From the IMG/VR virus record IMGVR_UViG_2917398303_000003: a DNA stretch of 36,377 bases; one strand, given 5' to 3'. The notes under the pieces are model-generated. The model ran no database searches. It saw only the letters and a program-made list of their open reading frames with translations, and was not told the origin of the DNA. The translations under genes were made by a program, and so were the position numbers. The stretch comes from a virus (taxonomy: Duplodnaviria > Heunggongvirae > Uroviricota > Caudoviricetes). Numbering within the stretch: position 1 is the first letter of the stretch; each line of letters opens with the position of its first letter. Shown here piece by piece: positions 1 to 36,377 of this stretch.

Positions 1-1053
1 TTACGGGGTAATGCCAACCGCTGCCGCCACTTTGTCGCCACTTGGCAGCGTTGCCAGAGGATTGAAACGGAGCGCCGTTTCCAGATGATCCGGTGCCAGA
101 TGTGCGTAACGCATAGTCATTTTTATATCGTGGTGTCCGAGAATTTTTTGTAAGGCCAGAATGTTTCCACCCGACATCATGAAGTGCGCCGCAAACGTAT
201 GGCGCAGAACGTGTGTGAGTTGACCGCGAGGGAGCACGATAGACGTTTTTTCCATCACGGATAAAAATTGAAAATAGCAATCTGTGAAGAAATTGAACCC
301 ATCAAGCGCCATGATCTCTTCGTAAAGCTCTTTACTGATAGGGATGCTTCTGTTTTTCTTCCCCTTCGTTCTGACAAAGGTAATTCGGTATTTGGTCACC
401 TGTGAGCGGGTAAGATTTACGGCTTCACGCCATCGTGCGCCTGTGCTTAAGCATATCTTAACTACCAGTGCCAGAATTGGGTCCTGACGTTTGCAATCAG
501 CCAGCAATTCAACAATCTGCTCATGGGTAAGCCATGCCATCTCTTTTTCTGCGATGGTGAATTTTCGCATGTTCTCCAGTGGGTTCGGATACGACCATTC
601 GCCCAGACGGGATAGTTCGCTAAAAACACTACTTAGATAGCTTTGCTCCAGGTTAATGGTGACCGGGCTGGCTCCTTTCTTCCATTTCTCGCTGAAGTAG
701 ATCTCACCTGTCAGTCGTTTATCTCGATAATGGGCAAACATTTTAGATGTGAGATCGGTTGCAAGGGGATTGCCCAGAGCGTCAACCATCAGCAGCAATT
801 TGTCATAGACATGCTGCCCAGCAGTCAGAGATTTACCATGTAGTTTGAACCATAGTTCAACTACGTCTTTCAGTGTTCGACGATCCACTGATTCACCCAG
901 CCAGGGCTTTGCTTCGGTTTCTTCCATCGTGTGGCGCTCAAAAGCCAGAGCTTCGCCTTTGGTGGCGAATTGTTTACGCACACGACGCCCACTGCGTCCG
1001 GCGGGGTAACATTCGCAAAGCCATTTTCCTGTGGTGAGTTTTCGTACTGCCAT
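1..1053 (-). CDS. int: Tyrosine integrase (P2/186 Int family)
   Basis: ORF track 1..1131 (-). Start placed at the internal Met (MAVRKLTTGKW...) at 1053, which has a GGAGGG RBS 7 nt upstream; stop is at 1-3. C-terminal catalytic region HVLRHTFAAHF...GHHDIKMTMRYAHL fits the tyrosine-recombinase R-H-R-Y signature. Position at the prophage end next to cI. Confidence 0.9.
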   Translation of the reverse strand: MAVRKLTTGKWLCECYPAGRSGRRVRKQFATKGEALAFERHTMEETEAKPWLGESVDRRTLKDVVELWFKLHGKSLTAGQHVYDKLLLMVDALGNPLATDLTSKMFAHYRDKRLTGEIYFSEKWKKGASPVTINLEQSYLSSVFSELSRLGEWSYPNPLENMRKFTIAEKEMAWLTHEQIVELLADCKRQDPILALVVKICLSTGARWREAVNLTRSQVTKYRITFVRTKGKKNRSIPISKELYEEIMALDGFNFFTDCYFQFLSVMEKTSIVLPRGQLTHVLRHTFAAHFMMSGGNILALQKILGHHDIKMTMRYAHLAPDHLETALRFNPLATLPSGDKVAAAVGITP

Positions 1054-1239
1054 AAAAAATGCCCTCCAGTAGAGAGCATTTTTACTGTATGTATAACCAG
1101 TGTCAATGTATGAAATCCTGCGACCATACATCTCACTGAAGCCATAATGAAGTTAGCTATTTTTTGCTATGTGAGTATGTGACTTTTGCGGTTAGCCTGC
1201 GGCTCATTGTTATATTAGGCGCAGATATAAAAGCAAAAT

Positions 1240-1431
1240 TTATCGCGAGTTTTTAGTACAGATTTTTTTTGATTTACTAATAGTTCCATCATTGCAAACG
1301 AACTTTCCATCGGAGGTACAGTGAGAGACACCTCCCTTTTTCCCAGAACAAGGATAATTTTTAGCATAGGTAGTTAGTGGGTTTAATAACAAAGAGCATG
1401 ATAAAACCACAAAAAATACCTTACCAAGCAT
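1240..1431 (-). CDS. Small secreted basic Cys-rich peptide (63 aa, predicted signal peptide); cargo between cI and int
   Basis: ORF track. N-terminal [23 protein letters not shown] looks like a Sec signal peptide. Predicted mature part is ~40 aa, Lys-rich with 4 Cys. GGAGG RBS 5 nt upstream of the ATG. Starts 16 nt after the cI stop on the same strand. Region is AT-rich by eye. Confidence 0.5.
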
Positions 1432-1446
1432 AGTTTCCTCCCGGTA

Positions 1447-2103
1447 TTACCTAACGTACTTAATTGTTAAACTTATAATTTTACCAATTATTTCAACATC
1501 TTCTATCTTGCACTCGAAGGCTCTGTTTCCACCTTCAACGAAGATTCTTCCACCGGGTAAACGAGTAATGTCGCGGATTGTTATTTCGCCATCAATACTT
1601 ATTACCCATTTACCATCACGTATATCATCAAATTCTTTATCACAAATAAATTCAGAATTGTTATCTGTGATGACAAAAGGTTTTTTAAACGTAGAGGGTA
1701 GAAATCCCTTATCAAAAATATAAAAACCGTCTTCACGCAAGGCACCATCAGATAATACATATTTAGCAACTTCCATAGTATTTGTATTACCTGAAGTTTG
1801 CTTTGAACCATGTCCAGTTGTGAGCCAATTAAGCGAGGTGCCCGTTTCAAGGGCGCACTGGATTACCCAATCTGCCGGAAAAATATCACGCATATAGCGC
1901 GTTGCCATGGTGCTCTTAGAAACACCTAAATGATCACAGAGAGCCTGACGGGTACCGAACCCATATGCTTCAACCAAACGTTCTATGGCTTTCTTACCGC
2001 CGCTATTGAAATCCACATGTCCTCCAAAGAAATCCAAAATTCGTTGACAGATTCCAAAAGCGATCTTAAAGTTGAACCAGAAGTGTTCTTTTGGAGCCTT
2101 CAC
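1447..2103 (-). CDS. cI: CI-type immunity repressor (HTH); start codon uncertain (GTG at 2103 per track, or GTG at 2016 giving 189 aa)
   Basis: ORF track. HTH-like segment AIERLVEAYGFGTRQALCDHLGVSKSTMATRY. Divergent from apl/cII in the 186-type switch arrangement. An alternative in-frame GTG at 2016 is preceded by GGAGGA. Confidence 0.75.
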   Translation of the reverse strand: MKAPKEHFWFNFKIAFGICQRILDFFGGHVDFNSGGKKAIERLVEAYGFGTRQALCDHLGVSKSTMATRYMRDIFPADWVIQCALETGTSLNWLTTGHGSKQTSGNTNTMEVAKYVLSDGALREDGFYIFDKGFLPSTFKKPFVITDNNSEFICDKEFDDIRDGKWVISIDGEITIRDITRLPGGRIFVEGGNRAFECKIEDVEIIGKIISLTIKYVR

Positions 2104-2161
2104 TACTAATCACGACAAACAACGGCTCGCCACAAGCCATATCTAGAAGGAATGTTGCCTT
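2104..2161. promoter_or_regulatory. Lysis/lysogeny switch region between divergent cI and apl (expected pR/pL promoters and operators)
   Basis: Inferred from position between the repressor gene (-) and the apl/cII operon (+). Individual promoter hexamers and operators were not resolved. Confidence 0.4.
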
Positions 2162-2365
2162 ATGACACCTAACATTTCAATTACTCTGAATACACCACAT
2201 GTCACAATCGAACGTTATAGCGAACTGACTGGCCTTTCTATTGATACGATTAACGACATGTTGGCTGATGGCCGACTACCTCGTCATCGTCTTCGTAAAG
2301 ACAAAAAACGTGAAAAGGTAATGATTAACCTGGCTGCTCTGACTGTTGATGCTTTGTCTGCTTAA
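2162..2365 (+). CDS. apl: Apl/Cox-like small HTH excisionase and transcriptional regulator
   Basis: ORF track (67 aa). First gene of the rightward early operon, immediately upstream of cII as in phage 186. Basic C-terminus ([15 protein letters not shown]). Confidence 0.55.
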
Positions 2366-2429
2366 TAGACGTCTATTTTCGCAATAAGACGCTGAGTTCG
2401 ATTTTGCGATAAGTTCGGAGTTGAAAACC

Positions 2430-2939
2430 ATGTTTGATTACCAAGTTTCCAAACATCCACATTTTGATGAAGCCTGTCGTGCATTCGCACTGCGCCACAA
2501 TCTGGTGCAACTGGCAGAACGTGCGGGCATGAATGTGCAGATTCTGCGGAACAAGCTGAACCCAGCTCAACCTCATTTATTAACCGCACCAGAAATCTGG
2601 CTGCTTACCGATCTGACTGAAGATTCAACGTTGGTAGATGGTTTTCTGGCACAGATTCATTGTCTGCCATGTGTACCGATTAATGAGGTAGCAAAAGAGA
2701 AACTGCCGCATTACGTCATGAGCGCAACTGCAGAGATCGGGCGTGTTGCAGCAGGTGCGGTATCTGGTGATGTAAAAACTAGTGCTGGTCGTCGTGATGC
2801 TATCAGCAGCATTAACTCTGTAACACGACTGATGGCGCTGGCTGCTGTTTCATTGCAGGCCCGTTTACAGGCTAATCCTGCGATGGCGAGTGCAGTTGAT
2901 ACCGTGACTGGCCTCGGTGCTTCATTCGGTTTGCTGTGA
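2430..2939 (+). CDS. cII: CII-like lysogeny establishment regulator (169 aa from the ATG at 2430)
   Basis: ORF track 2421..2939. ATG at 2430 has a GGAG 9 nt upstream and gives 169 aa, the length I recall for 186 CII. N-terminus [24 protein letters not shown] matches my recollection of 186 CII. Confidence 0.75.
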
Positions 2940-2946
2940 GGTGCTT

Positions 2947-3243
2947 ATGCTGACGAAAGAACCATCATTTGCATCGCTGCTGGTAAAACAAAGCCCGGCA
3001 ATGCACTACGGTCACAGCTGGATCATGGGTGAGGATGGTAAACGCTGGCATCCATGTTATTCACAAGATGAATTGCTGTCTGAAGTGACCACGAGGAAAC
3101 GGAGAAAGTCCAAATGTATGCGGCAGAAAGTGAAGTGGTTTATCAGTTTCGTTACAGAGGGGAGAGTTATTCAGTACCTGAAGATGATTTGCTCTGTTGT
3201 TATCCGTCGTTGTCGGGAGATGGCAGTTACTTTTTCACGCTAA
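2947..3243 (+). CDS. Early-operon hypothetical protein (start at ATG 2947 with GAGG RBS); its 3' part overlaps the next ORF in another frame
   Basis: ORF track 2917..3243. The C-terminal ~45 aa are Arg/Cys-rich and look non-native, so the true end is uncertain. Confidence 0.35.
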   Translation: MLTKEPSFASLLVKQSPAMHYGHSWIMGEDGKRWHPCYSQDELLSEVTTRKRRKSKCMRQKVKWFISFVTEGRVIQYLKMICSVVIRRCREMAVTFSR

Positions 3244-3338
3244 AGGATGGGACGTTTTTACGGGGAGAGCAGGTTAAAGAGACGGTACGAAAAAATGTAT
3301 CTCCCCTTGAGCGTTACCGTAAGAACAAAGAACGATAG
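3114..3338 (+). CDS. Early-operon hypothetical protein (74 aa)
   Basis: ORF track. GGAG RBS 9 nt upstream of the ATG at 3114. Overlaps the previous ORF by ~130 nt in a different frame. Confidence 0.4.
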   Translation: MYAAESEVVYQFRYRGESYSVPEDDLLCCYPSLSGDGSYFFTLKDGTFLRGEQVKETVRKNVSPLERYRKNKER

Positions 3339-3360
3339 GTGCGTTTGGGGGATATGAAGT

Positions 3361-3702
3361 ATGGCAATTAATGGCGCTGCGGCGACTGTTTCATTAAGCC
3401 CCGGCGAACGCCTGAATGGACTTAATCATATTGCAGAGTTAAGGGCGAAAGTTTTTGGCCTGAATATTGAGTCAGAGCTTGAGCGGTTTATTAAGGATAT
3501 GCGTGATCCACGGGATATCAATAATGAACAAAATAAACGGGCACTGGCTGCCATATTCTTTATGGCAAAAATTCCAGCTGAACGTCATAGCATCAGCATT
3601 AATGAGCTGACCACTGACGAAAAGCGGGAGCTGATTAAAGCAATGAATCATTTTCGTGCAGTGGTGAGCTTATTTCCCAGACGGCTAACCATGCCGAATT
3701 AA
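3361..3702 (+). CDS. Early-operon hypothetical protein (113 aa)
   Basis: ORF track. Co-oriented in the early operon. Function not recognisable. Confidence 0.5.
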   Translation: MAINGAAATVSLSPGERLNGLNHIAELRAKVFGLNIESELERFIKDMRDPRDINNEQNKRALAAIFFMAKIPAERHSISINELTTDEKRELIKAMNHFRAVVSLFPRRLTMPN

Positions 3703-3769
3703 CCAACTAATGAAATTCATGGCGTAAACCCGCCGGGCATCCCTTTATCTAAATTCAGGAGAATTGAGT

Positions 3770-4003
3770 ATGCGTAATATTGAAACCCTCACGACTAAAA
3801 CCGGACCGGATGATGCAGGGCTTAATATTTTACTGACAGAGGCTCGTCTGGAAGAACGCCGGGCAAGGGCTGAAGCAATGGCAGCTCGCCTTGATAGCCT
3901 GGCGTGTCATATCACATTCCGCCAGCTAAACCACGTCGAAGCGGCAGAACTGCTGCGTGTGACTGCTGAAGCAATCCAGAACGAAGCGCAGGAGATCCAC
4001 TAA
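3770..4003 (+). CDS. Early-operon hypothetical protein (77 aa from ATG 3770)
   Basis: ORF track 3764..4003. AGGAG RBS 8 nt upstream of the ATG at 3770. Stop overlaps the next start (TAATG). Confidence 0.5.
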   Translation: MRNIETLTTKTGPDDAGLNILLTEARLEERRARAEAMAARLDSLACHITFRQLNHVEAAELLRVTAEAIQNEAQEIH

Positions 4004-4230
4004 TGGCTGATGCAATGGATCTCGTACAGCAGCGCGTTGAAGAAGAACGCCAGCGTCATATCCGTGCTGCCCGTGCCAGAACGCCGGGCGTGTCACGCGT
4101 GCTTTGCATTGAATGTGAAGCGCCAATTCCGCCAGCACGCCGCCGTGCCATTCCGGGTGTGCAGCTTTGCATTACCTGTCAGGAAATCGCAGAGCTGAAA
4201 GGCAAACATTACAACGGAGGTGCTGTATGA
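4003..4230 (+). CDS. TraR/DksA-family C4 zinc-finger protein
   Basis: ORF track (75 aa). Two Cys pairs, CIEC...(17 aa)...CITC, as in the TraR/DksA zinc finger. This protein is common in P2-like early operons. Confidence 0.7.
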   Translation: MADAMDLVQQRVEEERQRHIRAARARTPGVSRVLCIECEAPIPPARRRAIPGVQLCITCQEIAELKGKHYNGGAV

Positions 4231-5084
4231 GCACCATCCTGAAATGGGCGGGAAATAAAACCGCCATTATGTCCGAACTGAAAAAACATCTTCCTGCTGG
4301 CCCGCGACTGGTTGAACCTTTCGCGGGTTCATGTGCTGTGATGATGGAGACGGATTATCCCAGCTATCTGGTTGCGGATATTAATCCTGATTTAATCAAC
4401 CTCTATAAAAAGGTTGCCGCTGATTGTGAATCGTTTATATCTCGCGCCAGAGTTTTATTTGAGGAAGCAAACAGGGAGGTGGCTTATTACAACATAAGGC
4501 AGGAGTTTAATTACTCCACTGAAATTACTGATTTCATGAAAGCGGTATATTTCCTGTATCTCAATCGTCATGGTTACCGTGGGTTATGTCGCTATAACAA
4601 GAGCGGGCATTTCAACATTCCGTACGGTAATTATAAAAATCCGTATTTCCCTGAAAAAGAAATTCGCGCATTTGCAGAGAAAGCCCAGCGGGCAACGTTT
4701 ATCTGCGCGAGCTTTGATGAAACGCTGGCGATGCTGCAGGTGGGAGATGTGGTGTATTGCGATCCGCCTTATGACGGCACGTTTTCCGGTTATCACACTG
4801 ACGGCTTCACTGAAGATGACCAGTATCACCTGGCATCCGTTCTTGAACATCGATCATCTGAAGGTCATCCGGTCATTGTTTCTAACAGTGACACATCCCT
4901 GATTCGTTCGCTGTATCGCAATTTCACTCACCACTACATCAAGGCAAAACGCAGCATCGGCGTGTCGGCTGGCGAGAGTAAATCTGCAACAGAAATCATT
5001 GCTGTTTCCGGGGCGCGCTGCTGGGTGGGATTTGATCCTTCGCGTGGCGTGGATAGTTCTGCTGTGTACGAGGTGCGTGTATGA
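4227..5084 (+). CDS. dam: DNA adenine methyltransferase (Dam-like, N6-adenine MTase)
   Basis: ORF track 4167..5084. ATG at 4227 has a GGAGG RBS. SAM-binding EPFAGSCAV motif near the N-terminus and catalytic DPPY motif (CDPPYDGT). Confidence 0.85.
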
Positions 5085-7264
5085 GTCATGCCGATATGAG
5101 CGACTCTAGCGGCTTTAACGAGGCCGCTGCAGCATTTTCATGGAACGGCCCGAAAAAGGCCATAAACCCTTATCTGGACCCGGCGGAAGTTGCGCCGGTT
5201 TCTGCGCTTTCAAACCTGATCACTCTGTATGCTGCCGATAACGAGCAGGAACAGCTGCGCCGCGAGGAATTGAGTGAACAGGTCTGGGAGCGTTATTTCT
5301 TTAATGAATCCCGTGATCCTGTCCAGCGCGAAATGGAGCAGGATAAGCTCATTAGTCGGGCAAAGCTGGCGCATGAGCAGCAGCGTTTTAACCCGGACAT
5401 GGTCATTCTGGCGGACGTCAGCGCCCAGCCCACCCACATCAGCAAGCCGCTGATGCAACGTATCGAATACTTCAGCAGCCTGGGCAGGCCAAAGGCTTAT
5501 TCCCGCTATTTGCGTGAGACGATTAAGCCATGTCTGGAGCGACTGGATTGTGTACGCGACAGTCAGCTATCTACTTCTTTCCGTTTTATGGCAAGCCATC
5601 AAGGGCTGGAGGGCCTGCTGATCCTGCCTGAAATGAGTCAGGATCAGGTGAAACGCCTGTCCACCCTGGTAGCTGCGCATATGAGCATGTGTCTTGAGGC
5701 CGCTTGTGGTGATTTGTATACCAACGATGACGTAAAGCCAGAAGAAATCCGCAAGACATGGGAAAAAGTGGCAGCGGAAACCCTGCGTCTGGATGTTATC
5801 CCGCCTGCGTTTGAGAAACTTCGTCGGAAAAGAAACCGCCGCAAACCTGTGCCCTATGAACTCATACCGGGTTCGCTGGCACGTATGCTTTGCGCCGACT
5901 GGTGGTATCGAAAATTGTGGAAGATGCGTTGCGAATGGCGGGAAGAGCAGTTGCGCGCTGTCTGCCTGGTCAGCAAAAAAGCATCTCCTTATGTCAGCTA
6001 TGAAGCCGTGATGCATAAACGTGAGCAGCGCCGTAAGTCGCTGGAGTTTTTCCGTTCTCATGAACTGGTGAACGAAGACGGCGACACGCTGGACATGGAG
6101 GATGTGGTAAACGCCAGCAGCAGCAACCCTGCGCATCGCCGCAATGAGATGATGGCCTGTGTTAAAGGTCTGGAACTTATCGCGGAAATGCGCGGTGACT
6201 GCGCCGTTTTCTACACCATCACCTGTCCGTCACGTTTCCATTCCACGCTAAATAACGGCAGGCCCAACCCGACCTGGACAAATGCGACGGTAAGACAAAG
6301 CAGTGATTATTTGGTCGGCATGTTTGCTGCATTTCGTAAGGCGATGCACAAAGCCGGATTGCGCTGGTATGGCGTGCGGGTGGCTGAGCCGCATCATGAC
6401 GGTACAGTTCACTGGCACCTGTTGTGTTTTATGCGCAAAAAAGACCGCCGCGCCATCACTGCATTACTGCGTAAGTTTGCCATCCGTGAAGACCGCGAGG
6501 AGCTGGGCAATAACACGGGGCCGCGCTTTAAGTCTGAGTTGATTAACCCGCGCAAAGGAACGCCGACAAGCTACATCGCGAAATATATCAGTAAGAACAT
6601 TGACGGGCGTGGTCTGGCTAGCGAGATCAGCAAGGAAACGGGTAAATCCCTGCGTGATAACGCTGAATACGTGAATGCCTGGGCGTCTCTGCATCGTGTT
6701 CAGCAATTCCGCTTCTTTGGTATTCCGGGGCGTCAGGCTTATCGTGAACTGCGATTGCTGGCTGGTCAGGCGGCAAGGCAGCAGGGTGACAAAAAAGCAG
6801 GTGCGCCGGTACTGGATAACCCACGCCTTGATGCCATCCTGGCTGCTGCTGATGCTGGTTGTTTTGCCACCTACATCATGAAGCAGGGGGGCGTACTGGT
6901 TCCCCGCAAATATCACCTCATCAGAACCGCTTATGAAATCAACGAAGAGCCGACCGCCTATGGTGATCACGGCATTCGTATTTATGGCATCTGGTCACCC
7001 ATTGCAGAGGGCAAGATCTGTACTCATGCAGTGAAGTGGAAAATGGTTCGTAAGGCCGTTGACGTTAAGGAGGCGGCAGCCGACCAGGGCGCTTGCGCCC
7101 CTTGGACTCGTGGCAATAACTGTCCCCTTGGACTCGTGGCAATAACTGTCCCCTTGCTGAAAATTTGTACCAACAAGGGAAAGACAAATCAGCTGATGGG
7201 GATACCAGAACGGATATCACCCGTATGGATGACAAGGAGTTGCACGATTACCTGCACAGTATGA
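5081..7264 (+). CDS. A: Replication initiation protein A (rolling-circle HUH endonuclease), reading frame interrupted near the 3' end
   Basis: ORF track (727 aa). HUH-like motif TVHWHLLCF and paired tyrosines YIAKYISK. Start overlaps the dam stop (ATGA). Position matches P2 gene A. The last ~55 codons are read through a 26-bp tandem duplication and look frameshifted. Confidence 0.85.
7101..7152 (+). repeat. Exact 26-bp direct tandem duplication (2 copies of cttggactcgtggcaataactgtccc) inside the 3' part of gene A
   Basis: Read directly: 7101..7126 and 7127..7152 are identical, followed by a partial third copy (cttg). Confidence 0.9.
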
Positions 7265-7521
7265 ACAAAAAAGAGCGCCGGGAACTGGCTGCAAGGTTAC
7301 GCCTGGTGAAACCGAAACGGCGTAGAGACTACAAACAGCGAATTACAGACCATCAACGACAGCAGCTCGTCTATGAACTGAAGTCCAGAGGATTTGATGG
7401 CAGCGAGAAAGAGGTCGATTTACTCCTTCGCGGCGGCAGCATTCCGTCAGGAGCAGGCCAGCGTGTCTTCTATCGGAACCAGCGTTTGCAGGAAGATGAT
7501 AAGTGGCGGAACTTGTATTAA
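7153..7521 (+). pseudogene. A: Displaced C-terminal segment of A (frame restored if one 26-bp repeat copy is removed)
   Basis: ORF track 7165..7521 (118 aa). Its frame is open upstream back through the repeat. Removing 26 bp puts it in frame with the A ORF. Confidence 0.6.
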
Positions 7522-7616
7522 TTACGCTGATTAACAATTAATGCTCTAAATAATAAGCAAAGGATAAATCCTATTGATTTTAAAAAAACTTTTTACTTTA
7601 ACGATATTATTATGTA

Positions 7617-7632
7617 CTGTATGTAAAACCAG
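7617..7632 (+). promoter_or_regulatory. LexA-box-like motif (CTGT-N8-CCAG) in an AT-rich promoter-like region upstream of the DinI-like pair
   Basis: Sequence CTGTATGTAAAACCAG; the LexA consensus is CTGT-N8-ACAG, so there is one mismatch in the right half-site. Overlapping TATTAT hexamers lie at 7605..7613. Confidence 0.35.
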
Positions 7633-7679
7633 TGGTTAAGTATACAGTATTGTCTACCCACAGTGAGATAGGAGGGAAG

Positions 7680-7868
7680 ATGCAGGATTATTTTTTGGAG
7701 TCGTTGAAACTCCAGCGAATTGATTTTTTTCTTAAGCTTGTAGTGGCCAGTGAATGTAGTGATCAGGAAAAAGAGCTTGCGCTGCTTTGGATTTCAGAAC
7801 TGACGGATGAACTCATGGCAAAAATCAGAACCCACGAATATAACCGCTCAATGGATGTTGTTAACTGA
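7680..7868 (+). CDS. Hypothetical protein (62 aa from ATG 7680), first gene of a putative SOS-inducible pair
   Basis: ORF track 7632..7868. ATG at 7680 has a GGAGGG RBS. Confidence 0.5.
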   Translation: MQDYFLESLKLQRIDFFLKLVVASECSDQEKELALLWISELTDELMAKIRTHEYNRSMDVVN

Positions 7869-7878
7869 GGGGTAATTT

Positions 7879-8112
7879 ATGCGCATTGAAATAATGATCG
7901 ATAAAGAGCAAAAAATTAGCCAGTCTACCCTGGACGCCCTTGAATCCGAGCTTTACCGCAATCTGCGCCCCTTGTATCCAAAAACGGTAATCCGCATCCG
8001 CAAAGGTAGCTCTAACGGTGTGGAACTGACCGGACTGAAACTGGACGAAGAAAAAAAACAAGTGATGAAAATTATGCAGAAGGTGTGGGAAGACGACAGC
8101 TGGCTGCATTAA
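7879..8112 (+). CDS. DinI-family protein (Tum C-terminal domain-like)
   Basis: ORF track (77 aa). MRIEIMIDK...LDALESEL...KIMQKVWEDDSWLH aligns by eye with E. coli DinI (MRIEV...IDALAGEL...ILQETWESADDW). GAGGGG RBS 6 nt upstream. Confidence 0.7.
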   Translation: MRIEIMIDKEQKISQSTLDALESELYRNLRPLYPKTVIRIRKGSSNGVELTGLKLDEEKKQVMKIMQKVWEDDSWLH

Positions 8113-8225
8113 GAAACGTTGCCCCCAGGAGGATTCATTCTGATGGGGGCTAGTTTGGGCAACGAGTGAAACGAGGTGTAAGGTGGTCGGCCTGTTGGCA
8201 ACGTTGAAAAGCGAAAGCCGCAATA

Positions 8226-8645
8226 CTATAAATTAGTTTTTATTAGATAGTGCCTTTGTGCCCCTGCTTTAGGGAAATCAGGTAATGACATTTGAAGTAT
8301 ATAACCCTGTTTTTCATAAAAGGGGAGCGCCTGGAAGCTAAATGTATCGACAAGGCCATGAATACAACCGTTCATCAAACCTTCTTTCTCAGCCATGCTC
8401 ATAAGTTTGCTACCCAAACCGCCACTCCGTGCTGATTCACTCACCCAAAGATAATCAATACACAGCCATGGACCTTTCCTGTCCGCAATTAATCCACCTA
8501 CCATCTCTCCGATTTCATTTCTGCAGTAGACACCGATCTGTCCATTTTTACTAAAATCGATAAACTGAGCATTATAGCTTCTTAGCCCCGCTAACAGTTC
8601 TTCTCTATCATATTCAGTAACTTTATGAACTACTTGAATGTCCAT
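8226..8645 (-). CDS. GNAT-family N-acetyltransferase (139 aa), standalone cargo gene
   Basis: ORF track. Acetyl-CoA-binding motif of the R-x-x-G-x-G/A type ([11 protein letters not shown]). Opposite strand to neighbours. No adjacent small partner ORF is visible. Confidence 0.7.
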
Positions 8646-8905
8646 ACATATCCGTTTTAGTGATTATTTTATTCAGTGCTAAATGTTATAGATAAGTTTC
8701 CTTTATGTTTCAATGCATTGTTGTAAATTAAATCAATTTACCATTTCCGGGTCCCCGTTCCTTGCTCACAGCGAACCTTTAGCTTTGTTAGCTCGAATGT
8801 GTCGGTTTTCAAGTGGTCAATCAGATACGTACCTTCACCCCACTCGTTAGTGCATGTCTATGCCGCATGAATCCGCATGATCGTTTGAGGATCGTTTTTG
8901 CTGAG

Positions 8906-8931
8906 GCCCCCCCAGAACTGGCGGGCTTTTT
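8906..8931 (+). terminator. Candidate rho-independent terminator (GC-rich imperfect stem followed by TTTTT)
   Basis: ggcccccccagaactggcgggc can form a ~6-bp GC stem with one bulge, followed by ttttt at 8927..8931. Lies in the GC-richer cos-proximal segment. Confidence 0.3.
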
Positions 8932-8976
8932 GCTTATGTCATGCAGGTGCATGAAAATCACTGCATAAAGCGGGCA

Positions 8977-8995
8977 GGCGTGGCGGGGATACGAG
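8977..8995. other. Candidate cos site (19-nt cohesive-end sequence, P2/186-like)
   Basis: GGCGTGGCGGGGATACGAG followed by CGCGCGCT. From memory, the P2 left end is GGCGAGGCGGGGAAAGCAC followed by TGCGCGCT, and the 186 end begins GGCGTGGCGGGGA. Recollection only, not verified. Confidence 0.45.
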
Positions 8996-9066
8996 CGCGC
9001 GCTTGTGTTGGCCTCATACAGTGAATTGTAAATTAGTTTTACATATGTTATATAAAAGTTACGTTT

Positions 9067-10638
9067 ATGAAAATTGGAAATTTCGCTGTGAAATTGAAGG
9101 ATATTTTTTTAGGTAGTACTGATGCAAAAAATGAGTTATTGGTAAACAGCCCTGAAGAAGTGGAACGTTTTAAAAAACTTTATGTTGTTCCACCTGCGCT
9201 ACTCATTGAAAAATATTATTCAAATGATAAGTATTTTATCTCTGGTTTAAAGGGAACAGGGAAAACAGCTTTACTGCGTTATATTGCCCTGAAGTTAGAT
9301 GAGTCTGATAAAATCCACTCAAAATTCATTCTGTTCAAATCAGAAGTTGATGAGGAATCAAGGAAAGAATTATCTAGGGCATCAAGGCTTGGTATTGAGG
9401 AGGTTTTAGAAAATAGTGCTGATTACGATATATCAGATTATGAGGCTGTTTGGCGATGGTTTATATATAAAGCTATATCTAAAATGATAATTGAAAACGA
9501 TTTGGATGTTTTTCAAAATACTCCTTCTCTTGCAAATTTTCATGCGATAGTAAGCTCGGAAGTAGCTATTAAAAACAGAACAGGAATTATGCGGTTGATT
9601 CCTACTATAAAAAAAGGAAATATAGAAATAAGTAAATCTCCCAAGCTTAACCTTGATTTAAACTGGGGGCAGGATGGCGTGGCAAAAGTTGGTTTCTCTA
9701 AATTGGTCAAAAGTATTGATGCTATTTTTGATGAGTTAGTCCCGTCAACAGCAAGATTGAACATATTTTTTGATGAGTTGGAATTAAATTATTCAACTAA
9801 CAAACAATATCAACGTGATTCTCTTCTTATAAGAGATTTGATAGTCGTAATTGAAAAAATTAATGCTTTAGCAAAACGAAAAGGTTTTAAAATTTGCCTT
9901 TATGCTGCTATTCGCTCAGAGGTTATGAATTCAGTGGTTGCTTTAGGAAAAGAAATTAACAAACCATTGACGGATTTTGGTACGGATATATTTTGGAATA
10001 GACCTGGTGTTACTTCTGCACAACAACCACTGCTTCATATCGTTGAGCAAAGAATTAATAATGCTAGAATTGAAAAAGGTTTAACTCCATTAGATGGAGC
10101 AAGTTTATGGAAAGAGTACTTTCCAGATATAATACATAATAAGATACCTCAGACTTATCTTTTACATAATTCATGGTATAGGCCTAGAGATATAGTTAGG
10201 TTATTATTATCTGCTCAAGAAAGTTATCCAGAAGAAACAAAGTTTTCTACGCAATCATTGGAAGCAATACGCAAAAGATATTCTCAATTATCTTGGGTTG
10301 AATTGTCTGAGGAGTTGAAGGCTAAATATAAATCTTCAGAGATTGAAGCAATCAAAACTATTTTTTATGGATATAAGCAAATATCAACTCTTAATGAGTT
10401 TACTCAACATTGTGATGAGTTAAAAGAGTTTTATCCAGAAGTTGTTGACTTGCTGAGAAATCATTCGACTATGGCTTTGCTTAAAGATTTATTCAGAATT
10501 GGCGTAATTGGTAATTTCGATAAGCCGGCTCAAACTGAAAAAGGTAAGATGCGGTGGTCATTTAGGGGGGATGAAAGTATTCTTCCAAATCAGAAAATTT
10601 ATGTGCATAATGCACTGATTGCCTATTTTTCAATCTAG
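9067..10638 (+). CDS. Uncharacterised P-loop NTPase (523 aa); candidate single-gene anti-phage defence protein
   Basis: ORF track. Walker A GLKGTGKT at 9244..9267. Two hhhhDE Walker-B-like motifs (AIFDELV and IFFDELEL) around 9730..9780. An arginine-containing YRPRDIVRLL segment follows. No SD; a possible sigma70 promoter (TTGTAA at 9027..9032, TATAAA at 9051..9056) would make the mRNA nearly leaderless. The gene is AT-rich by eye. Confidence 0.8.
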   Translation: MKIGNFAVKLKDIFLGSTDAKNELLVNSPEEVERFKKLYVVPPALLIEKYYSNDKYFISGLKGTGKTALLRYIALKLDESDKIHSKFILFKSEVDEESRKELSRASRLGIEEVLENSADYDISDYEAVWRWFIYKAISKMIIENDLDVFQNTPSLANFHAIVSSEVAIKNRTGIMRLIPTIKKGNIEISKSPKLNLDLNWGQDGVAKVGFSKLVKSIDAIFDELVPSTARLNIFFDELELNYSTNKQYQRDSLLIRDLIVVIEKINALAKRKGFKICLYAAIRSEVMNSVVALGKEINKPLTDFGTDIFWNRPGVTSAQQPLLHIVEQRINNARIEKGLTPLDGASLWKEYFPDIIHNKIPQTYLLHNSWYRPRDIVRLLLSAQESYPEETKFSTQSLEAIRKRYSQLSWVELSEELKAKYKSSEIEAIKTIFYGYKQISTLNEFTQHCDELKEFYPEVVDLLRNHSTMALLKDLFRIGVIGNFDKPAQTEKGKMRWSFRGDESILPNQKIYVHNALIAYFSI

Positions 10639-10644
10639 AGTGAC

Positions 10645-10668
10645 GCGGTGCATTAAAAAATGCACCGC
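10645..10668. terminator. Perfect 10-bp inverted repeat (gcggtgcatt / aatgcaccgc, 4-nt loop) between convergent genes; possible bidirectional terminator
   Basis: Read directly. It starts 7 nt after the TAG stop of the 523-aa gene. There is no clear U-tract on either side. Confidence 0.35.
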
Positions 10669-10748
10669 ATTGAATATAGATAATGTAATTAATTAAAACA
10701 TGTTAATAATTATTGTGAGTTGTCGTGTAATATGTTTTTACTTTCGGT

Positions 10749-11783
10749 TTATGCGTCTAAATTATATTCTTTAAATTTTACGATTACGGTATTAGCCCAA
10801 TTGTTTAATTCTTCCAGTCGTTTTTGCAAAGGTATTAATTCATTTCGCACAAATACATTACTCGCCTTCTCCACATCTCCAAACCCCCCAACATTATTCG
10901 GCATAATCCCCATCATTTGCGGCGGCACGCGGTGCGCTGCCATCATGTCATCCCGACTCACGTTCTTGATGTTAAGAAATTCATCCTTCGCCGCGACTTC
11001 TGACAATGGGATGATCTGAAGCCCGTCTTTTTTGCCGTTAGGTGAGTACATAAACAGGTTGCGGAAGTTGCCAGGGCCTTTGGCGCTTTTCATCGCATTG
11101 CGGAGGTTGTTCACATCCTCCTGGTTCTGCGCGGCATCGGTCATGTACATGATGAAGCCTGCATGACTGCCGTTAATGTAATACTTGCGGCGGAACAGCG
11201 TGGCGGACTCGTTGAGCAGGGCGGACGGAATGGCAGAAAGATAACCGGGCAGGCCGTAGATCTCCTGGTTGATGTCCGGTTCCATCAGATGAAAGATGCT
11301 GCCTTTCGTGAACTGATACGGCTGGGTTGTCATACCGTATTGCACAAACCAGTAGGTATCCAGGTCTAACCCGCGTCGGGTGTATTTTGCCAGAGCAGGC
11401 TCAAGGGCGATAACTTCACCGAAGCGGTTCGTTCGTTTCTCCAGGTAGGCGTTACCAAATACCAGATAGTCCTGCACAAAACGTGAAAAAGCCTGCTGGC
11501 TGAGCAGCGGGTGAGGGATGTAGGTACTGGTCAGAATGTTGCATTTCACCGCAATTGGTGAACTGTGATGCACGGCAGCGCGGAAGGTGCGCGCCAGTCC
11601 GTCAAAGCTTACTGGCGGCTCATACCAGCGATCTGTCTGTACGCATTCCACATAGTCCAGCAGTTCGCGGCGGTCCAGAACAGGAACGGGATCGCCGAAG
11701 CTGAATGCTTCGGCTGTAGTTTGACTTTTAAGCTGGATCTGTTTCGTCGCCGCAGCTCGGTTTTTCTTACTCTTTCCCATCAA
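10749..11783 (-). CDS. Q: Portal protein (P2 gpQ homolog)
   Basis: ORF track (344 aa, the P2 gpQ length as I recall it). Overlaps the start of P. Same P-Q leftward operon as in P2. Confidence 0.9.
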   Translation of the reverse strand: MMGKSKKNRAAATKQIQLKSQTTAEAFSFGDPVPVLDRRELLDYVECVQTDRWYEPPVSFDGLARTFRAAVHHSSPIAVKCNILTSTYIPHPLLSQQAFSRFVQDYLVFGNAYLEKRTNRFGEVIALEPALAKYTRRGLDLDTYWFVQYGMTTQPYQFTKGSIFHLMEPDINQEIYGLPGYLSAIPSALLNESATLFRRKYYINGSHAGFIMYMTDAAQNQEDVNNLRNAMKSAKGPGNFRNLFMYSPNGKKDGLQIIPLSEVAAKDEFLNIKNVSRDDMMAAHRVPPQMMGIMPNNVGGFGDVEKASNVFVRNELIPLQKRLEELNNWANTVIVKFKEYNLDA

Positions 11784-13546
11784 AAAATCTCCACAATATT
11801 GCTGGTATTGGCGGATTCGCCCTGCAGCGGTTCGTTAAACAGTGCGTGCATCGTTGCCCATGCCAGATCGGCGTGGCTGGCTTCTTCGCTGCGGCTGGCT
11901 TCATAGGTCGGGCGGTTGCCGCTGGCGGTGGTGGCGCGACGGATTGCCATAAATGACTGCGCAATGTCGGTATGCCCGGCGTCAAACTCCAGACGGCGGT
12001 GGCTGATAATGTCGTAGGCCTTGAGTACCAGGGCGTTTTTAACGTTGGGGTTGTAGACAAACTCCCGGACGGCAGGAAAGAACGCTTTCACGTTCTCGTA
12101 AACCCCGTGACCAACGCCGGTTGAGTCGATGCCGATATAGGTCACGTTGTACTGCTCGGTCAGTTTTTTGATGGCGTCAGCCTGGGCGCGGAAGTCCATC
12201 CCGCGCCACTGGTGACGCTCAAGAATGCGAAACTTACCGCCCGGCACGGCTGGCGGTGCCACCACCACGCATCCGGCACTGTCGCCGTTCTGCGTACCTT
12301 TTGCCGGGTCATAACCGATCCACACTTCGCGCCAGCCAAACGGGCGCAGGGCCAGAGCATGAAAGTCGGTCCAGACTTCCCAACTGTCCACCATGCACGC
12401 CTGCAGCTCGCTGAGCGGAAACACGGACGCGAGATCGTCCACAAACTCGCACATCAGCAGGTTCTGGTATTCGTCCGGGCTGTACTCCATGCGCAACTGG
12501 TCAAGGTCGAACAGGTTACAGCCGCCGCGCACCGCATCTTCCACGGTGACTATCTGGCGGTATTGCCCGTCTGCGCACAGCAGGCCGGGGGCCAGATTGC
12601 TGTGGGACAGGTCGATGTCCACCTTGTCGGCCTTGTTGCGCCCACGGTTGAATAGCGCACCGGACCAGAACGGATAAGCACTGTGTGTCAGGCTGGATGG
12701 CGTGGAAAAATAGGTTTGTCGCCATTTTTTGTGAATAGCCATACCGGAAGCCACTTTGCGCAGCTCCTGGAATTTCGGTATCCAGAAATATTCATCCAGA
12801 TACAGGTTGCCGTGGTAACTCTGGGCCGTGCGGGCATTGGTGCCGAGGAAATACAGTGTGGCCCCGTTGGGAAGCACCATCGGATCGCCTTTCAGCTCCA
12901 CTTCCACTTCTTTGGCGAAGTCGATGATGTACTGCTTAAAGACGTGGGCCTGTGCCTTGCTGGCGGAAAGGAAAATCTGGTTACGTCCGGTAAGCAGAGC
13001 GTCAATCAGGGCTTCACGGGCAAAGTAAAAGGTCGCGCCGATCTGGCGTGACTTCAGCAGGTTGCGGATGCGGTTGGTTTTTCCGGCTTCCCACCAGTGG
13101 CGCTGGTAGTTGAACATGGAGGAATGGAAGATTTCTTCCAGCTTCTCAATCTGCTCATCGGTGAAAACATTCTTTTCCGGCTGACGGCGCGGGCCTTTGT
13201 TGCGGTTGGCGACGTTAGGGTTTAAGTCGGCTTCGTTGCCGCCATTGTTAAACTTGCCGATCCGCGCGTGGCGTTCCGACTGGCGCGCCAGCAGGTCAAT
13301 CTCTTTGAAATCTTTCCCTTCTTTGTGCTCCTTCATAATGAGCTGGCAGTAGCGTGCGGCGGTGGTGAGCTGCATCTGATCCAGCGGCCCATAGTCACCC
13401 CACTTGTCGCGTTTCTTCCAGCTGTGAACGGTTGCAACTTTCTCGCCCAGCATTTCAGCAATGCGGGCTACACGGTATCCCTGAAAGTACAGCAGCATGG
13501 CCTGCCGACGGGGATCGAGATCTGCGGGTGTCAGTGTGGTGTTCAT
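11780..13546 (-). CDS. P: Terminase large subunit, ATPase (P2 gpP homolog)
   Basis: ORF track (588 aa). N-terminus MNTTLTPADLDPRRQAMLLYFQGYRVARIAEMLGEK resembles P2 gpP as I recall it. Divergent from O. Confidence 0.9.
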   Translation of the reverse strand: MNTTLTPADLDPRRQAMLLYFQGYRVARIAEMLGEKVATVHSWKKRDKWGDYGPLDQMQLTTAARYCQLIMKEHKEGKDFKEIDLLARQSERHARIGKFNNGGNEADLNPNVANRNKGPRRQPEKNVFTDEQIEKLEEIFHSSMFNYQRHWWEAGKTNRIRNLLKSRQIGATFYFAREALIDALLTGRNQIFLSASKAQAHVFKQYIIDFAKEVEVELKGDPMVLPNGATLYFLGTNARTAQSYHGNLYLDEYFWIPKFQELRKVASGMAIHKKWRQTYFSTPSSLTHSAYPFWSGALFNRGRNKADKVDIDLSHSNLAPGLLCADGQYRQIVTVEDAVRGGCNLFDLDQLRMEYSPDEYQNLLMCEFVDDLASVFPLSELQACMVDSWEVWTDFHALALRPFGWREVWIGYDPAKGTQNGDSAGCVVVAPPAVPGGKFRILERHQWRGMDFRAQADAIKKLTEQYNVTYIGIDSTGVGHGVYENVKAFFPAVREFVYNPNVKNALVLKAYDIISHRRLEFDAGHTDIAQSFMAIRRATTASGNRPTYEASRSEEASHADLAWATMHALFNEPLQGESANTSNIVEIF

Positions 13547-13592
13547 GGCACAAACCTACAGCCTTGAATGAAGGCTTTCCCCGCCTGCGGTT

Positions 13593-13610
13593 TGTGTGGT
13601 AGTCGGTACA
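13593..13610. promoter_or_regulatory. TGT-N12-ACA dyad (Ogr/B-type late-promoter activator site) in the P/O divergent intergenic region
   Basis: tgtgtggtagtcggtaca. Dyad centre is ~87 nt upstream of the O start codon. P2 late promoters carry such a dyad near -55. Confidence 0.45.
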
Positions 13611-13688
13611 AATACCGCGCATTGTTTCACTGCCCCCATCACCGCAACCATAAGGCTCCAGTAAGTTTTTTCTAACGGAGCACGGCTC

Positions 13689-14522
13689 ATGACAGTGAAA
13701 GCAAAGCGTTTTCGCATCGGGGTGGAAGGTGCCACCACCGACGGACGCGAAATCCAGCGTGAATGGCTGGAACAGATGGCAGCCAGCTACAACCCGGCGG
13801 TGTACACCGCGCTGATTAACCTTGAGCACATCAAGTCTTATCTGCCGGACAGCACCTTTAACCGCTACGGCAAGGTGACGGCGCTGTTTGCTGAAGAAAT
13901 CACGGAAGGCCCGCTGGCGGGCAAGATGGCACTGTATGCCGACGTTGAGCCAACGGAGTCCCTGGTGGAACTGGTGAAAAAAGGCCAGAAATTATTCACC
14001 TCTATGGAAGTCAGCCCGAAGTTTGCTGATACGGGCAAAGCCTACCTGGTCGGCCTGGCTGCCACTGATGACCCTGCCAGTCTGGGCACTGAAATGCTGA
14101 CATTCAGCGCCAGTGCGGCCCATAACCCGCTGGCAAACCGCAAGCAGAATCCTGCCAATCTCTTTACCGCTGCAGAGGAAACGGTGATCGAACTGGAAGA
14201 AATCCAGGAGGACAAACCGTCCCTGTTTGCCCGTGTCACGGCGCTGTTCACCAAAAAAGAGCAGTCCGATGACGCCCGATTCTCTGATGTGCATAAGGCC
14301 GTGGAGCTGGTCGCCACTGAGCAGCAGAACCTGAGCGCACGCACCGAAAAATCCCTGTCTGAGCAGGAAGAACGCCTGTCTGAGCTGGAGATTGCTCTGC
14401 AGGCACAGCAGACCGCCTTTAACGAACTGGTGGACAAGCTGAGCCATGAAGACAGCCGCCAGGACTACCGCCAGCGTGCAACAGGCGGTAACGCCCCCGC
14501 TGACACTCTGACCAATTGCTGA
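13689..14522 (+). CDS. O: Capsid scaffolding protein (P2 gpO homolog)
   Basis: ORF track (277 aa). GGAG RBS. First gene of the rightward head operon. Acidic coiled-coil-like C-terminal half. Confidence 0.85.
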   Translation: MTVKAKRFRIGVEGATTDGREIQREWLEQMAASYNPAVYTALINLEHIKSYLPDSTFNRYGKVTALFAEEITEGPLAGKMALYADVEPTESLVELVKKGQKLFTSMEVSPKFADTGKAYLVGLAATDDPASLGTEMLTFSASAAHNPLANRKQNPANLFTAAEETVIELEEIQEDKPSLFARVTALFTKKEQSDDARFSDVHKAVELVATEQQNLSARTEKSLSEQEERLSELEIALQAQQTAFNELVDKLSHEDSRQDYRQRATGGNAPADTLTNC

Positions 14523-14538
14523 TGGAGCACAAAACCTG

Positions 14539-15597
14539 ATGAAGAAGAATACCCGCTTTGCTTTTAACGCTTACCTGCAGCAGCTGGCGCGTCTGAACGG
14601 TGTGGCAGTTGAAGAACTGTCCAGCAAGTTCACCGTGGAGCCGTCTGTACAGCAGACGCTGGAAGACCAGATCCAGCAGTCCGCCGCTTTCCTGACGCTG
14701 ATTAACGTCACGCCAGTGACTGAGCAGTCCGGTCAGCTGCTGGGGTTGGGTGTTGGTAGCACCATTGCCGGAACCACTGACACCACCGCGAAAGAGCGTG
14801 AACCTGTCGATCCTACGCTGATGGTCGATGTGGAATACAAATGCGAGCAGACCAACTTTGACACGGTACTGACCTACGCGAAGCTGGACCTGTGGGCGAA
14901 GTTTCAGGATTTCCAGGTGCGTATCCGTGACGCCATCGTGAAACGTCAGGCACTGGACCGCATCATGATCGGCTTTAACGGCGTGAAGCGTGCGAAAACC
15001 TCCAACCGTAGCGAAAACCCGCTGCTGCAGGATGTGAACAAAGGCTGGTTGCAGAAAATCCGTGAGGATGCACCGGATCACGTCATGGGCAGCACCACCA
15101 CGGGCGGTGAAACCACACCGGGTGCGGTGAAAGTCGGGAAAGGGGGCGAATATGCCAACTTGGACGCCGTAGTGATGGATGCCGTCAGTGAGCTTATCGA
15201 CGTTGTCTACCAGGACGATGACGATCTGGTGGTGATTTGCGGGCGTGAACTGCTGTCTGACAAGTATTTCCCGCTGGTCAACAAAGAGCAGGAAAACAGT
15301 GAAAAACTGGCTGCCGATATGATCATCAGTCAGAAACGCATGGGTGGCCTGCAGGCGGTGCGTGCGCCTTTCTTCCCGCCGAATGCGCTGCTGATCACCC
15401 GTCTGGATAACCTGTCCATCTACTGGCAGGAAGATACCCGCCGCCGTTCAGTTATCGACAACCCGAAACGTGACCGGATTGAAAATTTTGAATCCGTTAA
15501 CGAAGCCTACGTGGTTGAGGACTACCGCTGCGCCGCACTGGTGGAAAACATCCAGATTGGCGACTTCAGCGCCGCCGCAGCAGAAGCCGGAGCGTAA
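14539..15597 (+). CDS. N: Major capsid protein (P2 gpN homolog)
   Basis: ORF track (352 aa). Position and size as in P2. Confidence 0.9.
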   Translation: MKKNTRFAFNAYLQQLARLNGVAVEELSSKFTVEPSVQQTLEDQIQQSAAFLTLINVTPVTEQSGQLLGLGVGSTIAGTTDTTAKEREPVDPTLMVDVEYKCEQTNFDTVLTYAKLDLWAKFQDFQVRIRDAIVKRQALDRIMIGFNGVKRAKTSNRSENPLLQDVNKGWLQKIREDAPDHVMGSTTTGGETTPGAVKVGKGGEYANLDAVVMDAVSELIDVVYQDDDDLVVICGRELLSDKYFPLVNKEQENSEKLAADMIISQKRMGGLQAVRAPFFPPNALLITRLDNLSIYWQEDTRRRSVIDNPKRDRIENFESVNEAYVVEDYRCAALVENIQIGDFSAAAAEAGA

Positions 15598-15600
15598 CCC

Positions 15601-16251
15601 ATGAGCCTGAGTCCCGCACGGCAGCATCGCCTGCGCGTTCAGGCTGAACAGGCCGCCCGTGAGGGCGGCAGCGTTCGCCACGCGTCGGGCTATGACCTGA
15701 TGCTGCTGCAACTGGCAGAAGACCGCCGCCGTCTCAAGGGCGTTCAGTCCACGGTCAAAAAAGCGGAAATCAAAGTGGAGCTGCTGCCGAAGTACGCCGC
15801 CTGGGCGGAGGGTGTCCTGGCTGCCGGAGGCGCTCAACAGGATGACGTGCTGATGTACGTGATGCTGTGGCGCATTGATGCCGGAGATTATGCCGGGGCG
15901 CTGGAGATCGGGCGTCATGCCCTGCGTCATGGCTGGGTGATGCCGCTGGGTAATCGCAATGTGCAGACCGTGCTGGCAGAGGAAATGGCAGACGCTGCGC
16001 AGAGCGCAATGCTTGCTGCCACCGGCTTTGATGTCGATCTGTTGCTGCAGACGCTGGAGCTGACAGACGGTCTGGATATGCCGGACCAGTCACGGGCGCG
16101 TCTGCATAAAGCGATTGGCGCTGTCCTGAGTGAAAGCAATCCGGCTTCCGCCCTTAATCATCTCAACCATGCGTTACAGCTCGATCCCCGCTGTGGCGTG
16201 AAAAAAGACAAACAGCAGCTGGAGCGCAGACTGCGCAATGACAGCCGCTGA
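15601..16251 (+). CDS. M: Terminase small (endonuclease) subunit (P2 gpM homolog)
   Basis: ORF track (216 aa). Position after N as in P2. Confidence 0.8.
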   Translation: MSLSPARQHRLRVQAEQAAREGGSVRHASGYDLMLLQLAEDRRRLKGVQSTVKKAEIKVELLPKYAAWAEGVLAAGGAQQDDVLMYVMLWRIDAGDYAGALEIGRHALRHGWVMPLGNRNVQTVLAEEMADAAQSAMLAATGFDVDLLLQTLELTDGLDMPDQSRARLHKAIGAVLSESNPASALNHLNHALQLDPRCGVKKDKQQLERRLRNDSR

Positions 16252-16346
16252 CAGAACGTGCCCCCGCGCACGGGCGGCACGGGGTGGCGAAAGGCGCTGC
16301 CACATCAAAACCCCGTCCACCGCCCTCTATTTCAGGAGAAAGCAGC

Positions 16347-16811
16347 ATGAAGTTTGTTGCGCCAGAACAGGCACCGGAACAGGCGGAAATCATCAGAAAT
16401 ACGCCGTTCTGGCCTGATGTGGACCTGTCGGAGTTTCGCAGTGTCATGCGCACTGACGGCACGGTGACGCAGCCGCGTTTAAAGCAGGTTGCGCTGTCGG
16501 CAATTTCGGAGGTTAACGCAGAGCTGTATGAGTTTCGCAGACGCCAGCAGATGCTGGGGTATGCGTCGCTGGCTGAGGTTCCGGCGGAACAGCTGGACGG
16601 GAAAAGTGAGCGCATTCATCACTATTTCAACGCGGTTTACTGCTGGGCACGCGCCATGCTCAACGAACGTTACCAGGACTATGACGCCACGGCATCCGGT
16701 GTGAAGCGAGGCGAGGAACTGGCGGAAGCCAGCGGTGATTTGTGGCGTGACGCCCGCTGGGCCATCAGCCGGGTGCAGGACGCGCCGCACTGCACAGTGG
16801 AGCTTATCTGA
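16347..16811 (+). CDS. L: Head completion/stabilisation protein (P2 gpL homolog)
   Basis: ORF track 16284..16811. ATG at 16347 has an AGGAG RBS. Stop overlaps the X start. Confidence 0.8.
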   Translation: MKFVAPEQAPEQAEIIRNTPFWPDVDLSEFRSVMRTDGTVTQPRLKQVALSAISEVNAELYEFRRRQQMLGYASLAEVPAEQLDGKSERIHHYFNAVYCWARAMLNERYQDYDATASGVKRGEELAEASGDLWRDARWAISRVQDAPHCTVELI

Positions 16812-17014
16812 TGAAAGTGCGAGCGCATCAGTATGACACGGTGGATGCACTTTGCTGGCGTCATTACGGGCGCACGCAGGGTGTCACGGAGCAGGTACTG
16901 AAGGCAAATCCGGGGCTTGCCGAATACGGCCCCTTTTTACCTCACGGACTGCAGGTGGAGCTGCCGGACATTCCGACAACCACCACCGTGCAGACCGTCC
17001 AGCTATGGGACTGA
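16811..17014 (+). CDS. X: Tail protein X (P2 gpX homolog)
   Basis: ORF track (67 aa, the P2 gpX size). Position before the lysis cassette. Confidence 0.75.
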   Translation: MKVRAHQYDTVDALCWRHYGRTQGVTEQVLKANPGLAEYGPFLPHGLQVELPDIPTTTTVQTVQLWD

Positions 17015-17017
17015 ATT

Positions 17018-17233
17018 ATGACGCTTGAGCGAATCAGCGCCTTTATCACGTACTGCATCGCCGTTGTGCTGGCCTGGCTGGGCGATTTGTCCATCAAGGA
17101 TGCCTCAACGCTGGGCGGCCTGATGATTGGTGTGCTGATGCTGGCTATCAACTGGTACTACAAACACAAAGCCTACCAGCTTCTGCGCGACGGGCAGATC
17201 TCGCGGGAGGACTATGAATCCATCAATCGTTAA
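17018..17233 (+). CDS. Holin, class II (two TM segments; pinholin-like, 71 aa)
   Basis: ORF track. Two hydrophobic stretches (ISAFITYCIAVVLAWLG and LGGLMIGVLMLAINWYY) and a charged C-terminus. Sits immediately upstream of the endolysin. Confidence 0.7.
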   Translation: MTLERISAFITYCIAVVLAWLGDLSIKDASTLGGLMIGVLMLAINWYYKHKAYQLLRDGQISREDYESINR

Positions 17234-17729
17234 ACGCTGTCTTGTCGGGGCCGTGCTGGCTATTGCTGCCACGCTGCCGGGTTTTCAGCAGCTTCACACC
17301 TCCGTGGAGGGGCTAAAACTGATTGCCGATTACGAAGGCTGTCGTCTGCAGCCGTATCAGTGCAGCGCGGGTGTCTGGACCGACGGCATTGGTAATACGT
17401 CGGGCGTCATTCCGGGCAAAACCATTACGGAACGACAGGCAGCGGAAGGGCTGATCTCTAACGTGCTGCGTGTGGAGCGGGCACTGGAAAGGTGTGTGAA
17501 GCAACAGCCGCCGCAGAAGGTGTATGACGCTACGGTGTCGTTTGCCTTCAACGTGGGGACGGGCAATGCATGTAGTTCCACGCTGGTGAAATTGCTCAAT
17601 CAGCGGCGCTGGGCGGATGCGTGCCGACAGTTGCCGCGCTGGGTTTATGTGAAAGGTGTTTTTAATCAGGGGCTGGATAACCGCCGTGCGCGGGAGATGG
17701 CCTGGTGCCTTAAAGGAGCTGGACTATGA
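17214..17729 (+). CDS. K: Endolysin, lysozyme family with N-terminal signal-anchor-like (SAR) segment
   Basis: ORF track (171 aa). Gly/Ala-rich hydrophobic N-terminus (CLVGAVLAIAATLPG), then EGLKLIADYEGCRLQPYQCSAGVWTDGIGNT, matching the E-8aa-D-5aa-T catalytic pattern of T4-type lysozymes. Confidence 0.8.
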   Translation: MNPSIVKRCLVGAVLAIAATLPGFQQLHTSVEGLKLIADYEGCRLQPYQCSAGVWTDGIGNTSGVIPGKTITERQAAEGLISNVLRVERALERCVKQQPPQKVYDATVSFAFNVGTGNACSSTLVKLLNQRRWADACRQLPRWVYVKGVFNQGLDNRRAREMAWCLKGAGL

Positions 17730-18154
17730 CGCGTGCACTGGCAGTAGTGGTGGCGCTGGCACTCGTTGCGCTGGGCTGGCAGTCGTGGCGGCTTAACAGT
17801 GCCAGCCACACCATCGAAACGCAGCGCGCGGCGCTGAAAAGTAAAGCGCAGGAACTGACGAAGAAAAACAGCCAGCTGATCGGTCTGTCCATTCTGGCTG
17901 AAACCAATAACCGGGAGCAGGCGCGGCTCTATGCCGAAGCAGAACAGACTAGCGCACTGCTGAGACAACGACAACGCCGGATCGAGGAACTGAAACGTGA
18001 GAACGAGGATTTACGCCGCTGGGCTGATACTCCTTTGCCTGCTGACATTATCCGGCTGCGGGAACGTCCGGTACTCACCGGAGGTGCAGCTTACCGTCAG
18101 TGGTTGTCCGCGAGTGACGCCGTGTCGGCTGGAGCAGGCAGCGCCGCGCACTAA
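17726..18154 (+). CDS. lysB: i-spanin (Rz-like; LysB position)
   Basis: ORF track (142 aa). N-terminal TM segment, then a charged coiled-coil-like periplasmic domain. Confidence 0.7.
   Translation: MTRALAVVVALALVALGWQSWRLNSASHTIETQRAALKSKAQELTKKNSQLIGLSILAETNNREQARLYAEAEQTSALLRQRQRRIEELKRENEDLRRWADTPLPADIIRLRERPVLTGGAAYRQWLSASDAVSAGAGSAAH

Positions 18155-36377: not shown

What the first reader, a model, noticed from the sequence alone, without database searches (positions are those of the whole stretch)
1132..1446. Small secreted Cys-rich basic peptide gene between cI and int
P2 has no gene between its repressor and integrase genes. Here a 63-aa ORF with a strong RBS (GGAGG) starts 16 nt after the cI stop on the same strand, so it is probably co-transcribed with the repressor and expressed in the lysogen. 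The product has a convincing signal peptide and a ~40-aa Lys-rich mature part with 4 Cys. That profile fits a periplasmic or secreted peptide, for example a lysogenic-conversion factor, exclusion factor or bacteriocin-like peptide.
Basis: partly seen in the sequence, partly recalled or inferred. Interest (0 to 1): 0.5.

Follow-up and report, generated by a model that had tools for sequence, protein, structure and literature searches.

The report
YdcA-family periplasmic mini-protein gene after cI
The small gene between the repressor and integrase of this P2/186-like prophage is real and under strong selection, but it is already catalogued as a 'YdcA family' exported mini-protein of unknown function carried by about one in eight complete E. 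coli genomes, so it is an ordinary uncharacterised prophage cargo gene.

Summary
A 63-codon ORF lies at 1240..1431 on the minus strand. A GGGAGG ribosome-binding site precedes it, and only 15 nt separate it from the cI stop codon, with int downstream.

It is a real gene. Among E. coli alleles, 14 of 16 polymorphic sites are synonymous third-position changes (pN/pS about 0.03-0.08).

It is not new. It passes the curated cut-off of NCBIfam NF007463 (the PRK10040/YdcA group) and matches phrog_6000 and PF27300. RefSeq annotates it as 'hypothetical' or 'YdcA family protein' in about 650 of 5,426 complete E. coli genomes, including E. coli C and BL21-derived strains.

The product has a Sec signal peptide (cleavage TYA|K). 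The mature part is 40 aa, has a net charge of +7 and carries four invariant Cys.

The cI-int junction is a variable cargo slot. It is empty in P2, 186 and RE-2010, and holds defence genes in close relatives. YdcA-family genes recur downstream of the immunity repressor in P2-like prophages of Escherichia, Yersinia, Haemophilus and about ten other species.

The only structural relative is Dis2, an outer-membrane-facing protein of the Legionella Dot/Icm secretion system, and that link is suggestive rather than proven.

Function is untested. My best guess is a lysogen-expressed periplasmic factor acting at the outer membrane. The bacteriocin reading is not supported.

The parts
1240..1431 (-). YdcA-family CDS: 63 codons plus a TAA stop at 1240..1242
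   Evidence: ORF list. NCBIfam NF007463 scores 116.1 bits against a cut-off of 93. phrog_6000 matches at E = 4.6e-34. pN/pS is 0.03-0.08. 14 of 16 polymorphic sites are synonymous.
1363..1431 (-). Signal peptide, residues 1-23: n-region MLGK, h-region [12 protein letters not shown], c-region NPLTTYA, predicted SPase I cleavage TYA|K
   Evidence: The best 10-residue hydrophobic window has mean Kyte-Doolittle 2.73. Ala at -1 is nearly invariant in the family and -3 is a small residue. The signal-peptide sequence varies freely between homologs while the mature part does not. AF2 predicts a helix at residues 3-14. The cleavage site is inferred; SignalP was not run.
1243..1362 (-). Mature 40-aa domain [40 protein letters not shown]: four invariant Cys, net charge +7, pI 9.6
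   Evidence: The family alignment has invariant P, C, S, K, G, G, C, F, C, G, S, S, K, C. The AF2 mature-only model has pLDDT 79 and a beta-hairpin at mature residues 12-15 and 21-23. No amino-acid change occurs in the Cys-containing core among the E. coli alleles of this 63-aa type.
1437..1442 (-). Shine-Dalgarno GGGAGG, 5 nt before the ATG, inside the 15-nt cI-ORF spacer (1432..1446)
   Evidence: Read directly from the sequence.
1114..1239 (-). 3' non-coding part of the cargo cassette, with no canonical intrinsic terminator
   Evidence: The scan finds no terminator on the minus strand here. The sequence shared with phages that carry other cargo stops at window position 1113. GC of the 1054..1239 spacer that contains this part is 0.376, against 0.503 for the whole window.
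1447..2016 (-). 186-type immunity repressor cI (upstream gene of the inferred operon); GTG start at 2016 as annotated in RefSeq
   Evidence: PF07022 at 3e-31 and PF16452 at 3e-28. RefSeq annotates a 570-nt CDS as 'phage repressor protein CI'.
1..1053 (-). Tyrosine integrase int (downstream gene of the inferred operon)
   Evidence: PF24624 and PF00589. 96-97% DNA identity to the int genes of phages 813R9, KP12 and 4LV2017. The RefSeq-annotated start corresponds to window 1053.
1055..1083 (-). 13-bp hairpin followed by a U-run immediately before the int AUG. The int Shine-Dalgarno (1062..1067) lies in its 3' arm. It belongs to the int module, not to the cassette.
   Evidence: Sequence and RNA fold (z = -3.4 for the 206-nt fold that contains it). 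It lies inside the segment shared with phages that lack the ORF.

Best explanation
This is a cargo gene embedded in the lysogenic (repressor) operon of a 186-like Peduoviridae prophage. It encodes a member of the YdcA family of exported mini-proteins.

The proposed sequence of events is as follows. (1) In the lysogen, the pL transcript that makes CI reads on through the 15-nt spacer. The ORF is translated from its own GGGAGG site, and transcription continues towards int. (2) The 23-residue Sec signal peptide takes the product to the periplasm and is cut after TYA. (3) The 40-residue mature domain, a beta-hairpin core with four invariant Cys, is stapled by two disulfides. (4) Being strongly cationic, and resembling one lobe of Legionella Dis2, which sits on the outer-membrane-facing side of a secretion machine and contacts lipoproteins, it most likely docks on the periplasmic face of the outer membrane or on an outer-membrane (lipo)protein. 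(5) This changes an envelope property that benefits the lysogen. The most probable benefit is exclusion of incoming phage or other mobile DNA at the envelope. The alternative is envelope stress tolerance.

Steps 1-3 follow from the sequence anatomy and family conservation. Steps 4-5 are hypothesis. The confidence given applies to the whole chain. For 'real, YdcA-family, exported, linked to the repressor operon' alone I would say about 0.9.
For: Real gene: the ORF passes the curated cut-off of NF007463 and matches phrog_6000. All 64 homologs found have N-terminal signal-like regions, and 58 carry a precomputed PF27300 hit. pN/pS is 0.03-0.08, and 14 of 16 polymorphic sites are synonymous (Fisher p = 1e-8).

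Export: signal peptides across the family have a median length of 22 aa, strong hydrophobic regions and Ala at -1, and they diverge freely, while the mature core is 76% identical on average with four invariant Cys.

Operon position: the spacer is 15 nt with its own ribosome-binding site, and no terminator is predicted on the sense strand. The annotated lysogenic operon of 186 is cI-int-orf69, driven from pL and pE. In HP2 the homolog's ATG overlaps the cI stop.

Linkage to the repressor: the order cI -> ydcA-like -> int recurs in Escherichia, three Yersinia species and Buttiauxella, where a small secreted ORF lies between cI and the homolog. In some E. coli prophages a KAP NTPase sits between the ORF and int, yet the ORF stays attached to cI. 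In ten other species, mostly betaproteobacteria, an HTH_3 repressor-like gene lies upstream on the same strand; in most of them the P2 tail gene D is convergent downstream.

Cargo slot: the junction is empty in P2, 186 and RE-2010. It holds PD-Lambda-1 in 813R9 and PDC-S20 in E. coli S21.

Outer-membrane hint: Dis2 is the only PDB relative. phmmer gives 3e-5 for the full protein and 2.2e-4 for the mature part, and Foldseek ranks it first with TM 0.62 and 38% identity. Dis2 faces the outer membrane and contacts the lipoproteins DotC, DotD and DotK (PMC8486379, PMC12716638). Chromosomal paralogs in Citrobacter and Atlantibacter lie next to a TonB-dependent receptor, DUF2946 and PepSY_TM genes.
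Against: There is no direct evidence of transcription, translation, export or phenotype. The ORF matches no model of known or candidate defence systems in PADLOC.

Most family members (about 55-60 of the 80 species-level loci) are not in recognisable P2-like prophages. A core chromosomal paralog exists in E. coli, and its only reported phenotypes are sensitivity to 3-hydroxypropionate and induction at pH 5 (PMC7642389). That fits a housekeeping envelope role at least as well as an anti-phage role.

The hairpin and U-run at the int start could terminate part of the transcript. It lies downstream of the ORF, so it does not affect expression of the ORF.
Confidence: 0.5

Rival explanations
1. The gene is a host-fitness moron with no role in phage-phage conflict. 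On this view the prophage carries an extra copy of a housekeeping periplasmic envelope factor (a YdcA paralog) that improves tolerance of acid, organic acids or metal stress, or assists an outer-membrane transporter. It is kept because it benefits the lysogen directly.
For: E. coli has a core chromosomal paralog, ydcA, in the aldA-cybB-ydcA-trg neighbourhood. A ydcA deletion is sensitive to 3-hydroxypropionate, and the gene is reported to be induced at pH 5 under YdcI (PMC7642389). Chromosomal homologs in Citrobacter and Atlantibacter sit in a cluster of TonB-dependent receptor, DUF2946 and PepSY_TM genes. Most of the 80 species-level loci are not phage-linked. There is no PADLOC hit.
Against: The prophage copy belongs to a distinct subfamily. 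It passes NF007463, but scores only 68 bits against the core-YdcA model NF007462, whose cut-off is 118. The slot it occupies otherwise holds anti-phage systems. Its repeated placement directly behind immunity repressors of two different types suggests a function tied to lysogeny.
Confidence: 0.3
2. It is a secreted bacteriocin- or microcin-like toxin, or another extracellular peptide, used in competition with non-lysogens.
For: The product is small, cationic, Cys-rich and exported. There are weak PDB similarities, driven by composition, to Pin-II proteinase inhibitors, with E = 0.06-1.
Against: The leader is a Sec/SPase I type, not a double-glycine leader, and there is no route across the outer membrane. 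The neighbours are cI and int, so there is no adjacent immunity, maturation or ABC-export gene. Homologs occur as lone core chromosomal genes without an immunity partner. The very high conservation of the mature core across alpha-, beta- and gamma-proteobacteria is not what is expected of a toxin under diversifying selection.
Confidence: 0.04
3. It is a component or modulator of type IV secretion or conjugation, as the UniRef name 'Conjugal transfer protein' and the Dis2 similarity might suggest. For example, it could dock on a T4SS outer-membrane complex and block or assist DNA transfer.
For: UniRef names for the exact protein cluster include 'Conjugal transfer protein'. Dis2, a Dot/Icm outer-membrane-cap protein, is the only PDB relative.
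Against: No T4SS genes lie next to any copy I examined. Acinetobacter p3ABAYE and a Rhizobium plasmid carry it in accessory regions, and the E. coli 'plasmid' hits are the same prophage. The window ORFs that matched related loci are P2-type phage genes: int, cI, cII, replication gene A, lysozyme, baseplate V, and tail genes including T, U and D. Dis2 has two lobes, whereas this protein has one.
Confidence: 0.06
4. It is a spurious ORF or a decaying remnant: a chance reading frame in AT-rich spacer DNA between cI and int.
For: The ORF is short and lies in an AT-rich interval (GC 0.349). The local Pfam-A copy has no match for it.
Against: It passes a curated family cut-off. Polymorphism is 14 synonymous sites against 2 amino-acid-changing sites. 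A full-length ORF with the family motif was found in 79 of the 80 IMG/VR copies; the 80th (L105) is cut by the contig end 3 nt after the 189-nt match. There are 461 family representatives in a library of 1.8 billion proteins.
Confidence: 0.01

Closest known systems
E. coli YdcA and the NCBIfam PRK10040 group (NF007462 / NF007463 / NF007464; Pfam PF27300; PHROG 6000)
   Same: The architecture is the same: a signal peptide of about 22 aa, then a basic domain of about 35-40 aa with the motif PCSGKKGG(V/I)SHC...GKF(V/I)C(N/K)DG(S/T)xSxSKKxC and four invariant Cys. The window protein passes the NF007463 cut-off. RefSeq already labels some identical or near-identical copies 'YdcA family protein'.
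   Different: It is not the orthologue of core ydcA. It scores 68 bits against NF007462 (cut-off 118), and 30 of 53 aligned residues are identical. It is prophage-borne, directly behind cI, rather than in the aldA-cybB-ydcA-trg chromosomal locus. The family has no established function.
Legionella pneumophila Dis2 (Lpg0823), Dot/Icm T4SS outer-membrane cap, PDB 7MUC/7MUD chain AN
   Same: It is the only PDB relative by sequence, and both Dis2 lobes align to the motif CS.K.GG...C...G..VCN(D/N)G..S. It is the top Foldseek hit for both models: TM 0.62, 38% identity and probability 0.85 for the mature-only model. Both proteins are small, exported and Cys-rich. In Dis2 the Cys form disulfides, and the protein faces the outer membrane.
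Repressor-operon or lysogeny-module cargo genes of temperate phages: lambda rexAB co-transcribed with cI, 186 orf69 at the end of the cI-int operon, and P2 old, tin and fun(Z) (rexAB and the P2 genes are from general knowledge)
   Same: The gene is non-essential, variably present and AT-rich, placed so that it is expressed from the prophage in the lysogen. It occupies a slot that holds defence systems in sister phages (PD-Lambda-1, PDC-S20).
   Different: Those examples are cytoplasmic or inner-membrane proteins with demonstrated exclusion phenotypes, whereas this is a 40-aa soluble periplasmic domain with no phenotype known. It also lacks the promoter and terminator of its own that define a classical 'moron'.
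Envelope-acting superinfection-exclusion proteins: T5 Llp and phi80 Cor lipoproteins, T4 Sp and Imm, Streptococcus TP-J34 Ltp (from general knowledge)
   Same: These are small phage-encoded proteins exported beyond the cytoplasmic membrane. In a lysogen or infected cell they act at the envelope to block entry of further phage.
   Different: There is no sequence similarity. There is no conserved lipobox: the Cys at residue 12 is not conserved and lies too close to the N-terminus. No receptor or target has been identified. The resemblance is purely functional analogy and is untested.

Membership tests
YdcA family (NCBIfam NF007463 / PRK10040.1-2; PF27300; phrog_6000) | The HMM score is above the curated whole-protein cut-off | tested here: met
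   NF007463 scores 116.1 bits against a cut-off of 93, E = 4.2e-34, covering profile positions 1-58 of 58. phrog_6000 matches at E = 4.6e-34. The cluster representative, which is 97% identical to the window protein, and 57 other homologs carry a precomputed PF27300 hit.
YdcA family (NCBIfam NF007463 / PRK10040.1-2; PF27300; phrog_6000) | An N-terminal Sec-type signal peptide with a small residue at -3 and Ala at -1 | tested here: met
   The cleavage context is TYA|K. The n-region has charge +1 and the h-region has mean Kyte-Doolittle 2.73. Ala at -1 is nearly invariant in 25 aligned members. This is a rule-based check; SignalP was not available.
YdcA family (NCBIfam NF007463 / PRK10040.1-2; PF27300; phrog_6000) | The conserved core motif with four invariant Cys | tested here: met
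   P27, C28, S29, K32, G33, G34, C38, F44, C46, G49, S52, S54, K55 and C58 are invariant in alignment A1.
Core E. coli YdcA equivalog (NF007462) | The score is above the equivalog cut-off | tested here: not met
   68 bits against a cut-off of 118. The protein is a paralogous subfamily, not the ydcA orthologue.
Dis2 (Lpg0823)-like T4SS outer-membrane-cap protein | Significant similarity of the mature domain in sequence and fold | tested here: inconclusive
   [not shown]
Dis2 (Lpg0823)-like T4SS outer-membrane-cap protein | A two-lobed architecture and association with a Dot/Icm-type T4SS | tested here: not met
   The protein is a single 40-aa domain. Its neighbours are cI and int, and no T4SS genes lie near the plasmid or phage copies examined.
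Phage moron / lysogenic-conversion cargo | Present between conserved genes but absent from close relatives, with atypical base composition | tested here: met
   The slot is empty in P2, 186 and RE-2010 and holds other cargo in 813R9 and 4LV2017, whose int genes are 96-97% identical to this one. GC is 0.349 against 0.503 for the window.
Phage moron / lysogenic-conversion cargo | A promoter and terminator of its own (the classical moron definition) | tested here: not met
   No sigma-70-like promoter is predicted upstream of the ORF and no intrinsic terminator downstream on the sense strand. The gene appears to be embedded in the cI operon.
Phage moron / lysogenic-conversion cargo | Expression in the lysogen, with a phenotype conferred on the host | not testable with these tools
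   Expression is inferred only from the gene's position behind cI and the 186 operon annotation. No expression data were available.
Known anti-phage defence systems (PADLOC-DB 2.0) | A match to a defence-protein model | tested here: not met
   There were no hits at E <= 0.01 for the window ORF or the HP2 homolog. Occupants of the same slot in other prophages did hit: PD-Lambda-1 at 3e-120 and PDC-S20 at 1e-171.
Bacterial lipoprotein | A conserved lipobox, [LVI][ASTVI][GAS]C, at the end of the signal peptide | tested here: not met
   'VLSC' at residues 9-12 lies too close to the N-terminus. That Cys is replaced by S, I, M, T or F in many homologs, whereas the A|K/R/N cleavage context is conserved.
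Bacteriocin / microcin | A dedicated leader (double-glycine type) and linked immunity or export genes | tested here: not met
   The leader is Sec-type, and the flanking genes are cI and int.

The most novel reading that the evidence does not exclude
The YdcA-family mini-protein could be a new, minimal type of prophage-encoded envelope defence. On this reading a single 40-residue disulfide-stapled periplasmic domain, made constitutively from the repressor operon, docks on an outer-membrane lipoprotein or receptor complex, as Dis2 docks on DotC, DotD and DotK. This would block genome entry by superinfecting phage or by conjugative T4SS. It would also assign a function to the uncharacterised E. 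coli gene ydcA and to Legionella Dis2, and explain why the gene is repeatedly captured behind immunity repressors of unrelated types across Proteobacteria.
Probability: 0.15. Interest if true: 0.65.

Novelty: already known. Interest (0 to 1): 0.3.

Why it matters
If the gene does act in the lysogen's envelope, it would give a first function to a conserved and widespread family of proteobacterial mini-proteins, with 461 cluster representatives at 50% identity. That family includes the E. coli K-12 'y-gene' ydcA and probably the lobes of Legionella Dis2. It would also add a very small periplasmic effector to the repertoire of prophage lysogenic-conversion and exclusion factors.

In practical terms, the same gene is present, 100% identical over the 315-nt interval, in E. 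coli C and in BL21-derived laboratory strains, so expression and knockout tests are cheap. As things stand it is an already-annotated hypothetical protein in a known cargo hotspot. It is useful context for annotating P2/186-like prophages, and HP2 and S2 lack the annotation, but it is not a surprise to a specialist.

Tried and rejected
- The local Pfam-A copy gave only a sub-threshold chance hit, PF22906 at E = 0.068. The family model PF27300 is newer than that copy.
- PADLOC has no model for the ORF.
- Rfam finds nothing in 900..2300 at E <= 1. Repeat search finds nothing meaningful. There is therefore no evidence that the interval is an RNA element rather than a CDS.
- Foldseek with the full-length model was degraded by the signal-peptide helix, so I repeated it with the mature part only.
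- I followed the 'conjugal transfer protein' label from UniRef into plasmids. There is no T4SS context, and two of the E. coli 'plasmid' records examined or listed (H103, H104) are the same prophage next to rcdA-ybjJ.
- Literature: 'ydcA' in Neisseria gonococcal-island papers and in pS88 refers to unrelated genes that share the name. Searches for WP_001321204, WP_000900883, phrog_6000 and PF27300 found nothing. 'YdcA family' found one paper, held in two versions, which says only that the function is poorly characterised.
- The lipoprotein reading was rejected because the lipobox is not conserved. The bacteriocin reading was rejected because there is no immunity or export partner and the leader is Sec-type.
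- The weak NCBIfam hit to lpg1681_fam (E = 0.11) and the Pin-II proteinase-inhibitor hits (E >= 0.06) are Cys-rich composition noise.
Full report
**1. What is in the sequence**

The feature is a 63-codon ORF on the minus strand at 1240..1431. It encodes [63 protein letters not shown].

Upstream on the same strand is a 186-type immunity repressor. Pfam gives Phage_CI_repr at 3e-31 and Phage_CI_C at 3e-28, and the stop codon is at 1447..1449. Downstream is a tyrosine integrase, whose RefSeq-annotated start corresponds to window 1053. Across the divergent promoter region lie an apl/cox-like gene and a CII (CP76) gene. The regulatory region is therefore 186-like rather than P2-like.

The 15 nt between the cI stop and the ATG read TACCGGGAGGAAACT, so GGGAGG sits 5 nt before the ATG. 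The interval given (1132..1446) additionally contains 108 nt of non-coding 3' spacer. Its left edge is only the start of an over-long mechanical int ORF.

**2. It is a real gene under purifying selection**

Compared with E. coli alleles that are about 93% identical in DNA, the ORF shows 10-11 synonymous and 1-2 non-synonymous differences, giving pN/pS of 0.03-0.05.

Among eight distinct DNA alleles recovered from 79 IMG/VR copies, 16 sites are polymorphic. Fourteen are third-position and synonymous, and two change an amino acid (V5I in the signal peptide and K24R at mature residue 1). Fisher p is 1e-8. A full-length ORF with the family motif was found in 79 of the 80 copies. The 80th locus ends 3 nt after the 189-nt match, so my 192-nt scan could not recover it.

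**3. It belongs to a named family and is already annotated**

The protein passes the curated cut-off of NCBIfam NF007463 (PRK10040.1-2): 116.1 bits against 93. It falls below the cut-off of the core-YdcA equivalog NF007462: 68 bits against 118. It matches phrog_6000 at E = 4.6e-34. The cluster representative, which is 97% identical to the window protein, and 57 of the other 63 homologs found carry the precomputed Pfam family PF27300, which is absent from the local Pfam copy.

The exact sequence is in the protein collection on more than 1,000 contigs. Sources name it 'hypothetical protein', 'YdcA family protein' or, in UniRef, 'Conjugal transfer protein'.

The 315-nt interval is found in 650 of 5,426 complete E. 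coli genomes, and in 590 of them at 80% coverage or more. It is 100% identical in E. coli C and in the BL21-derived strains Nico21(DE3) and B-LamR. RefSeq annotates the CDS next to 'phage repressor protein CI'.

An exhaustive profile search of 1.84 billion representatives finds 461 family clusters at E <= 1e-3. Some have two or three tandem copies of the domain.

**4. Anatomy of the product**

Across 25 aligned members the N-terminal 20-23 residues are a typical Sec signal. The n-region has charge +1 or +2, the hydrophobic core has a median Kyte-Doolittle value of 2.7, a small residue sits at -3, and Ala at -1 is nearly invariant. This region diverges freely in sequence.

The mature part is very different. 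Its mean column identity is 76%, and it has 14 invariant positions including four Cys: PCSGKKGG(V/I)SHC...GKF(V/I)C(N/K)DG(S/T)xSxSKKxC. Here cleavage is predicted after TYA. It leaves 40 residues with a net charge of +7 and a pI of 9.6.

AlphaFold2 gives a moderately confident small beta-hairpin domain. pLDDT is 79 for the mature part alone and 86-87 over mature residues 11-30.

The Cys at residue 12 lies in the signal peptide. It is not conserved and does not form a valid lipobox, so I reject the lipoprotein reading.

Export and disulfide formation are inferred from these features and have not been shown.

**5. Genomic logic: a cargo slot in the lysogenic operon**

In phage 186 cI abuts int, and both are annotated as one pL/pE-driven lysogenic operon, cI-int-orf69. 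In P2 the 115 nt between C and int hold no gene. In Salmonella phage RE-2010 cI and int are contiguous.

Phages whose int is 96-97% identical to the one here carry other genes in this slot. 4LV2017 has a 349-aa hypothetical protein. 813R9 has a 558-aa protein that matches the defence system PD-Lambda-1 at 3e-120. The sequence shared with those phages ends at window position 1113, so the cassette spans roughly 1114..1446.

In some E. coli prophages a KAP-family NTPase matching the candidate defence system PDC-S20 (1e-171) sits between the ydcA-like gene and int, while the small gene stays directly behind cI. The int family occurs in 1,135 E. coli genomes and the ORF interval in 650.

The cassette is AT-rich: GC is 0.349 in the ORF against 0.503 for the window. 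The scan predicts no promoter directly upstream of the ORF and no intrinsic terminator after it on the sense strand. The gene therefore looks embedded in the cI transcript rather than being a self-contained moron.

**6. The linkage to immunity repressors recurs across distant P2-like prophages**

I examined 80 loci taken from one genome per species.

The order cI (186 type) -> ydcA-like -> int is present in two Escherichia-type contigs and three Yersinia species. A variant occurs in Buttiauxella, where another small secreted ORF lies between cI and the homolog. The Yersinia repressors match the window cI only weakly, at E of about 1e-29.

In ten further species the homolog lies on the same strand as an HTH_3 repressor-like gene, at a median of about 750 nt downstream of it. 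These include Comamonas, Iodobacter, Deefgea, Kingella and Aquabacterium. In most of them the P2 tail gene D is convergent downstream. The space between often holds another small secreted protein or lipoprotein.

In Haemophilus phages HP2 and S2 an unannotated 60-aa homolog starts on the last base of the cI stop codon. It is followed by orf1 and then int.

In total, 25 of the 80 loci share at least one protein with this window. At least about 20 of those share P2-type proteins such as tail T/U/D, replication A, cI, cII or int.

Elsewhere the family occurs in several other settings:
- In accessory islands of siphovirus-type Moraxella and Acinetobacter phages, next to Ant/BRO genes.
- On Acinetobacter and Rhizobium plasmids in non-transfer regions.
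- As chromosomal genes. One is the E. coli core locus aldA-cybB-ydcA-trg. Another is a cluster in Citrobacter and Atlantibacter made up of a TonB-dependent receptor, ydcA-like, DUF2946 and PepSY_TM.

**7. Closest structural relative**

The only solved structure with detectable similarity is chain AN of 7MUC/7MUD. This is Dis2 (Lpg0823) of the Legionella Dot/Icm outer-membrane cap.

The sequence evidence is as follows:
- The full-length query gives E = 3e-5 and the full-length profile gives 9e-6, but part of that signal comes from the signal peptides.
- The mature peptide alone gives 2.2e-4, with both Dis2 lobes aligned.
- A mature-only profile gives 0.015.

I regard homology to a Dis2 lobe as probable (about 0.7) but not established.

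According to the papers, Dis2 consists of two similar lobes pinned by five disulfides. It sits on the outer-membrane-facing surface of the cap and contacts the lipoproteins DotC, DotD and DotK. It is dispensable for assembly, with only subtle effects on translocation. It is described as having no obvious homologs outside Legionellales (PMC8486379 and PMC12716638).

**8. What it most likely does**

Two things are shown. It is a selected protein-coding gene of the YdcA family. It also sits in a variable slot directly behind the immunity repressor.

Three things are inferred with good support: co-transcription with cI in the lysogen, Sec export, and a disulfide-stapled periplasmic domain.

The rest is hypothesis. 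The cationic domain would dock at the periplasmic face of the outer membrane or on an outer-membrane (lipo)protein, by analogy with Dis2 and with the TonB-receptor neighbourhood of chromosomal paralogs. That would change an envelope property that benefits the lysogen. Two observations lean towards exclusion of incoming DNA. The slot holds defence systems in sister prophages. The gene has also been captured repeatedly behind repressors of different types.

The main rival is a plain host-fitness role. The core paralog ydcA has only stress-related phenotypes reported: sensitivity to 3-hydroxypropionate and induction at pH 5 (PMC7642389). In addition, PADLOC has no model for this protein.

The bacteriocin reading is not supported. 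The leader is Sec-type, there is no export or immunity partner, and the mature domain is extremely conserved. The T4SS-component reading is not supported by any gene context I examined.

**9. Novelty and verdict**

The gene, its family and its annotation are already in public databases. What is not in the literature I could search is any function for the family, its recurrent position behind prophage repressors, or its probable relationship to Dis2.

This is an ordinary, already-catalogued prophage cargo gene of unknown function. It has modest interest, and it is cheap to test because common laboratory strains carry it.

Noticed in passing
window 1055-1083, minus strand; int Shine-Dalgarno at 1062-1067; int ATG at 1051-1053: A 13-bp hairpin (AAAAAUGCUCUCU-ACU-GGAGGGCAUUUUU) followed by a U-run ends right at the int start codon and sequesters the int Shine-Dalgarno. 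It looks like an attenuator or terminator, or a translational occluder, that limits int expression from the lysogenic transcript. It lies in the segment shared with phages that carry other cargo, so it belongs to the int module.
   Followed up: partly
[not shown]
   Followed up: yes
L006 1291-2967 (phage vB_EcoM-813R9) and L094 1156-2487 (E. coli S21 prophage): The same cI-int slot holds a PD-Lambda-1 defence protein (E = 3e-120) in 813R9 and a KAP P-loop NTPase matching candidate defence system PDC-S20 (E = 1e-171) in other E. coli prophages. The repressor-integrase junction of 186-like prophages is therefore a defence and cargo hotspot.
   Followed up: partly
L064, L015, L017, L019, L022, L028 and L034, around position 6000 (Citrobacter and Atlantibacter chromosomes): In these chromosomes a YdcA-family gene is followed on the same strand by DUF2946, and in six of the seven loci by PepSY_TM. 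In L064 (Citrobacter pasteurii) a TonB-dependent receptor lies directly upstream. An OmpA-family lipoprotein lies on the opposite strand about 2 kb downstream in five of the seven loci. This hints at a role in outer-membrane transport or metal handling for the family.
   Followed up: partly
L001 3112-3876 (HP2 orf1(S)): The gene between the HP2 YdcA homolog and int encodes a 254-aa protein with a signal-peptide-like N-terminus and a tRNA_anti-like OB-fold domain (PF12869, 2.8e-13). It is a second exported cargo protein in the same lysogenic operon.
   Followed up: no
P0079 (197 aa, 3 matched stretches); P0080-P0083, P0087 and P0088 (127-226 aa, 2 stretches); P0056, P0057, P0060 and P0062 (about 101-105 aa): Some family members carry two or three tandem YdcA domains, or, in the case of the roughly 105-aa proteins, a second Cys-rich C-terminal region. 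This parallels the two-lobed architecture of Legionella Dis2.
   Followed up: no
L008 (JAEWTL010000113.1, labelled 'MAG: Bacillota bacterium'): A 3-kb contig assigned to a Bacillota MAG carries the E. coli-type cI-ydcA-int module, with the YdcA-family protein 98% identical to the window's. This is almost certainly a binning or contamination artefact.
   Followed up: no
window 1-1131, minus strand: The mechanical int ORF extends 78 nt upstream of the start that RefSeq annotates (1053). The window begins exactly at the int stop codon, whereas in integrated copies RefSeq ends int 36 nt further in. That is consistent with the attP core overlapping the 3' end of int.
   Followed up: no
L010 (Buttiauxella), L018, L052 and L072: the ORFs immediately upstream of the ydcA homolog: In several P2-like prophages the space between the repressor and the YdcA homolog holds another small protein with a signal peptide or lipobox and no Pfam match. 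The repressor-downstream slot seems to collect exported proteins.
   Followed up: no

Follow-up and report, generated by a model that had tools for sequence, protein, structure and literature searches.

Recurrent tandem duplication of the predicted replication origin frameshifts gene A in P2-like prophages of Escherichia

Results

A split replication gene in a P2-like prophage

The stretch of DNA analysed here, referred to as the window, comprises 36,377 nucleotides and is a P2-like (Peduoviridae) prophage of a non-coli Escherichia host. The P2 core gene set (Q, P, O, N, M, L, lysis, tail, D, ogr, int, repressor and A) was found in synteny, and when the 46 proteins of phage Cartapus were searched against the window with tblastn, 38 of the 46 gave stop-free matches, 31 of which spanned 95% or more of their query and were collinear with Cartapus. 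Relative to Cartapus, gpA and gpU were each split between two frames and eight accessory proteins had no match. The lesion in gpU, possibly a sequencing error, is the loss of 1 nt from a homopolymer (a T5 run).

The frame of gene A, which encodes the replication endonuclease, runs on the plus strand from 5081 to 7264 (727 aa) and is followed by a separate 118-aa ORF with a TTG start (7165-7521), both as the initial annotation had described them. That annotation attributed the split to an exact 26-bp tandem duplication, a claim which the letters of the window bear out; positions 7101-7126 and 7127-7152 are identical by direct comparison, and Tandem Repeats Finder returned an array at 7098-7156 with a period of 26, 2.3 copies and 100% matches, against a chance expectation of about 8e-12 exact tandem 26-mers in 36 kb. 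The array consists of two full units and a further CCCCTTG heptamer; since this heptamer occurs three times, at 7098-7104, 7124-7130 and 7150-7156, the phase in which the 26-bp repeat is written is arbitrary.

Neither 26 nor 52 is divisible by 3, so that added copies change the reading frame of gpA, and the frame arithmetic given previously was correct. Deletion of one copy in silico restored a single 2415-nt ORF of 804 aa, as had been predicted, with 96.3% identity to the gpA of Cartapus. In tblastn, residues 1-684 of Cartapus gpA matched the 5081-7264 frame and residues 672-804 matched frame 1 at 7153-7521, the orphaned coding sequence of the C-terminal tail (121 aa). The truncated gpA thus keeps 683 native residues, continues out of frame for another 44 and stops at a TGA, and the uninterrupted frame of about 804 aa expected of this gpA subfamily is absent from the window, the frameshift falling after residue 683. 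An exact-match search of protein collections recovered neither this truncated gpA nor the 118-aa ORF. An ATGA at 7261-7264 combines the TGA that ends the shifted frame (7262-7264) with an in-frame methionine codon of the tail (ATG, 7261-7263); any functional significance of this overlap is speculative.

Comparison with relatives supported the view that gene A is disrupted. All 58 full-length phage relatives carry one copy of the 26-mer and a single 2415-bp ORF for an intact gpA, and in none of the 58 does A end naturally near the position of 7264 with an independent gene downstream. The best 80 IMG/VR relatives likewise have one copy and an intact gpA of 804 aa (806 aa in one contig, L042).

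The catalytic domain is retained and the C-terminal tail is lost

A match to Pfam PF05840 (Phage_GPA) covered profile positions 1-321 of 321 (E=4e-128, 427 bits) and placed the catalytic domain at aa 188-510 (5642-6610). Motif searches of the translation located the HUH motif as H-W-H at aa 444-446 (6410-6418), aligned with the HWH of P2 gpA, and the two catalytic tyrosines in YIAKY at aa 498-502 (6572-6586), aligned with residues 450-454 of P2 gpA, in which Y450 and Y454 are the catalytic pair. The frameshift falls downstream of all these elements, and the truncated gpA retains them.

The lost tail gave a pN/pS of 0.16 in the A frame, versus 1.3-2.0 in the other frames, and contains motifs common to other gpA lineages. 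The C-terminal tail is thus under purifying selection, which together with the conserved motifs marks it as functional; as the frameshift removes it, the prophage bearing the duplication has likely lost autonomous replication.

Several ways in which the tail might still be produced were considered. The 118-aa ORF at 7165-7521 matched no Pfam family, and its independent expression from the TTG start was rejected, as no ribosome-binding site accompanies it. Reading of the sequence found no Shine-Dalgarno at a usable distance from the ATG at 7261; the catalytic domain is nevertheless intact, and the ATGA overlap offers a speculative route by which the tail could be made separately. A programmed ribosomal frameshift was also rejected, given that the ORF is continuous in all intact relatives and that no slippery motif of the form X XXY YYZ was seen by eye between 7127 and 7264.

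The duplicated unit corresponds to the origin nick site

Gene A of P2 and of 186 encodes a cis-acting HUH rolling-circle initiator, and our assignment of the origin is based on the GenBank rep_origin features of these two phages. Like the gene in the window, theirs has a Phage_GPA (PF05840) domain, an HUH motif and a YxxxY pair, with the origin in the 3' part of the gene. The annotated nick of P2 (29892, GCGCCTCG/GAGTCCTGTCAATAACTGT; a slash marks the nick throughout) and the rep_origin of 186 (28576) align codon for codon with GCGCCCCTTG/GACTCGTGGCAATAACTGT, giving a common nick-site core of GCGCC..CTYG/GA......CAATAACTGT. This homology identifies the duplicated 26-bp unit as the predicted origin core, homologous to the nick sites of P2 and 186, and puts the cognate nick inside the coding sequence of gene A itself; the position of the predicted nick, placed by homology, carries an uncertainty of about 1 nt.

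Each unit is composed of the heptamer CCCCTTG, with the predicted nick CCCCTTG/G, and GACTCGTGGCAATAACTGT. On the plus strand of the window, the first heptamer (7098-7104) forms the 5' half of the predicted nick site by homology to the annotated CTCG/G of P2 and 186, the first predicted nick (CCCCTTG/GACTCG) lies between 7104 and 7105, and the first core, which includes the CAATAACTGT common to P2 and 186, occupies 7105-7123. The second heptamer (7124-7130) constitutes the duplication junction; it is followed by a second predicted nick at 7130-7131 and an identical second core at 7131-7149. The third heptamer (7150-7156) corresponds to what is, in single-copy genes, a downstream pseudo-nick half-site (CCCCTTG/CTGAAA). 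Intact genes of this family have a second CCCCTTG 26 nt downstream of the first, a 7-bp direct repeat around a 19-bp spacer, whereas the origins of P2 and 186 lack the second heptamer, and theirs is not the gene broken here by duplication of its origin. P2 gpA is 31% identical to the gpA of the window; the protein homology stops exactly at the origin, and the tail in the window is a different module.

The origin is also distinguished by its conservation. Synonymous diversity drops 4.6-fold over the ori codons, pi is 0.0016 at gene positions 2011-2040 as compared to a gene mean of 0.034, and 84 of 89 aligned genes show no difference over a 46-nt stretch that spans the 26-bp unit.

The duplication recurs across Escherichia prophages

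The same duplication junction was present in 8 of 5,426 complete E. coli genomes, at loci all annotated as 'frameshifted', as well as in five IMG/VR contigs, one of which carries three copies, and in three metagenome contigs. Its frequency among prophages is about 0.6% (8 of about 1,259 genomes); the gene A locus is single-copy in more than 99% of assemblies. No match to the junction was obtained among GTDB species representatives, and no duplication allele among 50,697 phage records. Three of the carriers, S88, MS7163 and N53, are separately sequenced isolates of one clone, within which the duplication is stably inherited.

Carriers fell in separate clades on terminal branches, and outside the S88 clone each had a single-copy nearest neighbour. 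The L008 carrier differs from Cartapus at 8 of 2415 nt, with no differing site within +/-300 bp; 19KM1863 differs from single-copy RM10466 by one SNP and the duplication, as against 14-17 differences from the carriers Res13 and EC261; and the carrier of the triplication is about 16% diverged. Over flanks of +/-60 to +/-300 bp, the gene closest to each carrier is a single-copy one and not that of another carrier, apart from one tie at +/-60 bp. Since outside one clone the nearest relative of each carrier is single-copy, the tree and the flanking sequences argue that the duplication arose independently at least 10 times, and that the origin is a mutational hotspot.

The reciprocal 26-bp deletion junction was sought in E. 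coli genomes, IMG/VR, metagenomes and GTDB species representatives, and was found in none. A separate 6-bp duplication is present in L042 and KL53; it can be phased as CCCCTTG/GACTCG/GACTCG, beginning at the predicted nick, in which phasing its new 3' end, CTCG, is the nick half-site of P2 itself, and its flanking homology is only 1 nt. The predicted, homology-inferred nick coincides with one phasing out of 8 for the 26-bp event and with one out of two for the 6-bp event. Besides the 26-bp events and a start variant at the 5' end, the alignment of 182 genes showed no indels but one of 3 bp and two of 1 bp.

The initial annotation had overlooked both the origin nick-site core within the 26-mer and the recurrence of the event as a hotspot.

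Discussion

The findings as a whole are best explained, at a probability we put at roughly 0.55, by a duplication of the origin that is linked to gpA and that leaves a frameshifted, probably defective prophage. As to how it arises, we give even odds to the duplication being made at the nick by gpA itself. In such a scheme, gpA would nick the origin, and the 3' end would be extended, or synthesis at the end of a round would pass the origin; 26 nt downstream the growing strand would again end in ...CCCCTTG-3'OH, which gpA would join to the 5' end that it holds (GACTCG...), adding one unit that replication would then fix.

Related systems offer a parallel for such joining. In rolling-circle plasmids, short partial origins act as termination signals, as described in the phiX174 and pC194 literature, and the phiX174 origin is CAACTTG/ATATTAATAAC, which has CTTG/ and AATAAC in common with the origin of the window. 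Half-site joining of this kind would give exactly the product seen in the window; by analogy, we propose that a P2-like gpA may join a ...CCCCTTG 3' end formed 26 nt downstream. The proposed pseudo-site differs from the true nick site in having only the 7 nt 5' of the nick in common with it, and the events known from rolling-circle plasmids are engineered deletions and hybrids, whereas here a small tandem duplication is fixed in natural prophages. The proposal does resemble the two-tyrosine nick-and-join of phiX174 A, in which the initiator covalently holds the 5' end; that protein, named as the Phage_GPA prototype, uses one tyrosine for initiation and one for termination (PMC5714925). According to the passage of Khan quoted in PMC5037232, rolling-circle synthesis continues about 10 nt beyond the nick before termination.

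Plain replication slippage is the main rival, and we hold it to be a serious contender, though short of probable. In this account gpA and the nick play no part: the CCCCTTG heptamers, 26 nt apart, would mispair while host or phage DNA is being synthesised, the origin simply happening to contain the repeat. The single-copy allele, with its perfect 7-bp direct repeat and 19-bp spacer, is a classic slippage substrate; the exact tandem duplication in the window fits slipped-strand mispairing, as does the further three-copy expansion, the expected product of slippage in an existing tandem array. Moreover, the repeated heptamer leaves the phase of the 26-bp event ambiguous, so that ordinary slipped-strand mispairing predicts the identical product. 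The origins of P2 and 186 have no second heptamer, and a scan of IMG/VR for tandem ori cores of the P2/186 type gave one imperfect, in-frame case only. Under slippage, however, the 26-bp deletion should be no rarer than the duplication, and neither allele should be under selection in a resting prophage, yet no deletions stand against at least 10 independent expansions (roughly p=0.001 under equal rates). The asymmetry could also come from selection or ascertainment rather than from mutational bias, as selection may favour the duplication, which keeps the origin and can revert, over the deletion, which cannot. The events also differ from generic slippage in that their site coincides with a predicted enzyme-made nick, and in the 6-bp duplication next to it, which lacks a flanking repeat beyond its 1 nt of homology. 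A hairpin that might bias the direction of slippage was looked for by folding single-stranded DNA of the origin, on both strands and with one or two copies; no significant structure was obtained (z -0.6 to -1.0), and the hairpin-based account of the bias was dropped.

The remaining alternatives concern the state of the allele and its history. The duplication allele might be a reversible or self-correcting state and not a dead one, which we judge unlikely. Copy loss by slippage would restore A; or the truncated gpA, with its catalytic domain, HUH motif and both tyrosines upstream of the frameshift, would nick one of the two complete origin cores, initiating at the downstream copy and terminating at the upstream copy to release a single-copy, wild-type circle; or the tail would be re-initiated at the ATGA, where the stop of the shifted frame overlaps an in-frame ATG upstream of both conserved tail modules, and the two fragments would reconstitute gpA. 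The natural alleles of one, two and three copies do vary among strains and toggle the reading frame, in the manner of a contingency switch, and the missing deletions would also fit the persistence of origin-keeping alleles alone. A phase-variable switch with a common, selected OFF state is nonetheless not what was found; the OFF state, at about 0.6% in prophages, on terminal branches, stably inherited within the S88 clone and represented by 0 of the 50,697 phage records, has the pattern of a deleterious allele and not of a maintained switch, and the ATG at 7261 has no Shine-Dalgarno at a usable distance for re-initiation.

The initial annotation favoured a long-defective prophage, kept by its host for its cargo, in which inactivation of A was part of domestication. 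This reading, too, we consider improbable. In its favour, gpU is frameshifted as well as A; a GNAT acetyltransferase and a 523-aa ATPase-like protein are encoded between A and the portal gene and an acyltransferase after the tail fibre genes; and defective P2-like elements that retain defence genes have been described (PMC13586616). Against it, those structural, lysis and early genes that have a counterpart in Cartapus are otherwise all full-length and free of stops, most of their proteins being 95-100% identical, with gpU and its 1-nt deletion as the exception. The duplication alleles, moreover, are rare and confined to the tips of the tree, with near-identical intact relatives, which points to recent events and not to long-term retention; recent, recurrent mutation accounts for this pattern better than a long domestication would, and retention for cargo is not borne out. 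An assembly or sequencing artefact, which had been offered as the alternative, is improbable in the extreme. The homopolymer indel in gpU does hint at some sequencing error in the record, but the identical 26-bp duplication stands at the same site in 8 complete E. coli genomes, sequenced independently in different laboratories, and in 8 other contigs from IMG/VR or metagenomes, and with more than 99% of assemblies single-copy at the locus there is no systematic assembler problem. Equally, at least 10 independent events leave very little room for one ancestral duplication spread among prophages by recombination, even though P2-like phages are mosaic and 19KM1863, Res13 and EC261 are adjacent on the tree: the carriers have no local haplotype in common, L008 matches Cartapus without a difference over +/-300 bp, 19KM1863 is nearest to single-copy RM10466, and the triplication lies in a gene about 16% diverged. 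A single ancestral duplication was accordingly rejected on local haplotypes, no carrier-specific flanking SNP haplotype having been found.

The consequences for the phage can be outlined. Gene A is not needed for lysogeny, so that lysogenisation would still be possible; we think it rather likely that a genome bearing the duplication is still packaged and lysogenises, giving a prophage that lacks autonomous replication unless a copy is lost again. The fullest form of the proposal, in which gpA, by duplicating its own origin, puts its own gene out of frame, and so provides a self-inflicted, recurrent route from an active P2-like phage to a replication-dead prophage that remains packageable and competent for lysogeny, is put forward tentatively, as a possibility we would not yet favour.

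Pseudogenisation of prophage genes is ordinary, and the NCBI pipeline already labels these loci 'frameshifted'. What is unusual is the combination of a nick-site duplication, independent recurrence in at least 10 prophage lineages across Escherichia and expansions only, which was not found in the searchable literature; full-text searches of that literature likewise yielded no account of a duplicated P2-type origin. Among the P2 core genes, the one that most commonly occurs as a pseudogene in inactive P2-like elements is reported to be GpA (PMC13586616, NAR 2026). That survey gives no lesion-level mechanism, the terms 'frameshift' and 'tandem duplication' being absent from its text; gene A of the window is one such GpA pseudogene, and duplication of the origin would be one specific, recurrent route to it.

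The sequence of the duplication junction offers a simple marker for replication-defective prophages of this P2-like family. If the initiator does cause the duplication, this would be a natural case in which a rolling-circle HUH enzyme mutates the gene that encodes it, by a mistake made at its own origin; the change might be reversed if replication were initiated at one copy of the origin and terminated at the other. A duplication written by gpA would, if true, help to explain why GpA is the most pseudogenised of the P2 core genes, and would amount to a concrete route from an active temperate phage to a grounded prophage.

Tandem duplication shifts the gpA reading frame

As the initial annotation had proposed, gene A carries an exact 26-bp tandem duplication: positions 7101-7126 and 7127-7152 are identical, and Tandem Repeats Finder resolved an array at 7098-7156 (period 26, 2.3 copies, 100% matches), of which ~8e-12 would be expected by chance in 36 kb. 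Because the heptamer CCCCTTG recurs at 7098-7104, 7124-7130 and 7150-7156, the phase of the repeat is arbitrary; the single-copy allele reads GCG-CCCCTTG-GACTCGTGGCAATAACTGT-CCCCTTG-CTG. The two open reading frames already described were likewise recovered, namely the frameshifted gpA (5081-7264; 727 aa, of which 683 are native and 44 out of frame) and a downstream ORF (7165-7521; 118 aa), and deletion of one copy in silico produced the anticipated single ORF of 804 aa, whose gap-free alignment with the gpA of Escherichia phage Cartapus showed 96.3% identity.

A 2415-bp A gene, equal to the 2441 bp of the window minus 26, was present in 58/58 full-length matches from the phage collection, including Cartapus, Klebsiella phage 4LV2017 and Salmonella phage RE2010. 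At least 592 relatives were found in IMG/VR; the best 80 were examined for intactness and all were intact at 804 aa, save one (L042) with an in-frame 6-bp insertion. No gene A ending naturally near 7264 was seen among the 58 phage matches and these 80 relatives.

The frameshift falls downstream of the Phage_GPA domain (aa 188-510), the HWH motif (aa 444) and YIAKY (aa 498). In the lost tail (aa 691-804), pN/pS was 0.16 in the A frame versus 1.3 and 2.0 in the other two frames; a basic ERRELxxRLRxxKP segment is common to 186, and the segment RGFDGS..E.D.L.RGG...YRN.RLQE is common to a further gpA lineage (L221), with a weaker match in P2. The low pN/pS and the segments common to other lineages argue that the tail is a functional part of gpA. 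Its domain, its motifs and its internal origin make the gene a gpA of P2 type, though one whose ORF is not intact; the prophage is probably replication-defective. Across P2, Cartapus, 186 and another lineage, gpA C-terminal tails are modular.

In the shifted frame, translation stops at a TGA (7262-7264) that overlaps, as ATGA (7261-7264), an ATG (7261-7263) in frame with the orphaned tail and upstream of both conserved tail modules. Termination and re-initiation at this ATG could in principle give an 86-aa fragment containing both modules, an outcome we consider unlikely because the window sequence holds no Shine-Dalgarno at a usable distance from it.

The duplicated unit corresponds to the replication origin

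In GenBank, the P2 ori nick is annotated at 29892, within GCGCCTCG/GAGTCCTGTCAATAACTGT, and the 186 ori at 28576, within GCGCCCTCTCG/GAGTTCTGTCAATAACTGT. P2 APRSPVNNC aligned with Cartapus gpA at the origin, and protein homology between the two ended exactly there (P2 residue 626, Cartapus residue 681). The nick annotations and the protein alignment together point to GCGCCCCTTG/GACTCGTGGCAATAACTGT of the window as the homologous origin, with nicking predicted after the G of CCCCTTG, between 7104 and 7105 and again between 7130 and 7131. The P2 and 186 origins lack a second CCCCTTG heptamer, whereas the gpA family of the window has one. Among 81 intact genes, synonymous diversity was 0.029 in the ori codons versus ~0.13 elsewhere, and nucleotide diversity was 0.0016 at gene positions 2011-2040 versus a gene mean of 0.034; a 46-nt stretch across the unit was identical in 84/89 aligned genes. 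Such suppressed variation is the signature that would be expected of a cis-acting DNA element within a coding sequence.

In L221 (IMGVR_UViG_2531839591_000017; 675-760, minus strand), from a different gpA lineage, the 659-aa gene is intact and contains the ori core twice, in frame and 33 bp apart (...SSVNNCTEG-AW-SSVNNCTEG...); the CTTG/G nick motif is kept in the downstream copy only.

The duplication has arisen repeatedly

Recurrence was assessed with a junction-specific 46-mer, which cannot seed megablast on single-copy DNA. The junction was detected in 8/5,426 complete E. coli genomes (S88, MS7163, N53, M8, two isolates of Res13, EC261 and 19KM1863), ~1,259 of the searched genomes having a window-type A gene, as well as in five IMG/VR contigs (one with three copies) and three metagenome contigs; it was found in 0/50,697 phage records. 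In the annotations of all eight E. coli carriers, gene A is a "frameshifted" pseudogene. The three tandem copies lie at ~10196-10260 on the minus strand of IMGVR_UViG_3300029508_000048, whose gpA is ~16% diverged from the others; its 52 extra nt likewise shift the frame.

When 182 A genes were aligned, the carriers lay scattered among them. S88, MS7163, N53 and the contigs L007 and L224 form a clone with identical A genes, which demonstrates stable inheritance of the duplication; the nearest relative of every carrier outside this clone was a single-copy gene. The contig L008 differed from Cartapus at 8/2415 nt, none within +/-300 bp, and by 3.2% from its nearest fellow carrier; 19KM1863 was separated from single-copy RM10466 by the duplication and a single SNP, and from Res13 and EC261 by 14-17 sites. 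No flanking haplotype specific to carriers was found. This distribution, with single-copy nearest relatives, excludes a single ancestral allele and implies at least 10 independent events, a count that also disposes of the assembly artefact raised initially as an alternative. Retention of the prophage for its cargo, the other early suggestion, is unsupported: the duplications fall at the tips of the tree, with a frequency of ~0.6%, and the prophage is otherwise nearly intact.

Expansion bias and a possible role for gpA

The junction of the reciprocal 26-bp deletion had no match in E. coli genomes, IMG/VR, metagenomes or GTDB species representatives; given at least 10 expansions versus 0 deletions, equal rates are unlikely (p ~0.001). 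Taken together, the data show that duplication of the heptamer-bounded ori core is recurrent, expansion-biased and gpA-truncating.

The 6-bp tandem duplication (GGACTC or GACTCG), in frame, occurs in L042 (IMGVR_UViG_2778261537_000018; gene position ~2023) and E. coli KL53 (NZ_CP030919), whose gpA genes are intact, either by annotation or as read. It can be phased CCCCTTG-GACTCG-GACTCG-TGG, and then begins at the predicted nick; the 3' end that it makes (CTCG) matches P2's own nick half-site. KL53 has a further in-frame 12-bp duplication (CAAGGGAAAGAC) 27 bp downstream of the origin. Leaving aside the 26-bp events and a 27-nt 5'-end gap that marks a sub-family whose genes start differently, one 3-bp and two 1-bp events were the only other indels among the 182 genes; the panel not being unbiased, this comparison is only indicative. 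In E. coli A14 and SC480, of the window's gpA sub-family, the "frameshifted" gpA reflects single-base insertions in G or A runs, which may be sequencing errors rather than real lesions.

We infer that gpA itself makes the duplication by joining at the origin. It would nick at CCCCTTG/G and keep the 5' end through a phosphotyrosine bond; the 3' end would be extended until it again read ...CCCCTTG, 26 nt downstream, mimicking the natural joining substrate, and its ligation to the held 5' end would add one unit. Lysogenisation by P2 does not need gene A, so a genome with such a duplication from the final round of replication could still be packaged and establish a lysogen. phiX174 protein A, which a review names as the Phage_GPA prototype, initiates with one tyrosine and terminates with a second (PMC5714925), and rolling-circle synthesis passes the nick by ~10 nt before termination, according to Khan as quoted in PMC5037232. 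A plausible alternative, and the chief one, is simple slippage between the two CCCCTTG heptamers, which yields an identical product; single-stranded folding of the origin gave no significant structure able to bias slippage. Joining by gpA would explain the occurrence of expansions only, the 6-bp event that begins at the nick and ends in nick-like CTCG, and the specificity of the hotspot for the gpA family with a second heptamer.

Prophage context

The window is a complete P2-like prophage, in the order integrase (1-1131, minus strand), 186-type CI repressor, early operon (Dam, gpA), cargo, portal-to-gpD morphogenesis genes and ogr. Genes conserved with Cartapus are full-length and stop-free, except gpA and gpU. 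The tail gene gpU (31632-32117) has a 1-nt deletion at ~31944-31948 (TTTTT to TTTT versus Cartapus), its shifted ORF ending at 32045 (137 aa versus 161); the change represents a second inactivating lesion, or else a sequencing error in the homopolymer. The cargo from gpA to the portal gene (7600-10700) comprises a small hypothetical gene, a DinI-like gene, a GNAT acetyltransferase (8226-8645, minus strand) and a protein of 523 aa (9067-10638) whose only matches, to ATPase and mad8, are weak. An Acyl_transf_3 acyltransferase follows the tail fibre genes (24920-26053, minus strand), and a 270-aa ORF of no family lies between gpS and gpV (19165-19980, minus strand).

After ogr, the host flank ybjL-ybjM-grxA (33500-36377) shares only ~91.5% identity with each of the 5,420 E. 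coli genomes that match it, which indicates that the host is a different, non-coli Escherichia species. An ogr/Delta-like gene often adjoins this locus in E. coli, and it is therefore a common P2-like attachment region.

A hotspot at a rolling-circle origin

The locus in E. coli was already labelled "frameshifted" by PGAP, and a 2026 survey identified GpA as the most often pseudogenised P2 core gene, the mechanism not being given (PMC13586616). No report of duplication at a P2-type phage origin was found in the searchable literature. We classify the feature as a mutational hotspot at a rolling-circle origin.

Follow-up and report, generated by a model that had tools for sequence, protein, structure and literature searches.

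Temperate phages related to 186 escape repression after DNA damage by means of the tum gene, which follows replication gene A and, in 186 itself, is expressed from p95, a promoter whose -10 hexamer, TACTGT, is annotated as the left end of a single, near-consensus LexA site. The 186 product is one 146-aa protein with a DinI-like C-terminal half, it acts on the CI repressor of the phage, and internal starts within the gene also yield a DinI-like product. In Fels-2 and PSP3, tum is split by a stop codon and the upstream half encodes the antirepressor (PMC3121763); in the PSP3 record, tumA ('UV induction of prophage') and tumB are annotated at the corresponding position, downstream of gene A. Induction of Fels-2 has been shown genetically to depend on LexA, and in the Escherichia coli HS prophage DuoHS mitomycin induction is abolished either by deletion of tum or by lexA(Ind-), which encodes a non-cleavable LexA (PMC12055606). 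A different arrangement of LexA sites is found in colicin and klebicin operons, where two 16-bp boxes have one base in common and govern the expression of toxin and lysis genes; the colicin double operators bind two LexA dimers and are very tightly repressed, with expression confined to rare cells (PMC2994835). On the far side of gene A, P2-like phages have a cos-adjacent slot between gpA and gpQ, a published hotspot of P2 that is home to tin and old and is rich in anti-phage genes (PMC9122126).

Here we compare these systems with the corresponding region of a P2/186-like prophage, contained in a stretch of 36,377 nucleotides that we call the window. Its DNA-damage switch is of a kind already known, and the prophage is ordinary apart from the details described below. 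An earlier, sequence-only reading had delineated an accessory island to the left of cos, comprising a LexA-like promoter, a pair of small genes and an acetyltransferase of the GNAT superfamily, and when the sequence was re-read all of these elements were found in the positions assigned to them. We consider it likely that the island comprises two independent units: an SOS-controlled tum operon on the plus strand (7592-8112) and a GNAT cargo cassette (8123-8847) carried as a moron. The order of gene A, tum operon and cos is common to the window, 186, PSP3, Fels-2 and DuoHS, and DuoHS is syntenic with the window, occupying the same rcdA-ybjL region and encoding the same type of CI. Gene A of the window ends at 7521, directly 5' of the tum operon and on the same (plus) strand; it contains a frameshifting 26-bp duplication, and hence induction of this prophage may not give phage. 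Comparison with Rfam returned RybB at 33600-33678 as the sole match in the window, and no RNA family in the tum/GNAT region.

Together, the two small genes make up a tum operon in the split form (tumA/tumB) found in the PSP3/Fels-2 branch of 186-like phages. The first, a tumA-like gene of 62 aa (7680..7868, plus strand) preceded by AGGAGG at 7670-7675, matches phrog_698 (E 9.5e-36) and is predicted to encode an antirepressor of 186-type CI. Its product is 90% identical to Fels-2 STM2728 and 87% identical to ECHS_RS04495 of E. coli HS, which was identified as the DuoHS tum gene via the supplement of PMC12055606. The second, a tumB-like gene of 77 aa (7879..8112, plus strand), starts 10 nt past the tumA stop, which is overlapped by GAGGGG, and belongs to the DinI family (Pfam DinI, E 4.2e-23, 81.9 bits against a cut-off of 24.2). 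TumB shares 81% identity with its PSP3 counterpart and 40% with the DinI-like half of 186 Tum (residues 71-145). Against the NCBIfam equivalog for chromosomal DinI it scores 44.5, where the cut-off is 111, and it is therefore a DinI family member and not an orthologue of the host DinI. Neither TumA nor TumB matched a PADLOC-DB 2.0 family at E up to 0.1.

The sequence-only reading had recognised a plus-strand unit of a 62-aa gene followed by a 77-aa DinI-family gene, and had likened it to the SOS-inducible tum arrangement of 186. Both observations hold, and the comparison can be made more precise: the form present here is the split tumA/tumB that is annotated in PSP3 and present in Fels-2, and an orthologue 87% identical to the window gene is required for LexA-dependent induction. 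As in the window, the split tum of PSP3, Fels-2 and DuoHS immediately follows gene A, is encoded on the same strand and consists of a gene of ~60 aa followed within 3-10 nt by a DinI-family gene of 77 aa, with a LexA operator at the promoter, whereas the cargo that follows tumB in these phages differs from that of the window. In 186, by contrast, the two halves are fused, and tum is followed by orf97 instead of a GNAT gene. The window TumA could not be aligned with PSP3 TumA by BLASTP and matches the N-terminus of 186 Tum weakly, with 25% identity over 36 aa (pairwise E 2e-5), so that the homology of all tumA genes rests on their position and on the Fels-2 and DuoHS orthologues.

Upstream of tumA, we predict an SOS promoter at 7592..7620 (plus strand), with TTTACT (7592-7597) and TACTGT (7615-7620) separated by a 17-nt spacer. 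The layout is that of p95, and the counterpart in relatives reads TTTACA-17 nt-TACTGT. This promoter and the one proposed below for the GNAT gene are matches made by eye; an automatic scan for promoters and terminators produced nothing useful in 7400-9200 and listed neither. A first predicted LexA box (7615..7634), the 20-mer TACTGTATGTAAAACCAGTG, overlaps the -10-like TACTGT, as at 186 p95, and is identical to the 186 p95 LexA site in 15 of 20 positions. Its core, CTGTATGTAAAACCAG, lies at 7617-7632 within the 20-mer and contains the CTGT-N8-CCAG that the sequence-only reading had pointed out, and the box is kept in relatives as CTGTAAATATAAACAG. Two TATTAT hexamers (7605-7610 and 7608-7613) that had been thought to overlap the box instead abut it. 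A second predicted box (7632..7647), GTGGTTAAGTATACAG, has one base in common with the first and would complete a double operator of the colicin type; its left half is poor (GTGG), and taken by itself this box would not pass for a LexA site. The resemblance to a LexA operator proposed earlier is borne out, whereas the single box envisaged then is replaced by two overlapping boxes, at 7617-7632 and 7632-7647.

The two-box pattern is found 5' of the 62-aa gene, in the same place, in 73 of the 80 relatives from IMG/VR, and also in Fels-2, DuoHS and Klebsiella phages. Among 49 distinct relatives, variation within the operator falls in the spacer and not in GTGG or ACAG. When sequences were searched with the pattern CTGT-N9-CAGTGG-N8-ACAG, it occurred once, at the operator position, in relatives and in Col plasmids, and was absent from 186 and PSP3, both of which have one box where the window, Fels-2 and DuoHS have two that overlap. 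A 51-nt query across the operator matched more than 1,000 Col-type plasmids; of the three matches inspected, each lies either just 5' of a colicin or klebicin gene or next to an exclusion gene of a colicin plasmid. The upstream regions of colicin Y and of a klebicin gene are 85-90% identical to the window operator over 42-48 nt. The predicted operator, composed of two overlapping LexA boxes, thus differs very little from the double SOS operator that colicin genes have, although what it would control is a prophage antirepressor and not a toxin and lysis operon.

The repressor on which this switch would act is encoded at 1447-2103 on the minus strand and is of the 186 type, having Phage_CI_repr and Phage_CI_C domains. 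A domain search found no S24 peptidase match in it, meaning that it is without a LexA-like self-cleavage domain and that an antirepressor is needed. The window CI is 31% identical to 186 CI and only 39% identical to that of Fels-2, though the TumA proteins of the window and Fels-2 are 90% identical, and so we infer the pairing of TumA with the window CI. In the lysogen, LexA would occupy both overlapping operators, covering the -10 region and the start of the p95-like promoter, and would keep the operon silent. Sustained DNA damage would then bring about RecA-stimulated cleavage of LexA and open the promoter, whereupon TumA would inactivate CI and allow the early lytic promoter to fire, while the co-transcribed, DinI-like TumB would probably associate with RecA filaments and adjust the SOS signal.

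Beyond tumB, a variable cargo cassette (8123..8847) lies between an anchor on the tumB side, which extends to 8122, and a conserved cos-proximal block (8848..9003) that begins at approximately 8848, is 87-93% identical to relatives and includes a cos-like sequence, GGCGTGGCGGGGATACGAG, at ~8977-8995. This block aligns to the linear 186 record at its right end and at its left end, where bases 1-19 are annotated as cos. Relatives with an empty slot have ~67 nt at the position of the cassette, and the distance from tumB to cos is variable among the 80 relatives. The cassette is located between gpA and gpQ, beside cos, and varies among relatives that are otherwise collinear; it occupies the site where P2 carries tin and old, as the sequence-only reading had maintained (PMC9122126), and shares with the P2 hotspot both its placement between the replication gene and cos or the portal gene and a content that is highly variable among relatives. 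The window prophage has a further slot to the right of cos, containing a 523-aa ATPase. Of 5,426 complete E. coli genomes, 7 have the whole cassette, while its first ~70 nt alone occur in ~200 E. coli genomes, in prophages without the GNAT. At 8121..8150, between the convergent tumB and GNAT genes, there is a G+C-rich hairpin (GCCCCCA / TGGGGGC) that may be a terminator, albeit one with no T-run, and the whole 126-nt stretch folded at this spacer does no better than shuffled sequences (z -1.1).

The cassette gene (8226..8645, minus strand) encodes a GNAT N-acetyltransferase of 139 aa, and its earlier identification is upheld by Pfam matches above the respective cut-offs to Acetyltransf_1 (40.6 bits against 20.7) and Acetyltransf_7 (38.1 bits against 27); NCBIfam provided a sub-threshold GNAT match only. 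The acetyl-CoA pyrophosphate-binding motif, R/Q-x-x-G-x-G/A, is present as R73-S-G-G76-L-G78, and R73, G78 and also Y110 are invariant in 37 homologues. The GNAT fold is assigned with confidence, and its matches are generic, among them N-terminal acetyltransferases and AAC(6')-Ii, which makes the class of substrate only a guess. In searches of PDB by sequence and by fold, its only company was that of generic GNAT enzymes and of structural-genomics proteins that are uncharacterised. Two of the latter, 1Y9W from Bacillus cereus and 2G3A from Agrobacterium tumefaciens (profile E 3.6e-23 and 4.7e-19), resemble it in length, at ~140 aa, and have in common with it the motif D-[ST]-F-S-F-Q-A-x-x-F-Y-x-K-x-G-Y; no function is given for either in the entries or papers found, and they offer no clue to the substrate. 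Among 50,697 phage records, tblastn recovered only matches of 35-38% identity, in Pseudomonas and Listeria phages. Closer homologues, 60-87% identical, are stand-alone chromosomal genes, and one that is 71% identical is a moron in a prophage of a different type, between replication-side and lysis-like genes. The 87%-identical copy in Salmonella has in common with the window the ORF and ~10 nt, with no cassette flanks, and for this reason a mobile unit is not definable.

A candidate promoter for the GNAT gene alone lies at 8685..8713 on the minus strand, where TTGAAA (8713-8708) and TATAAC (8690-8685) are separated by 17 nt; the assignment is a weak one. A terminator scan of 7400-9200 found none for the gene. 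There is no ORF of at least 25 aa on the same, minus strand on either side of 8226-8645, and this small-ORF check agrees with the earlier observation that no antitoxin gene adjoins the GNAT. On our reading, the GNAT is neither the toxin of a toxin-antitoxin system nor a member of the tum operon. Most likely, it is an independently expressed moron, that is, a host-benefiting passenger that would be transcribed in the lysogen from its own promoter, and our best guess for its substrate is a small-molecule amine, for instance an antibiotic or toxic metabolite.

Two other functions were weighed against this one. The GNAT might be a single-gene conflict enzyme, either anti-phage, acetylating a component of an incoming phage, or counter-defensive, disabling an immune protein of the host or of a rival; we regard this as unlikely, if the more serious of the two. 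Its location in the cos-adjacent gpA-gpQ slot speaks for it, since a published anti-phage hotspot favours a role in conflict over a metabolic one, and the slot turns over among relatives, in which its other occupants include TIR and HEPN proteins. The Salmonella copy lies near a SopE-domain gene, among HigBA, DUF2971 and 'GT4-conflict' genes. There is also an analogy in the anti-CRISPR AcrVA5, which acetylates and disables Cas12a, and whose best structural match is reported to be 1Y9W, the closest solved relative of the window protein (PMC8949011). Against this, AcrVA5 did not rank among the leading matches of the GNAT itself, whether by sequence or by fold, and the GNAT matches no described defence protein, a search of PADLOC-DB 2.0 at E up to 0.1 having returned no family. 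The hotspot study does include WP_087906142, an E. coli homologue nearly identical to the window protein, in its Table S5A, but the main text mentions neither GNAT proteins nor acetyltransferases (PMC9122126). The rarity of the cassette among complete E. coli genomes tells against a conflict role as well. The sequence-only reading had regarded homology to a housekeeping acetyltransferase in a host-like context as evidence against its view of the island, and such a context is found in part: homologues in Providencia, 62% identical, stand alone at a fixed chromosomal site beside mtlADR, pointing to a function unconnected with phage. The same reading had allowed for an orphan toxin. As a toxin like TacT, AtaT, KacT or ItaT, the GNAT would acetylate aminoacyl-tRNA and stop growth, its antitoxin having been lost or being encoded elsewhere. 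Like those toxins, the protein is a small GNAT carried on mobile DNA, here with no obvious partner, but the fold class is all that they have in common: no specific similarity is detectable, and neither the 60 PDB sequences that best matched the family profile nor the 50-60 leading fold matches included a solved GNAT toxin. GNAT toxins are ~160-175 aa in length and the window protein is shorter. Neither flank of the gene has an ORF the size of an antitoxin. Many chromosomes, moreover, carry a homologue as a single gene, with 1,243 sequences of the 87%-identical form from Salmonella, and a toxin with nothing to oppose it would hardly be retained in this way. An orphan toxin is thus very improbable.

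The tum operon, for its part, might not be an SOS switch at all, if the LexA-like sequence were fortuitous or vestigial and the small genes were expressed constitutively or by read-through from gene A. Searched for as the 16-mer by itself, with at most one mismatch allowed, the LexA motif is indeed no commoner in the window than expected by chance (16 matches against 11.75), the promoter scan lists no site at the operator, and a prophage with a frameshifted gene A may be decaying. Significance comes instead from the extended motif, from position and from conservation. The extended motif, TACTGTAT-N7-CAGT, has 2 matches in the window against 0.01 expected, an excess of ~200-fold; the double box keeps its position across Escherichia, Salmonella and Klebsiella relatives while the neighbouring bases vary; and its sequence is nearly that of the colicin operators. 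As the orthologous switch has been demonstrated genetically in DuoHS, and LexA dependence in Fels-2, we give this alternative scarcely any credence.

The tum switch is already understood and this instance of it adds little, except that the Fels-2/DuoHS branch places its antirepressor under a colicin-style double LexA operator, an arrangement associated with very tight repression and late induction, where 186 and PSP3 have one box. This difference in the number of boxes is a simple and testable explanation for any variation among related prophages in their spontaneous induction and induction threshold. The GNAT itself, a passenger that is rare and uncharacterised, lies in a slot rich in anti-phage genes. 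Close copies of the GNAT are fixed in Salmonella chromosomes, and it could be a phage-carried gene for resistance or detoxification, or else a new conflict enzyme. It is a doubtful proposition that P2-like prophages carry here a new single-gene conflict enzyme, acetylating a protein of an invading phage or an immune protein of the host or a rival in the manner of AcrVA5, and, separately, that the colicin-type double operator has been recruited to delay induction until damage is severe. If true, the GNAT would represent a new enzymatic class in the repertoire of the P2 hotspot.

The stretch is a P2/186-like (Peduoviridae) prophage. Its gene order begins with the integrase gene (1-1053, minus strand) and runs through a 186-type CI repressor gene (1447-2103, minus strand), Apl-like and CII genes, a Dam methylase gene, replication gene A (5081-7521), the tum/GNAT region and cos to a gene for a 523-aa ATPase (9067-10638, plus strand), after which come the portal gene and the late genes. 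The right end carries the RybB sRNA (33600-33678, minus strand, 105 bits) and a ybjL-like aspartate:alanine antiporter (33758-35443, minus strand), and the window therefore includes the host junction; the E. coli HS prophage DuoHS shares synteny with the window and occupies the same rcdA-ybjL region. Between cI and int, which are adjacent in 186 and Fels-2, there is an inserted 63-aa ORF (1240-1431, minus strand) that has several cysteines and an N-terminus resembling a signal peptide; in E. coli relatives it is annotated as hypothetical.

The leftward part of the region between gene A and cos is the previously described LexA-TumA-CI induction switch, accompanied by a DinI-like gene and placed here under a colicin-type double operator. 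Every coordinate in the sequence-only reading was reproduced when the sequence was re-read, including the 62-aa ORF (7680-7868, plus strand) and the 77-aa ORF (7879-8112, plus strand), whose DinI-family assignment was borne out by Pfam (E 4.2e-23). Phage 186 Tum is a LexA-controlled antirepressor of 146 aa with a DinI-like C-terminal half (phage 186 record), to which the 77-aa protein is 40% identical; identity to PSP3 TumB reaches 81%. PSP3 has tumA and tumB annotated at exactly this position, tumA being described as 'similar to 5' end 186 tum; UV induction of prophage', and the pair is also present in Fels-2; according to Lemire et al. (PMC3121763), a stop codon splits tum in both, the upstream part encoding the antirepressor. 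For the 62-aa protein, identity is 90% to Fels-2 STM2728 and 87% to ECHS_RS04495, the gene deleted as 'tum' in a study of E. coli HS in which mitomycin induction was abolished by that deletion and likewise by lexA(Ind-) (PMC12055606). The protein resembles the N-terminus of 186 Tum only weakly (25% over 36 aa), and no similarity to PSP3 TumA was found, as expected of a specificity determinant that follows immunity type. The split pair of PSP3 and Fels-2 and the DuoHS homologue thus support the proposal of an SOS-inducible unit resembling 186 tum.

A single LexA-like operator had been proposed at 7617-7632 (CTGT-N8-CCAG). That box is present (CTGTATGTAAAACCAG), and a second (GTGGTTAAGTATACAG, 7632-7647) overlaps it by one base, so that the operator is double. 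LexA-like 16-mers with one mismatch allowed are no more frequent in the window than chance predicts; the extended motif TACTGTAT-N7-CAGT occurs twice against 0.01 expected. A 51-nt query spanning both boxes matched more than 1,000 small Col-type plasmids; of three matches inspected, two immediately precede a colicin or klebicin gene, aligning with the double box nearly base-for-base, and the third adjoins a colicin-plasmid exclusion gene, downstream of which no gene is annotated. In 73 of 80 IMG/VR relatives there is one copy of the pattern CTGT-N9-CAGTGG-N8-ACAG, at the corresponding position, as there is in Fels-2, DuoHS, a Klebsiella phage and E. coli phage 500465-1; a pattern search did not find it in 186 or PSP3. 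Among 49 distinct relatives, variable positions fall in the box 2 spacer and downstream of box 2, and none in the LexA contact triplets. The layout of p95, the annotated LexA-controlled tum promoter of 186, is matched by TTTACT, 17 nt and TACTGT, the last forming the left end of box 1; this would be the tum promoter, with LexA predicted to bind at the boxes.

The CI repressor has both 186-CI domains, and a domain search found no self-cleavage domain, so that induction requires an antirepressor route. TumA is 90% identical to that of Fels-2, whereas overall identity between the CI repressors is only 39%; roughly 70% of this identity lies in the N-terminal helix-turn-helix domain, as judged by reading the alignment, which hints that this domain may be the target of TumA.

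Other features left of the tum unit were observed. A second LexA-like 20-mer (TACTGTATGTATAACCAGTG, 1083-1102, minus strand) is 19/20 identical to the tum-side box (24/29 over 1083-1111) and sits within the spacer of a promoter-like site (TTGACA at 1108-1103, 16-17 nt, TAAAAAT). The likely integrase start (ATG at 1053, MAVRKL...) follows about 30 nt downstream, with a hairpin, AAAAATGC-N13-GCATTTTT, directly before it. E. coli M7424 retains the core CTG-N10-CAG, and E. coli B/BL21 has the region at 99% identity, whereas Fels-2 and 186 lack the site; it may be an SOS-controlled int promoter. In gene A, an exact 26-bp tandem duplication (7098-7149, CCCCTTGGACTCGTGGCAATAACTGT twice) causes a frameshift, yielding ORFs of 727 and 118 aa, and may leave the prophage defective. 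It aligns with sequence around the annotated replication origin (nick site) of 186 and recurs in a single further IMG/VR contig that diverged independently (L070), 80 other loci being single-copy; aberrant rolling-circle initiation or termination at ori could generate it repeatedly.

The remainder of the region (8123-8847) is most likely a moron separate from the tum unit, whose 139-aa GNAT product (8226-8645, minus strand) is predicted to be an acetyl-CoA-dependent N-acetyltransferase. Relatives share the anchors (up to 8122, and from about 8848) and vary between them; where the slot is empty, phages have about 67 nt, and the tumB-to-cos distance takes many values among 80 relatives, only two of which carry the GNAT. 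The full cassette was found in 7 of 5,426 complete E. coli genomes and in five P2-like IMG/VR contigs. Since cos lies at about 8977-8995, the GNAT is left of it and the ATPase right. The gpA-gpQ region is a published P2 hotspot, holding tin and old in P2 itself, and a near-identical E. coli homologue, WP_087906142, is listed in Table S5A of that study (PMC9122126).

The protein, rightly assigned to the GNATs from sequence, retains R73-x-x-G76-x-G78 and an invariant Y110, and its confident predicted model matches a generic GNAT fold, the nearest solved relatives (1Y9W and 2G3A) being uncharacterised. Small-molecule detoxification or modification is its most likely role. Stand-alone chromosomal genes encode homologues 60-70% identical to it; one occupies a fixed site adjoining mtlADR in Providencia, and another is carried by an integrative element of Salmonella. 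An 87%-identical copy, widespread in Salmonella near a SopE-domain gene, has only the ORF itself in common with the cassette. The orphan toxin envisaged earlier is unlikely; the flanks have no antitoxin-sized ORF, as had been noted, and sequence and fold searches detected no relation to solved GNAT toxins. A conflict role is a less likely possibility. PADLOC gave no match to the GNAT.

Further cargo was noted elsewhere. The ATPase, a P-loop protein (NCBIfam 'Sll1717 family', E 3.4e-89; phrog_13260, of unknown function), occupies a second slot, between cos and the portal gene, where relatives have other genes; it is a candidate single-gene defence protein, with marginal PADLOC matches only (mad8, 4e-4) and no mention of Sll1717 found in a literature search. 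Between the tail-fibre assembly and sheath genes, in the second moron region (Z/fun locus) of P2-like phages, lies a gene for a 377-aa membrane acyltransferase (24920-26053, minus strand; Pfam Acyl_transf_3, E 2.7e-26), which probably acetylates O-antigen or a surface sugar in lysogenic conversion; with the GNAT, the prophage thus has two unrelated acyl/acetyl-transferase morons. A 271-aa ORF (19165-19980, minus strand) amid plus-strand tail genes, with no match in Pfam or PADLOC, may be a third moron.

As hotspot cargo, the GNAT is a new, uncharacterised member of a class already known. A different type of prophage carries a 71%-identical copy as a moron (L117, IMG/VR contig 3300011546_000031, 4001-4429), a lone gene flanked by replication-side and lysis-like ORFs; the prophage is apparently lambdoid, as judged from ORF translations rather than by search. 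If that type is right, the GNAT family would be a recurrent prophage moron.

Follow-up and report, generated by a model that had tools for sequence, protein, structure and literature searches.

P2 packages its DNA from circular monomers. The coliphages 186 and P2 and the satellite P4 reportedly carry 5′ cohesive ends of 19 nt, a description that is said to go back to Ziermann and Calendar in 1990. P2 and P4 have in common a highly conserved cos site of 55 bp (PMC9594776). In P2-like phages the gpA-gpQ interval, which adjoins cos and includes the old/tin region of P2, is a defence hotspot (Rousset et al., 2022; PMC9122126), and a 2026 NAR paper restates the position of this hotspot next to cos. 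The segment between cos and Q is a site where foreign genes are acquired (PMC5694545, citing Dodd and Egan, 1996, and Nakayama, 1999). Reportedly, the retrons Ec67 and Ec86 replace the DNA from cos to the terminator tW in 186-related prophages (Dodd and Egan, 1996, Virology 219:115; PMC5694545, PMC6868368), and ctx of phage phiCTX adjoins cosL (Nakayama, 1999, according to PMC5694545 and PMC6868368).

The window analysed here, the whole stretch of 36,377 nt, is an almost complete P2/186-like prophage, and its segment 8851..9002 is very probably, judged from the sequence, the cos site of this P2-family element, which probably resides in an Escherichia other than E. coli. The identification stands on sequence homology, on synteny, on the boundaries of the module, on relatives in which the adjoining slots are empty or hold alternative cargo, and on the presence of both terminase genes. 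The genes and slots that frame the site are the following:

1..1131, minus strand: integrase gene
5081..7521, plus strand: replication gene A (Pfam Phage_GPA), left-hand border of the hotspot
7879..8112, plus strand: DinI-like gene (Pfam DinI, 4.2e-23), final backbone gene before the left slot
8193..8754, minus strand: left cargo slot, 38.3% G+C
8226..8645, minus strand: GNAT acetyltransferase gene (Pfam PF00583, 3.6e-10)
9004..10796, plus strand: right cargo slot, 32.2% G+C, with the ATPase gene, a hairpin and the final 16 codons of Q
9067..10638, plus strand: Sll1717-family P-loop ATPase gene (NCBIfam NF047389, 300 bits; phrog_13260, function unknown)
10749..11783, minus strand: portal gene Q (Pfam Phage_portal; alignment to P2 Q and 186 W), conserved right-hand border of the A-Q hotspot
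11780..13546, minus strand: large terminase gene P (Pfam Terminase_5, Terminase_6N and Terminase_6C), expected to encode the cutter of cos
13689..16251, plus strand: scaffold gene O, capsid gene N and small terminase gene M, followed by tail genes
15601..16251, plus strand: small terminase gene M (Pfam PF05944, Phage_term_smal, 2.6e-40), expected to encode the cos-recognition subunit

Both P2-type terminase genes (gpP, large, and gpM, small) are present in the same element as cos. The order of gene A (5081..), the DinI-like gene (7879..8112), cos (8977) and Q (10749..11783) is that of P2, 186, SopEΦ and MLG42, and the counterpart of the 7879..8112 gene is annotated as DinI or DinI-like in SopEΦ, MLG42 and E. 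coli relatives. The element possesses a DinI/Tum-like module of the 186 type. An ORF of 120 aa (7861..8223, minus strand), which adjoins the GNAT gene, was considered as a partner of that gene and rejected: it overlaps the DinI-like gene on the plus strand (7879..8112), has no family match, is unannotated in relatives and is probably spurious. At the right end of the window, the host flank (33600..36377) carries ybjL-ybjM-grxA. It matches 5422 E. coli records, at an identity of only 91.3%, and the host is therefore probably another species of Escherichia or a cryptic clade. An Rfam scan of the whole window gave no match at cos and a single match overall, the sRNA RybB at 33600..33678 (minus strand, 105 bits), which adjoins the likely right end of the prophage and precedes ybjL-ybjM-grxA, so that integration seems to have taken place at rybB or beside it.

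The preliminary description had seen in GGCGTGGCGGGGATACGAG, followed by CGCGCGCT, a likeness to the cohesive-end region of P2 and 186. Both strings are present at 8977..9003, and the alignment check bears out the likeness for 186, P2 and P4, whose circular junctions were rebuilt by joining the record ends before they were placed in a five-way alignment with the window and E. coli M7424. In the P2 record bases 1..19 (GGCGAGGCGGGGAAAGCAC) are annotated as the left cohesive end and are repeated at the right end, and in the 186 record bases 1..19 (GGCGTGGCGGGGAAAGCAT) are annotated as cos. The 19-mer of the window matches the annotated 186 cos at 15/19 positions and the cohesive ends of P2 (annotated) and P4 at 14/19, and over 8940..9002 the identity to 186, P2 and P4 amounts to 73-78% (46-49 of 63 positions). 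Together with CGCGCGC, the 19-mer is identical to the cos features of SEN8 and Cartapus, both of which are labelled 'putative': the record of Salmonella phage SEN8 (NC_047753) opens with GGCGTGGCGGGGATACGAGCGCGCGC, its bases 1..19, annotated 'putative cos site', match 19/19, and its final base aligns to window position 8976, and the identical sequence of Elveevirus Cartapus (OV696611) falls inside a feature annotated as a putative P2-like cos. A BLAST search with 8700..9060 as query against 50,697 phage records returned matches in 80 of them, all within 8848..9004 and with E-values down to 1e-56, and the core 8848..9004 also falls inside matches to 1265 E. coli genome records; because so many phage and E. 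coli records match, the core is not a product of chance. The same cos block is also found in SopEΦ, Fels-2, RE2010, MLG42 and Klebsiella prophages, with a core that is 87-93% identical. The possibility of a true cos elsewhere had been raised as well, and no rival was found, 8977..8995 being the sole such match in the 36-kb window.

The base composition sets the site apart from its surroundings, as had been noticed from the letters: G+C reaches 52.3% over 8760..9000 and 52.6% over the block 8755..9003, against 38.3% in the left flank (8193..8754) and 32.2% in the right flank (9004..10796), and windows of 249 bp taken within either flank reach at most 45.4%. This GC-rich stretch of about 250 bp is exactly the block that is shared with E. 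coli relatives carrying other cargo, since 8755..9003 is common to E. coli F437, E423 and STEC383 at 81-88% identity and the cargo differs on both sides. The leftmost part of the block (8755..8847), some 95 bp to the left of the family-wide core, is kept solely among E. coli-type relatives, whatever their cargo.

The anatomy of the site was established by scanning one genome per species with the pattern GGCGWGGCGGGGA-N7-GCGCGC and by aligning, from -150 to +45, 78 distinct P2-family sites that were kept where the 19-mer fits the family. What emerges from these 78 sites is a single asymmetric module, 8851..9002, in which the cohesive end is preceded on the left by TGCAT repeats and a dyad and is followed by seven conserved bases:

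8851..8879, plus strand: three direct YGCATG repeats (at 8851, 8864 and 8874) of the distal left arm, conservation 0.8-0.99 in 78 sites
8906..8926, plus strand: stem-loop GCCCCCCCAGAACTGGCGGGC, followed by TTTTT at 8927..8931
8906..8931, plus strand: dyad GCCCCCCCAG-AA-CTGGCGGGC and TTTTT, GC-rich, with the core CCAG..CTGG
8940..8976, plus strand: proximal elements of the left arm, conservation 0.8-1.0 in 78 sites of different species
8940..8945, plus strand: CATGCA
8948..8957, plus strand: TGCATnAAAA
8961..8966, plus strand: CTGCAT
8968..8976, plus strand: AAGCGGGCA
8977..8995, plus strand: predicted cosN, the 19-nt cohesive end GGCGTGGCGGGGATACGAG
8996..9002, plus strand: right-flank heptamer CGCGCGC, 9002 being the final conserved base of the module
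8996..9003: CGCGCGCT, directly to the right of GGCGTGGCGGGGATACGAG

A conserved left arm of about 126 bp (8851..8976) thus stands against 7 bp on the right, and the columns beyond 9002 are without conservation among the 78 sites. Note that GCGCGC belonged to the search pattern, so that its conservation in the 78-site set arises partly by construction; the right border itself is independent of the pattern, as unconstrained BLAST alignments (80 phage and 1265 E. coli records) stop at 9001..9006. By mapping, 8948..9002 would correspond to the 55-bp core of P2 and P4, comprising 29 bp of the left arm, the 19-nt end and 7 bp on the right. Both flanks of this core of about 55 bp are present, TGCATnAAAA ... 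AAGCGGGCR to the left of the cohesive end and YGCGCGC to its right, and the core positions are conserved at 0.9-1.0 across the 78 sites. The long left arm continues beyond the 55-bp core in P4 as well, and the highly conserved cos positions are all intact in the window. The distal YGCATG repeats, which are also present in P2, 186 and P4, are candidate binding sites for the small terminase subunit. The cos arm holds 6 YGCAT sites within 129 bp, where the window average would predict 0.63; GGTGCAT shows no enrichment over the entire window. This density of YGCAT is equalled at one further place, a second cluster at about 10549..10677, which includes GGTGCATTAAAA, identical to a 12-mer of the P2 cos arm. 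As a decoy or relic cos arm this cluster was rejected: one of its palindromes is coding (YVHNAL), and the other is replaced by an unrelated hairpin in Enterobacter homologues.

The dyad deserves separate consideration, as it had been described as a terminator-like hairpin. A stem-loop and five T are indeed found at 8906..8931, and in the lineage of the window, as represented by E. coli M7424, the element is terminator-like; however, the dyad occurs family-wide, and the copy in the window has a degraded stem that folds with a z-score of -1.3 and is passed over by a terminator scan. In an alignment of 77 sites, 69% of the cells pair within the dyad, against 34-43% when the register is slid by 1-3 columns, the covariation score is 0.231, against 0.08-0.14 in the slid registers, and two outer pairs alternate C-G with G-C or A-U. 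Because pairing and covariation exceed those of the slid registers, the symmetry of the dyad is maintained across the family; such upkeep would fit a nucleic-acid structure and a dimeric protein site equally.

That the hairpin at 8906..8931 is chiefly a rho-independent terminator, and not a packaging element, is possible but doubtful. In that capacity it would stop rightward transcription of the early/DinI operon ahead of cosN and the right slot. The T-run found in the sub-lineage of the window speaks for such a function, as do the orthologue in E. coli M7424, which has a perfect stem followed by TTTT (-25.2 kcal/mol, z = -4.1), and 186, in which an annotated terminator, t95b, lies about 160 bp to the left of cos. 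Yet the T-run is confined to the subgroup of the window, most family members that have the dyad being without it, and the dyad keeps a fixed distance to cosN in the majority of the 77 sites, P4 and 186 among them. Moreover, the stem in the window has undergone a G->CC change, which creates one mismatch and a bulge, and the hairpin (-14.5 kcal/mol, z = -1.3) folds no better than shuffled sequences, 23 of 200 of which fold as well; the consensus terminator scan made no call at the window hairpin, and the nearest upstream gene here, that for GNAT, is on the opposite strand. The dyad is taken here as a conserved element of the cos arm that is terminator-like in this sub-lineage only. It is conceivable, though improbable, that the dyad, having gained a T-run in the sub-lineage, was recruited there as a terminator protecting cosN and the right slot against SOS/early-operon read-through.

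How the module might work can be outlined from the known members of the family, and we infer in this way both the cleavage positions and a role of the repeats and dyad in terminase binding. Terminase (M, 15601..16251, together with P, 11780..13546) would recognise the left arm, namely the three distal and two to three proximal TGCAT-type repeats, the GC-rich dyad and AAGCGGGCA. Staggered nicks, placed 5′ of 8977 in the top strand and after 8995 in the bottom strand, would then yield 5′ cohesive ends of 19 nt, as in P2, 186 and P4. Since only 7 bp would be required on the right, foreign DNA would be tolerated 8 nt from the cut on the Q side, and on the A side cargo would have to stay outside the left arm. 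The earlier suggestion that cargo had inserted immediately on both sides of the packaging site holds in this respect for the right side, where the cargo begins 8 nt after the cohesive end, but not for the left, where a conserved arm of at least 126 bp (8851..8976) lies between cosN and the cargo.

The asymmetry also bears on the order of packaging. In phage lambda, terminase stays on the end that bears cosB, and that end enters the capsid first. In the window the accessory elements are all located on the A side of cosN, and by analogy with lambda it is more likely the GNAT-side end that enters the capsid first. The 523-aa ATPase gene would then probably enter last and be injected first, which is the reverse of the order given in the preliminary description. 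A more speculative extension, for which packaging would have to begin at the arm-bearing end as it does in lambda, is that the right slot, as the last part packaged and the first injected, favours genes with a function on entry. Right-slot genes in the relatives examined nearly all point away from cos, the HNH gene of SEN8 being the exception.

Comparison with relatives places the end of backbone homology at about 8192, after the DinI-like gene. Between gpA and gpQ the gene content is variable, and both slots hold other genes in relatives:

E. coli F437: left slot, HEPN gene; right slot, three hypothetical genes
E. coli E423: left slot, DarT and macro-domain gene; right slot, AIPR-family gene
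E. coli STEC383: left slot, hypothetical genes; right slot, hypothetical genes
E. coli M7424: left slot, the same GNAT gene; right slot, three hypothetical genes
SopEΦ: left slot, orf12 and orf13; right slot, orf14 and orf15
SEN8: right slot, two genes, one of them for an HNH endonuclease
Cartapus: right slot, one gene (DUF4145)
Yersinia phage MLG42: left slot, empty (DinI, 68 bp, cos core); right slot, empty (about 220 bp to Q homology)

The cohesive-end sequence of MLG42 is identical to that of the window, and MLG42 serves as an empty-slot reference. The two slots have been exchanged independently, because M7424 has the same left and a different right content, and Enterobacter prophages have the same right content, a homologue of the ATPase (85% identical) in the same slot, and no left cargo. 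In the mechanism that we propose, the conserved block would divide the variable A-Q hotspot into two slots that are swapped independently by recombination. The gap between cos and Q is bimodal among species representatives in which Q was located, falling under 300 bp at 14 loci and reaching 1 kb or more at 16. Many other cos matches in the species representatives have neither A nor Q nearby and probably belong to P4-like satellites. We also would mention the genome of Chitinimonas sp. BJB300, in which at least five contigs carry a P2-type cos, three of them with the exact 19-mer of the window.

With regard to the cargo itself, the right slot (9004..10796) has no DNA match in the phage collection. 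The homologues of its ATPase are 516 aa long, which suggests a GTG start at 9088. P-loop ATPases of the Sll1717 family are widespread in Proteobacteria, and a Serratia homologue is located in a chromosomal island alongside genes for a reverse transcriptase (RVT_1) and PRTase-CE and a fragment of an integrase, a context that looks defence-island-like. No defence function is on record for the Sll1717-family ATPase; PADLOC returned for it a weak match to mad8 only (E = 4e-4), which is not convincing as a defence model, and for the GNAT gene no match. Searches of the cargo genes with PADLOC, PDB and PHROGs gave nothing beyond 'P-loop ATPase, Sll1717 family', 'acetyltransferase' and 'unknown'. An inverted repeat, GCGGTGCATT-AAAA-AATGCACCGC (10644..10666), is situated between the convergent ATPase and Q genes; it is very stable (z = -4.9 on the plus strand and -5.6 on the minus strand) and has no clear T-run on either strand, and the matching site is taken up by an unrelated hairpin in the Enterobacter homologues. 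From 10797 onwards the DNA is again homologous to other Q genes. The final 16 codons of Q (10749..10796) are AT-rich and fall outside this homology, and the C-terminus that they encode, though still like that of Q, has diverged. It would seem that the right cassette comes with a 3′ end of Q of its own, which points to recombination inside Q as the route of exchange.

The prophage may still be active, but two lesions have to be weighed here. Gene A contains a perfect tandem duplication of 26 bp (CCCCTTGGACTCGTGGCAATAACTGT, 7098..7156, 2.3 copies, 100% identity in TRF), which is absent from gene A of E. coli M7424, where the alignment shows a 26-bp insertion in the window. The duplication frameshifts the C-terminal part of gene A and splits it into ORFs 5081..7264 and 7165..7521, and the prophage may be replication-defective, or the duplication an assembly artefact. 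Because of the duplication and the weakened dyad, the prophage is possibly defective, and the site could be a relic, cos by descent and no longer used, that owes its survival to the young age of the element or to a function as homology anchor in the exchange of cassettes. We consider this unlikely. The shift of frame over roughly the final 130 codons of gene A and the G->CC change that breaks a stem seen in close relatives argue for it, but none of the highly conserved cos positions is damaged, SEN8 has the identical 19-mer, and the genes Q, P, M, O and N have their full length and match their families strongly; a single duplication, for its part, could be recent, revertible or artefactual. 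It is scarcely credible, finally, that the real packaging site lies elsewhere and that the resemblance is due to chance in GC-rich DNA, or to the cos of a P4-like satellite that has integrated: GGCGWGGCGGGGA-N7-GCGCGC does occur by chance in many GC-rich genomes, and P4-like satellites share the same cos, but the stretch of homology is about 155 bp long and reaches E-values down to 1e-56, the site lies between A/DinI and Q, where it is expected in this family, and is the sole match in the 36-kb window, and no satellite genes flank it, so that synteny and extended homology effectively refute this explanation.

Taken as the cos site of the prophage, the module has several uses. For annotation, it locates the packaging site of the prophage, and with it the ends predicted for the mature genome. 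The borders of the slots, given to the base (8193..8754 and 9004..10796), are useful for mining cargo genes, and the Sll1717-family ATPase and GNAT genes are candidate defence or conversion genes. It also provides a comparative picture of cos asymmetry in the P2 family, in which an arm of about 126 bp is set against 7 bp across the cohesive end. The further notion that the cos block is a fixed anchor, making of the A-Q hotspot two functionally different cargo slots, is speculative, and we hold it to be improbable.

A P2-type cos between two swappable AT-rich cargo slots is an arrangement already described for this phage family, and since both the cos family and the cargo hotspots that surround it have been published, the finding leaves this knowledge unchanged. 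Compared with the cos sites of 186, P2 and P4, that of the window likewise has its cohesive end between the A-side genes and Q, and shares the first 13 bases, GGCG-W-GGCGGGGA, the flanks AAGCGGGC(A/G) directly to the left and (T/C)GCGCGC directly to the right of the cut, and the TGCAT repeats; the dyad it has in common with 186 and P4. It differs from these sites in the last six bases of the cohesive end (ATACGAG in the window, AAAGCAT or AAAGCAC in the others) and in the T-run that follows the dyad. In P2 and 186, moreover, Q is about 170-180 bp from cos, whereas in the window a cargo insert of 1.75 kb lies in between. The Felsduovirus SEN8 and Cartapus, in which the 19-mer and CGCGCGC are identical, come closer, and these two and SopEΦ also have cargo from cos to Q; SopEΦ and several E. 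coli prophages have cargo on both sides of cos, as the window does. The cargo genes of SEN8, Cartapus and SopEΦ are nevertheless different from those of the window, and in MLG42 both slots are empty.

With the A-Q hotspot (PMC9122126) the locus shares variable AT-rich genes between A and Q beside cos, and the same locus in E. coli relatives carries DarT with a macro-domain gene, HEPN and AIPR genes; in contrast, neither cargo gene of the window convincingly matches a PADLOC defence model. The hotspot has been defined as the whole A-Q interval (PMC9122126; 2026 NAR paper), whereas in the window cos divides it into two slots, and in the hotspot literature examined a division by cos into independently assorting slots is not spelled out. 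The retron and ctx insertions reportedly resemble the right slot in that foreign DNA fills the stretch from cosN to the portal gene's 3′ end; they differ from it in that the cargo of the window is an Sll1717-family ATPase gene, neither a retron nor a toxin gene, and in that the replacement extends over the final 16 codons of Q. Finally, the cos of phage lambda (cosQ-cosN-cosB) also combines a nicking site with a one-sided, asymmetric array for recognition by terminase and host factors, but it has no sequence similarity to the site in the window, its overhang is 12 nt instead of 19 nt, and in the window the accessory elements are found on the side that faces away from the head genes.

Follow-up and report, generated by a model that had tools for sequence, protein, structure and literature searches.

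A gene in the cos-proximal cargo slot of a P2-like prophage is, on sequence comparison, a distant paralogue of the fun(Z) gene of phage P2 and a probable superinfection-defence gene by analogy with it. In the window (the whole stretch of 36,377 nucleotides that was analysed), it is part of an AT-rich cassette flanked by the cos site and portal gene Q, and its product represents a new and divergent member of the Fun(Z) family in another cargo slot than that of P2. The most likely explanation, with a probability of roughly 0.7, is a single-gene Fun(Z)-family cargo cassette that protects the lysogen from superinfecting phages by a bare-switch mechanism. The features of the locus and of the encoded protein are listed in Table 1.

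Table 1. Coordinates of the cos-Q locus and of the elements of the ATPase in the window (aa, residues of the 523-aa ORF)
Feature	Position	Strand	Remarks
GNAT acetyltransferase gene	8226..8645	-	separate cargo, gpA side of cos (tin/old position of P2)
cos core, P2-type, GGCGTGGCGGGGATACGAG	8977..8995	.	read directly
Cargo cassette, AT-rich, with promoter-like region, single gene and hairpin	9003..10748	+	flanked by cos and the 3' end of Q
Putative promoter-like TTGTAA(9026-9031)-N17-TATATA(9049-9054)	9026..9054	+	read directly
P-loop NTPase gene, Fun(Z) family (NF047389)	9088..10638	+	probable GTG start, 516 aa
Walker A / P-loop GLKGTGKT	9244..9267	+	aa 60-67
Insertion after strand 2, before Walker B	9352..9756	+	aa ~96-230, ~130 residues; AF2 secondary structure
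Walker B strand IFFDELEL	9763..9786	+	aa 233-240; predicted strand 230-238
Arg283, end of strand 4 (AAIRSE), sensor-1 position	9913..9915	+	strand 276-283
RPRD motif, start of lid helix, sensor-2-like	10180..10191	+	aa 372-375
C-terminal winged-helix-like domain	10390..10605	+	three helices and beta wing, aa 442-513 (AF2)
Perfect 10-bp hairpin GCGGTGCATT-AAAA-AATGCACCGC	10645..10668	.	ATPase and Q genes converge on it
Portal gene Q, backbone, right edge of the slot	10749..11783	-	94% identity to the E. coli M7424 portal protein

The cassette has a GC content of 33% inside a P2-like prophage of ~51% GC, and the GC content over positions 9001-10500 is 0.32 compared with 0.52-0.59 for the flanking Q and P genes. 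The cos core is identical to P2 cosL at 14 of 19 positions. Homology to the backbone of P2-like phages runs to ~9002 and stops there, with a three-way alignment splitting after GCGCGC; the block 8846-9004 is conserved in 47 phage records and 1255 E. coli genomes. A search of 50,697 phage records and 5,426 E. coli genomes found no near-identical copy of the cassette. The distance from cosL to the Q stop codon is 1753 nt in the window and 168 nt in P2, where the preliminary description had placed cos within ~130 bp of the Q end. The closest E. coli prophage (M7424) has cos and Q in common with the window, but its slot is filled by a different, three-gene cassette, the first gene of which is matched by the PADLOC candidate PDC-M68A. 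Comparison across related P2-like prophages likewise showed that the content of the slot varies and that the gene is not universal. The region gpA-cos-gpQ is a defence hotspot of P2-like phages (PMC9122126), and the earlier view of the segment as variable cargo in a cos-flanking hotspot is upheld. About one quarter of P2-like phages have a putative partition system in this hotspot, toxins are also found among the cargo of P2 hotspots, and only three of eight further cloned systems gave protection (PMC9122126); part of the P2-hotspot cargo is non-defensive. The GNAT gene on the other side of cos is swapped for other genes on contigs with an identical ATPase. Taken as a whole, the segment 9003-10748 is best explained as a self-contained cassette of cargo that entered the cos-proximal hotspot by horizontal transfer.

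The sole ORF of the cassette extends from ATG 9067 to 10638 (523 aa; this numbering is used for all residues), with a GC content of 0.329 compared with 0.512 for the remainder of the window, confirming the AT-rich P-loop gene described previously. The real start is likely GTG 9088, giving a protein of 516 aa, since the ATG of an Enterobacter gene of 85% identity aligns there, the codon at 9067 is unconserved and the homologues are 510-517 aa long. A weak GGA is located 9 nt upstream of the GTG. The dN/dS values against homologues are 0.03-0.06, indicating strong purifying selection. The promoter-like element noted earlier upstream of the gene is present, but not with the reported spacing of N18: TTGTAA is followed by TATATA after N17 or by an alternative -10 box, TATAAA, after N19. 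Both TTGTAA and the -10 box are kept in the flank of the Enterobacter homologue, with a diverged spacer. A generic promoter scan of this AT-rich DNA showed no enrichment (9 sites vs. 9.6 expected); the consensus scan, which demands a T at position 6 of the -10 box, did not pick the element.

The perfect 10-bp hairpin reported downstream of the gene was also recovered. Its folding energy is -17.3 kcal/mol on the plus strand (z -5.2) and -19.2 kcal/mol on the minus strand (z -7.0), and a T-run after the stem is absent on both strands. The hairpin is possibly a bidirectional terminator. The Enterobacter and Serratia homologues have hairpins of other sequences at the same position (z -4.3 and -4.25, respectively); the stem is likewise present in another copy (L021), but its fold there is no better than that of shuffled sequences (z -1.2). 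Identity with the backbone terminator tQ was rejected, as P2 tQ differs in both sequence and position.

The ATPase had been regarded as an undescribed protein without an assignable family, which no longer holds. The NCBIfam model NF047389 ("P-loop ATPase, Sll1717 family") matches the full-length protein with 300 bits (E 3.4e-89; curated cut-off of 75 bits), aligning residues 15-520 to profile positions 1-453 of 454. This match, the 523 codons in DNA of 33% GC and the dN/dS of 0.03 place the ORF far beyond chance. The protein also matches PHROG 13260, annotated as 'unknown function' in PHROGs. BLASTP of the ATPase against P2 Fun(Z) gave an E value of 3e-6, and hhalign of the ATPase family profile against P2 Fun(Z) gave a probability of 99.6% (E 6.2e-24, 476 columns). 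The profile-profile alignment with the Fun(Z) clade runs end to end (99.8%, E 1e-27, 488 columns). Proteins that are 62-88% identical to P2 Fun(Z) bear the NCBI/UniRef names 'P-loop ATPase, Sll1717 family' or 'funZ protein', by which P2 Fun(Z) itself would belong to NF047389. At the sequence level, the widely annotated Sll1717-family P-loop ATPases and Fun(Z) are one family. Pfam gave only sub-threshold P-loop matches for the ATPase and 66 relatives, and PADLOC v2, the use of which had been proposed earlier, recognised neither the ATPase (no significant match) nor any of the 66 relatives. No paper in the library searched names the 'Sll1717' or NF047389/PF24389 family. A PDB sequence search with the family profile gave no significant match (best Cdc6, E 0.02), and Foldseek against the viral BFVD library was uninformative, as it returned just generic AAA+ and clamp-loader matches, with Fun(Z) not among them.

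P2 fun(Z) is a nonessential lysogenic-conversion gene and the third exclusion gene of P2 beside old and tin. The P2 record states that the 'cloned gene blocks growth of T5' and that sensitivity to FUdR is conferred on the host. In the BASEL study, all phages of the Tevenvirinae, Vequintavirinae and Markadamsvirinae were inhibited by Fun/Z, through a mechanism stated there, in 2021, as still unknown (PMC8594841). P2 Fun(Z) (NP_046777, 528 aa) and the window protein (516-523 aa) are similar in size and homologous end to end, but their identity is only ~21%. The motifs IKDLxLGxxDAxN, GxKGTGKTA, YYRPRDI, RWxFR and GxIGN and the strand-4 Arg are common to both. Both genes are stand-alone nonessential cargo with a GC content (0.329 in the window, 0.328 in P2) below that of their ~0.50 GC P2-type phages. 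However, the window gene lies between cos and Q, whereas P2 fun(Z) lies between the tail-fibre gene G and the sheath gene FI; in the window, the G-FI slot contains an acyltransferase gene (Acyl_transf_3). Inverted repeats that flank fun and allow site-specific exchange have been reported (Nilsson 2004, as cited in PMC8987985), whereas none were found around the cassette of the window, the pairs returned by the repeat search being low-complexity matches within the ORF. The Walker A motif is an invariant GEKGTGKT in the Fun(Z) clade and GLKGTGKT in the window protein. The Walker B motif is D-E-L-E (FFDELEL) in the window clade and FIDGID, with invariant D217-G218-I-D220, in the Fun(Z) clade. In the AF2 models, the insertion has a beta hairpin in the window protein and is all-helical in the Fun(Z) clade. 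The slot between cos and Q and the D-E Walker B mark a paralogous clade and not an orthologue of P2 fun(Z), and with an identity of only ~21% the target range, or even the function, could differ from that of Fun(Z). As the canonical D-E Walker B is kept, unlike the D-G-I-D of Fun(Z), the window clade probably hydrolyses ATP.

The AF2 models of the window protein (pLDDT 83.3) and the Fun(Z) clade (pLDDT 82.6) have the same order of elements. In the predicted fold, the NTPase core is of the ORC/Cdc6-STAND type and interrupted by a large insertion; a helical lid follows it, and a winged helix forms the C-terminal part. The distance between the Walker motifs had been considered too long for AAA+, but the model (pLDDT 83) accounts for it by the ~130-residue insertion, in which a helix-disordered-helix element, more helices and the beta hairpin are predicted. 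The Walker A motif is exactly at the position described earlier, and G60, G63, G65 and K66 are invariant among relatives down to 21% identity. Both of the DE motifs described downstream exist; however, only IFFDELEL is placed on the predicted Walker B strand, while AIFDELV (aa 215-221) is a decoy inside a helix of the insertion. D236 and E237 of Walker B are invariant across the divergent alignment (21-50% identity), with E239 as a second acidic residue. Arg283 is invariant in alignments A5 and A9, and R374 of the RPRD motif is invariant in the relatives. The conserved residues of the winged helix are R477, G482, N483, R496 and R500. An invariant arginine finger was not found across the divergent relatives; the GKEINK loop (aa 294-299), in the region where it was sought, is conserved and has low model confidence. 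No effector domain was detected by Pfam or in the AF2 model of the 516-523-aa protein, and only a minority of relatives have S1/OB nucleic-acid-binding or other C-terminal extensions. By fold, the protein is best matched by Orc1/Cdc6, SSO1545 and PAB2304 (ATPase_2), the N-terminal region of BrxC, TnsC, Avs5 and RdrA, with 2qby_A (E 7.8e-6) and BrxC (9zll/9zdx) as the top Foldseek matches. PF24389, ORC-CDC6-like, weakly matches 64 of the 66 family members.

Leipe et al. (2004) reportedly characterised STAND NTPases by Walker A, by an additional acidic residue in Walker B and by an Arg that ends the next strand (sensor 1). The window protein has the second acidic residue three positions on in Walker B and the invariant Arg ending strand 4, and it resembles STAND NTPases (Avs/NLR-like; archaeal SSO1545 and PAB2304) in the succession of P-loop core, helical domain and winged helix. 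However, neither the C-terminal repeat sensor nor the N-terminal effector domain typical of STAND proteins is present, RPRD stands in the place of the literal GxP motif, and the Pfam STAND models stay below threshold (NACHT 15 bits vs. a cut-off of 26.7). The hallmark of ORC/Cdc6, as in BrxC, is a helix-extension-helix after strand 2, a helical bundle and a winged helix (PMC12839542). The window model contains these elements (helix 96-109, disordered 110-121, helix 126-143, lid helices 321-386, winged helix 442-513), but differs from ORC/Cdc6-clade AAA+ proteins in its much larger insertion. The protein is not the replication initiator of the phage, a task that gpA fulfils. BrxC of BREX has ~1200 aa with further conserved domains and is encoded with pglX, pglZ and brxA/B, whereas the window protein is shorter by ~700 residues and has no BREX genes nearby. 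Old, GajA and AriA are also P-loop defence proteins of prophages and hotspots, with Old in the gpA-cos-Q region of P2; however, they combine an ABC-type ATPase with TOPRIM, whereas the window protein belongs to a different ATPase class. A Pfam scan of the ATPase gave no AAA_15, AAA_21 or TOPRIM match, and the PADLOC GajA and PtuA models gave only marginal P-loop matches to the ATPase and to a few relatives, in agreement with the earlier exclusion of Old, GajA and AriA. Roles of the Old, GajA, AriA, BrxC and TnsC types were rejected on domain content and context.

Members of the family occupy three slots of P2-like phages (gpA-Q, tail-fibre/Z-fun and S-V), and the gpA-Q slot is occupied also in a distant P2-like phage (L036). 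In other phages the family genes adjoin integrases or lysis genes, and the ends of other prophages are among their locations. In chromosomes, where members occur in small islets, copies neighbour a retron of type III-A, a Pycsar pair, or integrase or IS islets, and the family is also present on plasmids, including 94-kb B. anthracis plasmids. A 2.07-kb block composed of the gene and its flanks, with the ATPase gene as its only gene, is found at 88% identity in a Serratia chromosome and a P2-like phage, and the Aeromonas copy is a single-gene insertion. The GC content of the family gene is below that of its locus in every case. A DUF4062 gene directly follows the ATPase gene in four Burkholderiales loci, and no neighbour is conserved across contexts. 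PADLOC recognised few known defence genes among 94 neighbours in viral contigs, giving weak guilt by association. The family spreads as single-gene cassettes made of promoter, gene and hairpin. Assignment of the gene to the P2 backbone was rejected, since near-identical phages lack it and the slot differs between family members.

Protection of the lysogen is the most likely function on account of the homology to P2 fun(Z), which blocks T5-like, T-even and other virulent phages; by this analogy to an experimentally validated protein, the superinfection-defence role proposed earlier is better supported. The protein would act as a bare ORC/Cdc6-STAND-type nucleotide switch without an enzymatic effector domain. 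An infection cue, for which phage nucleic acid or intermediates of replication bound by the winged helix and the insertion are the most plausible candidates, would prompt ATP-dependent oligomerisation, and the oligomer itself would block phage DNA replication or expression, or poison the infected cell. Only the winged helix, the neighbours by fold and the S1/OB fusions of a minority of relatives point to nucleic-acid sensing, and the lack of an effector domain to account for the killing or blocking step counts against the model. A more tentative extension, to which we give limited credence, sees in Fun(Z)/Sll1717 proteins a 'bare NOD' type of immune protein without an effector. Nucleotide-driven oligomerisation on phage nucleic acid or on replication intermediates, by way of the winged helix and the insertion, would then itself be the antiviral act, and this clade, with its canonical D-E Walker B, would be hydrolysis-competent.

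The missing effector domain could also indicate a sensor or switch that requires a separate effector of the host or the prophage and makes up one of two components. Effectors are the usual partners of STAND, ORC-like and AAA+ defence ATPases, for example of the fold matches BrxC and RdrA, and the DUF4062 gene of the Burkholderiales loci would be a candidate partner. However, in three P2 slots the gene is the only one inserted among the backbone genes, it is likewise single in the Aeromonas insertion and in the mobile 2.07-kb block, its neighbours are not conserved, and P2 fun(Z) cloned alone gives protection, making a two-part system unlikely. A non-defensive role, for example in ORC/DnaA-like control of prophage or host replication, in maintenance or in counter-defence, would agree with replication initiators and loaders as the best fold matches, with the partition systems and toxins in P2 hotspots, with the sparse PADLOC-recognised neighbours in viral contigs and with the FUdR sensitivity caused by P2 fun(Z), that is, an altered host physiology. 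This role is nevertheless improbable given the demonstrated anti-phage phenotype of the homologue P2 Fun(Z), the dispensability and patchy presence of the gene among otherwise near-identical phages, and the retron and Pycsar systems adjoining family members in chromosomes and another prophage.

Two further explanations have very little probability. The sub-threshold Pfam matches, the negative PADLOC result and the literature search agree with a defence family that is undescribed and has no known relatives, but the full-length NF047389 match and the end-to-end homology to P2 Fun(Z) refute it. A TnsC/MuB/IstB-type ATPase of a mobile element, serving transposon target choice, is scarcely credible either, as no transposase is linked to the gene in the window or in most loci, terminal inverted repeats are absent and the gene is positioned between conserved phage genes.

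For this window, the result is mostly a correction, the gene being a divergent member of a known family and no new system. A minimal switch of the ORC/Cdc6-STAND type, equipped with a winged helix but lacking an effector domain, is the predicted architecture of the family. As PADLOC v2 gives no significant match for the clade, surveys of prophages may miss part of the Fun(Z)-type defences. K66, D236/E237, R283 and R374 are concrete candidates for functional residues. If Fun(Z)/Sll1717 proteins do act as bare NODs, the hydrolysis-competent clade would be a tractable model for the mechanism of P2 Fun/Z.

The window contains a P2-like prophage with genes for an integrase, the CI repressor, gpA, Q, P, O, N, M, L, lysis and tail proteins and ogr, together with a cos site. 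The distance from cosL to the Q stop codon is 1753 nt, compared with 168 nt in P2. As the preliminary description had reported, an AT-rich segment lies beside cos, its Walker A motif falls exactly where it had been placed, and a perfect 10-bp hairpin marks the gene end. The GC content of the segment around the ATPase ORF is 32-33% vs. 52-59% in the adjacent Q and P genes (0.329 for the ATPase gene and 0.512 for the remainder of the window).

Positions of the cassette elements and of other genes and sites in the window
Feature	Position	Strand	Remarks
gpA	5081-7521		replication gene A
Tandem duplication in gpA	7098-7149		perfect, 26 bp, CCCCTTGGACTCGTGGCAATAACTGT x2
GNAT acetyltransferase	8226-8645	-	P2 tin/old position, gpA side of cos
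cos core	8977-8995		GGCGTGGCGGGGATACGAG; 14/19 positions match P2 cosL
ATPase ORF	9067-10638	+	523 aa; lone ORF in the segment
Walker A motif	9244-9267		GLKGTGKT
Hairpin	10645-10668		between two convergent genes
S-V slot ORF	19165-19980	-	AT-rich, GC 0.34, 271 aa
Acyl_transf_3 acyltransferase	24920-26053	-	AT-rich, GC 0.36; P2 fun(Z) slot (tail-fibre genes to FI)

The 523-aa ORF exists as previously described, but the actual product is likely shorter. Alignment showed that the ATG of the Enterobacter gene corresponds to a GTG of the window at 9088 and that the window ATG at 9067 is not conserved. The homologues have 510-517 aa, and the product is therefore probably 516 aa. The GTG is preceded by only a weak GGA, 9 nt upstream. 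At the other end of the gene, the hairpin is far more stable than shuffled sequences on both strands (z -5.2 and -7.0) and may act on both of the convergent transcripts. Stable hairpins of different sequence are also present 3' of the stop codon in the Enterobacter and Serratia homologues, and a stem follows the stop codon in the homologue of a P2-like phage (L021) as well, with a fold no better than shuffles (z -1.2). Identity of the window hairpin with the P2 tQ terminator was ruled out, the two being unrelated.

A three-way alignment of the window, the sibling prophage of E. coli M7424 and an Enterobacter prophage with an 85%-identical gene showed a common sequence through the cos core to ~9002. 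Past this point the M7424 prophage diverges completely, and the Enterobacter phage retains TTGTAA-N17-TATA(T/A)A with a diverged spacer. A putative promoter upstream of the ATPase gene is plausible but unproven; a generic scan showed no enrichment of promoter-like sites in the AT-rich cassette DNA. An inverted-repeat search revealed no inverted repeats flanking the cassette.

The ATPase cassette is variable cargo, as had been proposed. The M7424 prophage holds another, three-gene cassette at the cos-Q slot (L001:6481-8149). No near-identical copy of the ATPase gene occurs in the 50,697 phage records or the 5,426 complete E. coli genomes searched, in which the cos block and the neighbouring GNAT gene are widespread. 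The gene for a 100%-identical ATPase is found on two other contigs, where the gpA side of cos has another cargo; cargo on either side of cos therefore swaps independently. In these two contigs (L019, L020) other genes replace the GNAT gene, with a breakpoint near 8850. The first gene of the M7424 cassette encodes an HNH-type nuclease domain, for which the PADLOC candidate PDC-M68A and endonuclease effectors of CBASS type were the matches. Upstream, the tandem duplication in gpA shifts the frame of the replication gene: M7424 gpA aligns with the window in one frame over residues 1-684 and in another over residues 672-804. The prophage may be replication-defective, or else the duplication may be an assembly error.

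The preliminary description could assign the protein to no known family and proposed an undescribed single-gene defence system. Pfam and PADLOC, the latter a suggested check, gave only marginal P-loop matches. However, the NCBIfam model NF047389 ('P-loop ATPase, Sll1717 family') matches the protein over its full length (300 bits vs. a cut-off of 75, E 3.4e-89), and the protein is homologous end to end to P2 Fun(Z). PHROG 13260, of unknown function, also matches. The NF047389-type family is small: an exhaustive profile search through 1.84 billion representatives yielded 1,626 clusters at E<=1e-3, of which 319 reached E<=1e-30. Among plasmid proteins, full-length Bacillus relatives at 24-26% identity were found under the annotation 'FunZ', and these labels led to a direct comparison with P2 fun(Z). 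The P2 record describes a nonessential gene of lysogenic conversion that encodes 528 aa, blocks T5 growth when cloned and confers FUdR sensitivity. BLASTP of the ATPase against P2 Fun(Z) gave an E of 3e-6, the family profile matched Fun(Z) with 99.6% probability (E 6.2e-24, 476 columns), and a profile-profile comparison of the window clade with the Fun(Z) clade reached 99.8% (E 1e-27) in an alignment of 488 columns that spans the full length of both proteins. In public databases, close homologues of P2 Fun(Z) (62-88% identity) bear the name 'P-loop ATPase, Sll1717 family' or 'funZ protein'. Because of these matches and the shared naming, the window gene and fun(Z) are, by sequence comparison, one family, and the view in the preliminary description that no family could be assigned is not borne out. 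Literature searches for the Sll1717/NF047389 family found nothing, and a PDB sequence search gave no significant match.

The AF2 models of the window protein (mean pLDDT 83.3, pTM 0.82) and of one Fun(Z)-clade protein (pLDDT 82.6, pTM 0.83) share the same order of elements: N-terminal helices, strand 1 with the P-loop, strand 2, a ~130-residue insertion, the Walker B strand, strands 4 and 5, a helical lid, more helices, and a C-terminal domain of three helices and a beta-wing that looks like a winged helix in the models. The long spacing between Walker A and Walker B had been taken to argue against an AAA+ core. The models attribute it to an insertion into an AAA+/STAND-type core, and thus the spacing is not evidence against such a core. 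Both hhhhDE motifs noted previously are present (AIFDELV and IFFDELEL), but only the second is Walker B, since the first sits in a helix. The positions that are invariant in relatives sharing 21-50% identity (523-aa numbering) are the glycines and lysine of Walker A, D236 and E237, R283, which closes strand 4, W310, R374 of an RPRD motif and, in the winged helix, G482. The window protein has a second acidic residue three positions past the Walker B Asp, and its strand 4 closes with an Arg; both features are reportedly STAND traits. On the ORC/Cdc6-STAND continuum, this pattern of motifs suggests a place nearer to STAND, and the predicted fold is of ORC/Cdc6-STAND type with intact nucleotide-binding motifs. 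The Pfam STAND models scored below threshold, and a BFVD fold search was uninformative. The clearest difference between the clades is Walker B, an invariant F-I-D-G-I-D in the Fun(Z) clade vs. F-F-D-E-L-E in the window clade. With its different P2 slot and canonical Walker B, the window gene represents a divergent, paralogous clade of the fun(Z) family.

The family is found in three different cargo slots of P2 type. The gpA-cos-Q slot is used in the window, in Enterobacter prophages, in one IMG/VR contig and in a distantly related P2-like phage (gpA only 31% identical). The tail-fibre/Z-fun slot is used in a P2-like phage, and the S-V slot in Klebsiella phage Kp4865-2, which shares 97-99% identity with the window in its late proteins. 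The Kp4865-2 gene (L018:7001-8461) encodes a distant Fun(Z)-superfamily member at 23% identity. The ORF in the S-V slot of the window has no Pfam or PADLOC match and no similarity to P2 orf30, and the acyltransferase gene in its fun(Z) slot is possibly a lysogenic-conversion gene that modifies surface polysaccharide. In other viral contigs the family gene adjoins integrases (6/15 loci) or lysis genes, and in Lactococcus phage CAP it follows the lysin gene. Elsewhere it adjoins a type III-A retron on the Serratia chromosome and a Pycsar pair in a prophage of Grimontia. In Pseudomonas and Burkholderiales it lies in islets with an integrase, a resolvase or an IS, and in Aeromonas it is inserted on its own between housekeeping genes. 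No neighbour is conserved across the family loci compared. In four Burkholderiales loci (L012-L015) a DUF4062 gene lies directly downstream (~9572-10585), and its product could be a lineage-specific partner. A conserved full-length relative at 24% identity, labelled 'hypothetical protein' or 'FunZ', is present on 84 Bacillus plasmids, many of them ~94-kb B. anthracis plasmids (H53-H72; also H49-H52); the copy on pBT62B adjoins a KAP-family NTPase gene. The Enterobacter P2-like prophages L002-L004 carry a KAP-family NTPase or AbiTii-domain gene beside the integrase and CI genes, and their neighbours, scanned as a pool, include strong matches to PADLOC PD-Lambda-1 and PDC-S20.

The Serratia chromosome (L008:7812-9858) and a P2-like phage, in its tail-fibre slot (L021:7812-9872), share a 2,067-bp block at 88% identity. 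Besides the gene, the block contains 189 bp of upstream and about 310 bp of downstream sequence, and thus the unit of transfer is a single gene with its own flanks. The Serratia copy belongs to the chromosomal islet adjoining the retron. The family gene is more AT-rich than its surroundings in 20 of 20 viral loci. The ATPase gene is under strong purifying selection, with dN/dS of 0.029 and 0.036 against two ~85%-identical homologues; the Serratia and phage copies gave 0.059.

The anatomy of the cassette, its nature as variable cargo, the assignment of its gene to the Fun(Z)/NF047389 family and the strong purifying selection on the gene are established. The gpA-cos-gpQ interval is a P2 defence hotspot whose cargo, as the same study cautions, is not all defensive (PMC9122126), and cloned P2 Fun/Z has been challenged with the BASEL collection by Maffei et al., who found that it inhibits all Tevenvirinae, Vequintavirinae and Markadamsvirinae (PMC8594841). 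From its homology to Fun(Z), the hotspot location and the neighbours, the ATPase probably protects the lysogen against other phages (a chance of roughly three in four). How it would do so is a more tentative matter. No nuclease, TIR, SIR2, protease or transmembrane domain was found in the window protein. C-terminal extensions occur in some longer relatives (P0192, P0258, P0214, P0255, P0238, P0268); they are nucleic-acid-binding S1/OB domains of RNA-binding type, sometimes in 2-3 repeats, or, in one relative, a transmembrane segment plus DUF6273. Judging from its fold neighbours, its winged helix and the S1/OB fusions of relatives, the protein might, rather speculatively, be an effector-less nucleotide switch whose oligomerisation would be triggered by a phage-derived cue, most plausibly nucleic acid. 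Three points may be of use beyond the window: the 'Sll1717-family ATPases' and Fun(Z) are one family, the predicted architecture of this family is a minimal STAND/ORC-like module, and PADLOC v2 gives no significant match for the window clade.
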